Shown: positions 1 to 64,000 of the stretch, in pieces | Position numbering within the stretch: the stretch's first letter is position 1 | Layout of the letters: each line of letters starts with the position of its first letter | Assembly: GCA_964016885.1 (NCBI GenBank) | Contig: OZ024742.1 | Coordinates: 146,382,001 to 146,446,000, forward strand | DNA from: Eledone cirrhosa | Taxonomy: Eukaryota | Direction of reading: 5' to 3' | Length of the DNA: 64,000 nucleotides | Notes under the pieces: model-generated | The model's database searches: none | What the model saw: the letters and a program-made list of their open reading frames with translations, nothing else | Told to the model about the DNA's origin: nothing | Position numbers and translations under genes: made by a program

Positions 1-688
1 ATGCTTGTAATTGAAAGGCACATCATAAAATACATGCAGTAAACCATTATTTATGCCAAATTTCACAGTCCACAATTATAGTAGACTATGTTCTGTGACA
101 AATATAATTTGTTTTAGTACACCACAGCTTTTTCACCAGTATTTTTGTATCTTGTTTTAGTTGTGGTTAAGATTGTTTACACATAATACATGATGGGTCA
201 TCTTGTGAAAGTATCCATGATACAGTATTTTCATTTGCATCAGTTACTAAGGTAACTCCTGTTATTGTAATATCATAATTCTGGATCACTAGCTTTGATA
301 TTAACATCATCTTTATATGTTAAAACCTTTTGATACCAAACTATCTAAAACTGCCTCTGGTTCTAAGGTATAAAACTGTCTGTTTTAAAGTGTTTATGTT
401 TATGAAAACAACCTCCATCATAATTTTATGTAAGAAGCTTTGTCAGTTTATGCACCAAACACCAGCTTAATAATGAGAAAGTTATTTTATTAAATTCATC
501 CAAATTCTTGATTATTTTCAAAATTATTTGAACATTTTATGTTGTGTCTTTTATTAGAAATACAGCTATGAAAGAAGCGGTAAATGTCTTTTGTTGTTAA
601 ACTTCCTATGAAAATGGGACACCAAATTTACAAAATTATGCAAGTGGTGATATGTAGTCTGAATAATGACCAATATATCTTTAACAGA

Positions 689-872
689 GGCGGTGGATTG
701 GCAGTATCGGTAGAGGGTCGGACGCTATGCTTTCCAGCATAGTTACGTCCCTTTACGATCTGAGTTCAAATCCCGCCGAGGTTGACTTTGCCTTTCATCC
801 TTACGGGGTCGATAAAATAAAGTACCAGTAATGAACTGGGTAATTGCTGGCCTTGTGCCTAAAGTAGAGACA
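689..872 (+). mobile_element. tRNA-derived SINE, family A, full length with 17-bp TSD
   Basis: Box A-like tggattggcagtatcgg and box B gagttcaaatcc; body gcctttcatccttacggggtcgataaaataaagtaccag; TSD aatatatctttaacaga at 672-688 and 873-889; many near-identical copies in the window. Confidence 0.9.
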
Positions 873-1259
873 AATATATCTTTAACAGAAATTTAGGAAG
901 TCCGAGAAAAGACTTTAAATGCTTCATATTCTCTGGAGGTTTTACACCCATAGTTCTAAACTATAATTTGCTTATGGCTATAATCTTTCTTTGTTAATTG
1001 TTATTTGAACCCATACTCCCAGATAATCCATCAGTCACTAATACAGATATATTTTGATTAATCACCATATCTTCATGGTCTTATCTACCTTGATATACAG
1101 ATGTTCAACAGTTTTGGTACCAATATATATATAATAGTTTGATAAAATAATGTACCAGTAATACACTGGGATAATTGCTGGCCTTGTGCCAAAAGTAGAA
1201 ACAAATATATATATAATAGTTATGGTTTTCCTTACTGTTTCTTTTTATTAATTGGAAAG

Positions 1260-1695
1260 TGCACAGCCATACCAGGTTGCTAACCTGGTGCCTGCTGCCT
1301 GTATTAGCCAGTTCTTTGCCCACTGAGATCAATGGTTGACACCCCTTCACCACGATGAGGCATCTGGCAAGACCAAGGGTCTCCTGTTGAGAGATAGATA
1401 AGTCATAGACGCTGCAGAGGGTGGTCATGGAGCACCGGTGCCACCTGGCTGGCCATATTCTGTGCCTGCCCAATGAACAACACTCAAAAACTGAACTGGA
1501 CTCCACCTGGCAGGAAATAGAAGCGGAGTTGTCCCAGGATCACCTGGCGAGTGATGAACATTCCAAAAATACCTGTTGGTAGCCAATATCACTTGGCACA
1601 GACACAAAAAAGCTGCCACTAATTGTGGTCGTTGATGACTACTTACTGCTCTATGCACCGATGTTCAACAGTTTTGGTACCAATATATATATAAT
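1260..1695 (+). mobile_element. Decayed RTE-clade LINE, C-terminal fragment
   Basis: Broken frames read VVMEHRCHLAGHILCLP and NWTPPGRK*KRSCPRITWR, matching the RTE C-terminal motifs RRLRLAGH...WxP..GKRxRGRPxxTW. Confidence 0.7.
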
Positions 1696-1719
1696 TTATA
1701 TATATTTAAAATAAATAAC

Positions 1720-2460
1720 ATTACCACTGTCATTTTAAACCACCTCCTAAAACATAGGGCTATCTGTTTTAATTCCATATGGAAGACACATCCATCTTTA
1801 TGTATCAATGTGTATTTATATATTGTGGTGATTTTTCTTGCTTCAGAACATACTTCTATCTGATGATATGTCCACTTTTAAATCGTATTTAGCAAAATAA
1901 TTTATGCTGGAGAGGGAATGAAATATTGATTCAGTATTTAGAGTTGGATAAGAATAAGCACAAAATCTATATTCTCCTCATATTGGAGAATTTCAACAAA
2001 TTATTTTATTTAAAACTGCTATGATCTTCACATATTCCCAGAGCTCTCCCCACCCCTTCATTTAACCAATAAACTGGAAGTCCATTTACTCCCTCTAGGA
2101 GGAACTTATTCTGAAAGATCATTAATTAGTTTCCTCAGCTTCACTATGACTAATGGCTTAATCTCTATTGGTAATGGTCTTGCCTCATAATAATATGGCC
2201 TGATATTTCCTTTTAGAAGAATGTTGGCCTTAAAACCTCTTAATCTCTTAAATGGAACTTCAATTTCATGAATTAATATTGAGCTATCAACATTCATCAC
2301 TTCTATACCATACAAGCCATGATGTATTTTTTACATTCAGCATCAATATCATTCACAACCCTTTTGCTTTTATCACTTCCCATTATTACATAAAATTTCC
2401 CCAAAATTTCAATGAGTGATGCATTGATGCATCAAATTGGATTTGTTTGAGATTTGTCTT
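1720..2460 (-). pseudogene. Ty3/Gypsy LTR-retrotransposon pol remnant (region upstream of RT plus RT N-half)
   Basis: ORF 2106-2315 GFKANILLKGNIRPYYYEARPLP...; broken downstream frames SKWTSS, LGICEDH, YPTLNTESIFHSLSSINYFAKYDL, HQIEV, LPYGIK resemble Gypsy RT motifs; several stops and frameshifts. Confidence 0.75.
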
Positions 2461-2658
2461 TCTTAATTTTAGTTTAATCAAATCAAACTAGAAATTCTGG
2501 ATTATTACAGTTACTTAATTGACAGTATCTAATATCACCAGTGTGCTTTACATTTATTTGTATACTGTTGTTGTTTGTTTTTAGACCAGTTTCATAAATA
2601 TTTGCAGAATCATCATTTTCAATTTCTTCCGTGTCTTTTTAAAGATTTGCATACTGCC

Positions 2659-2867
2659 TTAACCCTTTACAGTACTCTTTATTTACTATTATATTTTCAT
2701 TTTAAAGGCTTTACCTCACGTAATTATCTCACTTAATATCGAATTTATGAGATTTTGATATTATTTATTTTGAGAACAATACCTTAACATCAGTATGAGT
2801 GGCTGGTTACAGCCAGTTTGAACAGAAAGAGGTGAGAGAATTCTGGCTGGATACAGAGTTAAAGGGA
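2659..2867. mobile_element. Degenerate TTAA-type (piggyBac-like) MITE
   Basis: Starts ttaacccttta; internal sequence similar to copies at 7643-7833 and 61916-62137. Confidence 0.6.
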
Positions 2868-3751
2868 ATGGGCAAAGACGTTAGAGAATTGGATTAAACA
2901 CTTTGGTATCTTTTCTAGCTCATTGTGTTCTGAGTTCAAATCCCACTAAAATCAACTTTTCTTTCATCATTTCATGGGCAATAAATAAAGAACTAGTCCA
3001 GGTGTAGTGGTGAGTTGTTAGAATTCTTAAATAATTTTACAGGATGCTTTGTGACATCTTATCTAGTTCTATGCATTCTGAGTTTAGATACACTCCTTTC
3101 CTAGTAGTTAGGATATTGGATTCATTATCACAAGGTTGTGAGTTCACAACATGCAACATGTTATATTCTTGAGCAAAATGCTTTATTTCACATTGTTCCT
3201 TCTGTCATGAGTTGCAACTGGCAGACAGTATTAGCAATAGAAAGAACCATGGAAGCATTGTTTTGGTTTAATCTGATGATCAGCATTTTTCCTTTCCTTT
3301 TTAATAAAGTTTTACTAATTGTAAGATATTTAGATGGTACATATTTATAGCCACAAAACGACATTTATACTATGTTCTATTCTTGTTTCTATCAACATAT
3401 GATACAGTAATATCCTTAAAATCCTTCTCACTATTTTTTAAAGTTTCAACTATCTGAAATTTAGAAATCATTTCAAACTGTTGAATGAATTCAATCAATG
3501 AATTAAGCCTCAGATCACCTGACTGAAAATAGTTTAATGATTTCCTAAATGTTTAAATGATTGAATGTCATCTGTGAGTCTTAGTTGAATCATACCCTCT
3601 TCCAGCTCTGTCCCTTATTCCAGTTTTATAAAATACATAAAATTAGTTGATTTACATAATCTTTGAGAATATTATTAAATTGATTGTCAGATATTTTATG
3701 TTGTAACAAGAATCTAACCTTTTCAGCAATTGTCAATTATTTCTGGAGACA

Positions 3752-4070
3752 TTACCACAGATGTCGTACCACAGATGTCAAACCACAGTTGTCGAACCAC
3801 AGATGTTGCACAAAAGATGTCGCACCACAGATGTCGCACAACAGATGTCGCACCACAGATGTCGAACCACAGTTGTCGAACCACAGATGTTGCACAACAG
3901 ATGTCGCACCACAGATGTCGCACAACAGATGTCGCACCACAGATGTTGAACCACAGTTGTCGAACCACAGATGTTGCACAACAGATGTCGCACCACAGAT
4001 GTCGCACAACAGATGTCACACAACGCATGTCACATAACAGATGTCACACCACAGATGACACACCACAGAT
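3752..4070. repeat. 14-bp minisatellite with an 84-bp higher-order unit
   Basis: Units caccacagatgtcg, aaccacagttgtcg, cacaacagatgtcg recur in a 6-unit order; explains the six overlapping ORFs. Confidence 0.9.
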
Positions 4071-5473
4071 CTAATATCACATACTAGAAATAATTTCTTT
4101 AAACTTTCCATATGGCCATCATACCTGCTTGACAAAACAAATCAAATCTGTCATTTTTAAAAGTCAATTCTAAATTTGTATATGTTTATTCTCAATACAT
4201 GTGTTTCACTCACAAAGTTGGCTTGGAAACCATTGATAATTATATAAATATGAAAAAGAAAGATAAAAACAAAATTAAGTAATGAGAAAAGCGGGAAGAG
4301 GTAAAGAAGGGAATATTTTTGCAGTATAGGAAAGTAGAGGAAAGGACTATAAATACCATAAAAGAGGAAGAGGAGAGAAAAAGCAAGGATTCTTGAGCCA
4401 CAGAAGAAACGAAGGGGGAAGGGAGAGAGTGGTGGGCTCTTGGTCTAAGGTGGAGTGGTGTTTGGGCTGCTTAGGGTGTCTACAACCAAGCCCCTGTCAT
4501 ATTTGGGTCAAGTGCAAAGGTGTTGTTATAAACAGGTGACAGTACTGTATGCGTCAGTAGAGTTTTACATCGTTCTTCCACGCTAACATGGGTTACATAG
4601 TGTTTATATAAATACAGTCATTGTCACATGTGGTCCCTTTCATTCAGAAGTTTTATTCAACTGATTGGCGATAGATATGGAGATAGTAAGCACCTTCAAC
4701 AGACACAATAATGTACACACACATGGCTAGTAGCAACCTTAAATATACTTAGTCACATGTGAACATGTAAAAGATAAGGTTAGTATAATAATAATAATGT
4801 TGTTATCCAATAGATTGTGTTGTATACAAAATGACAGGATTGTGAACTGGCAGAAAGAGTGAGATACAGAAAAAAATTTTAACATTTTTGTTACTGCATT
4901 GCTAATGACATACACTGTTATTGTGTATCAATTTTCAAAATAATAAAATAATGTTTGCATTAGTCGGTGATATGTAATGTTTGGAACTTAACAAAATTTT
5001 CTATAATAAAATTATGTTGGAAAATTTTAATGTAAGTATGAACATTTTAAAATGGGTTGTTTTGTGTTATAGAACTAGGGGTAGTTTCAGGTAGTTTGAT
5101 AATAAAAGGGTTGACACACTGGAATCGTCCATTGACAGTTGGTGCCTTTGTCAGAGAACAAGAATGAAACACAAACGATTACAAATGACTGAGAGTTGAA
5201 TAATCAACATTGCTAATACCACTACCACTACTACAATTCCCATCAGTATACGTCCACTTGTAATACTAACAATGGTCAGATGGATTGTTAGCATCAGAGT
5301 AAATTCTTATTTGGAGTTAATGCCCTCCTAGACAGGCACATATCTTGCTTGTACATTCCAATTTTGGCATGGTTTCTACAGCTGGATGTTTTATCTTGGC
5401 ATCAACCCAAAAGAGGTTGCTTTGTCCACTAAAAAACTAAAGTGACCTATCCACTCTAAATAATCTCCATTAT

Positions 5474-5639
5474 CGGTAGAGGGTTGGACGCCATGCTTTC
5501 TAGCATAGTTACTTCCCTTTACGGTCTGAGTTCAAATCCCGTCGAGGTTAACTTTGCCTTTCATCCTTACGGGGTCGATAAAATAAAGTACCAGTAATGT
5601 ACTGGGATAATTGCTGGCCTTGTGCCAATAGTAGAAACA
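5474..5639 (+). mobile_element. SINE family A, 5'-truncated
   Basis: Near-identical to 689-872; preceded by ccattat and followed by attat. Confidence 0.85.
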
Positions 5640-6279
5640 ATTATTTCAATATAAATAAGTACAGTTGATTGCCCATTGTAAAACAACTGCAGTTGACTGT
5701 CCTGTGTGGCACAACTGCAGTTGACTGTCCTGTGTGGCACAACCACAGTTGACTGTCCTGTGTAACACAAATAACAAGTCATTGATCCTGTGAAATAACT
5801 CTTGAAATAAAGAAGCCAGAATTATTTACTGTTGTTTTTTTTTTTTTAATAGAATAGAATTAAAAATGTTTTCTGTTGTTCCATTGTTTTCATTAGCGAT
5901 TGTCCATTAATAAAAGATGAGTATATGAGATATGTTGACTATAGAACTAGAGAAGGTTTAAGGATTGTCATTTGAGTTTTTATTTAATTTATCTGCCTGC
6001 TTTCAATTAGCATAACAGAATTAATGTAACAACATCCTTCTAAATCAATAATGTCAATTACAATTTTGTATTAACATTATAACAACAACAACAGAGTTAG
6101 AAGGTGTTCTTACCACCTGCGCTGGAGTTAAGGAAACTGCCAAGGTAAAAGGTTTATGCAATAACTGTTATTAAAATTCTCTATAAAGAATGTGTAGAGT
6201 ATGTTGTGTTGAGTTGTGATTGTTTAGTGTATGTGTTATATGGGTTGTTTTATGTTTTGTATGTTAAATGGTGTGAAAG

Positions 6280-6512
6280 TACATGGCTTAGTGGTTCAAG
6301 TGTTCAACTCAGGATTGTAAGGTTGTGAGTTTGATTCCTGGTAGTTTGCTGTGTCTTTGGACAAGACACTTTATTTCACATTGTTCCAGTTCATTCAGTT
6401 GACAAAAATGGGTAGTATCTGTAATTCAAAGAGCCAACCATGACACATTCTGTGTTGTGTTGAATCTCTTCGAGAACTGTTAAGAGGACATGTATCTGTG
6501 GAATACTTAACC
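6280..6512 (+). mobile_element. Old tRNA-derived SINE (family B-type head)
   Basis: catggcttagtggtt head and ttggacaagacactttatttcacattgttccag core; related copies near 3090-3200, 48860-48980 (-) and 59935-60230. Confidence 0.65.
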
Positions 6513-6884
6513 AAAGAGGTATGTTAGCCTTTATATAGTATTATATACTTTAGTAGTGTGTCAGCATAATTCAGGGGTGTTTGTGGGGTACCCTGATTCA
6601 CCCTATCTAGTTTCTTCCCAATTTTAGGGGGATCCTTTTCTTGTTATCTTATGGTCAATAGCAAAACTATTATCATCATATATGGCAGTGGATTGGCAGA
6701 AGCATTTGAGTGTTAGACAAAATGCTATGTAGCATTTGTTCCAGTTCTTTGCATTCTGAGTTCTGCCTTTCATCGTTCCAAGATCCATAAAACAAAGTAT
6801 GATTCTAATACTGGGGTCATTATAATTGCTAGCTTTGTGGCTAAGTTAGAAACAATTATTATTATTACTATTACTGGCTAAATT

Positions 6885-7065
6885 GTTTCTACTTTAGGCA
6901 CAAGGCCAGCAATTACCCAGTGCATTACTGGTACTTTATTTTATTGACCCCGTAAGGATGAAAGGCAAAGTTAACCTCGGCAGGATTTGAACTCAGATCA
7001 TAAAGGGACGTAACTACGCTGGAAAGCATGTCTGACCTTTCTACCAATACTGCCAATTCACTGCC
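6885..7065 (-). mobile_element. SINE family A
   Basis: Reverse complement of 689-872. Confidence 0.85.
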
Positions 7066-7642
7066 TATTAGATAAATTAATGCCATATATTTTGTAGTGC
7101 ATACACATATCATAGGCCCACTTAAAACAAAAGTTCTCATCTGAGGCACAAGTCCAGGCAAGGGGTTTGGGGGAAGACCAGCAATCACCCAGACCCATGC
7201 AATACAAGTCTCCTCTCCCCATGTTACTGATGTCCAAGGGAAAGGCAAATGCTGTTACAGTTTGGCATCTGTAATGCTGCAACTCAATATTTTCAGCAGA
7301 GTGAACTAGAGCAACATGCTCAAACACACAAAACACTACATAGTTCCAAGAATGAAAGTCACCACCTCTCTATTTTGAACCTAACACTCTAACCATGAAG
7401 CCACATGTGGATCCAATTTAACAACCTTTTAACAACCTTTGACAAATAAAGAAATTTGAGAAAAGTATCAGACTTAAAAAATAAGTACTGGGACTGATAT
7501 GACTAGCAGACAAATAAAAAAAGAGTAAAATAATAAAAGAATAGTAAAATCTCATTCAACAATTTAAACTTTTCATTTTTTCTTTTCTTTCATAACAAGA
7601 ATTTCTAAGATATATGATAAATATATACATATATACATTTAA

Positions 7643-7833
7643 CCCTTTAGCATATTTACTATTATATTTTCATAGTAAAGGCTTTACCTAACATAATCAT
7701 CTCACATAATTATCTCACATAATATGTTGAGAACAATACCTTAACATCAGTATAAGCAGCTTGTTACAGCCGGTTTGAGCAGAAAGTGGTCAGAGAATTC
7801 TGGATGGATACAGCTGGTTTAAATGCTAAAGGG
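7643..7833. mobile_element. piggyBac-type MITE
   Basis: TTAA-ccctttagcat ... atgctaaaggg-TTAA: terminal inverted repeats with a TTAA TSD. Confidence 0.8.
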
Positions 7834-7917
7834 TTAATATGCATTGTAAAATATATATTCTTGCAATTGTATTTTTATGGGTATGTGTCTGAAAATACAT
7901 CTTTGTATATGTGTGAA

Positions 7918-7998
<81 letters not shown>

Positions 7999-8909
7999 TC
8001 TGCTTCCTTCTTCCATATCCCCAATTCATATTTCTTGTCCGATTATGTCAGCATGGAAGCAAGATGTAATCCCTACTTCCGCTGCCATCTCTATTCCTTG
8101 TCTAACTCATGCCAGAATGAAAAGCTAGGCATGCCTCACAATATACCATCAGATGCAGCTCACTCTCTTTACCTTAATAACTCAATGTTTCATCTCCCAT
8201 GGTGGTATGACCCTTTCTAATCACGTCAATGCCTCTCCAGTGCTGGTACCATGATCAAAATGCACACAGCCCACTCTGTAAAGTGGTAGTACTGGTGCCA
8301 CAATAAAAAAAAACCCAGTCCACCCTGTATGATGGAAGTGCTTGTGCTATGACAAAATTTACCAGCATACCTTATAAGGTGGTAGTGCTTGAGGCATAAT
8401 AAAATGTTCCTAGTACACACTGTAAAGTGTTTGGCATTGGGATGAGCACTCAGCTTTAGAACCCAAGTCAAAAATGGTTCATATGAGCAAGATGTGGTTA
8501 CTAGAACAGTCAGGCCTCAGCATGTCTAATCCATACAAACATGGAAAATAAATGTTTAAGGGTGATGATAATGATTTACATATACACATGTATATGCAAT
8601 GTACTATATATATATATAATATAATAATATACATTGTAGAATATACATTATTAATATTTTATAAATATGTATATTACATATATATGATCAACCATTGCCA
8701 GCATGGAAAACAGATATAAAATGATGATGATATATAATATATATGATATGCATTGTAAAATATATATATTCACAAATATACTTGAATGGGTATGTACCTG
8801 TAATGATGTGTGTGTGTGTGTGTGTGTGTATGCATGTGTATGTGTATGTGTGCATGTGTGTGTGAATGTGTATGTGAGTGTGTATGTATATATGAATGTG
8901 TGAGAGAGA

Positions 8910-8960
<51 letters not shown>

Positions 8961-9964
8961 CCAACCCATACCAGCATGAAAAAAAAAGATATAAAATGAT
9001 GATGATGACATTATACATATATATAATATAATAATATGGATAGTAGAATATATACATTATTAATATATCTGTCTCTATACAATATTGGAATGTTGCAAGA
9101 ATTGAGGAAAAAAAAAATTAAATTTACCGTATTTCTTGCATCAACATCTACAAATATCAACAACAATTGGGTAATGTTAGATACACAATGGAGATGGGAG
9201 GAGAACTTTGAAGGAAACTGCGATGAAATGTTGCAATATTTTGACTATCTAACATGAAACATTCCTCACATGATCATAGTCACAGAACAAAACAACATGA
9301 CAGAATTCTTCAAGAGAGAGGAAAAAAATTGTCTTGCCTAAATTAGAAGAAAAATTGAACATATTGGAAATCATTATCAAGTTTTGACTTGTTAATCAGC
9401 TGCTTAAATCTATGCCGAGCTAAATGTCTATAGAATTGGAATTGGAAATGGTAATAAAAGAAAGTGGGAAGAGAGACAGGCAAGGAAAGAAAGAGAGAGA
9501 GAAAGGGGAAGGAGACCGAAGAAGAAAAAAGAAAAAAGGTTTTTCATACTTAAATTGGTTTTGTGTTGTACAATGAAGTTTGATTACACTCAGGAAAAAT
9601 GTTGTGGAAATAGAGAGAGAAATAGAGAGAAATAGAGAAAGAAAGAAAGAAGTTGAAAGAAAAAGTAAAGGAAATAAAGAAATCAGTTCTGAGAATGAAT
9701 TCTTTGAATAAAAGAACAAAAATAGAAAACACACACACACACACACAAAAAACAACAAAATTTAATTTTTTAAATCAAAAAACTCCTACCCCCATCAATG
9801 ATACCACCAACATCACCACCACCACCAATACCAACATCACCAGCATCATCATCACCATCTGCAATGCCCCCAACATCACTACCATCATCAGCAACAGTAT
9901 CTTCATTAACATCAGCAACATCACAAATTTCATCACGGCCATTATTAACAACAACAATGTGTTA

Positions 9965-10930
9965 GTTCCAAGAGATACACCATTAATATAGTTTTTCTAT
10001 ATCTGTAATAACTCCAACAGTTACATCATGAATATTGTATCTCTGTGTCTATATCGACTCTATAAGATAACCATTAAACTAGTGTCTTTGTGCCTGTATC
10101 AACTCTATAAGATACACCATTAATGTAGTGTTTCTATATCTGTATCAACTCCAACAGTTACATCATGAATATTGTATTCTGTGTCTATATCGACTCCATA
10201 AGATAACCATTAAAATAGTGTCTCTGTGCTTGTATCAACTCTAAAAGATACACCATTAATGTAGTGTTTCTATATCTGTATCAACTCCAACAGTTACATC
10301 ATGAATATTGTATTCTGTGTCTATATTGACTCCATAAGATAACCATTAAAATAGTGTCTCTGTGCTTGTATCAACTCTAAAAGATACACCATTAATGTAG
10401 TGTTTCTATATCTGTATCAACTCCAACAGTTACATCATGAATATACTATCTCTGTGTCTGTATCAACTCCAAGAGATATACCATGGATGACATGTTTCTG
10501 TGTTAGTGTTCACTCCAAGAGATACAGCATGAGTATAGTGTTTCTGGGTATGTGTCAACATAAAAAAATCCACCATGGATGAAATGTTTCATGGCCTGTG
10601 TCCACTCCAAGAGATACATCATGGATCAAATGTGCCATGGCCTGTGTCCACTCCATGAGATACCCCTGTGCCTGTGTCAACACCAAAAGATGCAACATGG
10701 GTGAAATGTTTTTTGTGACCTGTGTCCACTCCAAAAGATTCATCACTGATATAATGTTTCTGGACCTGTGAGTGTGTTGACTCCTAGTGATACACCACTG
10801 ATGAAGTATTTCTAAGCCTTTGTCTATGTCAATTCCAGAAGATACAGCATGGATGTAGTGCTTTTGGATCTGTCAATTCTAGTTGATATACCATGGATAT
10901 GTTTTATCAGTGTCAACTTCAGAGAAATGT
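9965..10930. repeat. Satellite of ~45-bp subunits with a 136-bp higher-order repeat
   Basis: gatacaccattaatgtag recurs at 10111, 10247 and 10383; degenerate subunits continue rightwards. Confidence 0.85.
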
Positions 10931-11004
10931 ATGGAACAAAATATAAGGCTCTTCAGGCTTGTCAAATGCAAAGAAATCTCTCTATTGCTAGTGCCATGAT
11001 AAAA

Positions 11005-13930
11005 AGCACCCAGTACACACTCTCAAGCAGTAGTGTTGCTACAATAAACTGACCCAGTACACACTCTCAAGTAGTAGTGATGTTGCTACAATAACCTCAC
11101 CCAGTACACACTCTCAAGTAGTAGTGATGTTGCTACAATAACCTCACCCAGTACACACTCTCAAGCAGTAGTGATGTTGCTACAATAACCTCACCCAGTA
11201 CACACTCTCAAGTAGTAGTGATGTTGCTACAATAACCTCACCCAGTACACACTCTCAAGCAGTAGTGATGTTGCTACAATAAACTCACCCAGTACACACT
11301 CTCAAGTAGTAGTGATGTTGCTACAATAACCTCACCCAGTACACACTCTCAAGCAGTAGTGATGTTGCTACAATAACCTCACCCAGTACACACTCTCAAG
11401 TAGTAGTGATGTTGCTACAATAACCTCACCCAGTACACACTCTCAAGTAGTAGTGATGTTGCTACAATAACCTCACCCAGTACACACTCTCAAGCAGTAG
11501 TGATGTTGCTACAATAACCTCACCCAGTACACACTCTCAAGTAGTAGTGATGTTGCTACAATAACCTCACCCAGTACACACTCTCAAGTAGTAGTGATGT
11601 TGCTACAATAACCTCACCCAGTACACACTCTCAAGTAGTAGTGATGTTGCTACAATAACCTCACCCAGTACACACTCTCAAGCAGTAGTGATGTTGCTAC
11701 AATAAACTCACCCAGTACACACTCTCAAGTAGTAGTGATGTTGCTACAATAACCTCACCCAGTACACACTCTCAAGCAGTTGTGATGTTGCTACAATAAC
11801 CTCACCCAGTACACACTCTCAAGTAGTAGTGATGTTGCTACAATAACCTCACCCAGTACACACTCTCAACTAGTAGTGATGTTGCTACAATAACCTCACC
11901 CAGTACACACTCTCAAGTAGTAGTGATGTTGCTACAATAATCTCACCCAGTACACACTCTCAAGTAGTAGTGATGTTGCTACAATAACCTCACCCAGTAC
12001 ACACTCTCAAGTAGTAGTGATGTTGCTACAATAACCTCACCCAGTACACACTCTCAAGCAGTAGTGATGTTGCTACAATAACCTCACCCAGTACACACTC
12101 TCAACCAGTAGTGATGTTGTTACAATAAACTCACCCAGTACACACTCTCAAGTAGTAGTGATGTTGCTACAATAACCTCACCCAGTACACACTCTCAAGC
12201 AGTAGTGATGTTGCTACAATAACCTCACCCAGTACACACTCTCAAGCAGTAGTGATGTTGCTACAATAAACTGACCCAGTACACACTCTCAAGCAGTAGT
12301 GATGTTGCTACAATAACCTCACCCAGTACACACTCTCAAGTAGTAGTGATGTTGCTACAATAACCTCACCCAGTACACACTCTCAACTAGTAGTGATGTT
12401 GCTACAATAACCTCACCCAGTACACACTCTCAAGCAGTAGTGATGTTGCTACAATAAACTCACCCAGTACACACTCTCAAGTAGTAGTGATGTTGCTACA
12501 ATAACCTCACCCAGTACACATTCTCAAGCAGTAGTGATGTTGCTACAATAACCTCACCCAGTACACACTCTCAAGTAGTAGTGATGTTGCTACAATAACC
12601 TCACCCAGTACACACTCTCAAGTAGTAGTGATGTTGCTACAATAACCTCACCCAGTACACACTCTCAAGCAGTAGTGATGTTGCTACAATAACCTCACCC
12701 AGTACACATTCTCAAGCAGTAGTGATGTTGCTACAATAACCTCACCCAGTACACATTCTCAAGCAGTAGTGATGTTGCTACAATAACCTCACCCAGTACA
12801 CATTCTCAAGCAGTAGTGATGTTGCTACAATAACCTCACCCAGTACACACTCTCAAGTAGTAGTGATGTTGCTACAATAACCTCACCCAGTACACACTCT
12901 CAAGTAGTAGTGATGTTGCTACAATAACCTCACCCATTACACACTCTCAAGCAGTAGTGATGTTGCTACAATAACCTCACCCAGTACACACTCTCAAGCA
13001 GTAGTGATGTTGCTACAATAACCTCACCCAGTACACACTCTCAAGTAGTAGTGATGTTGCTACAATAACCTCACCCAGTACACACTCTCAAGCAGTAGTG
13101 ATGTTGCTACAATAACCTCACCCAGTACACACTCTCAAGTAGTAGTGATGTTGCTACAATAACCTCACCCATTACACACTCTCAAGCAGTAGTGATGTTG
13201 CTACAATAACCTCACCCAGTACACACTCTCAAGCAGTAGTGATGTTGCTACAATAACCTAACCCAGTACACACTCTCAACTAGTAGTGATGTTGCTACAA
13301 TAACCTCACCCAGTACACATTCTCAAGCAGTAGTGATGTTGCTACAATAAACTCACCCATTACACACTCTCAAGCAGTAGTGATGTTGCTACAATAACCT
13401 CACCCAGTACACACTCTCAAGTAGTAGTGATGTTGCTACAATAACCTCACCCATTACACACTCTCAAGCAGTAGTGATGTTGCTACAATAACCTCACCCA
13501 GTACACACTCTCAAGCAGTAGTGATGTTGCTACAATAACCTCACCCAGTACACACTCTCAAGTAGTAGTGATGTTGCTACAATAACCTCACCCAGTACAC
13601 ACTCTCAAGTAGTAGTGATGTTGCTATAATAACCTCACCCAGTACACACTCTCAAGCAGTAGTGATGTTGCTACAATAAACTCACCCAGTACACACTCTC
13701 AAGCAGTAGTGATGTTGCTACAATAACCTCACCCAGTACACACTCTCAAGTAGTAGTGATGTTGCTACAATAACCTCACCCAGTACACACTCTCAAGCAG
13801 TAGTGATGTTGCTACAATAACCTCACCCAGTACACACTCTCAAGCAGTAGTGATGTTGCTACAATAATCTCACCCAGTACACACTCTCAAGCAGTAGTGA
13901 TGTTGCTACAATAATCTCACCCAGTATATA
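11005..13930. repeat. Homogeneous 47-bp tandem satellite, about 62 copies
   Basis: Unit cacccagtacacactctcaagtagtagtgatgttgctacaataacct, with only scattered single-base variants. Confidence 0.97.
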
Positions 13931-15839
13931 CTGTGAATGGATAGAGTTTTCAGATGGAAAGACAGTATATACAAAAAGAAATTACAAGTAGGGAGAAAGA
14001 AGATGGGATAGAGAGAGGAGCAATTGGGAGTGACTTCTTGCAAAGGGAGAGAAAGGTAAAGAAATGTAAAAAGAAAAATACTACAAAGAAAGGGGAAGAA
14101 AGGAAGGAAAAGAAAAAAGGAAAAAGAAAATGGAAAAGAATAAGGGAAAGAAAACAGGAGGAACAACAAGACAATGTTGGCCTTAATAAAGAATATATTA
14201 ATCTCTACTATTGTATTGAGTATTTATTCTTGTGACTGTCATTACTGTGTGTGTATACATAAATGTATTTCTGAAGATGAGTGTTCCAGTGGATTCAATT
14301 AATGAAAGAGCCTGAACGTGAAATTAACGTGTTGGTCCCTGAACATTCCACAGATGTGCACCCTTAATGTAGATCTCAAGGAGATTCAGTGTGACACAAT
14401 CTGTTACAAGGCTGGCCCCCAGTCTAGGAATCAAATTCATGACCATATGATTGTGAGATGAACACGTAACATAGTACCCATAAAAAACGATGGGTTCATA
14501 GTAAAAAAGTATTAATTTAATAATTACTTGATGGCAACATTCTATGTAAAGATGCTTAATTTTTATATTTTTCTTGACCTTCTCTTCTTGTCACTTCTGC
14601 TAACATACTATTTCACTTTATATTCTTTTAAATAAATTACAATAATTTTCTTGTATTCTTTTTAATCCTTATCAAATATGCATACCTGCATGATCCCAGA
14701 ATGCCTGCGGGAGTTGTAGTGACAACGTATTGACATAGGGCATTTCTAAGGAATTTTAAAACCTGATGGAACCTAATCCTCTCCAGGTCTGAATGCAGAT
14801 TTCTTCCAAAGAAGGAAAAAGAATGAGAGAATGGAAGTGATAAAGAGATATAGAAGAAGAATCAACCCCAGTACTTGACTGGTACTTTTTTTTTTATTAA
14901 TCTCAAATAAATGAAAGGCAAAGCTGACCTCAGCAGGATTTGAACTCAGAGAGCTGGAGCGAATACTGCAAAGCATGCTATCTGAAGTTTCAATGATTCT
15001 GTTAATTTGCTGCCTAATTTATCAAACATATATCCATCAAATAACAATGATTTTGTTCTCTTTATCTATCTATCTTCAAACTGCTATTGGGATTTGGGCT
15101 TTGTTGTTATTGTTCCCTTTGTCGGAAAGTAAATACATTGGTAAGTGCACATTAATAGATAACTGTAGACTGACGACACTCAAATATACAGAGAAGTAAG
15201 TAGATAAGGAGAAATATTGATAGATAGATAAACATATGGACAGACAGATAGACAAATAGGTAGGCAGATAGTTGGATAAACATGCAAACAGAAGGATGGA
15301 CAGTCTGATGGATGGACTGATAGATGGACAAACAGACAAATAGATGTTATTTATATTGTCTGAAGATTGACATATATAGATAGGTAACTATAAATAGCTG
15401 CTACTTATCCAATGAATATTTTGTCAACACTGTTGCCATTGAGAGTTGTTAGGAGGCGATATTAAATTTCCATTTCTCTGCTAAACTTAACACAAAGTAG
15501 TTGCCTATGACACTTGTACTTTCTTATAAAATATATATCCTGACTATAAAACAATATATTAAACACAGGGAATGATTAGAGACTTATGTAATTCAGTAGT
15601 ATGGAGGTTTTGTATCAAAGTTTTAAAATTGAATGATTTTATTTGATGATAAATAAATAAATATATGTGAAGAATGAGAAACTGGGGATCAGAGGTGATA
15701 GTGATAGAAATACTTTGAAAGGTTGTCTTATTTTGGTGACCTAAACAGTTTCCCCTCCCATTATCAGATTTTGCACTATACATTTTGAATTACAATTAAT
15801 TATTTTGAGAACACTTACCCCTATAAGCTAGATGGACTT

Positions 15840-16288
15840 TACCCAGCACTATAACTTTTGTAAGAGTATCATCCAAGATTCAAAGGTTTACAAGCTTGCT
15901 CACCTCCCAAACTGCAGCTGATCCTTTTGGTCCCTTGTCAAAAGGATCTCTACCGGCTTTGTGGAATCCTCTTTCCTTCCACTACTCATCTCATTGTTTT
16001 GTAATGAGTATGCACGCAGAAAAACCTCCATATACACTGTCCATCTGGCATCCATCTCTACACTGCACACACACACTGAGCAAATTTATTCCAAAACTAA
16101 CCCTTTCCCCTACAGCAGGCTCCCCATCACACATGAAAAAGGTGCTCCTCTCCCAAAAGTATCCAAACCACCTTCACTCATTTCAGACTAACAAAGCTAT
16201 TGGCTATTATTATGTCCCTTTAATTAGCCTCAAATAATGACCCCCAAAATTAGTTCCTATCTTTGCCAACCTTTTTAATCTACACCCT

Positions 16289-16369
<81 letters not shown>

Positions 16370-18310
16370 GGTATCCTGATTTTTGGAAAGACACTATAAG
16401 TGTATCCATTTTCCAAGAAAGGTGACCCTCCCCTCTGACCCTACTATTTATGGTCCTACTGCACTCACTTCCAACATCTCAAAGGTGATAAAGACAATCA
16501 ATACAACCACATTCTTCAACAATTTAAATCCCTCTTTTTCCTTAATGACGTAAAGCTTTCTTTCATAGAGACCTACTCTCTTATGTACCTTATCAATAAG
16601 ACTTCACCTTCAAGAAATTTGAAAACAATGTTGTTGCTCTTGACAGCAGCAAATTTGACTGTTTGGCATGTGAATTTCCTAGCGAACTGCCTACTTATGG
16701 CCTACCTATATATATTTAAACCAATGGTTTGAATACAAACACACACGTTTACAGCTTCCATTTGTAAACAACCATACCACATCACAGCCATGCTGGTGTC
16801 GACAATGTTGCCTATGCCATTACATTTTGTACCAGTCAGACATAGACTTCTAGTCACATGGGAGAAGATAGTTGACTTACTGTCATTGTCATCGAATGTT
16901 GTCAGATATGATTGTGGAGGCTAGGTACAAGGTGTATTTAAACTGCTTTGTAGTGAGGTATGAATACAATTGCCATGATATCTACCAGAAAAACTGAATA
17001 CTGCTAATTTTTACATCTGTTGGTTGTGTCTACTGACTGTCATTCATTGTTCCAATCCGTGATATGACAGAAATATAAAAACATGAAACCTTACATTACA
17101 GTTTCAATCTGTTTCTTATCTCTTGGATTAGAAAAAAATTTCCAGATCTTTATGACATGTACCAATGGAGTTAGTTCTAACTGTAGCAGAGCTAAGGAGC
17201 AATAGAACAACCCACCTCAAGTGACACTTTTATGAGGGCAAAATTTTTTTAGTCTGTTCTATAAGCCTGTATAGGCTGAATTGAAATAAATAGGTAGGCA
17301 GAAAACTCAAGAGCTGTTCCTGGAGACACACTCTAGCTACACCACTCAACACTAACTTATACTTTGTCAAATCTTGAGTATCCCAAGCTTCTATTTATAT
17401 TTTCCACACTCTTCTATACATCAATAACATACTTGCAATCACCTGCTCCTATGCAAATGTTATCACCCTCCACTCCTTAAAATTCCCAATCCAAGTGTCA
17501 ACCACTTTCAACCAAGACATTTTACACCAAATCTACAACTAAGAACAAAAACAATGAAAAGAGATCTTCCAATGGGATCATGTTAATGTCTAATTCAACA
17601 TTGCAAAACTACACTCACTTCACATATCAATAAAACATTATTCCACCATCACCGCCACTACCACTAAACCCAAACAGCATTCAACTATAACTTTCATGAA
17701 CATTTCAAATGCTAGGCTGAAAATGCATCACGAAAAATCTCTTCTAAGGAGCACATCCTCAACATAACAAAAGACAGAATCTCAAACATTGGCCTTCCTC
17801 TTAAGGATCAGAAAATACTTCATCCTCACTATGCTTTTAATAAATCTCTACAAAGCTCAGGTGAGATCCATTATTAAGTAGTTCACTTAATTTGGGACAC
17901 CGCTGTTGCTACTACACATATATTCTTGGTCTTATCTAGAAAATGGCTATCTGACGACTGGCATAAAGTCATATCTAAGACACATTCCTGCCTCTAGCCT
18001 CTGGCCCATAGATGCTCTGTCTTCTCTCTTTATACATTTCCTATCATAACTACATGGCCTTTACACCTTAGACTTGGTTGCTCTTATATCACCATTACTC
18101 AGGGCTTTCCAAACCACATCTGTCTACCTCTCAACAATCAAATTATGTCCATCCACCTAAGTTTCACATTAACCACAATGTATAATCCTTCTTCCTCATA
18201 ATGTTGGTTCACTGAAATTCCCTTCCTGCCCAACCTTTACAAGCAGCTGCCAACATGCAATTATTCAAGAAAGAAGTTAAAAACATAGATCTCACTCATT
18301 ATAAGGGCCT
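15840..18310 (+). mobile_element. Highly decayed CR1/L2/Jockey-type LINE ORF2, interrupted by (CT)n and other insertions
   Basis: Broken frames give KKGDP..DP..IYGPTALTSNISKV (16410-16490), PTLF/YIN...SYAN (17400-17470) and LYKAQVR (17846). Confidence 0.65.
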
Positions 18311-19566
18311 GCAAAGTTCATTTTTTTCTAGAGGAAATCAATTTAAAAAAAACCTGTTTGTGCAGACATTTTTTCTGATCTTCTACAGGGGTGTTAAAAG
18401 AAATACTAATGATACCATCATCATTATCATTGACATCTCTTGCTGGTGAGAATTTCATACCATTTTATTTATCTAAGTGTTCTGAGATGACTGTATATAG
18501 CTATTTTTGACCCTATATATGTGTGTGTGTGTGTATATATATAACTATAATAAACCCAATAGATGTCTATATATATCTACATTGACTCAATAGATTACTC
18601 TATACTGCTATATTTAACCCAATAGGTGACTCTGTAAGACAATGTTTGACATAATAAACAGTCTATATATGACTGTATTGACACAAAAGATGACTGTATA
18701 TGGCTATTTTTGTTCCATTAGATGATTGACTGTTCATTACTATTTTTGACCTCATATATTGGTTGTATAAGTCTATATTTGACCTCATAAATTGCTGTAT
18801 ATGATTATATTTGGCCAAATAGAATGACTGTATTTGATGATGTTTTTACTTAATGGAACTCTGGCAATGATGATATAAGAATCTACTGATTGAACTAATT
18901 AAAGATCTCCAAAACATCTTGGTTTTGTGCCAAAAGAACAGATCAATAGTTATTTAAAGAATTTTGATAGAAATAAATATAAATTTAATGTCTGTTTTCC
19001 CTACTCACAATTGTTGAACAGGTACTATTGTAAATACCAAATTCTATATTCTATTTTGCAATCCAGATGGTGAATTGGTTAAAAAGTTAGAGCATTCAAA
19101 GAAACACAAGGTGATATTTATTCCAGATCCTTATATTCTGAGTTCAAATCTTATCGAGGACAACTTTCACTTTCATCCTTCTAGGGTCAATAAATGAAGT
19201 ATCAGTCAAGGATGGTGGATTAGTGGAGCCAGCAGAGTACTGGATATCATGCATTGTGATATTTGTTCTAGCTTTTCATTTTCTTAATTCAATTGGTTTG
19301 TATCACCAATCTGGGCCTTGGGTGTCTTTGGTGGAGTCCATTCTATTACAAGTATTCAGGCCAGATCTCCAGTTTGAGGATAAGTTCCTCCTTCCATTTC
19401 CTCAGTTTGCAGAATCCTGAAGAGGCTCCTGACTAGGCAATAAAAGAAAACAACAAAAAGACAGTAAGGAATCTGTGTTTATATCCTCTATATAATATAC
19501 TCTACTGGATTCATTAGATATACACTGAAAAGCTGAGATGGTATGGCCATTTAACAAGATCTAGAG

Positions 19567-19849
19567 CAGGCATGGGCAACCTTTTTCGAGAAGTGGGCCA
19601 CATGAGATATGGTTCATCATCAGGCGGGCTGCAAGTGCTAATTCATGCCCACATTAAAAAAAGGGGCGGTAACTCAGGTTGTTTGATTTGTTTCTTCAGA
19701 ATTCGTGCATGTTGTTTTCCTCGATTGTAAAATTGATAGAAAGATAAATTACAACTGAAAAGTTGGGGTAAAAAATCAGAAAGATTTCACTTAGGTGACT
19801 TAGGTGATCCATTCAAAAAGTTTTGCGGGCTACAGGTTGCTCATGACTG
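19567..19849. mobile_element. hAT-type MITE with 8-bp TSD
   Basis: TIRs caggcatgggcaacc / ggttgctcatgactg; TSD atctagag at 19559-19566 and 19850-19857. Confidence 0.85.
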
Positions 19850-20430
19850 ATCTAGAGAGTGACCTTGCAAAAACCATTCTAAATTAAAGTGTGGAAGGTG
19901 AAAAATGGAGATGTGGACATGGGAATAGATAGAAGGAGAACATCAAACCGTGTACATCAAACAAATCCTTAGCAGAGACTGAGGTATCGCATGCAACCAC
20001 AACAAATGGAAATAACTGGTATATAGCATATCTCAATGGTGTCCCTATGATTCCATCATGAGTTGAGGTCCCAAGCAAGTTGAGGTCCCAAGCAAGCAAA
20101 CATACTGAAGATGTTAGCTTCATGCTGGATCAAAGCCATAAATATTACTTTGAAAAGATTTTTTGGGGTAATCCTTCCTCTTCTTTCATAATTTTGTAAA
20201 CCATTTTGATATTAACAGGCCTCAAATTAGCCATGATTCAAAACTGCATATCTTAAAGTATATATTTGAATATATATTTTAGAATAATGTATATTTAATC
20301 ATATATTAAATATTTCAAATATATAATTAAATATATATTTAAATATAATATATATTTATATAATATATATATCTAACTATCTATCTATATATATAAAATA
20401 TAACCTTCCATCATTATTTTATGTAAGAGA

Positions 20431-20615
20431 TTGGTGGATTGGCAGTATCGGTAGAGGGTCGGACGCCATGCTTTGATGCATTGAGTTACGACCCTTGCCA
20501 TTCTGAGTTCAAATCCCGCCGAAGTTAACTTTGCCTTTCATCCTTACAGGGTCGATAAAATAAAGTACCAGTAATACACTGGGTAATTGCTGGCCTTGTG
20601 CCAAAAGTAGAAACA
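20431..20615 (+). mobile_element. SINE family A with 18-bp TSD
   Basis: TSD attattttatgtaagaga at 20413-20430 and 20616-20633. Confidence 0.9.
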
Positions 20616-21064
20616 ATTATTTTATGTAAGAGACTATGAAATGCTGCAAACACCAACTTAATAACAGTGAAATTAGTCTATTTTACTTAATTCCTCCAAA
20701 TTCTTTATTATTTTCAAAATGGGTTAAATCACATAGAATTTATTCAATTTGAAATATGATAAGAAAAGAGTTAATTATATAGAAATTTATGAAAATGATA
20801 ATAATGATTTCTAGTAATGGACAGATTTAATGTACCTATTTATCAGAGCTGTGAAATAAATTTGAATTTCACATAAATATTATTATTTCAAATTTTAAAG
20901 GAAAAGAAAAAAAAAACATAATAAACAATTAGGAGTTTGCTTTGGTAAAATTGAAATATGTAAAAAAAAAACACATCTAACTTTTACTGAGGCAGAAAGA
21001 ATAATTATTTTGTTAAAAATATTCAAGAAGGTTACATAGATACATTAAGACATTGTCTTATTTC

Positions 21065-21099
<35 letters not shown>

Positions 21100-21154
21100 T
21101 GTATGTATGTATGTATGTATGTATGTATGTATGTATGTATGTATGTATGTATGC

Positions 21155-21565
21155 TGGGAGAGATGACCCCTTAGCCTTTGTCAAGGCAGAATTCTAGGAG
21201 AAGGAAAATTCTGATATAACACCTGCAACCCTGATGGTATCCAATGATGTTGACTTGTTCTTCTTTTTGGTAAATATTGTCTTGGTTAAGAGAGTGGGAC
21301 TGGCTTTGTGCAGTACCTTTGCTCACTATAAAAGCTTCACGGCACAGGCATTGCTTTATATCTGGAGATCTCTCTGCACTTGTCATCACATGGTACCATG
21401 GGCCCAGCACTATGTGTCAATAATTGTCACAAGTGTAGTGTTTGTACCAGAGTTTTCAAGTCGCTGGCTGGACTAAAAAGTCACACTCGTTCAGCACATC
21501 AGTAGGGGTTCTCCTACATGGATATAAAGTAGTGGCCGTACTCGAAAATGAGTTGGCAGCCACCA
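21155..21565 (+). mobile_element. LINE 3' end (RTE-like) with C-terminal C2H2 zinc finger
   Basis: [22 protein letters not shown]; nearly identical copy at 53886-54121; related decayed copy at 21640-21880. Confidence 0.7.
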
Positions 21566-22208
21566 TGTATGTATGTATGTGTGTATGTATGCATGTGTGT
21601 GTGTGTGTGCATGTATGTATGTTCATTTGCATCCAATGATGTAGACCATTTCTTCTTTTTGCGTGAATGCATTTGATGTTCAGAGAGTGGGATTAGCCCC
21701 ATGTAAAGTCTTGTCTCATTAAAAAAAGCTTCAAGCACAGGATTGATTGATATGTGACATTTTTTCGATGCATGTTATTATTGGTTATAGGCAAGTCCCT
21801 AGCAGGACTAAAACGCCATGTCCGTGATGCTCGTGCTTAAGTATCAAGCAATGGCATTACTCGAAATCGAGTTGCAGCCATGATGTATGTATGTATGTAT
21901 GTATGTATTATATTCTCTTCATGTATTATATGCTCATTCAGTTAACGATTGAACATTCCATGTACATTTTTATATAAAACAACATCTTCAGTAAAAGTGT
22001 TGTGTTTGTGTGAGTTTTATGTGATTAGGCAAGTTAACAGCACTCAATATAATAAATACAGAATGAAATAATATTTTTTTTTTCTACAATTAGAGAATCC
22101 TAGAAAAACCATGTTACTAACTGTGACATTGTAAAATAAAGATTCTATGATTATAATATGCATTCGTGCATACACACACACATATGTATATATATGTGTG
22201 TATATCTA

Positions 22209-22326
<118 letters not shown>

Positions 22327-22548
22327 TATGATAATGATGATATATATGTATGTGTGTGTGTATGTGTATATATGTATGTGTGTGTGTTAAATATATATGG
22401 CTCTAAGTCAAAAAGCCTGATTTATTGATCTTTATCTTTGGATGATATCTAGGTTAGATTACATGAGTCGCATTTCCCATTTCCTAAAAATACCTATATA
22501 TATACATGTGTGTGTGTGTATGTGTGTGCATGTGCCTGTGTGTATATG

Positions 22549-22584
<36 letters not shown>

Positions 22585-23174
22585 ATGTATATACTGTATA
22601 TGCACATGTCAAAGTCAAATCTTTTAGGCTATTTCAAAGGATTATATTTAGAGGTTTGATTGTTACACAGATAATACAAAGGGCTGAAATTTACACTACA
22701 ATCCAAAATACAGAAAATATGCAGAAGCCCAAATGGGATTTAAATTATGCATCACTGTTATAACTGTCATGTTTCTAATGACCAAACATACTTTGTACTA
22801 TTAAAACACATAAATATGGTGATGTAGCATCTATAAATATTGCCACTTTCTCTTTCGAATTATTATACACTTCAAATTAGCTGAAGACAAATTGAACCTG
22901 TCCATGATTATATTTTTTATGAAATACACTCAATTAATTAACATATACTTTTCAAGGATTTGCAAAAATTATTAATTATTTAATTTCTAAAATAATTACT
23001 TAATATATGGTTCTTATATAAAATCATTTGGAAAGATTTTCATTCAGATAGAAACACTTTAAAATAGGTAGATTTGTTTCATAGAACCAAGGACATTTTC
23101 AGATGGTTTGATAGCAAAAGGGTTACAGTATATATTTTCTAAAATAATTATCAGAAATAAAAATTGTCATACAG

Positions 23175-23303
23175 CAGACATGGGCAACCATTTACAAACA
23201 GTGGGCTGCATTACTAAAAAATTGAAGCAATTTTGAAATTAGCCATGCCATTCAGAAAGCCAAATGGGCTGCATGCAACTTGTGGGCAAGTTTCTCATGA
23301 CTG
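23175..23303. mobile_element. hAT-type MITE with 8-bp TSD
   Basis: TIRs cagacatgggcaac / gtttctcatgactg; TSD tcatacag at 23167-23174 and 23304-23311. Confidence 0.75.
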
Positions 23304-24316
23304 TCATACAGTTTCACTGATTACCATAGCAGAGAGAAATCACCATCAGCTGCATGTCCAATAGAATTCTGCATGAAAACTGGAAGGAATCAAATTCTGT
23401 TAAGCTATAGAACAAAAGCAATATGTTATTGAAAAGAAGAGATGATCAGTTGTATTTTATTAAAAGATTACTGTGCTTACAATTGCAAACCACACACAGG
23501 CATGTACCATTATATATATGTATATATACATGTTCTTATATACATCATGAAACTGCAGGAGCTCAGTCGTCGAGCCATGACTCTTTCTAATATAGTTGAT
23601 CTCTACTATCCCAAGTATCGAGTACTCTGTTGAGTAATAGTCAAACTAGTTTTAAATTGGTTCTATTCTGATACATGTGTGTGTGTGCATGTGTGTGTAT
23701 ATATATATATTTTGAACACCCTGTAAGACGAAAAACAAAACCTGTTATTCGCTGAGGGCTCCTTCAACCTCCATATCGTTCTTCTCCAGGCTGGCCTATG
23801 TATATACATATATATATATATATATGTTCTTTTAATGGGGTTGTGTATGCAACAATCCAATCAGTAAATAATGATGCAATTAGATTCAAGCACTCAACAA
23901 TGTGTATCCTTTTAAATTTGATTTGGTAGTCTATAATGGAGTATACATATGATCATTTTATTTGCAAAGGTTAGATGTAGAAATTCATTACTAATTTTAT
24001 TCAGAATCCGGCATAGTACATCATTTTGTGGCATTGATGGTTATGAAGTGCAATCATCCCACAGCCACCAACATGACATAATCAGACATCATATTATGTA
24101 ATAAGGTTATGTAATATTTCCATTCCAATAAAGGGAAAAGTTGATAGATGTTGGTTCATTCACAGCATTTTTTAGTAACACTTGTTTGGAGGTGTCGAAG
24201 TAAGCTGTTGATTAAACATAAATATTCTTATATATTGCTTATTTTAAGATTTACTTCTTTAAAAAATTTCAAACGCCAATACTTACAGTTAGCATCCATT
24301 ATATCTTAACACTTAG

Positions 24317-24502
24317 GGCAGTGGATTGGCAGTATCAGTAGAGGGTCGGATGCCATGCTTTGATGTATAGAGTTACGGCCCTTGCCATTCTGAGTTCAAA
24401 TCCCGCCGAGGTTAACTTTGCCTTTCATCTTTACGGGGTCGATAAAATAAAGTACCAGTAATGCTCTGGTTAATTGCTGGCCTTGTGCCAAAAGTAGAAA
24501 CA
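24317..24502 (+). mobile_element. SINE family A with 19-bp TSD
   Basis: TSD attatatcttaacacttag at 24298-24316 and 24503-24521. Confidence 0.9.
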
Positions 24503-25192
24503 ATTATATCTTAACACTTAGCTGTACGCTATATCACATCACTTATATAAATGTAGATATAAACGTTCTGTCGCTAATTTTCTCCTTTTTTGTTTTCATA
24601 ACATTTTGCCGTAATACAGTTTATATATAATATCGTCTTTTTTTAAAATATATTATCGCCTTTTTTTAAATGTATCATGGATTACTTTACTTACAGAAGA
24701 GAGTGTAACACAGTCTCTCTACAATTTCTGTGCATATTGTCAATTATGATTTTATTTGATGTATCATATCTACATGCATCTATATTTGCATATAATATCA
24801 ATATGCACACTACACATGCTAATTATATATAAGTATATATATATATACATATCTGTGTGTGTATATATATATATAAGCCAGAATCAGTTCCCGCCCCACC
24901 CTTGCAAGCAGGGAAAAGCGGACGTAAAATGATGATGATAAGGGAAATATGAATAAATAAATAAATAAATAAATAAATATATACACAAGTACAATAACAA
25001 CAAACACATATGAACAAAGATAGAATACAAAAACAAAAACACATACACTCAAACGCGTACACACACACTAAACATTATACAGACGCGCAAACGCATGCAC
25101 AGAGACAGAGACAAGAAGAAATAAGTAAATAAATAAATAAATTAAATAAAATGGCGTAGACATTACAATAGAATAGGAGAAAACATAATAGT

Positions 25193-25234
25193 ACCACTGA
25201 TGATGTTGCAGATGTGCAACGAAAGAACTTTGAT
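25193..25234 (+). ncRNA. Minimal type I hammerhead ribozyme, partly degenerate
   Basis: acca CTGATGA t gttgca-gatg-tgcaac GAAA gaac TT tgat: perfect 6-bp stem II, one mismatch in stem I. Confidence 0.55.
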
Positions 25235-25830
25235 AGACTATATATATATATTTATATCTGTATTTTTAACCGCTGGTCAATCAATGATAAACATTGATTG
25301 CCAAATAAATTAACTATAGAGATATAAAAGATACAGAAGTGAAAACCAACCAAACAGTGAGTGTGTTCTGTTACTATTTCTGGCAATATTATAACAATAT
25401 GACCCTCCCCAAGTATAACAATATATATATGTATGTGTGTATAAAATTTATTTTTCTCTATTTTCCTATGTGAATATATTACTGAGATGCCAGTATGTTC
25501 TGAGAATGTCAGACAGAACTGTTCTAAATCTTGAAACAGTGCTGTCTGACATTCTTAGAACATACTGGTGACTTTGTGATATATTCACAGAGGAAAATAG
25601 AGAAAAATGAATTCTTATTCGTTTCTCTTCATTACAAAAACAATATTTTTCTTTGATAGCATGACTAACCATATGTTTATTCTATATAAATATATTATAT
25701 ATGTATTGGAATTTCGTATTTCAGAAGAAATATAGTATGTTTATAATAAACATTTAGAGAGCCGTAGCTATGCCAAAACACCAGTGACTAACGCCATCTG
25801 GCAATGGCCAGCAGAAGCCAAGGGGACAAT

Positions 25831-25872
25831 CATGGATCTGCATTTCGAATTGAACTGGTTCCCATCAGCATG
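25831..25872 (-). ncRNA. Minimal type I hammerhead ribozyme (A9G variant)
   Basis: Minus strand: catg CTGATGG gaa-ccagttcaa-ttc GAAA t-gcag-a TC catg. Confidence 0.6.
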
Positions 25873-26215
25873 CAACTGTTGGACTTTGAAAATAGGTGAG
25901 AATATATGGTTTTCTCATCTGTGTAAATGAGGTAATTAATCTCATTTGCATGTGAAGTTGTATAAGTTGGCTAAACTTATAATAGAATAGAATTTCAATT
26001 TAGATTTATCATAAACATACCATATTTCTTCTCAAATACGAAATTCCAATACATATCTGTATACAACTATGCCTGAAGCTAAATCCTTATTCTATTCTAT
26101 TATAAGTTTAGCCAACTTATACAACTTCATATGCAAATGAGATTAATTACCTCATTTACACAGACAAGAAAATCTCGCCTGTTTTTAAAGTCCAGCAGTT
26201 GCAAGAGCGGGAGGG

Positions 26216-26261
26216 ATCGTACTGATGGGAACCAGTTCAGTTTGAAATGTGCATCCACGAT
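26216..26261 (+). ncRNA. Minimal type I hammerhead ribozyme (A9G variant)
   Basis: atcgta CTGATGG gaac-cagttca-gttt GAAA t-gtgc-a TC cacgat. Confidence 0.6.
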
Positions 26262-27032
26262 TGTCCCCCTTGTTTCTGCTGGACACCGCCAGATGGCATT
26301 AGTTGCTGGTGTTTTAGCATAGCTACGGCTCTCTAAATGTTTATTATAAACATAGCGTATTTCTTCTGAAATACAGAATTCCAATACATATCTGTATACA
26401 ACTATGCCTGAAGCTAAATTGTAATTCTATTATATTATATATGTTTTCGTATACACCTCCATTATGCTTAAACATCCTGTTAGTGCTACTGCTAACTAAA
26501 TATGTATGTGAGTGTGTATATATATATATATATATATATATGGAGGGGGAGGTGTGTGTATAAATGTCTTCTCTTCTCTTAGAATATCTTTTTGGAGAAA
26601 TTACCTAGAATTTTACCCCCATTTCTCTATCATATGCCTCCAGCCCTAAAATGGTGCACTCTCACACATTCTATCACAAACAAAATATACACCACTCCAA
26701 CACATACACAGAGACAACAAATATGAATACAACAAAACACACACTTACATGATGCACATCATCCTCACACATATAGCAATACCATTGATAGAAATGGGCG
26801 CTCTGCCACAACATAAACACCTCCAATTCTCATGCTAAACTACAACAGATATTTGTATTTACCTGTACAATTAAGCCCTCCTGATAAACCCTACCCTCTT
26901 TTTTTTTCAGCCTTCCAAATTCCTCTCCTAGCTTCACTCTTATCTCGTGAAGGACCTACATCCAATATATTGAAACCATATATAGTTTGATTCTCCTTTT
27001 ATCTCCTTTTAATAAAAACTACATATATGTAG

Positions 27033-27812
27033 GTGTGTAGGAAAGGCGTAGGTAGAAACTCCATTTTATGTCCTAAATGCAAAGTATGGGTGCATAAAAG
27101 ATGTAGTGGGATCACAGGTAAGCTAACTAAGAACATAGATTTTACATGTGGCCGGTGTTCTGGTGCAATAAGTAGCAGCAAGTGCCCACTAAATACTAGC
27201 TCTTTCAATTGCGCAGAGGGTTCTATAGAAATAGTGGACAGCTTCCGTTACCTGGGCGATAAAATCAGCAGTGGGGGAGGGTGCTCTGAAAGTACTGTAG
27301 CTAGAGTCAGAACTGGTTGGAAAAAGTTCAGAGAGCTTATACCACTATTAGCTGCTAAAGGGTTCTCCCTAAAAATGAAAGGCAGGTTGTACGATGCCTG
27401 CATACGAACAGCAATGCTGCATGGCAGTGAGACCTGGGCATTGTGTGCAGAGGATATACGCAGACTAGAGAGGAACGAAGCTTGCATGCTCCGCTGGATG
27501 TGTAACAGTAATATACGTGAACGGCAAAGCATAAACGAACTAAGGAAAAAATTAGAGATAAGAGGGATCAGATGTTGTTTACTCGAGAGAAGGCTACGTT
27601 GGTATGGACACGTGATGCGCATGAAAGTCAATAGCTGTATAACAAAGTGCAGGGCAATAAAGATAGACGGTAGTCACGGAATAGGCAGACCTAGAAAAAC
27701 CTGGGACGAGCTGATAAACTCCGACATCACACACTTACACCTCTCCAAGACAATGTCACTGGACCGAGACCTTTGGCGGTACTCAGTAACAGAGAAGACC
27801 CGCCTTACCTAA
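27033..27812 (+). mobile_element. RTE-clade LINE, 5'-truncated ORF with an open 259-aa C-terminal frame
   Basis: Cys-rich CxxCxxWVHxxC motif, FRYLG, KGRLYDACIRTAMLHGSETW, RRLRWYGHV, GRPRKTW. Confidence 0.92.
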
Positions 27813-27949
27813 ATATATAGTAAAACCTACTCCAACCAGTAGGCATCTCTAACAAAATACACCCCGTCCCACCACCACCACCCCCACCCCATCCACACCA
27901 CCCCGTTCTATGTAAAGTTATGTTGGTGCCGCGCCATAGGCCGAAACAA

Positions 27950-28212
27950 ATGAGATCGTGTAGGTGTCACGACAAAAAAACACACAGTCCACGCTGTAAT
28001 GTGGCCGTGTAGGCAACATGGTAAAAACCTCCCAGACCCACACTGTAAATGTGGTTGGTGTTAGGAAGGGCATCCAACTGTAGAAAACCTGCCAGACAGC
28101 CCTATGCGAGCAAGACAATCACTCTTGCCTCAAGTGGGACTACCCCCGCCCAAACCCATGCAAGCGTGGAACACGGACGTTAAACGTTGATGATGATGAT
28201 GATGATGATGAT
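27950..28212 (+). mobile_element. RTE-associated 3' UTR or SINE tail ending in (GAT)n
   Basis: actgtaaatgtggttggtgttaggaagggcatcc...aacccatgcaagcgtggaacacggacgttaaacg(ATG)n; similar at 63290-63720. Confidence 0.7.
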
Positions 28213-29515
28213 GTCTTGATAAGTCTTGTGAAAGATGAAAGTGTGAGATTTAAATTATATTCTTTTATCTAAGTGATAAACAGTGTTTTATTGCTTCTGA
28301 CAATGACACTTTGTTGATATATATATATTATATATATATATAATATACATATAAATATCAAAAGTCATGAGTTTATGACATGTGCATGTTGTTCATATGG
28401 CTGGTATCATTCTGGATATGGATTTGGGCACTAAATAGTAATATAAGTATTTTTTTCCATAGATAATCATATTTTTTGTTCAGGATTCTGTATAATATAG
28501 GTGTATTGTTTGTTAATATTTTCCTACCCTTGTTTTGTAGTGTGTTGGAATTGCTCCTAGTTGCAAATGCATGGTGAGCATTAGAGTATTGTATTTGTAT
28601 GGCTAATATAACACTTGGCTTCATGAAGTTTACAACTTTCATTTTTGTAGTCAAACTTGTATTGGTCATTTGTAGCTTGTTCTTGGGTTTGAATGCTTTC
28701 AGTTTTTTGTTAATAGAAAATTGATTATGGAAAGAATACTTATATCACAATTTATTACCAAAATCAATATTGAATATGGCACTAGCCATACAAACACCAT
28801 ACACACAACAAGAACATGTGACCTGTAATGTGTGAGTCTAATGGTTAAGTTTAAGATTCAAAATTAAGTAGGAAAATTACAAAATAATGGCAAAGGAAAA
28901 ACTATAAAATGTTCATGGTAAGGTATGGACCTGTAACTTCTGAGGAAGTCATAGGGGCTCCTTAATGACATATGGTATTCCTTAGTGCATGTTCATAAAA
29001 CTTAGTGGAGCCCATCTCATCCCCAAGCCTGAGTACAGCAGATTTCTTTTCCAGAAAGGATAGAGAGTGATAGAAGTGAAGTGAGGAAGAGATATAGATG
29101 AAGACCCAACCCCGCTACTAGAATGGTATTGACCTCAAATGGATGAAAGGCAAAAGGATTTGAACTGAAAGAGCAGAGGACCGAAACAAATACCATCAAG
29201 CACTTTATATGACTTTGAGTTTCCAAAAAATTCAATAAAAGAGGCAATAAAAAAAAATCCTCAACACTCCTTAAGATGTGACTATAGGGTCTGGAGACAT
29301 TGATAATTTATGGACCTAGGAACTGTGTAGGCCATATTAGAAAATGGGAGAAGATTCTGATAAGGAAATTGAATATGGAAGTGTCTTTAATAACACTGCG
29401 TCTTGTATAAAAGAGCTATTCCCTATATATATATAAATAGTGGCATATATATATATATAGTGGGTTATATCCTCAGTAGTAGAGCACTCAGTTCATGGGA
29501 CGAGTTTGATAGAAA

Positions 29516-29654
29516 TAGTTCCACAACAGTTAGTAAACCATTTCTGAGAACAATTTGTTTTACCTTAATGGATCATCATCTTGGTTTGAGCTGATGATCC
29601 ATTAAGGTGAAACAAATTGTCATCAGAAATGATTTACTAACTGTTGTGGAACTA
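29516..29654. repeat. 63-bp-arm inverted repeat centred on a hammerhead
   Basis: Arms 29516-29578 and 29592-29654, 13-nt spacer. Confidence 0.9.
29585..29627 (+). ncRNA. Type I hammerhead ribozyme
   Basis: tttgag CTGATGA t cc-attaa-gg t GAAA caaattg TC atcaga; the other arm supplies ctcaga, which restores stem I. Confidence 0.7.
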
Positions 29655-29932
29655 CTTATATATATATGTATATGAATTGAAAGGGACAAGGCTGTGTGGT
29701 TGCTAAAAGCGAGTGTTGAGAAAGTAAAGGAAACACAAACATACAGATAGACATTTCCCCTCATCAGTTGTCTGCTGCAGGTTTCAGATGTTTAGGCACA
29801 TTAAAGACAATACCTCTATCTGCAGTGTGATAATAACTTATTTTATATATATATAGAGAGAGGGGGGGAGAAATATATATATATAGATATTTGTATATAT
29901 ATATGCATATATATGTACATACACACACAAGC

Positions 29933-30025
<93 letters not shown>

Positions 30026-30249
30026 TGTGTATGTAATTCTTAGTGGTTTGGGATATTTTTCAAGTGGATTATCATAATAGTTAGAGGATCAACAAACTAC
30101 CTTGAGATATTTGTTCTGGATAATTCCATTCTGAGATCAAATCCTGCCTACTCAGATCAACTTTTCATCATTCCTGGTTTATTAAAAGAAATTACTTAGC
30201 ATTTACTTAGCATCCAATTTAAACTGAATCTACATATAATTTATTAGTG

Positions 30250-30430
30250 GAAGGAAGATGCAGTAGAGAAGACCATGGAAAACATAGGTGAAGGTGGTGA
30301 TCACTGACCTCAGATCGCTTAAGCTCACAGAGGAGGTGACAAAGGACCATGACGAGTGGAGGGCTGTTGTGCTGAAGAGGGCGCGTCCCACCCTTGCAAG
30401 CAGGGAAAAGTGGATGTAAAATGATGATGA
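30250..30430 (+). mobile_element. RTE LINE extreme 3' end
   Basis: GRP-like agaagaccatggaaaacatagg...; ends cccacccttgcaagcagggaaaagtggatgtaaa(ATG)n. Confidence 0.7.
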
Positions 30431-30763
30431 AACTCTCTCAAACCACAAACTGGTTTTAACCATGTGGCACCAATGACACATCTGTCATATATGACACACC
30501 TGTCAGAGTACAGTTTAGACCCAAAGGTGTTTTGAAAGTGGCCAACCAATAATGGAGACACCTATAATACAAAACTTATTAAGTTGGAGTATATTGCCAT
30601 CACATCAATATCATCTAGCTGTAAGGGTGGTAGATTAGCAGAATTATAGTGTCAGATAAAATGACATTGCAGTGTTTGTTCTGGCTCTTTGCATTATGGG
30701 TTCAAATCCTACAGTAATCCACTTTGCTTTTCATCCAAAAGAGAAATGATGCAAGTACAATCC

Positions 30764-31343
30764 ATTAGATGTGTAATGTTAGTGAACATGAACGATGAAA
30801 TATGGGTGAAAGGAAAACTGGATATTAGAAGATTTAGATGAAGTGTACAAGAGAGAAGATGGTATGGACATGTAATTCATATGGATGTTGATTGTTGGGT
30901 GAAGTAGTTCTAAGTAATCCAATTGGAGTGAAGATGCAATAAAGTAGCCTGAAAGAAGTCTTGGGCTGAAGTAGTAAGAACAGATCTCAAATCACAGAAA
31001 TTTACAGACATCCCAAAGAAACATGAGTGGAGGGAAGCCGTGTTAGCAAGGTTTGGACAAGTCTTTTCAAACACAGCTTCCCTCCACTCATGTTTCTTTA
31101 TCATGTCTGAAAATTTCTGTGATTTGAGATCTGTTCTTACTACTTCAACCCAAGACTTCTTTCAGGCTACTTTATTGCATCTTCTTTCCAATTGGATCAC
31201 TTAGAACTTCTTCACCCAACAATCAGCATCCATATGCATTACATGTCCATACCATTAATATCCTCTCTCTTGCACACTTCATATAATTCTTCTAATATCC
31301 AGTTTTTCTTTCTCCCATGTTTCATCGTTCATGTACACTAACA
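30764..31343. repeat. ~280-bp-arm fold-back palindrome of an RTE 3' fragment
   Basis: Arms 30764-31045 and 31071-31343, ~25-nt spacer; contains WYGHV-like agatggtatggacatg. Confidence 0.9.
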
Positions 31344-31358
31344 TTACACAATTACACA

Positions 31359-31396
<38 letters not shown>

Positions 31397-31601
31397 CAGC
31401 TCTAGCTGTCGAAACAGCCGGAGCTCAGCCATTGGGGTCCTCACTCTTTTCATATTACCCACACTACTACCCTAAGTATTGAGTACCCTGGTCTGTTATG
31501 GTCCACCTGGGATCTTATCATAACCCCTTTGTTATATATGTATATACACACATATATATATATACGTATATACACACACACATATATATCTATCTATCTA
31601 T

Positions 31602-32040
31602 CTAAGGCGGGTAAAATTCCCGAGATCCATGGACGAGTTCTCTCCAGCGGTCTCTGTCCCTCATTATCGCTGCCATGTCCTGCATCTCCAACAGACCAGT
31701 GTCTGTCCTTAGGGCATCAACATACGTTAACCTTGGTCTTCCTCTTCTAGTGTGTCCATGTAGGGGCTCCCAAAGGAGTACTGAGTGCAATGTCAACTCT
31801 GGATGTTGGTGAGCATGTCCAGCTAACCTCAGTCTCCTCTGTGTCACTTTTGAGCTGACTTTTGGGATGCTCCCATACAGCTCTGAGTTTTTCATCCTCA
31901 GTGTATACTGATTAATGTTCAGAGCCATCCTCAGCATTCTCGTGTAGCACCCATCCACCATCTGAGTGAGTTTCTTGGTCAGTGTCCAAGTCTCAGACCC
32001 ATACAGCAGCACAGACTCCACTACAGCAATGAGACCTGAA
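31602..32040 (-). mobile_element. RTE-clade LINE 3' fragment
   Basis: VESVLLYGSETWTLT...RRLRLAGH...WEP..RRGRPRLTY in an open frame. Confidence 0.9.
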
Positions 32041-32097
32041 AATCCACACATATATATATACATATATATACACATACACACATACACGCATATATAT

Positions 32098-32423
32098 CAT
32101 CATCATTTTACGTCCACCTTTTCCCTGCTTGTAAGGGTGGGACAGGAACTGATTCTGGCTTGATTTCTACAGCTGGATGCCCTTCCTAACACCAACCTCA
32201 TTTACTGTGAGTGCTGGGTGCTTTTTTACTGTGGCGCCTACACGACCACTTTACAGTGGAATGATAGGGACCCCAGTCCCTATCATCTCATTTCTACAGC
32301 TGAGTAAACTGGAGCAATGTGAAATAAAGTGTCTTGCTCAAGGACACAACACATCACCTGGTCTGACAATTGAACTCACAACCTTTCGATTGCAAGGCCA
32401 ATAACCACTAAGCCATGTGCCTC
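32098..32423 (-). mobile_element. Young SINE family B, full length
   Basis: Minus strand: tRNA-like head ggcacatggcttagtgg, core gtgtccttgagcaagacactttatttcac, RTE-type tail and (ATG)n. Confidence 0.85.
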
Positions 32424-32612
32424 CATATATACATATATATACACACACATATATATATATACACACACATATACATATATATACATATATATACATATAT
32501 ATACACACACACACACATATATATATTTATATTTATATATATACATACATATTTATGTATATATATATATATATACATATTTATATACATATATATATAT
32601 ATATATATTTAT

Positions 32613-32854
32613 TTCCTTGAGCAAGACACTTTATTTCACATTGCTCCAGTTTACTCAGCTGTAGAAATGAGATGATAGGGACTGGGGTCCCTATCATTCC
32701 ACTGCAAAGTGGTCGTGGACATGCCATGGCAAAAAGCACCCAGCACTCACTGTAAATGAGGTTGGTGTTAAGAAGGGCATCCAGCTGTAGAAATCAAGCC
32801 AGAATCAGTTCCCGTCCCACCCTTGCAAGCAGGGAAAAGTGGACGTAAAATGAT
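32613..32854 (+). mobile_element. SINE family B, 5'-truncated, inverted relative to 32098-32423
   Basis: Near-perfect reverse complement of 32102-32343. Confidence 0.85.
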
Positions 32855-33368
32855 ATATATATTATATATATATATATATATATTAATTATTCATATATGT
32901 ACACACAAATACAAAAATTCCCAATTCATCAAGTATTATGATATACACATAGGAGTGAATTGAAGCACACATAGAGGTCCTTACATATAGAGTACGGAAG
33001 GGTGTAGAGTAATAAATGCATGATGTTTTATAAGAAAGAATGAATGAGATATAAACCGAGTATGTATGTGAGATAAAGGAATGAAACAATAGTGACAATA
33101 CTTTAGAAAATACACTTAAGTAGTAAAATATATATGTGGTGGCTTAAATGAATTATTCAATATGAAAACATGCAACTGTACATTGTTAGAACAAAATACC
33201 TATTTGAAAAAGAAATTATTGATTTATATATTTTATTATAAAAACATTTAAATTATTAATATAAAACCTAGTCTTGAATATCTTGATTAAATATGTCATT
33301 AAAATGTGAATAAGAAAATATAAGAATATATTTAGTGAAAATGAAGTGAAAATTGGACACAGAAATAA

Positions 33369-33407
<39 letters not shown>

Positions 33408-33799
33408 GATATATATATATTGATGATGATGATGATACACACACATGCATACATACATACATACATATATATTTACAGACACACATACACATGTGTGTAT
33501 GTGCATGTATGCACATACATACATACGTTCATACATACATATGTATGAACATACATACGTACATATGTATGTACATATGTGTGTGCATAGGTGCACATAC
33601 ACACATGTGTATGTGTGTGTATGTGTATAAATATATAGGCCAGTTTTAGAACTGCTACTCCATTATGCAGTGGTAGCCATAAATGGACCCTGAAACCTAA
33701 GGTCGTGTATACATGTTAAGTGCATGAACTTTAACATAAACTATATAATATATATATATATATATATTTCTTGTACACTATTCACTTTATATATATATA

Positions 33800-33870
<71 letters not shown>

Positions 33871-33875
<5 letters not shown>

Positions 33876-34065
33876 AACAAGTAAGACCCCGACGGCTGAG
33901 CTCAAGCCGTTTCGACGGCTAATTCAGTCCAGAATTAGCCGTCGAAACGGCTTGAGCTCAGCCGTCGGGGTCTTACTTGTTCCTATTACCCACTCTACTA
34001 CCCTAAGTATTGAGTACTTTGGTGCGTTATGGTCCACTTGGTTCCTTACCACATTTCCTTCGTTA
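33871..34065 (+). mobile_element. Penelope terminal-repeat fragment with a perfect 55-bp-arm hairpin, inserted in (TA)n
   Basis: Arms 33871-33925 and 33932-33986; matches the reverse complement of 44712-44850. Confidence 0.9.
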
Positions 34066-34079
34066 TATATATATCATTT

Positions 34080-34349
34080 CATCATCATTTCATTTTACGT
34101 CCGCCTTTTCCCTGCTTGCAAGGGTGGGACGGGAACTGATTTTGGCTTGATTTTTACAGCTGGATGCCCTTCCTAACACCAACCTCATTTACAGTGAGTG
34201 CTGGGTGCTTTTTTGCCGTATCACCTGCACGACCACTTTGCAGTGGAATGATATGGACCCCAGTCCCTATCATCTCATTTCTACAGCTGAGTAAACTGGA
34301 GCAATGTGAAATAAAGTGTCTTGCTCAAGGAAACAACACATCACCCGGT

Positions 34350-34351
<2 letters not shown>
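34080..34351 (-). mobile_element. SINE family B copy
   Basis: Near-identical to 32100-32362. Confidence 0.85.
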
Positions 34352-34414
<63 letters not shown>

Positions 34415-34415
34415 T

Positions 34416-34476
<61 letters not shown>

Positions 34477-34523
34477 ATATATATAGATATATATATATGT
34501 ATGTATATATATATGTATACCAC

Positions 34524-34564
<41 letters not shown>

Positions 34565-34871
34565 GTAGACAAAAGTATGTGGAAAAAACAGGGTAGTCAG
34601 CAGTGAAAGAAAGACCAGTTAGCAATTAATGTAGTAATGTAGTAAAGGATTTCTTCCAAAGATATTGAAGATAGAGTGAAGTCACTTGAGCTTTTTCTCT
34701 TGCTCGCTCTGTCTCTTTCTCTCACTCAGATATTATAGATAGAGTGAAATCACTTGAGCTTTGTCACTAATAGGCTTTCTACTTCTCACATTCCCTTTCT
34801 TTCTCACTCAGATATTGTAGATATAGTGAAGTCACTTGAGCTTTGTCACTAATAGGCTTTCTACTAATTCT

Positions 34872-34919
<48 letters not shown>

Positions 34920-35086
34920 CTCTCTCTCTTTCACACACACATATTTTTCTCTCTCTCCACCTCTTCTCATCTCTCTTTCTTTCTCTCTCTCCTGCAATAG
35001 CTGAAACACCAACATAATAGAAATACACTCGTTTCAGTTGAATCACTTCTTCCTTTTAAATAAATCAATATTTCCCAATGCTAATA

Positions 35087-35149
<63 letters not shown>

Positions 35150-35252
35150 GAAGATTGAGAGAGTGATTGATTGACAGAGAGAGAGAGAGAGAGAGAGATG
35201 GTGAAAGAGGAATATAGTAACAACAATATTTTTCAATACTAATACTATGTTT

Positions 35253-35287
<35 letters not shown>

Positions 35288-35292
<5 letters not shown>

Positions 35293-35414
35293 TCTACTTT
35301 AGGCACAAGGCCAGCAATTACCCAGTGTATTACTGGTACTTTATTTTATCGACCCCGTAAGGATGAAAGACAAAGTTAACCTCGGCGGGATTTGAACTCA
35401 GACCGTAAAGGGAC

Positions 35415-35415
<1 letters not shown>
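35288..35415 (-). mobile_element. SINE family A, 5'-truncated, within (TA)n
   Basis: Reverse complement of the family A body and tail. Confidence 0.85.
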
Positions 35416-35480
<65 letters not shown>

Positions 35481-35491
35481 CAGAGTAAGTG

Positions 35492-35540
<49 letters not shown>

Positions 35541-35699
35541 AGAGAGAGAGAAGAACATAGTAACAACAACAATAGTACACTGATGGTGATACAATTATTA
35601 ATAATAACAATGATAATTTCTTTAGTTGTCATGAGGGCACTGAAAAGAACTTTACTATTGCAAAGCATTTCAGCACACAAAAAAAAAAATAATAATAAC

Positions 35700-35748
<49 letters not shown>

Positions 35749-35978
35749 ACAACAACAGCAATAATAATAATATTTGCAGTAATGATGAAAAAAAGAGAGA
35801 TAAATGCAGTTTGCATTTTTACTGAAACCTGCAGTGATTATTTCAACAGATATTGCTAGATTTTCTCTGAATGTCATTTAAATAATATTTACTTTTCTGT
35901 TTCTGCTACTAAGCTGCTTAGAATAGCTGAAATTCTTTAATTAGGATATGTGATAAGGGTCTTACTAATGCCGGGTGC

Positions 35979-36023
<45 letters not shown>

Positions 36024-36104
36024 GATATATAGACACCCTAGGAATTCTGGGAGGATTTTTTGATTGCAAAGGGAGAGGCCCTTTTTAAATTTATTATTAT
36101 TATT

Positions 36105-36389
36105 GAGTTCAAATTATTGCCATTCTCAGTTCAAATCCCACTGAGGTTAACTTTGCCTTTCATCCTTACGGCGTCGATAAAATAAAGTACCAGTAATGTA
36201 CTGGGATAATTGCTGGCCTTGTGCCTAAAGTAGAAACAATTATTATTATTGAGTTCAAATCCTGCCAACATCAGCCTTGCCTTTTATTCTTATGAGGTCA
36301 ATAAAATAAAGTATCAGAAACATACTGGGGTCAATTTAATCGACTCTTTCCCCTCTTCCAAAATTGCTGGCCTTGTGCCAATAGTAGAA

Positions 36390-36432
<43 letters not shown>
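36105..36432 (+). mobile_element. Chain of family A-type SINE fragments separated by (ATT)n
   Basis: gagttcaaat starts at ~36104, ~36128 and ~36251; the units are separated and ended by (ATT)n. Confidence 0.75.
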
Positions 36433-36434
<2 letters not shown>

Positions 36435-37463
36435 TTTGTCTAGTTGGAGTCAGTATATAAAATAAGTAATTTTGGAAAATAAAAAGCAAATATTGAGGTA
36501 TGTTAATGTGCCTTAAAGAATACGAATATATATCTAGGATTTCAAGAAATAAAACCCTTCGTTGGAAAGACCTATACACATACATATATCTAGTATATCA
36601 AATCATATCTTACATTGAAAAACATATATAGATATATCTAACATATTAATTCAAACCTTTTTTTGAGGAAAAAGTGTATAAATATATCTAGCATATCAAC
36701 TCAACACTTTATTGGAAAAACTATAGACATATATCTAGCACTTAACAGTTCGACAAAAGAGATTGATAAAATAAGTGCCAGGCTTGAAAAAAAAAAAAAA
36801 AATACTGGGGTTGACATAATTGAGTAAAATCCTTTAAGGTAATGATGGCCCAGTATGGCCATAGTCTAATAACTGACCCCCCAGTAAAAAAAAGTATGCT
36901 CTCCATTGGAAAAAACAAAACAAACCTTAATCATATAGTTTGGTATGTTTTCTTTTTGTTTTTTGTTTTTATAGAGCTAAATCTAGATGGTAATAATGTA
37001 CTTTTTGGTAAACGTAGTGTATCATAGAAGAGAGAAAGAAAACAGAAAATATTGATAACTATTAGAATTAAAAACTGTGGGTAAAATAAAATAAATTCTG
37101 TCATGTCAAATATCTAGTATGACAGCCACTACAATAACCACTCTGCTACTAATCAAAGTGAAAGTAGAAAAACTAAAAAACTAATATGAAGAAATCAAGG
37201 TTTATAAAAAAAAATAATTCTTCAGCAAAATATGAGGGGCGGGTGAAAAAAAAACTTTATTAAATATTTCAATAATTACCAATTTTTAAAAAAATTGCTC
37301 CTATTACAATTATATTTATTGTTAGCTGAAAATTGTATTTAAAATGTTTGTTTATTTTTTATAGATTTTGAATCTAGAACGAATTTCTGAGATGTGATGT
37401 TTCTAATTACTACAATATATTAATACATATTGATTACTATTATAATTTATAATTTGAGCTTTA

Positions 37464-37505
<42 letters not shown>

Positions 37506-37602
37506 TTATTACTATTATTTGTAGTCACTTCCGTAGGGAGATATGCTATATATGTATGTATAGAGGTATGTATATATATACACACACGTGCACACACATG
37601 CG

Positions 37603-37669
<67 letters not shown>

Positions 37670-37750
37670 CCCTTGCTAGTAGAGTAAGCGGACTTAAAAT
37701 GATGATGATAATAATGATATATATATATATACATATATACATATATATAT

Positions 37751-37796
<46 letters not shown>

Positions 37797-37954
37797 AAAG
37801 AGATGAAATCGAAAATGCAACTGGAGTCTTATTTTTTTTTAAAATATATATATTTATTTGGTTCCTTTACCGGTTTCGCAGTTCTTCTGCTTTTCAAAAG
37901 GTAAGTTGAGATGGAGGGTCTGTGGTTTTTCTCACATCATATATATATATATAT

Positions 37955-38043
<89 letters not shown>

Positions 38044-38200
38044 TACATATATATATATATAGTTTTAATATTCCTGATGATTTCTAATGAATGAAACTGT
38101 TCTAGTCCTGTAGAATCTCATCTATATTAAAACTGTTATACTCTGCTATGTATTGAGTACCTTACTTACTGTGGTTACCTCCGATTCAACCCGGAATAAC

Positions 38201-38888
<688 letters not shown>

Positions 38889-39174
38889 GCTGAATGAAAC
38901 AAGATAAGGGGAAATAGTATTTATGGAGATAACATTTTGTGAGTGCATGATAAATTGTAGAAGGCAGTGAACAGCAGAGATGCAAAAAACATGCAGAAAA
39001 TACACAGCTGTATAGAGATTGAGGTCTTATAAAAGCAATAAAAACATCATTTATTCGCTTAATTCCTCTTTTGTTTTTCAGTCATTTTAATACATATAGT
39101 ACCTCCAATTAAGTACTGACTAGATCTGTGACAGCCCGTACAACTCTTGCTAGCAGCGAAACCAGACATGAAAC

Positions 39175-39229
39175 GATGCTGATGATGATATATACATACA
39201 GATAGACAGTGCTAATATATATAAGACAT

Positions 39230-39266
<37 letters not shown>

Positions 39267-39344
39267 ACAGGGGTAAATATATATATATATATGCTGATGA
39301 TGATATATACATACAGATAGACAGTGCTAATATATATAAGACAT

Positions 39345-39390
<46 letters not shown>

Positions 39391-39585
39391 GACACAGGGG
39401 TAAATATATATATATATATATGCTGATGATGATATATACATACAGATAGACAGTGCTAATATATATAAGACATAGGGAGATATATATATATATATATATA
39501 TGACACAGGGGTAAATATATATATATATATGCTGATGATGATATATACATACAGATAGACAGTGCTAATATATATAAGACATAGG

Positions 39586-39631
<46 letters not shown>

Positions 39632-39670
39632 TATGACACAGGGGTAAATATATATATATATATATATAGT
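39175..39670. repeat. ~115-125-bp tandem repeat containing variable (TA)n, about 4 copies
   Basis: gctgatgatgatatatacatacagatagacagtgctaat recurs at ~39178, 39293, 39422 and 39531. Confidence 0.9.
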
Positions 39671-39949
39671 ACAGGTGTAAAAAAAATATACATATGGATA
39701 TGATGTTGCCAATTAAAGATCAGTGAGAGCATTGTTGAACTTAATATTCCATACTTTAAAGAAATTACAGTGTAGATATTATTTAATACTTTAATACAGT
39801 GATGCTCCAACTGTTTAGATGCTTGAATGGCATTCAAACATCAAAGTAGTTTAAGCTTAACATGCATTAAATAATGAATAAATAAATTTATATACACACA
39901 CACACAAAATGTTAAAGATTTATATATATTTGTATATATTTATATATAT

Positions 39950-40005
39950 ACACATATATTTATATTTATTTATATATATACACAGGAGTACAAATATAAA
40001 TGCAC

Positions 40006-40039
<34 letters not shown>

Positions 40040-40094
40040 ATATATATTTTATATTTATTTATATATATACACAGGAGTACAAATATAAATGCAC

Positions 40095-40128
<34 letters not shown>

Positions 40129-40183
40129 ATATATATTTTATATTTATTTATATATATACACAGGAGTACAAATATAAATGCAC

Positions 40184-40219
<36 letters not shown>

Positions 40220-40523
40220 ATATATATTTTATATTTATTTATATATATACACAGGAGTACAAATATAAATGCACATATATATATATATATGTGTGTGTGT
40301 GTATATATTTTATATTTATTTATATATATACACAGGAGTACAAATATAAATGCACATATATATATATATATATATGTGTGTGTGTATATATATTTTATAT
40401 TTATTTATATATATACACAGGAGTACAAATATAAATGCACATATATATATATATATATGTGTGTGTGTGTATATATTTTATATTTATTTATATATATACA
40501 CAGGAGTACAAATATAAATGCAC

Positions 40524-40559
<36 letters not shown>

Positions 40560-40560
40560 A
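39950..40560. repeat. ~85-90-bp tandem repeat, about 7 copies
   Basis: cacaggagtacaaatataaatgcacat recurs, with variable TA/TG tracts. Confidence 0.9.
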
Positions 40561-40720
40561 TATGTATACATGTATATATGTGTGTATAGGAATATGTATA
40601 TATATATATATATGTATATATGTGTGTATATATATATGTATATGTGTGTATATATATATAAGGTATATGTATATGTGTGTATATATATATGTATATGTGT
40701 GTGTATATATATATATGTAT

Positions 40721-40840
40721 ATAGGAACGAGTAGGACCCCGACGGCTGAGCTCAAGCCGTTTCGACGGCTAATTCTGGACAGTATTGAGTACTTTGGTGC
40801 GTTATGGTCCACCTGGTTCCTTACCACATTTCCTTCGTTA
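40721..40840. mobile_element. Penelope terminal-repeat fragment with inversion junction
   Basis: 40721-40780 is antisense terminal repeat, joined to the sense 3' end agtattgagtactttggtgcg...cgtta, within (TA)n. Confidence 0.85.
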
Positions 40841-40984
<144 letters not shown>

Positions 40985-41005
40985 TAGATAGATAGATAGT
41001 TACAG

Positions 41006-41038
<33 letters not shown>

Positions 41039-41049
41039 ATATATATATG

Positions 41050-41085
<36 letters not shown>

Positions 41086-41110
41086 TAGATAGATAGATAG
41101 ATAGTTACAG

Positions 41111-41143
<33 letters not shown>

Positions 41144-41154
41144 ATATATATATG

Positions 41155-41192
<38 letters not shown>

Positions 41193-41263
41193 TAGATAGA
41201 TAGATAGATAGTTACAGTATATATACACATATATATATATATGTGTGTGTGTGTGTGTATATA

Positions 41264-41327
<64 letters not shown>

Positions 41328-41360
41328 TAGATAGATAGATAGATAGATAGATAGTTACAG

Positions 41361-41390
<30 letters not shown>

Positions 41391-41391
<1 letters not shown>

Positions 41392-41568
41392 GAAAAGTTT
41401 GCAGGCTGACTAAGAAGGAGTGATGCTAACACAGTGAAATCTTGCATGCATTAACTCTTCTTATTAATAACTGCATTGTTTTTTTTTTTCCCGGGGAACT
41501 ATGTTAAAAATATAAACCTCATTTGATCATTCCATGAGAGTATCTTTGTCAGTCTATGAACTTTTCAG
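41391..41568. mobile_element. Tc1/mariner-type MITE
   Basis: Imperfect TIRs tgaaaagtttgcaggctgac / gtcagtctatgaacttttca, flanked by TA runs. Confidence 0.55.
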
Positions 41569-41789
41569 CGGAGCAATATATATATAAAGAGGGAGAGAGT
41601 GAAAGAGACAGAAAGGGGGTAAATATATAAATATGTATAGAATACCTTGGGTGTAAGAAATAGAAATATCTTCAGATTGGAAGGTAGGTGTAGAATATTT
41701 GGTTGCAAGAACACTCCACAAGAGTTTGAAATCCCTACAGTAACTGTAGTTCTTGCTTCTGCAGATATAATCCATAACACTGACAGTAA

Positions 41790-42854
41790 TTGAACTGGCA
41801 GCAGCAGTAGCAGCACTACCACCAGCAGTAGCACTACCAGCAGCAGTTACAGCAGTAGCAGTATCAATAGCAGCGGCAGTAACAGCAGTAGCAGCAGTAG
41901 CACCACTACCAGCAGCAGTACCAGCAGTAGCAGTAACAGCAGTAGCAGTATCAATAGCAGCGGCAGTAACAGCAGTAGCAGCAGTAGCACCACTACCAGC
42001 AGTAACACCACTACCAGCAGCAGTATCAGCAGTAGCAGTATCAATAGCAGCAGCAGTAACAGCAGCAGCAGTAGCACCACTACCAGCAGCAGTAGCACCA
42101 CTACCAGCAGCAGTAGCAGCAGTAGCAGTTACAGCAGTAGCAGTATCAATAGCAGCAGCAGTAACAGCAGCAGCAGTAGCACCACTACCAGCAGCAGTAG
42201 CACCACTACCAGCAGCAGTAGCACCACTACCAGCAGCAGTAGCAGCAGTAGCAGTTACAGCAGTAGCAGTATCAATAGCAGCAGCAGTAACAGCAGTAGC
42301 AGCAGTAGCACCACTACCAGCAGTAACACCACTACCAGCAGCAGTAGCAGCAGTAGCAGTATCAATAGCAGCAGCAGTAACAGCAGCAGCAGTAGCACCA
42401 CTACCAGCAGCAGTATCAATACCAGCAGCAGTAACAGCAGCAGTAGCACTACCAGCAGCAGTAACAGCAGCAGCAGTAACAGCAGTAGCAGTAACAGCAG
42501 TAGCAGTAGCACCACTACCAGCAGCAGCAGCAGCAGCAGCAGTAGCACTACCAGCAGCAGTATCAATACCAGCAGCAGTAACAGCAGTAGCACCACTACC
42601 AGCAGCAGTAGCACTACCAGCAGCAGCAACAGCAGCAACAGCAGTCACAGGAGTAGCAGTAGCACTACCAGTAACAGCAGTAGTAGTAGCACTACCAGTG
42701 GCAGCAGCGGCACCAGTAGTAGTAGTAGTGGTGGTGGTGGTATTGATGGTGGTGGTGGTGGTGATGGTGGTGGTGGTGGTGGTGGTGGTGGTGGTGGTGG
42801 TGGTGGTGGTGGTGGTGGTGATGGTGGTATTGATGGTGGTGGTGGTGGTGGTTG

Positions 42855-42898
<44 letters not shown>

Positions 42899-43009
42899 CC
42901 ACCAGTAGTAGTAGTAGTAGTGTTGGTGGCAGTGGTAGTAGTAGTAGTAGTACCACGAGTAGTAGTAGTAGTACCACCAGCAATAGTAGTAGTAGTGTTG
43001 TTGGCAGTG

Positions 43010-43063
<54 letters not shown>

Positions 43064-43210
43064 ATACCACCAGTAGTAGTAGTAGTACCACCAGTAGTAG
43101 TAGTAGTAGTAGTATACCCAACAGCAGCAGTATGATCAGCACAGAAAATAGCTTTTAATGGTGGAGAAGAAGAAGAAGAAGAAGAAGAAGAAGAAGAAGA
43201 AGAAGAAGGA
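41790..43210. repeat. Compound trinucleotide repeat (CAG/TAG to GGT to TAG to GAA)
   Basis: Direct inspection; includes higher-order duplicated blocks. Confidence 0.95.
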
Positions 43211-43541
43211 AGGTATTCCCCCATGGTCATAGAAGCCAACAATCAATGACATTTTTCTTTACAGAAACTCATTCATATTTACGCACTGTTCTCAGAAATC
43301 ACTGAGTATATGTATATATATATATTTATATATATATATATATACACATATGTGTGTGTCTGTATATATATGTGTGTGTGTGTACGTATGTAAAAAATAA
43401 ACGGAAACAACAAAGCAAACAATACAGTACAATGAAAAATATATTAGTTTAATGCTTGATATAGTAGGAAAATAGATTTTATGTTTCAGATATTAGTCTT
43501 TCATCAGAAGATAGAATTTGAAATAAAAGATAAGATATAAT

Positions 43542-43695
43542 TGTTTCTACTTTAGGCACAAGGCCAGCAATTAGTCAGTACATTACTGGTACTTTATTTT
43601 ATCGACCCCGTAAGGATGAAAGGCGGGATTTGAACTCAGACTGTAAAGGGACGCATGGTGTCTGACGCTCTACTGATTCTGCCAATCTACCACCC
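43542..43695 (-). mobile_element. SINE family A with internal deletions and 11-bp TSD
   Basis: TSD taagatataat at 43531-43541 and 43696-43706. Confidence 0.85.
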
Positions 43696-44483
43696 TAAGA
43701 TATAATGGTAGACAGTGAGAACAGAAAGGAACAAAAAAAAAAAAAGACAGTTTTGAGAAAAATCACATGTGAATTCAGTCAGCTATATCCATATGTAGTT
43801 GATGCTTGATAGAAAAGTGTACTCAATACCGAAGTAGAGTCACTACCATAATAAATGAATATATATATATATATCCAATTGTCAAGGTTTGCTCCCTTCT
43901 GAACCCTCTTTGGGGTCTTTGGGGACACAATCTTTGTGTGTCCATCCCACATCTTCCAAGACAGGTCCCAGGCCTATCGTCAGTTTTTACAGCATGAAAT
44001 GGAGACTGCAATATATTTTTCTACCTAAGGCCTGAATACCCCCCTTGTTAACCCGCATGAAGGATGATGCGGTATGGTTCTTTTTTTCTTACCTCTTACC
44101 ATATTGCAGTTTTGGTGGTCTTATTCACACTAGTCACCTATCTGGTACTTTCTCAAACCCTCGAAGTCTACAATTTTTGCTAGAGATGGCTTTACTTGCC
44201 TCATCCTAGCTTCATGACTGGGTTGTGAGAGTTTTCTTGCTCCATCTCTCCCAATAGTATTCCACTGTTTTTCCGGGGGTAGCTTATTCATTCGGTAGAT
44301 GCCCGTTTATACCACAACTAACCATCACATCTGGTAGCTGTATCGCTATCCGCCACCTGTGACACATTTTCTAACAAAACAGATCTGCTGAATCTCACAA
44401 TATATGTGTGTATATATACACATATATTGTGTATATATATATATACACATGAAAATTGCAAACTTGACTGTCACCACACAATA

Positions 44484-44522
44484 TGAACCTGAAGATTGCG
44501 AAAGCATGAAAGTACTTGTTCA
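44484..44522 (+). ncRNA. Canonical minimal type I hammerhead ribozyme
   Basis: tgaac CTGAAGA t tgc-GAAA-gca t GAAA gtac TT gttca: perfect stem I, GNRA-capped stem II, palindromic AAGTACTT at stem III. Confidence 0.85.
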
Positions 44523-44680
44523 ATTAACACTTAACATGTAATATTCTACCATACTATTTCATTCTAATACCATTATAAATTTTAAAGGATTGTAAATAAA
44601 ACGAGTAAATCAGACAAAGTTGGAATTCCTTTTATTAATATAATCTTCTATACACAATCATACACACCCGTGTATATTTA

Positions 44681-44713
<33 letters not shown>

Positions 44714-44804
44714 CGTAATAAATGTGGTTAGGAACCAGGTGGACCATAACGCACCAAAGTACTCAATACTTAGGGTAGTAGAGTGGGTAATAGGAACAAG
44801 TAGG

Positions 44805-44900
44805 ACCCCGACGGCTGAGCTCAAGCCGTTTCGACGGCTAATTCTGGACTAAATGAAAATTTTTATCCTGGTATTTGAATAGCCGAGCTTCTCAAGGGGT
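44805..44900 (-). ncRNA. Type I hammerhead ribozyme with U3:A8 core, in the PLE terminal repeat
   Basis: Minus strand: acccc TTGAGAA g..cggcta...tagccg.c GAAA cggct-tgagctc-agccg TC ggggt. Confidence 0.75.
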
Positions 44901-45944
44901 AATTCCATATATGGTCAAAGTGATTGTCACAGGGATTGGTCAAAAGTTTGTAGATGAGACATAATAATTCTATGATGGCAATTTGTGGAGGGAAAGGGTA
45001 GCTAAACCTGCCAGTAGGAGAAAGAGGGAGAGGGGGTGGAGGAGACCCATTCATGCGTGCCGGCTACAGCTGGGCGTGAGGTCAAAGAAGATACTAGGGA
45101 GGGGGAGGGGGAGGAAGTCGAAACAGTAAGTAGAACAATACTGAGAGTGTTAAAAAGCAATTAAACGTAAAAAGAAAATAAACAATTTCTAGTTACTACG
45201 ACCTAAGTCTCTCACTATTGCTAGGCTAAAAAGATATACTAGGTGGGACGGAATTAAAATGAGACCCTTTTAAGAGGTATAAGTAATAAACCGAGTATAT
45301 CCTACGGTGACGGGTCAACAAGTGAGGGGCCAAAATACTAAAGAAACTACCACGAAATAATAAAAGTTTCTACCCCAGGCACAAGGCCAGCAACCACCCA
45401 GTGCAAAAAAGTAAACTAATACGAAATAATAATTCAGAGTCCCGAAAAAGAATACTAATACTATCTCTAAGGGTGCCGCCACGATACAAAAGTTCTAGTG
45501 CAAGCTACATAAAAGCTCGTACGAAGTAAAAGTAAAAATTAGATACGGAAAATTAATTCAGAATCCCCCCCAAAAAATAAATACTGATAAACGAGAAATT
45601 AAAGCTAAGATACCACTAAGAAATATAGAAAGCACGGAAAAGGAGCAGCGGTCGGATAAGAGGGCAAGTATCCGAGGTCTAACACATCTGCTATAAAAAG
45701 CGGATTCGGCCAAATCTATCATAGAATAGGGGAAGGGGGTGGGGGTACTGAGGCTACAAGGGACCGAGGGGCTGCCTCGGGTGGGCGAGAAAAAGACGAC
45801 GACAAAGAAAAGGAACTGGGGTGGAAGGACTAGGGAGGGATGGGGGAAGAAGGAAATATAGAGGAAGCGATAAAAAGATATAAAAGATCTTACGTCTCCC
45901 TTAGCAAGCAGGGGTTACCCATTACAAAATCGGCAAGTGGGGTG

Positions 45945-47025
45945 TTATAGCCCTAGTCTACCCCCCGGGTCATTATGGGGTTTGAGGGCGAGGTAAGTCC
46001 TACGCAATCTGTGTTTACATGCAGTAACCAGTTCATCTTTCTTGTTTAGGAGTTGGTCCGTCGAAAACAGCATTTGTAAAGTTTCCTCCGAGCATAAATT
46101 GCACGGACGGCGTCCTCCCGTGTAAGAGTTGGCTCTGGACAGTAATCTCCAAGTGAGATCATAGGTAATGTTGTTATCCTTGAGGTCCCATATGTGGCCC
46201 GAAAGTGTAGTGGCGTGACGCCGGGCCGGGTTTCGGAAGGTATGTCTGTGTTGGTATAGCCGGGTCTTGAAGTCACATGCGGTTAATCCTATATAAGATT
46301 TGTTGGATGTGTCCGTCCTCACGTTGCACTGGTAGATCACATTACGATCTCTGCATCTGTTGTCGGGGGGGGGGGGGGATGGATCCATCAGGACAGTTGC
46401 ACCTCCTGGTCGGCTCTCCACTGCTATTTAGGTTATTTCTTCCATAGGGGTTGAGTTTTTTTGTTGTTGGAGGAGACGATGTTTTGTGCAAAGTTTGGTG
46501 TAGTGCTGTAAGAGAGTTTGATGGTATTTTTGTTAATTATGTTGTGGTAGCGGTGTTGTAGTGGGAAGTGTTTTTCAATGAGCCTAAAGAATATTTTCCC
46601 GATAGGAGTTGTCACCTCGGCGTTGTGGGGAGGATTGAACCATGTTACATTGCGTGAGCGGCGGTGTCGCCTGCTGGTTCCGCTAATGGGAGCTGGACAG
46701 TAGGATATTTCCTCCCGGAAACCACACCGCTTGAGGGCCTGGTTGTAATAAGGCGCATGTTCATCGAATATCTGCTCATTAGATGACAAACAGGATATGC
46801 GGAGGGAGATGTTTTTAACCAGGTTATTGGTGATGTTTCTAGGATGGTTTGACCGGCGGTGGATGTAGTTCAGGTTGTCGTTAGGTTTCCTGTATGGGTA
46901 GTACAGGTCATTATCGAGGTCGAGGGTAACGTCCAGGCAGTTTACTCGGGTCAGGGACGTTTGTAGGGTTATTTTAAATCCCCAGTCGCGGAAGAAGCAG
47001 ATTAATTGTTTACGGACCCGATCTG
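45945..47025 (-). pseudogene. PLE ORF: RT C-terminus/thumb, linker and GIY-YIG endonuclease, frameshifted near 46380-46435
   Basis: VNCLDVTLDL, YRKPND, SNHP, WFNPP; NVIYQC...YIGLTACDFKTRLYQH...CNLCSEE. Confidence 0.92.
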
Positions 47026-47721
47026 TACTACTTCGTACGAGCTTTTATGTAGCTTGCACTAGAACTTTTGTATCGTGGCGGCACCCTTAGAGATAGTATT
47101 AGTATTCTTTTTCGGGACTCTGAATTATTATTTCGTATTAGTTTACTTTTTTGCACTGGGTGGTTGCTGGCCTTGTGCCTGGGGTAGAAACTTTTATTAT
47201 TTCGTGGTAGTTTCTTTAGTATTTTGGCCCCTCACTTGTTGACCCGTCACCGTAGGATATACTCGGTTTATTACTTATACCTCTTAAAAGGGTCTCATTT
47301 TAATTCCGTCCCACCTAGTATATCTTTTTAGCCTAGCAATAGTGAGAGACTTAGGTCGTAGTAACTAGAAATTGTTTATTTTCTTTTTACGTTTAATTGC
47401 TTTTTAACACTCTCAGTATTGTTCTACTTACTGTTTCGACTTCCTCCCCCTCCCCCTCCCTAGTATCTTCTTTGACCTCACGCCCAGCTGTAGCCGGCAC
47501 GCATGAATGGGTCTCCTCCACCCCCTCTCCCTCTTTCTCCTACTGGCAGATTTAGCTACCCCCTCCCTCCACAAATTGCTATCATAGAATTATTATGTCT
47601 CATCTACAAACTTTTGACCAATCCCTGTGACAATCACTTTGACCATATATGGAATTACCCCTTGAGAAGCTCGGCTATTCAAATACCAGGATAAAAATGT
47701 TCATTTAGTCCAGAATTAGCC

Positions 47722-47810
<89 letters not shown>

Positions 47811-47856
47811 TCTCTCTCTCACTCTCTCTCTCTCTCTTTATTATATATATATATAA

Positions 47857-48182
47857 AGACCCCCTTCAGTCACAATGACCTTGGAATTTGCACCTAGAAA
47901 GTCTCTGAGGCACAAGTCCAGGCAAGATCATTTGTGGAAGACCAGCAGTCAGCCATGCATACCAGTCTACCCTCTCCATGTGACTGATGTTGTCCAAGGG
48001 AAAGGCAATGGTCAATACAGCTTGGCACCAGTAATATCACAACTCATTTCTACAGCTGAGTGAACTGGAGCAACATGAAATAAAGTCTCTTGCTCGAGGG
48101 CACAACGCATCACCCAATCCGAAAATCAAACTCACAACCTCATGATTGCAAGCCCAACATTCTTACCACAAAGCATGCACCT
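47857..48182 (-). mobile_element. SINE with family B-type head and different tail
   Basis: agctgagtgaactggagcaacatgaaataaag core in reverse; similar to 7140-7410. Confidence 0.6.
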
Positions 48183-49579
48183 TAATATATATATACATAT
48201 CATCATCATCACCGTTTACCATTCATTTTTCCACACTAGCATGGGTTAGACGAGTTGTCCCATTGAGAGACAAGTCAGATCAGATGCCCTTCCAAATGCC
48301 CACCACATTTACAGTGTAGATTGAGGGCTTTTTATTGTGGCTCGAAATGACCACTTTACATTTACAGTGTGGACTAGGTGGTTTTTGTTGTGACTCCAAA
48401 ATGACTAATTTACAGTATGGACTGGGTGCTTTTTGCTGAGACACCATCATGACCACTTTACAGTGTGGACTGGGTGCTTGTTATGTCACAAACATGACCA
48501 CTTTAAAAGGTGGACATGTATGTGTGTGTATAAAATTATATTTATGTAAATATATATATATGTGCATGTTTGTACATATATCATTATATAGTAGAAGACA
48601 TTTGGCCAAGGTGTTGCACAGTGTGACTGAACCCAAAACTATGTGGTTGCTAAACATACTTCTTAACTATACATTAATATAAACTGATTTATTCAGATTA
48701 TTTTCTCATTTTGGTTGTTCTTGCTCTGATCAATCAACAAGATCCCAGACCTCATTACTTGCCGAGTGGGGTGGACCTCATCCCATCGGACCAATGAAAC
48801 AATGTTTCCATTGGTCTTTCCTTTGCTGATACTATCTACCTGTCACAACTCTTGGCAGAAAGAGCAACATGAAATAAAGTGTCTTGCTCAAGGACACAAC
48901 ATATTACCCGGTCCAAGAATTGAACTCACAATCGTGAGGTTGTGAATCCAACTCTCTAACTATTAAGCCATGCGCCTTCACTCCATTTTGGTTGTTAAAG
49001 TCATGATATTCCAGCTGTTGTACTCTCACAGCTTCTTCAACTACCTCTCATATTAAGTAATGTTCTCAGAAGATTAAATAGAAACCTTTAAACAATCCAT
49101 TGAGGTAGATTGATTTCATTCTGTCAGCTATGCCAAAGATATCCTCATATTAATTATTTAATTGCAATATTGATTGGTTATTCCACTTAAACTGGAGTAT
49201 ATATATTGATACACTAACCCAAGGAATTTTGGAATATACTTTCACCACAGCATGTAACTTTAGGATATGTTGCAGAGGTAAAATAATTATAATTTCTTGG
49301 TACTTATACAAAATAATGAAATTAATACTTATAAAAATAGTCTTTAACATAAATAAGATAGAATAGATAAAAACAAAATAAAGATAAAAGTATATTAATA
49401 AATAATGTTATAGTTCATTACAGCTGGTTTGGCTAAAATAATTCAAAACATTGCTCACACTAAAATGCTCCAAATATAGTATTAAAGAAAGGGATGATTT
49501 GAGAATAAAGAAAAGAAATTGAGAAAACTCTAAGAATTATTATTTTTATTCATTATTATTATCCTTAGTGTTATATTTA

Positions 49580-50035
49580 TTGCATGTTGTTGCTGCATTA
49601 CCGAACACAGCTGTGTGTGCTTTGGGTATGTGTAGTGTTGTGGTTTCTATTGTATTGAAAGTAATCTTCATAATGTGAGTGCAGTGCCTGGTAGTGCCTA
49701 ATAGTACTATTTTCTGTATGCTGTATATATTTGTAAGTCCTGGGGTTTTGATTATGTATCTGTCTTCATGTTTGTTTTTTTTCCAGAGTGCCTATTATTA
49801 TAAGGATTGTTTCTGTTTTCATCATCCATATTCAAACTATTTTTATCTCCTGATCATTATAGTTGGATAATTTCTCCAATTCCTTAATAGGTTGTCATCT
49901 GTGGAAATTGATATGTCTATTAGAAGACATTTTTTTCTTTCTTTGTGGTTTTTACTACATTTGGTCTGGTGGCTTTGATCTTCCTGTCTATGTGTATTGG
50001 CATATTCCGGAGTACAGTTGCTTTATTATTATTAT
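49580..50035 (-). mobile_element. R4/Dong-type non-LTR element 3' fragment (restriction-like endonuclease domain)
   Basis: Minus-strand broken frames NNKATVL.NMPIHIDRKIKATRP, CLLIDISI, IIIGTL, QKIVLLGT; bounded by (ATT)n. Confidence 0.7.
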
Positions 50036-50940
50036 TGGTAGAATCATTAGACCATTGAACAAGATGCTTTGTGGCATATAGTTACAGCTCTTTACGTTCT
50101 GAGTTCAAATGCCACTGAGGTTAGATTTGCTTTTCATCTGTACAGGGTTGATAAAATAAAGTACCAGTAACACACTAGGGTTGATTTAATCGTTTTTCCC
50201 CTCCGCTCAAATTGTTAGCTTTCTGCTTAAATTAGAAATCAGAAACCATTATTATTATTATTGGTAGAATTGTTATAGAGTCAGACAACATGCCTTGCAG
50301 CTTTTAGTTATGGCCCTTTACATTATAGGTTCAAATCCCACCTAGGTTAGCTTTGCCTCTCATCCTAACAGAAGCTATAAAATATAGTACCAGTAACACA
50401 CTGGAGTTGATTTAATTGACTTTCCCCTTCCCTCCAAATTGCTGCAATGTGCCAAAAGTAGACACAATTATTATTATTATTATTACTAGTAAACTTTGCC
50501 TTTCATCCTTACGGGGTCGATAAAATAAAGTACCAGTAATGCACTGGGTAATTGCTGGCCTTGTGCCTAAAGTAGAAACAATTATTACTAGTAGCATTAT
50601 ATCGGAGGTAGCATGGCAGACAAAATACCTTGTGGTATTTTGCTATGTCGCTTTAGAGTCTATGTTCAAATTCTGCTCATGTTGATTTTATAATTCAAAG
50701 TTGATAAAGTACCAGCCAGATAGGTGATGACTTGGCAGAGTTGTTAGAATGTAAGACAGGATATACATTGCAGTATCTTTTCTAGTACATTGTTCTCTGA
50801 GGTCAAATCCCACTGAGGTCAACTTTCCTTTTTCATCCTTTTAGGAGTTGATAGAATAAAATCCAGGGTAGCACATTGGTAGAAATATTAGAATGATGGA
50901 GGAGATACCTTACAGTATTTGTTCCAGCTCTGTTCATCCG
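50036..50940 (+). mobile_element. Cluster of successive family A-type SINEs of different ages
   Basis: At least 6 repeats of the ggtagaat...gttcaaat...gcctttcatc pattern, several following (ATT)n. Confidence 0.75.
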
Positions 50941-52050
50941 GAGTTTTTGGGTTACAGATATTATCTATAACCAGCTTTAATGCATCCACCTAGTCAGTGG
51001 GTACCTTTAACAGTGTCCACTCACTACTCTGTGCAATCATTTTGACCTGGTCTCTGATTTGGGGATAACTTTCTCTTTTCCCCGACCAGTCCTGGTGACT
51101 TCCTGCTCCTTCAAATAGAACCATTGGCACTGCTTTTGCTTGCCTGACTAAACCATAAAAAAGTACAGAGGTTAAATTAATCACCCCCACCACCACCACC
51201 AACAACAACAACAACCAGCATTACCACCACCACCATCAAAACCACCACAACCACAATCACCACCAGCACCACCGATATTTGCCTTTCAGCCTTCTGTGGT
51301 TTACAAAACAAAGTACCAGTAAAGTACTGAAGTTGATTTAATTGATTTTTACCTCTTTCAAATCGGTGGCTTTGTGCCTAAAATATAAATCATTATTAAT
51401 ACCCATAACGACTATATCATAAATATGAACAGCGATGGTGGAATGAAATATTTGGCATAAAGTACATTTCCTGTCAAAAAATCAAGTGAGATGAGAGATG
51501 AATACTATAAAATGTTTATTTGTTTTCAATTTTCACTCAATGAAGTGAAATTAATAAAATACCACAATAAACATGAGCCAGACATTAAATAACAAGATTA
51601 ATTTCTAATTTATAAATAGTAATTATATAGGATTGTAAAAATATTGAGGTGTTTTTTAAAATGTGATATCAAAATGTAGGAACTGCATAAATTGTAATAT
51701 ATATGAGTGAGACAAATAGAAATTATGTAAAGATACAAGACATATTCTACATCATCATCATCACTATATTATATTATAGTCGTTTTACCCATACTAGCAG
51801 GGGTTAGACAAGCTGTTACAGACCAAGTTAATTGGAACGACTGTCCTCTTAGATGGGTTAGCATTATAAAGGACATTTAGTAAGGTAATTGATGTTAGGA
51901 ATAACATACAGTCATAGAAACCCTGCCAAATATGGAACGTATGAGCAAGATGCATTGATCTAACCTGTCTGGTCTCAGACCCTGACAACCTTTCCAAACC
52001 CTGCCAACATGGAAAATGGAAGTAAAATGTTGTTGATGATCAGATCTATA

Positions 52051-52540
52051 CAGGGCCATCTTAACAGCATTATAGCCCCCCCCCCCCCCCCCCCCGGGCT
52101 AAGTAGAGCGCTGGGGCCCCTACCTACACAACCACTCACAGGAATAAAAATACAAATGATCAATATATATAATTAAAGGTATATTCATTGTATTGGTATT
52201 TCCAACGAAATCAATGTTTATACATTAAAAACATATGGTACATCAAAGATTAATTAACACAAACGTTTGAACAATATAACATGAGCCTTGAAAAACACAA
52301 AAATTTCAGCACAAATGATATTCAATTCATAAAACATACAGACAGAGATCACGCAGTATCAAATTACGATGAACTATTTATTAATAATCAGGTAGTCAAT
52401 ACAAATATTTGCGAAATTTCTTTGAATAGAATTGCTTTATAATTGGCTTGAAGTCAATGGTTTTCAGGATTTCATTTTCCATACACATGAGTGAAAGCCA
52501 GTTCAAACACTACTGTCCCATTGTGCTGCGAAGCTGATGG
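52051..52540 (-). mobile_element. hAT transposon 3' end (C-terminal dimerisation-domain remnant plus terminus)
   Basis: Minus strand: LRSTMGQ*CLNWLSLMCMENEILKTIDFKPIIKQFYSKKFRK; CAGGGCC terminus at 52051. Confidence 0.7.
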
Positions 52541-52685
52541 GAAAATATGGGTATAGAACTTCTATACCCATATTTTTCCCACGGGCTAGAGTTTTTAAGT
52601 CAGAATTCTACTTGATTTTCCATTGATTTTCCATTAAAGTTTTCATTTACAAGCCTAACTTGTGAGCACAAAACATAAGCCAATC

Positions 52686-52824
52686 CAGCATAGTTACGTC
52701 CCTTTACGATCTGAGTTCAAATCCTGCCGAGGTTGACTTTGCCTTTCATCCTTACGGGGTCGATAAAATAAAGTACCAGTAATGCACTGGGTAATTTGCT
52801 GGCCTTGTGCCTAAAGTAGAAACA
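52686..52824 (+). mobile_element. SINE family A, 5'-truncated
   Basis: Near-identical to 733-872. Confidence 0.85.
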
Positions 52825-53555
52825 ATATCACCATTAAATGTGAAAAGAGAGACAAACCCCACCCATCTCCTAATCTACTCAGGATCACTCCCCTCCCTAA
52901 AAACCTTAAACACCAGTCATAGCTCTCTCTCCCACCTTATAGTAGCCATTATCATCACTGTATCTCTCACAATATCTGAGATCACTCTCCCTCCTACTCA
53001 CTACTGTCAAATCCTACCAACCCACCACATATGCCCATGATATCATATTTATCTTCCCCCAACTTCCGTAGGTTAGCAGAGGCTCATTAATTGAGTCAAT
53101 GATTAACAACCAATCTTGTGCTACTGCCATGAAAAATGCACCCAGTACACCCTGTAAGGGGGTTGCCAATAAGAAAAGCATTGTGCTGTAAAATTCATGC
53201 CAAAAAGGGACAAGATCATTCTTCAGTTGTGTGAAGAGAACACAAATCTCTCAAGTACTGGTGACTTAGATGATAAATTCATTGAGTATATGGTGTAAAG
53301 GAGTTAGGAACGAGATTGGCCTTCATATGTAGAAAGCTGAAGGAGGACACGTCAGCTGTGTCAAAGACATGGCAACCTCTCTAGTGGTAGAGTCATGATA
53401 AAATGCACTCAATAGAGCTAAGAAATGTAAGATACTGGCTAGTCTAAAACTATAAATAGAAGAGACTACCCATGTTGCCATACAGTGGAATAGAACTCAA
53501 AACCATGTGGTTGCAAAGTAAACTTCTTAAACACACAACCATGTCGCACTGTGTC

Positions 53556-53697
<142 letters not shown>

Positions 53698-53741
53698 TCA
53701 TCATTACCATCCTAATCATCATCATCATCATTTAACATCCA

Positions 53742-53787
<46 letters not shown>

Positions 53788-53848
53788 AGAAGTCTATGCG
53801 TATGTATGCTTTTCTATATTTGCATTGTTGTATATATATATATATGTT

Positions 53849-53884
<36 letters not shown>

Positions 53885-53885
53885 C

Positions 53886-54119
53886 TATAAAAGCTTCACG
53901 GCACAGGCATTGCTTTATATCTGGAGATCTCTGCACTTGTCGTCACATGGTACCATGGGCCCAGCACTATGTGTCAATAATTGTCACAAGTGTAGTGTTT
54001 GTACCAGAGTTTTCAAGTCGCTGGCTGGACTAAAAAGTCACACTCGTTCAGCGCATCGGTAGGGGTTCTCCTACATTCATATAAAGTAGTGGCCGTACTC
54101 GAAAACGAGTTGGCAGCCA

Positions 54120-54121
<2 letters not shown>
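53886..54121 (+). mobile_element. LINE 3' end with C2H2 zinc finger (copy of 21327-21565)
   Basis: Near identity to 21327-21565. Confidence 0.8.
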
Positions 54122-54170
<49 letters not shown>

Positions 54171-54172
<2 letters not shown>

Positions 54173-54961
54173 TGTACACGTACATACATATATGTATACA
54201 GACGTACAGTAGTATGTATATATATATATACATACATGCACACATATATATATGTACGTATGATTTCACCGAACATTTATTATAATGCTCGGTGTGTTTG
54301 TAAACAAACATCCCGTATTAAGTCGTAGTGTCTAGCAACCATCGTTGCTCGTTTGTTCAACACTGACAAAGGAACGCTGTACTAGTTTCAAGCTTATTAG
54401 CTATCGTCAGCAACGTATACCTTCCTGCCAGATTGTTGAACGTATATACTTACCTTATGCATATTAACGGCTGAGTAGCCCAATTTGCATATTGAGTGGG
54501 TTAATCGGCTGGGTGCACCGAAAACGATAAACGGAAAAAATGAAACGAAATTTCATTTCCCACTCTTAGTACGGCTGTTACTTAAATATAAGTATGTACA
54601 CGTACATACATATATGTATACAGACGTACAGTAGTATGTATATATATATATACATGCATGCACACATATGTATATATGTACGTATGGACACATATATATA
54701 TGTACGTATCTTGAACAAACGAGCAACGATCGTTGCTAGACACTACGGCTTAATACGGGATGTTTGTTTACAAACACACCGAGCATTATAATAAATGTTC
54801 GGTGAATCCATACGTACATATATATATGTGTGCATGTATGTATATATATATACATACTACTGTACGTCTGTATACATATATGTATGTACGTGTACATACT
54901 TATATTTAAGTAACAGCTGTACTAAGAGTGGGAAATGAAATTTCGTTTCATTTTTTCCGTT

Positions 54962-54964
<3 letters not shown>
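54171..54964. mobile_element. Non-coding HHR-containing repeat, 422-bp monomer: ~1.2 tandem copies plus inverted segment, in (TA)n
   Basis: tatgtacacgtacatac at 54171 and 54593; 54711-54964 is the reverse complement of 54527-54592 joined to 54171-54360. Confidence 0.88.
54374..54416 (-). ncRNA. Canonical minimal type I hammerhead ribozyme
   Basis: Minus strand: acgttg CTGACGA t agct-aata-agct t GAAA ctag TA cagcgt; palindromic ACTAGT, GUA cleavage triplet. Confidence 0.85.
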
Positions 54965-55015
<51 letters not shown>

Positions 55016-55072
55016 GGAAAAATTTGAACAGGGACAAAACAGAGAGGCAGTACAACAAATATATATATATAT

Positions 55073-55111
<39 letters not shown>

Positions 55112-55126
55112 TATAGATATGTGTAT

Positions 55127-55362
55127 AATAAATGTAATCTGAGTTTTTCGAATATTAATAATAACATTCGATTCGTTTGCAATTATGCAAACAAGCCTCA
55201 TTTTTATAGCCATGACAGTAGAATGAACCCTTCATTCTTGCTCTTGTGTTGGCATGAAGGGTTCATTCAACTGACATGGTTATAAAAATGAGGCTTGTTT
55301 GCATACTTGCAAATGAATAGGGTGTTATTATTAATATTCGAAAAACTCAGATTACATTTATT
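55127..55362. repeat. 109-bp-arm inverted repeat with 18-nt spacer
   Basis: Arms 55127-55235 and 55254-55362, about 90% complementary by eye. Confidence 0.9.
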
Positions 55363-55382
55363 GTATTCAGCCATGTAGAGCG

Positions 55383-55429
<47 letters not shown>

Positions 55430-55617
55430 TATATCTATGTATTATGGTTGTCTTTGCAGATATGGAGTTATATTTGTATGTTCTTCTGTGGACATGCATG
55501 TGCATATATGTGTATATTTGATTAGATATGTGAATATGTGTATTTATTTAAACATGTATATATCTGAGGTTGCAATTTTTGCATTGTAGAAACATCATAA
55601 TTTATATACATAAGCAT

Positions 55618-55727
<110 letters not shown>

Positions 55728-56459
55728 TTATATATATATATATATATAGCTATCAATTCTATGTCTATGTTTCTCTACTTAATTTTTAATTTATATTCTG
55801 TCACAATATTCGTTCTGTTAGATTTATGTTAGTCTGTTTCAAATTTTTCTAACCTCTAGGTTTTTTCTCATACTGTTTAGTTGTTTTCATATTCGCCCAT
55901 CACACTGTAAAGAGTTAGTACTTTTACTACGATAAAATGCTCCCACTATCCTCTGTAAAGTGGTAATGCTGATACCATGATAAAATGTTCCCTGTACACT
56001 CTGTGGAGTGGTAGTGCTAATATCACACTAAAATGCACCCAGTATAGTTTGTAAAGTGATAGTGCTTATGTCACAATAAAATACACCTAAATGGTAGTGC
56101 TGGAGTCATGATAAAATGCACCCAGTACACTCTGTATAGAGGTTCACATTTGGAAGGTTTTCCAGCCATAGAAGCTATGTTAAAATATGGAATGTATGAG
56201 GAAGATGTTGTTCTTCAACTCATCATGTCTCAGATTCTGGAAATGTGCTGTTATAAAAAAAAGCACACTTTACTTGTTTGAGCTGTACCGCACACAAATC
56301 CACACCATGACTGCTCTTACCCCACCAGTTGTCATGAAAAGCTCTCATCTCAACAGAATAAATTTCACCATTTAGAGTTTTACCACACACAAACCCATAC
56401 ACACCATGACTGCTCCTACTCTAGCAGTTTTTCCAAACAGCTATTATTTCAACAAAACA

Positions 56460-57240
56460 CACTTCATAGAACAACTATGGACAATAGCCATACAGAGCAA
56501 CTGTTTAGAATAGCTATGTAGAACAGCTATGTATAATAACTACGTATAACAGCCATTCAGAAGAACTATATAGAACAGCTATGCAGAATAGCTGTGCAGA
56601 ACTGCTTTGTAGAACAGCTCCACAGGACAACTATATAGACCAGTTATATAAAACAGCTATATAGAACAGCTAGCTATACAGAACAGCTATATAGTACAGC
56701 TATATAAAACAGCAAGACAGAACAGCTTAAGGAACAGCTATACAGAACAGCTTAAAGAACAGCTATATTCAACAGTTATATAAAATAACTATATAGAACA
56801 GCTGTGCAAAACAGCTGTATAGAACAGCTCTACAGAACAGCTTACATAGCAGTTATACAGAACAGCTCTGCAGAGTAACTATGTTAAGTAGTATACAGAC
56901 TGTGGTCATATTACAATAAAGTCATGCACATTAAGACAATGTAGTGTACAGATAACTGCTTGGTCCTGTCAAGGACTTGACAACCTCTCTATTGTTGGTG
57001 CTAAGATAAAATACACCCTGTAAATATATAGAGTAACTATGCAGAGTAACTAGGCAGAACAAATGTGCAGAGATCTATGCAGACCAACTTGATTGAACAG
57101 CTACGTAGAACAGCTACAGATAATAACTATGCAGAGAAACTATGCAGAATCGTTATGCAGTGCAACAATGCAGAAAAACTATGCTAAACAGCTGTGCAAA
57201 ACAGCTGGGCAGAGTAGCTATGCAGTGCAATGTAGAGAAA
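56460..57240. repeat. Degenerate ~14-bp minisatellite
   Basis: agaacagctatat units, interrupted at ~56890-57025. Confidence 0.8.
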
Positions 57241-58271
57241 TAATTGTAGCTCAATCTATCAATCATGATAGCTTCACTAACATAGATTTTAGTGACATTG
57301 CTTCACTTTTTAGACCAACAAATTAACTGGTCATGTTACAAAAAATCACATAACTGAGACAATGTAGGGTAGAGAGAACCCTTTGGTCCTATCATGGACT
57401 TGATAACCTCTCTAGTGTTTGTACTTTGATGAAATACACCCAATACATTCTGTAAAGGGATTGTGCTGGTGTTGCAATTAAATGCACTCAGTACACTCTA
57501 TAAAGTAGTAGTGATTGTGCAATGTTAAAATACACACAGGATATCTGAAATGTGTTTGGCATTAGGAGGAGCATGGAGTCATAGAAATCAAAACAAATAT
57601 GGAATGTATGAGCAAGAAATGGTTCTGCAACTAGATTAGTCTAAGACCATGATGACCTATCCAATCTATGCCACCATGAAAAAAGGAAATAAAATGATAT
57701 TGTTGTTGATGATGATGATGATAATGATGACAGCAAATGATAGCGATGTAGTTCACTTATTGTTCAAGATACCACAGCCTTTCCTGAGCTATACAACTTA
57801 CATTTAGCCACAAATATAACAGCATAACCACAGCTTGTTTTGAGTTACACACCTCTTATTTGGCCCTGTCATTATAGTCTGAACATAGCTTACACCTATC
57901 TTTCATTTCTCTGAACAGACGAAACCAACTATAAATGGAACACTCCATTCAGATAATCTTAATGAACTCACATGCTTAGCAGAATGAATACCTAAAACAT
58001 TAAGTAATTCATTTCTACCAGCTACTAGCAAAATCATCTACTCAAGCTAATTCATATCCAGAATTAAAATCTTGATCTTATCAGTTTTTACATATTAAAA
58101 CCTGTTATATATTGTTTCTGATTGAAATCTGTAGTCACAATCTTTCCTACTAACACTTGCTGCTGTTTTACATTAGTTTTGTACTGATATTTTATATAAC
58201 TTTCAATAATAATTTCCCTCTATTTAGACTAGACAGATCTGTGCAACAGCTGGAAAAAATGTTAAAGATAA

Positions 58272-58387
<116 letters not shown>

Positions 58388-58545
58388 TTATATATATAAA
58401 ATACAATATGTTGAAAAGGTAACACACCAGAGAGAGATATACAGTGCGCTATCAATAAAACAGGGAAAAAACCACCAGTGTATGGAATCTATAACCTATG
58501 AAAGGCAGACTATAGACACGATAATTAAAAATATAAATTAAAACG

Positions 58546-58624
<79 letters not shown>

Positions 58625-59034
58625 TATATATATATACATATATATTTTAATTCCTGTACAACCACTCCCGTTATCTACATATTAGGAGACCATCTAGATT
58701 ATATGTACTATAATGATATATGTTCCAGAGGGGGAAAATATAATTATAATGGAGAAATATACCACAGAGATATACCATGAAGATATGTGATTAAAAGTAT
58801 GGATATTATAATGAAACACCACATGAAATGAGATATACCATAATTAAGAAATTGATTATACAGATAGAAAGATTGAATTCTGTTTTAGTAAAATAAATGT
58901 TTTAAATATCAATAAGTTATGTTATATGAAATATAATTATGTCTCACATCCATAATGTTACTGGGAATTTTTTTATATGCTGATTGGATAAAGAGAAACT
59001 CTTAGTAATAATAATATATACACATTAAGTGTTT

Positions 59035-59630
59035 AAATCTTTTGATACTATTTGGTTCTGTGACACCAACCGACATAAGACTAACCCCCACTAGTTCTAT
59101 GATACCAACCCACATAAGACCACCACCACTGTTATAATAATTCCCCTAAGACCCTCACCTCTAGTTCTTTGATACCAATTCTTCTATGGTCAGCAACATT
59201 AGTTCTATGATTATAACACACCTAAGACCACCACCAATTCCTCAAAGACCACCACCTCTAGTTCTATGATACCAACCTACATAAGACCACCAACACTATT
59301 ATAACAATCCACCTAAGACACTCACCTCTAGTTCTTTGATACCAATTATTCTATGATACGAACAATCCTAATACCACAACCATTAGTTCTATGATACCAA
59401 TCAACCTAAGACCCACACCTCTAGTTTAATACCAACCTACTTGAGATCCCCCTTCTGGTTCTATTATACAAAACTTCTCATGTTCAAGTGTTTATATTTA
59501 TCTAAAAAAAGAACTTCCATCATAATCTTATGCAAGAAACTTTTGTTGCTTCAAACACAGCTTAATATTAAGAAAGTTATTTACATTAATAAATCTCTCA
59601 AAATTCTTAATTATTTAAAAAATTAATTAA
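59035..59630 (+). mobile_element. MITE-like repeat with internally amplified ~40-bp subunits
   Basis: Repeated gataccaacc..taagaccacc..tagttctat, then the body shared with 320-580, 20400-20775, 62810-63180 and 63770-63980. Confidence 0.6.
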
Positions 59631-59773
59631 AGAATAAAACTCTTTAAAGAGCTTTATTGTATTTCTTCCAGCTTTCTGGTATAAAAAAAAAACTATAGCC
59701 ATGGAAACATTTGGCATCCTGGGGCCATGAACTACTTTCCTAATTTGTTTGACCAAAATAGAGATGACTAGCC

Positions 59774-59900
59774 CTAGGGATGAACCACCAAGATAGAATT
59801 GATCTTTTGATATTGCTCCCTCTCCATTCTTTGAAGTATCACATTCACCATTTTGTCTGCTGAGGCTATATTTTCATGGTCCACTGTGATAAATTCATAT
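59774..59900 (-). CDS. Candidate terminal coding exon of an unknown gene
   Basis: AG acceptor at 59901-59902; open frame YEFITVDHENIASADKMVNVILQRMEREQYQKINSILVVHP*; non-repetitive sequence. Confidence 0.4.
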
Positions 59901-60699
59901 CTATCTGTGTTATATGAATAGAAAAAATGATTATGCAGCTTGGTGTTTAGGGTGTTCAGCTCACAGTCATGAGGTCATGAATTTGATTTTCAGACCAGGC
60001 AGAATGTTGTGCCCTTAAGCTAAGCATTTTATTTCCTGTTACTCTGGTCCACTCAGCTGGCAAAAATGAGTTGTACCTGTAATTCAAGTGACAAGCTTTG
60101 TCACACATTGTGTTATGCTAAATTTCCCTTAGAACTACATTAAGGGAGCAGGTGTCTGTGGAATACTCAGCCACTTACACATTAATTTCATGAGCAGGGA
60201 GTTCTGTTAATTGAATCAGCCGGAGCATTCATAATCAGAAATGATAAATGTCCAACAATAACATCTCTTTACAGCATATGCTGTATCATCTGTCTGACTG
60301 CTTTCTTCAATACTATTTACTTTGAAAATGACTGAAATGTTCGAAAATTAGATTTAAAAGTGAATAAAACTATGTTTTTAAATCAAACAGATTATTTAAA
60401 GGCTTCCAAGTTTGTCTAAAAAAATTATATTTTTATATACAGAAACATTAAAAAAATGTTATAATATTGTGTGATAAAATAAGACCATTATAAATGGAGA
60501 CTGTGCAGTAATGTTGTAATATTGTGATAAAATATAACACCAGTATTATATTGTATAAGGTGAGGAAGTATGTTGGTGAAAAACAAACAATAAATATCTG
60601 TAAAATTATGCAACACATATATCAGATTTGTCAAATATATCAAAGAAGATGTCTTTCTGGTTCAATATATTCATAGAAGAAAGAATAGAAACTGTTTGT

Positions 60700-60761
60700 T
60701 CACCATGAAAACTCTGCTTTTATTGCTTCACTTTCCATTTTCTTCTTCAGAGCATCAATAA
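60700..60761 (-). CDS. Candidate exon (IDALKKKMESEAIKAEFSW*)
   Basis: ttttaatag acceptor; protein-like frame; phase 1. Confidence 0.3.
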
Positions 60762-60886
60762 CTATTAAAACATTTACAACATAAACCACAGAAAACATAT
60801 TTACAGACTTTTTCATACACAAGAGATACATACATACATACATGTGTATGTATGAGCATATGTATGCATCTATGTATGTGAGTATG

Positions 60887-60943
<57 letters not shown>

Positions 60944-61321
60944 TCTAACCTATGCAAGTGTGGAAAATAGACATAAAATGGTGATGATAATGATGAAACA
61001 CATACAATGACGTCTGTGAAGAATTGGACAATCAGAGACCAAAATAAAGACAATATTTTATTAGGTTACAAGTTTATTACATGATTCCTCAATCAGAAAG
61101 AATGAGTTATCTTAGTAAACAGCCATTATAATTTTTTTTTTTTTATCCCTTTTCTTACATTGGTTATAAAGTCAAAGATCTTCTGTAAAAATGTGAAGAT
61201 TAATGTGTTTTATTCTCCAGCAGAATTCTGAAAATTACAGATCTATGTAGAAGATATATCCAAATATAACTATTGGTATGCATGCATTAGCATTATACAG
61301 CTGCAAATATGTTGCACGTAC

Positions 61322-61396
61322 CTGTTGCTGTTGTTGCTGTATCTTACCAACCAGCTGTTTCCATCATCTGGGGCAATGAAGCTGTTTTTAAAGTAT
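61322..61396 (-). CDS. Candidate 75-nt internal exon (YFKNSFIAPDDGNSWLVRYSNNSN)
   Basis: ttcttatatag acceptor and CAG|GTACGT donor; phase 2-2, compatible with 59774-59900. Confidence 0.35.
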
Positions 61397-61915
61397 CTAT
61401 ATAAGAACAATTCAAAAAAATAAAAATAATAATTCCCTGTTCCATTCAGGATGTAGGAGAAAATCATTTCATGTGATTCTATATTCAGTTTGGCAATAAA
61501 TCAAACTTGTTCTCTTAATGCCCTCCTTTTAAGCTAGAAGAAAAATATAAATAAATAAAAATATATAAAAATAAATAAATAAAAATAAATAAATAATCAA
61601 ATCTCAAAAGCAGTTATGGCTATATGGTTAAAAAGTTTCCTCTGCAATCTCATGGTTCCATGATCAGGCCCACTGCAAGGCATCTTGGGTAAAGGTATTT
61701 TTCTATAGCCTCACCAATGCTTTGTGAATAGAATTTGGTAAATAGAACTTCAGAAGCCTGTGTTGTGTGTGTGTCTGTGTATTGTGCGTGTGTGTGTGTG
61801 TATGTGTGTGTGCGTGTGTGTGTGTGCTCATGTCTATGTTAACATGCCTGTGTCTGTGTCTTTGTGAGTGTGTGTTCATGTCTATATTAACATTTATGCC
61901 TGTGTCTGTCTTTAA

Positions 61916-62137
61916 CCCTTTAGCATTTACATTACTCTATGTATACTATTGTATTTTTTGGTGGTAAAGGTTTTATCTCACATAATTATCTCTTATAATA
62001 TTGAATCTATGAGATTTTGATGTTATTTATTTTGAGACCAATACCTTAACATGAGTATGAGCGGCCAGTTACAGTTGGTTTAACAGAAATCGGTGATATA
62101 ATTCTGGCCGGATAAGGCTGGTTTAAATGCTGAAGGG
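61916..62137. mobile_element. piggyBac-type MITE
   Basis: TTAA-ccctttagcattt ... aaatgctgaaggg-TTAA. Confidence 0.8.
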
Positions 62138-62325
62138 TTAAATCCTGTCATTTAGCAGTTCCACAAAAAAAAAAAAAATTGATAAAATAAATACCAAACT
62201 AAAAAATAAGTTCTGAGATCAATATGACTGATTAAACTAAGGTGGTACCTTAGCATGGCTGCAGTCTAATGAGGAAAACCAGTAAAAGAAAAATCTAAAA
62301 AAAAATTTAAAAAACCCACTCCCAC

Positions 62326-62483
62326 CCTTTCCAAAATGAAAAATTGACAAGAATGAAATCATTCCTCTGTCTTGCATGGCTAGTTTGGCTCCAACCCAAT
62401 CCAGTTCAGCCATAATTCTGTGTTTAATGCACTTAGCTGACCTAATCTGGCAGGAAACATTATCTTTGCAGGAAACATTGATT
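62326..62483 (-). CDS. Candidate 158-nt internal exon
   Basis: Strong polypyrimidine acceptor tttgttttccttttcag and AAGG|GTGGGA donor; single open frame INVSCKDNVSCQIRSAKCIKHRIMAELDWVGAKLAMQDRGMISFLSIFHFGK. Confidence 0.4.
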
Positions 62484-62840
62484 CTGAAAAGGAAAACAAA
62501 GAAAAAATAATTCATTTTTCCAATCCCAAGTATGAAATTAATTGTATCAATGTTACACACCACTTCTTATTATTACTGTTGTTGATGATGATGATACTAT
62601 TGTTGTTGATACTGTTGTTGTTGTTGTTGTTGGTGATACTATTGTTGTTGATACTGTTGTTGTTGTCGTTGATATTATTGTTGTAGATACTGTTGTTATT
62701 TCTGTCATTACTGTTGTTCCTGTTACTATGTTTGTTGTGACTGCTGTTGTTCTAGTTGTTACTGCTGTTGTGTTATATCAGATATAAGGAAGTATGCCTT
62801 TATTTATTCAAAAACTTTCCACCATTATTTTATGTGAGAA

Positions 62841-63024
62841 GGTGGTGGATTGGCAGTATCGGTAGAGGGTCGGACGCCATGCTTTCCAGCATAGTTATGT
62901 CCCTTTATGATCTGAGTTCAAATCCCGCCGAGGTTGACTTTGCCTTTCATCCTTACGGGGTCGATAAAATAAAGTACCAGTAATGTACTGGGTAATTGCT
63001 GGCCTTGTGCCTAAAGTAGAAACA
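62841..63024 (+). mobile_element. SINE family A with 17-bp TSD
   Basis: TSD attattttatgtgagaa at 62824-62840 and 63025-63041. Confidence 0.9.
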
Positions 63025-63284
63025 ATTATTTTATGTGAGAATTTTTGTTAAGATATGTTCCAAACACCAGCTTAATAATGAGAAAATTAGTTATTTTACT
63101 AAACCATTGAACATTCTTGACAATTTTCAAAATTATTTGAAAATCATAGGCAGTGTCTTTTATTAGTCGTAGGGTAATGAAATTTAAACGAACTTACTTA
63201 CCAAGGAATTTATCTACACCCCATCCCCTCACATACACCCCTAGATCCACCTCCCCAATCCCCCCCCCCCCACAAGTTCCCAGC

Positions 63285-63720
63285 TCATACTGTAAAGTAG
63301 TTGTGATGGCGACACAGCACCTAGCCCACACTGTAAAGTGGTAGTGTAAGTGTCATGACAGAAAGCTCCTAGCCTACACGGTAAAGTGGTCATGTAGATG
63401 TCATAACAAAAAACACCCAGCCCACACTATAAAGTAGTCATGTCGGTGTCACAATAAAAGGAACTCATCCCACACTGTAAAGTGACTGTGTAGGTGTCAT
63501 GACATAAGCGCCCAGCCTACACTGTAAAAGTGGTCATATAGGTGTCACTACAAAAAGCACCCAGCACTCACTGTAAATGTGGTTGGTGTTAGGAAGGGCA
63601 TCCAGCCATAGAAACGAAGCCCAAACCAGTCCTGTATAAGCAAGTCATGGTCATCACAATGGGGTAACCTATCTAACCCATGCTAGCATGGAAAATGGAC
63701 GTTAAAGGATGATGATGATG
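63285..63720 (+). mobile_element. RTE-tail SINE or 3' UTR with ~7 internal ~45-bp repeats
   Basis: Repeated cccacactgtaaagtgg...gtcatgac units, then ttaggaagggcatccagcc...aacccatgctagcatggaaaatggacgttaa(GAT)n. Confidence 0.7.
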
Positions 63721-64000
63721 TACCTTGCCGAAGAAGGACTGTATATCATGTAGGAATTTTGTTGTATTTTTAATACCAAACCACATAAACTGCCCCTGGC
63801 TCTATGATATAAAAACTGGTTATTTTAAAGTGCTTATATTTATATCTAAAAACCTTCCATCATAATTGTATGTTAAGTAGCATTCCAAACACAAACTTAG
63901 TAATGAGAAAATCAGTTAAATCTTTTCATATTATTGATAATTTTCTATCTAAATTATGTGAAAATCATAAGCAGAAACATAAATAAGTGCACCTCAGAGA

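Follow-up and report, generated by a model that had tools for sequence, protein, structure and literature searches.

Penelope-like elements (PLEs) of the Hydra clade, including Hydra-1_oBim of Octopus bimaculoides, are the closest described relatives of the element that we analyzed in Eledone cirrhosa. In the cited sections of the work that describes the clade (PMC8557442), these elements have a C-terminal GIY-YIG endonuclease, DKT and RW(R/K) motifs, a CxCX5C linker, CxxC and CxH motifs, (TA)n targets and a sense type I hammerhead near the 3' end, and we found all of these marks in the Eledone element. The hammerheads listed in that work all contain the core CUGANGA, a stem III of 3-4 bp closed by a loop of 1-3 nt, and a loop II of at most 10 nt, whereas the Eledone motif reads UUGANAA and contains a stem III of 5-6 bp, a loop of 7-9 nt and a 39-nt insert. 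The hammerhead of Hydra-1_oBim itself is a different sequence from the Eledone motif. Furthermore, the unit of the Eledone element (approximately 3.5 kb) exceeds the size described there as "generally" under 3 kb for the Hydra clade.

A core with U at position 3 and A at position 8 is not new. Prior studies have reported approximately 1,300 U3-A8 matches among PLE hammerheads in Schistosoma (Cervera and de la Pena 2014, PMC4209133) and U3-A8 cores among hammerheads in nature generally (Perreault 2011, PMC3088659), as far as the cited parts of both go. The Cercyon PLE hammerheads of Schistosoma mansoni (PMC4209133) share with the Eledone motif a U3-A8 core within the pseudo-LTR (pLTR), a long helix II, a short helix I, a palindromic loop 3 and copies that are mostly solo and truncated. 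Unlike the Eledone motif they are minimal, with little or no helix III, and the cited parts of that study do not report evidence of cleavage in vivo. A stable helix III that allows a monomer to fold is also described there for the large-helix-III hammerheads of fungi and protists; these belong to endonuclease (EN)-deficient telomeric PLEs, while the Eledone motif is predicted to have a competing, strand-swapped fold.

With regard to reverse transcription, the nearest parallel is Poseidon PAc of Anolis carolinensis (Frangieh et al. 2024, PMC11167929), in which two internal reverse-transcription starts downstream of the hammerhead define a tail, targets are AT-rich and both strands are primed; the Eledone element appears to share these features. 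In contrast to the Eledone element, the PAc ribozyme overlaps the ORF start and needs protein, and the cited sections describe no RNA reads ending at the cut. The Eledone element has a longer tail (approximately 80 nt), an ATG located 190 nt past the cut, and genomic ends that pile up at the cut. In the same account, cleavage was dispensable for the Anolis PLE in vitro. Lastly, Penelope of Drosophila virilis (Schostak et al. 2008, PMC2377424, in its cited sections) has a TATA-less internal promoter within the pLTR, which the Eledone element seems to share, but its transcription starts upstream of an intron and of the hammerhead, whereas the likely start in the Eledone element lies inside stem II.

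Our data suggest, with a probability of roughly 0.7, that a U3:A8 hammerhead in the pLTR of a Hydra-clade PLE cleaves part of the element's RNA in vivo, likely only in the 3' or read-through copy. We propose more tentatively, at somewhat less than even odds, that the element's insertions are a record of both in vivo cleavage and a transcription start in stem II, and that the hammerhead is a 3'-only switch in a family that spread, and apparently kept cutting, through U·G and C·A states. Neither evidence of in vivo cleavage or a junction readout for PLE hammerheads, nor a transcription start within stem II, was found in the openly accessible literature searched. The U3:A8 core itself is ordinary, and the junction record is the part worth following.

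The hammerhead motif and its host element

The window, that is, the whole 64-kb stretch of DNA that we analyzed, contains the following features of the element family (positions are those of the window).

44805-44900 (-): type I hammerhead ribozyme motif, intact, with subfamily A sequence
44900-44896 with 44809-44805 (-): stem I
44889-44895 (-): core strand U3-U4-G5-A6-G7-A8-A9, with U3 at 44895 and A8 at 44890
44833-44888 (-): stem II region, with G10.1:C11.1 (44888:44833), a small internal loop and a helix of 6-9 bp
44885-44880 with 44840-44835 (-): 6-bp helix of stem II
44847-44852 (-): initiator-like TTAGT(C/T), with the most frequent 5' end of genomic copies at its A (44850)
44832-44830 (-): GAA core strand
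44811-44829 (-): stem III and palindromic loop, arms 44829-44824 with 44816-44811
44809-44810 (-): predicted cut between C17 (44810) and G44809, with a secondary pile of genomic 5' ends at 44809
44790 (-): near 3' insertion end, likely reverse-transcription start 1, 20 nt past the cut
44710-44789 (-): tail of approximately 80 nt
44710-45944 (-): 3' UTR and pLTR of the element
45945-47032 (-): broken 3' part of the ORF, with RT thumb, CxCX5C linker and GIY-YIG endonuclease
47029-47724 (+): inverted 5' arm, 99.3% identical to 45528-44833
33871-34066 (+): short head-to-head insertion of the same family, its sense arm starting at 33926, the equivalent of 44850
31393-31530 (+): older short copy of subfamily B, starting at the equivalent of 44850 and lacking the 5' half of the ribozyme
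40721-40845 (+): short head-to-head insertion of the same family, its inverted arm ending at the equivalent of 44849

The hammerhead motif at 44805-44900(-) is real and more than a chance match. A sequence-only reading of the window had described its parts, and we found all of them on the minus strand where they had been placed; the element context and the core letters likewise bear out its description as a type I, U3:A8 hammerhead of a Penelope-like terminal repeat. The core (N3-U-G-A-N-N8-A, GAAA, U-H and a pair between positions 3 and 8) is complete, and three helices surround it with stem I open, as in type I hammerheads. Position 3 is U or C and position 8 is A or G depending on the lineage, with U3:A8 in the window copy. 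A relaxed scan of both strands of the window (C/U at 3, G/A at 8) returned 44805-44900(-) as its single match. As had been anticipated, a standard search misses the motif: Rfam gave no hammerhead match in the window or in a 191-nt stretch, which is expected from the variant core and the insert between the 6-bp arms of stem II and lowers nothing about the mechanism. Stem II is long, as had been noted, but this insert measures 39 nt rather than approximately 35 nt. Extension of stem I past 5 bp is not conserved across subfamilies. In the minimal, dimer-type PLE hammerheads helix III is absent or limited to 1-2 bp, whereas 5-6 bp are found here; the palindromic loop 3 of that type is present in all subfamily majority lines.

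The window copy is dead, since its ORF remnant is 5'-truncated and frameshifted. Its inverted arm includes the 5' half of the hammerhead, stops at C11.1 and continues into (TC)n. Longer copies in the genome are pLTR-ORF-pLTR tandems, with a unit of approximately 3.5 kb measured between equivalent pLTR ends in one of them (L061), an ATG 190 nt past the predicted cut, and 5' pLTRs of variable length that reach hundreds of bases upstream. A single ORF with RT plus GIY-YIG at its C-terminus, partial tandems, an inverted 5' arm and a tail are the features of an EN+ PLE. Pfam scans named no family for the element's domains, so the domain calls rest on motifs and homologues, including an Argonauta protein at 38%. 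We found DKT, not DKG, in 8 of 8 aligned rows; RWR in the Eledone family and RWK or RWR in its relatives, in keeping with the RWK-type mark of Hydra; the CxCX5C linker together with CxxC and CxH around conserved E and N; and insertion into (TA)n, to which the far 3' end near 44710 is joined in 84 of 90 loci and on which 37 of 41 inverted arms end, at the near 3' end (44790). The size of the unit departs from the published description of the clade. By these marks the element is classed as a Hydra-clade EN+ Penelope-like retrotransposon. Assignments to Naiad and then to Nematis were dropped against the published Hydra diagnosis, and a non-LTR retrozyme was rejected because the copies are dispersed, mostly head-to-head half-ribozymes or ORF-bearing, rather than tandem non-coding repeats that each include a complete hammerhead.

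Two minor features of the pLTR and 5' UTR are recorded here. An upstream frame of 13 codons has its ATG approximately 105 nt past the likely transcription start (window 44746-44710(-), in full form in L061) and, in tandem copies, stops before the main ATG. A piece of the pLTR at 45405-45356(-), 40-50 nt long, resembles a dispersed repeat found in at least 9 other places in the window (for example, 50540-50587 and 6885-6924), suggesting that it may be a fragment captured from another element.

Core pair 3-8 and predicted folding

We searched the 3.0-Gb genome with the core pattern, leaving positions 3, 7 and 8 free, and found 5,402 matches compared to 0 for the reversed control. Among the first 100 matches listed, 78 were U3:A8, 20 were C3·A8, 2 were U3·G8 and none were C3:G8, while N7 was represented by all four letters. 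The whole-genome count of C3·A8 is 1,259 copies, which form a lineage. G8 is present in 49 matches genome-wide, comprising by hand count 41 U3·G8, 7 C3:G8 and 1 A3; a settled C3:G8 lineage was sought among these 49, and the 7 copies are scattered. In subfamily E, G8 was found in 12 of 14 rows among the matches listed (100 of 246). The C3 allele makes up 39-44% of contig depth in three public runs, which consist of contigs of one sample, possibly the assembly's own, and are informative only against assembly error; at this share, C3 is not an assembly error.

The majority lines of nine subfamilies, up to 36% apart, share unchanging UGA, A9, GAAA, GUC and stem I, while N7 can be any letter and loop II varies. 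In an alignment of 24 rows chosen from 40, 91% of cells pair, compared to 26-54% in slid controls. Between subfamilies, three stem II pairs have changed on both sides. Two-sided changes are confined to stem II. As stems I and III hardly vary, they lend no covariation support, and the 3-8 pair shows zero two-sided changes within the family in this alignment. The 3' half of the motif may be conserved as a promoter instead. The related fragments at 23558-23590 and 31405-31440 both lack the 5' half of the core and thus provide no test of the 3-8 pair; the first belongs to a decayed, more distant fragment at 23558-23651(+) with likeness to stem III and the tail (78% over 51 nt).

U3:A8 had been read as a compensatory change, which holds only when the family is compared with distant C3:G8 relatives; within it, no two-sided change was found, and C3·A8 and U3·G8 spread. 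Among 77 metagenome relatives (34-45% protein identity), 20 of 20 sense-strand hammerhead matches were C3:G8, mostly with a 4-bp stem III, and these matches fall in 18 loci with much redundancy. Since these relatives and the published Hydra-clade motifs are all C3:G8, U3:A8 is derived in the Eledone family. A midpoint-rooted tree of 121 of 146 distinct rows, taken together with the spread within subfamilies, suggests the order B (U:A), E (U·G), D (U:A), C0 and C (C·A), A (the window's subfamily, U:A), and F and T (U:A, approximately 2% diverged). We are unsure of the order of D versus E; subfamily B was dropped from the tree at the upstream-similarity filter, and the rows of subfamily A were chosen for their similarity to the window. 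After a departure from U3:A8, the lineage seems to have come back to this pair. Subfamily F (L214, L222, L224 and L231), among the youngest, has an extra pair beside G10.1:C11.1 and a G·U in stem III, and the tail type common to subfamilies F and A2 has the highest share of cut-site junctions.

The hammerhead is predicted to be a minority fold. Its energy (-23.1 kcal/mol) is not the lowest: a strand-swapped fold, which is possible since the arms of stems II and III are near-duplicates, reaches -24.6 kcal/mol, and the pairing probability of stem III is approximately 0.34, in a model that excludes tertiary contacts. A duplex of two strands joined through the palindromic loop has -32.1 kcal/mol compared to 2 x -7.8 kcal/mol. 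According to these predictions, the strands of stem III can also pair across two molecules or exchange partners with those of stem II. The claim that stem III is longer than is typical holds in comparison with the 3-4 bp of published Hydra-clade hammerheads, but only five of its pairs are conserved, the sixth being present in 12 of 24 aligned copies, and since the competing fold is equally stable a stable stem III is no guarantee of an active monomer.

Genomic ends at 44850 and at the predicted cut

An exact 34-mer taken from the tail occurs 22,540 times in the genome, and the commonest form of insertion is a short head-to-head pair. The near and far 3' ends lie 20 and approximately 100 nt past the cut and are likely reverse-transcription starts 1 and 2, respectively; in tandem copies, the tail between them continues as 5' UTR. 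Of the 100 loci that head the listing of tail 34-mer matches, a set unselected for the 5' end, 90 were scored for their 5' ends. A majority of these copies (51 of 90) begin at 44842-44858, with a mode of 12 copies at 44850, while 9 begin at or below 44806, 5 at 44807-44810, 14 at 44811-44841 and 4 at 44859-44899, and 7 run through. The TTAGT(C/T) at 44852-44847, which we take to be an initiator, is common to all subfamilies, whereas the loop around it has diverged, as has the pairing of that loop. Contig depth in the public runs of the single sample drops approximately fivefold between the bins flanking 44855. Directly before 44850, 10,554 copies have a letter other than T, some of them from a real C allele; among the 100 listed, this letter is G in 41, C in 49 and A in 10. 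Whether a cap contributed an additional G at 44851 was also considered, but the last letter of the partner arm largely explains the G excess, which establishes no cap signature. No common upstream exon was seen in the 44850-class junctions examined. We infer that transcription likely starts at or near 44850, inside the long stem II insert, a point that the sequence-only reading missed, in which case promoter-made RNA would likely lack half of the ribozyme.

A secondary pile lies at the predicted cut, in agreement with the earlier prediction of cleavage after 44810. Two non-template letters precede G44809 in 426 copies, and 16 of 20 inspected candidates were true junctions, giving approximately 340 copies that start at the cut. 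At the control position 44813 the corresponding values were 55 copies, 11 of 20 and approximately 30; because this single, imperfect control omits subfamily F and has two CpGs, the approximately tenfold excess at 44809 is an upper estimate. The 5 of 90 unselected copies that start at 44807-44810 form no clear peak alone, and 200 kb of random genome held too few copies for a baseline.

There are 825 short head-to-head loci in all, of which 50 were listed and counted by hand. In 22 of these 50, both arms start at G44809 or at most 2 letters from it, and a 2-nt CG overlap does not explain 17 of these 22, which often have one or two untemplated A/T letters; in another 20 the stem III palindrome forms the joint, and 8 are of other kinds. 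In 11 of 16 scored cut-site loci the partner arm also ends at the cut, compared to 0 of 45 unselected loci (the 37 cut-site loci include 6 non-junctions and 15 in which no partner arm extends to stem I, leaving 16 to be scored, with L393 read as past the cut). Arms that both end at 44809 fit a shared template end better than independent stalls. In several copies (TA)n is joined directly to G44809 without a partner arm, while 5 junctions with a long partner arm could derive from a GG overlap. In the public runs, no loose end at 44809 was seen in the 6 of 47 contig rows listed, a result that bears neither way on the cut.

Cut-site junctions are approximately threefold richer in the young U3:A8 subfamilies than in the C3·A8 lineage (odds ratio 3.1, p=0.006). 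We tried to show that such junctions are missing from the C3·A8 lineage, without success: 18 of 22 true A/C-type cut junctions carry the tail allele typical of this lineage (two non-junction rows having been removed and three rows added from the head-to-head listing), which matches the baseline of 22 of 25. Either the C3·A8 variant still cuts, or these junctions reflect trans cutting via the palindromic stem III, an unsampled U3:A8 group sharing the allele, or another cause. A broken 3-8 pair should slow cutting. Taken together, the junctions suggest that the 44809 pile likely records hammerhead cleavage in vivo.

Proposed mechanism, alternative explanations and neighboring features

We propose that RNA starting at 44850 would lack the 5' strand of stem I, the core strand and the 5' strand of stem II, and so would not cut itself at its own 5' end. 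Its 5' end would include only the 3' half of the ribozyme, and its 3' pLTR a complete one; since transcription likely starts inside stem II, the ribozyme would likely act only in the 3' or read-through copy. By analogy with the Anolis PLE, the two 3' end sites may be internal starts of reverse transcription, each serving one nicked strand. Copying primed in the 5' UTR would run off after approximately 60 and 140 nt and yield the short head-to-head insertions, while insertions of the G44809 class would be copies of the 3' cleavage product, which would hold both priming sites. Cleavage in the 3' copy would strip both priming sites from the ORF-bearing RNA, such that only uncut RNA could give long copies. 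The ribozyme might thereby act as a slow, partial brake on full-length copying or as a 3'-end former, with its activity kept partial by the competing fold and a weak 3-8 pair; a braking role of cutting in the 3' copy seems likely.

If this is true, hundreds of insertions mark cleavage to the base and tens of thousands mark the transcription start: as the element would prime reverse transcription just downstream of the ribozyme, the genome would be a fossil 5'-RACE library. Insertion junctions would then offer a cheap, genome-only readout of cleavage that could be used on any PLE with a tail. The proposal predicts RNA ends to the base: one with a cap at 44850 and one with a 5'-OH at 44809. Among the subfamilies there are also natural U:A, U·G and C·A forms of a single ribozyme, whose rates could be compared directly.

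Both piles of 5' ends could have other origins. The hammerhead may be present by descent and hardly cut in vivo, the 44809 pile arising from stalling of RT after the G run before stem III or from repair at the palindrome center. Stem III does start two letters upstream of the pile, tails of C3·A8 type carry the same 44809 junctions, the mismatched C3·A8 lineage reached 1,259 copies, and the cited sections on the Anolis PLE describe ribozyme mutants without effect on insertion in vitro (PMC11167929). We nevertheless consider this account quite improbable, because independent stalls would rarely coincide as the partner arms do (11 of 16 versus 0 of 45), the 44809 ends leave out precisely C17 and in many cases bear one or two A/T letters that are not templated, and palindrome repair cannot yield single-armed copies; moreover, no series of symmetric ends was seen elsewhere among the 50 listed loci, bar the stem III overlap class and four GTC overlaps. 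The 44850 pile, in turn, could be an RT stop atop stem II or a splice acceptor (the AG at 44850-44849 follows a pyrimidine run), with the 5' ribozyme being whole. Introns are known in PLE 5' UTRs (PMC2377424, in its cited sections), the ends of this class are spread across 44842-44858 instead of falling on one base, and the G excess, being largely the partner arm's last letter, gives the start reading no cap signature. Against these points, the modal position, the A at 44850, precedes the end of the AG, the junctions reveal no common upstream exon, and TTAGT is conserved while the loop and pairing around it change. Stops of RT at RNA structure are expected at the 3' base of a stem, which also counts against an RT stop. 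We regard this explanation as unlikely, yet as one that deserves some weight.

Other explanations concern what the ribozyme does. Tandem pLTR-ORF-pLTR copies run through the cut site, as they would if two successive hammerhead cleavages and ligation produced a unit-length circle that templates tandem copies, the model put forward by Cervera and de la Pena (PMC4209133, as far as cited here). However, the upstream ribozyme would be incomplete if transcription starts at 44850, linear tandem read-through explains the variable-length 5' pLTRs of long copies equally well, and linear 3' products appear to be copied as such; this makes a circle very unlikely. The 190 nt between cut and ATG might point to a service to translation, in which read-through RNA is trimmed to a 5'-OH and initiates cap-independently, and self-cleavage is described as promoting such translation in RNA viruses and some non-LTR elements (PMC13725137, in its cited part). 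Because a start that is likely capped is found just 41 nt upstream of the cut, we give this idea little credence as an explanation in its own right, and a role in translation would be compatible with, not exclusive of, our preferred reading. The sequence-only reading itself implied an efficient monomeric ribozyme whose Watson-Crick 3-8 pair is strictly maintained by compensatory double change. Roughly three quarters of complete copies are U3:A8 (78 of 100 listed), the lineage apparently came back to this pair and all relatives examined are C3:G8, but the C3·A8 and U3·G8 lineages spread (the C3 allele alone reaching 39-44% of contig depth), the competing fold is equally stable and most templates are uncut. 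AT-biased mutation alone, we reason, could drive the returns to U:A, and strict maintenance of the pair therefore appears improbable. Our preferred reading remains partial cleavage, likely only in the 3' or read-through copy.

Beyond the element family, an open frame at 27033-27812(+) of the window has a PHD-finger match at its start (E 2.5e-05) and probably represents a host-gene exon; an intron of this gene may hold the element in antisense orientation. At 29511-29657 there is a long, near-perfect inverted repeat that has a chance score against a microRNA model and is perhaps a MITE or fold-back. The tract at 41770-43200, a GC-richer, trinucleotide-based repeat with long open frames on both strands, looks like an expanded microsatellite, not a gene. 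Lastly, the marine metagenome contig L488 contains two canonical hammerheads on its minus strand (at 32 and 313), 281 nt apart and antisense to a Hydra-like ORF, in a retrozyme-like tandem.
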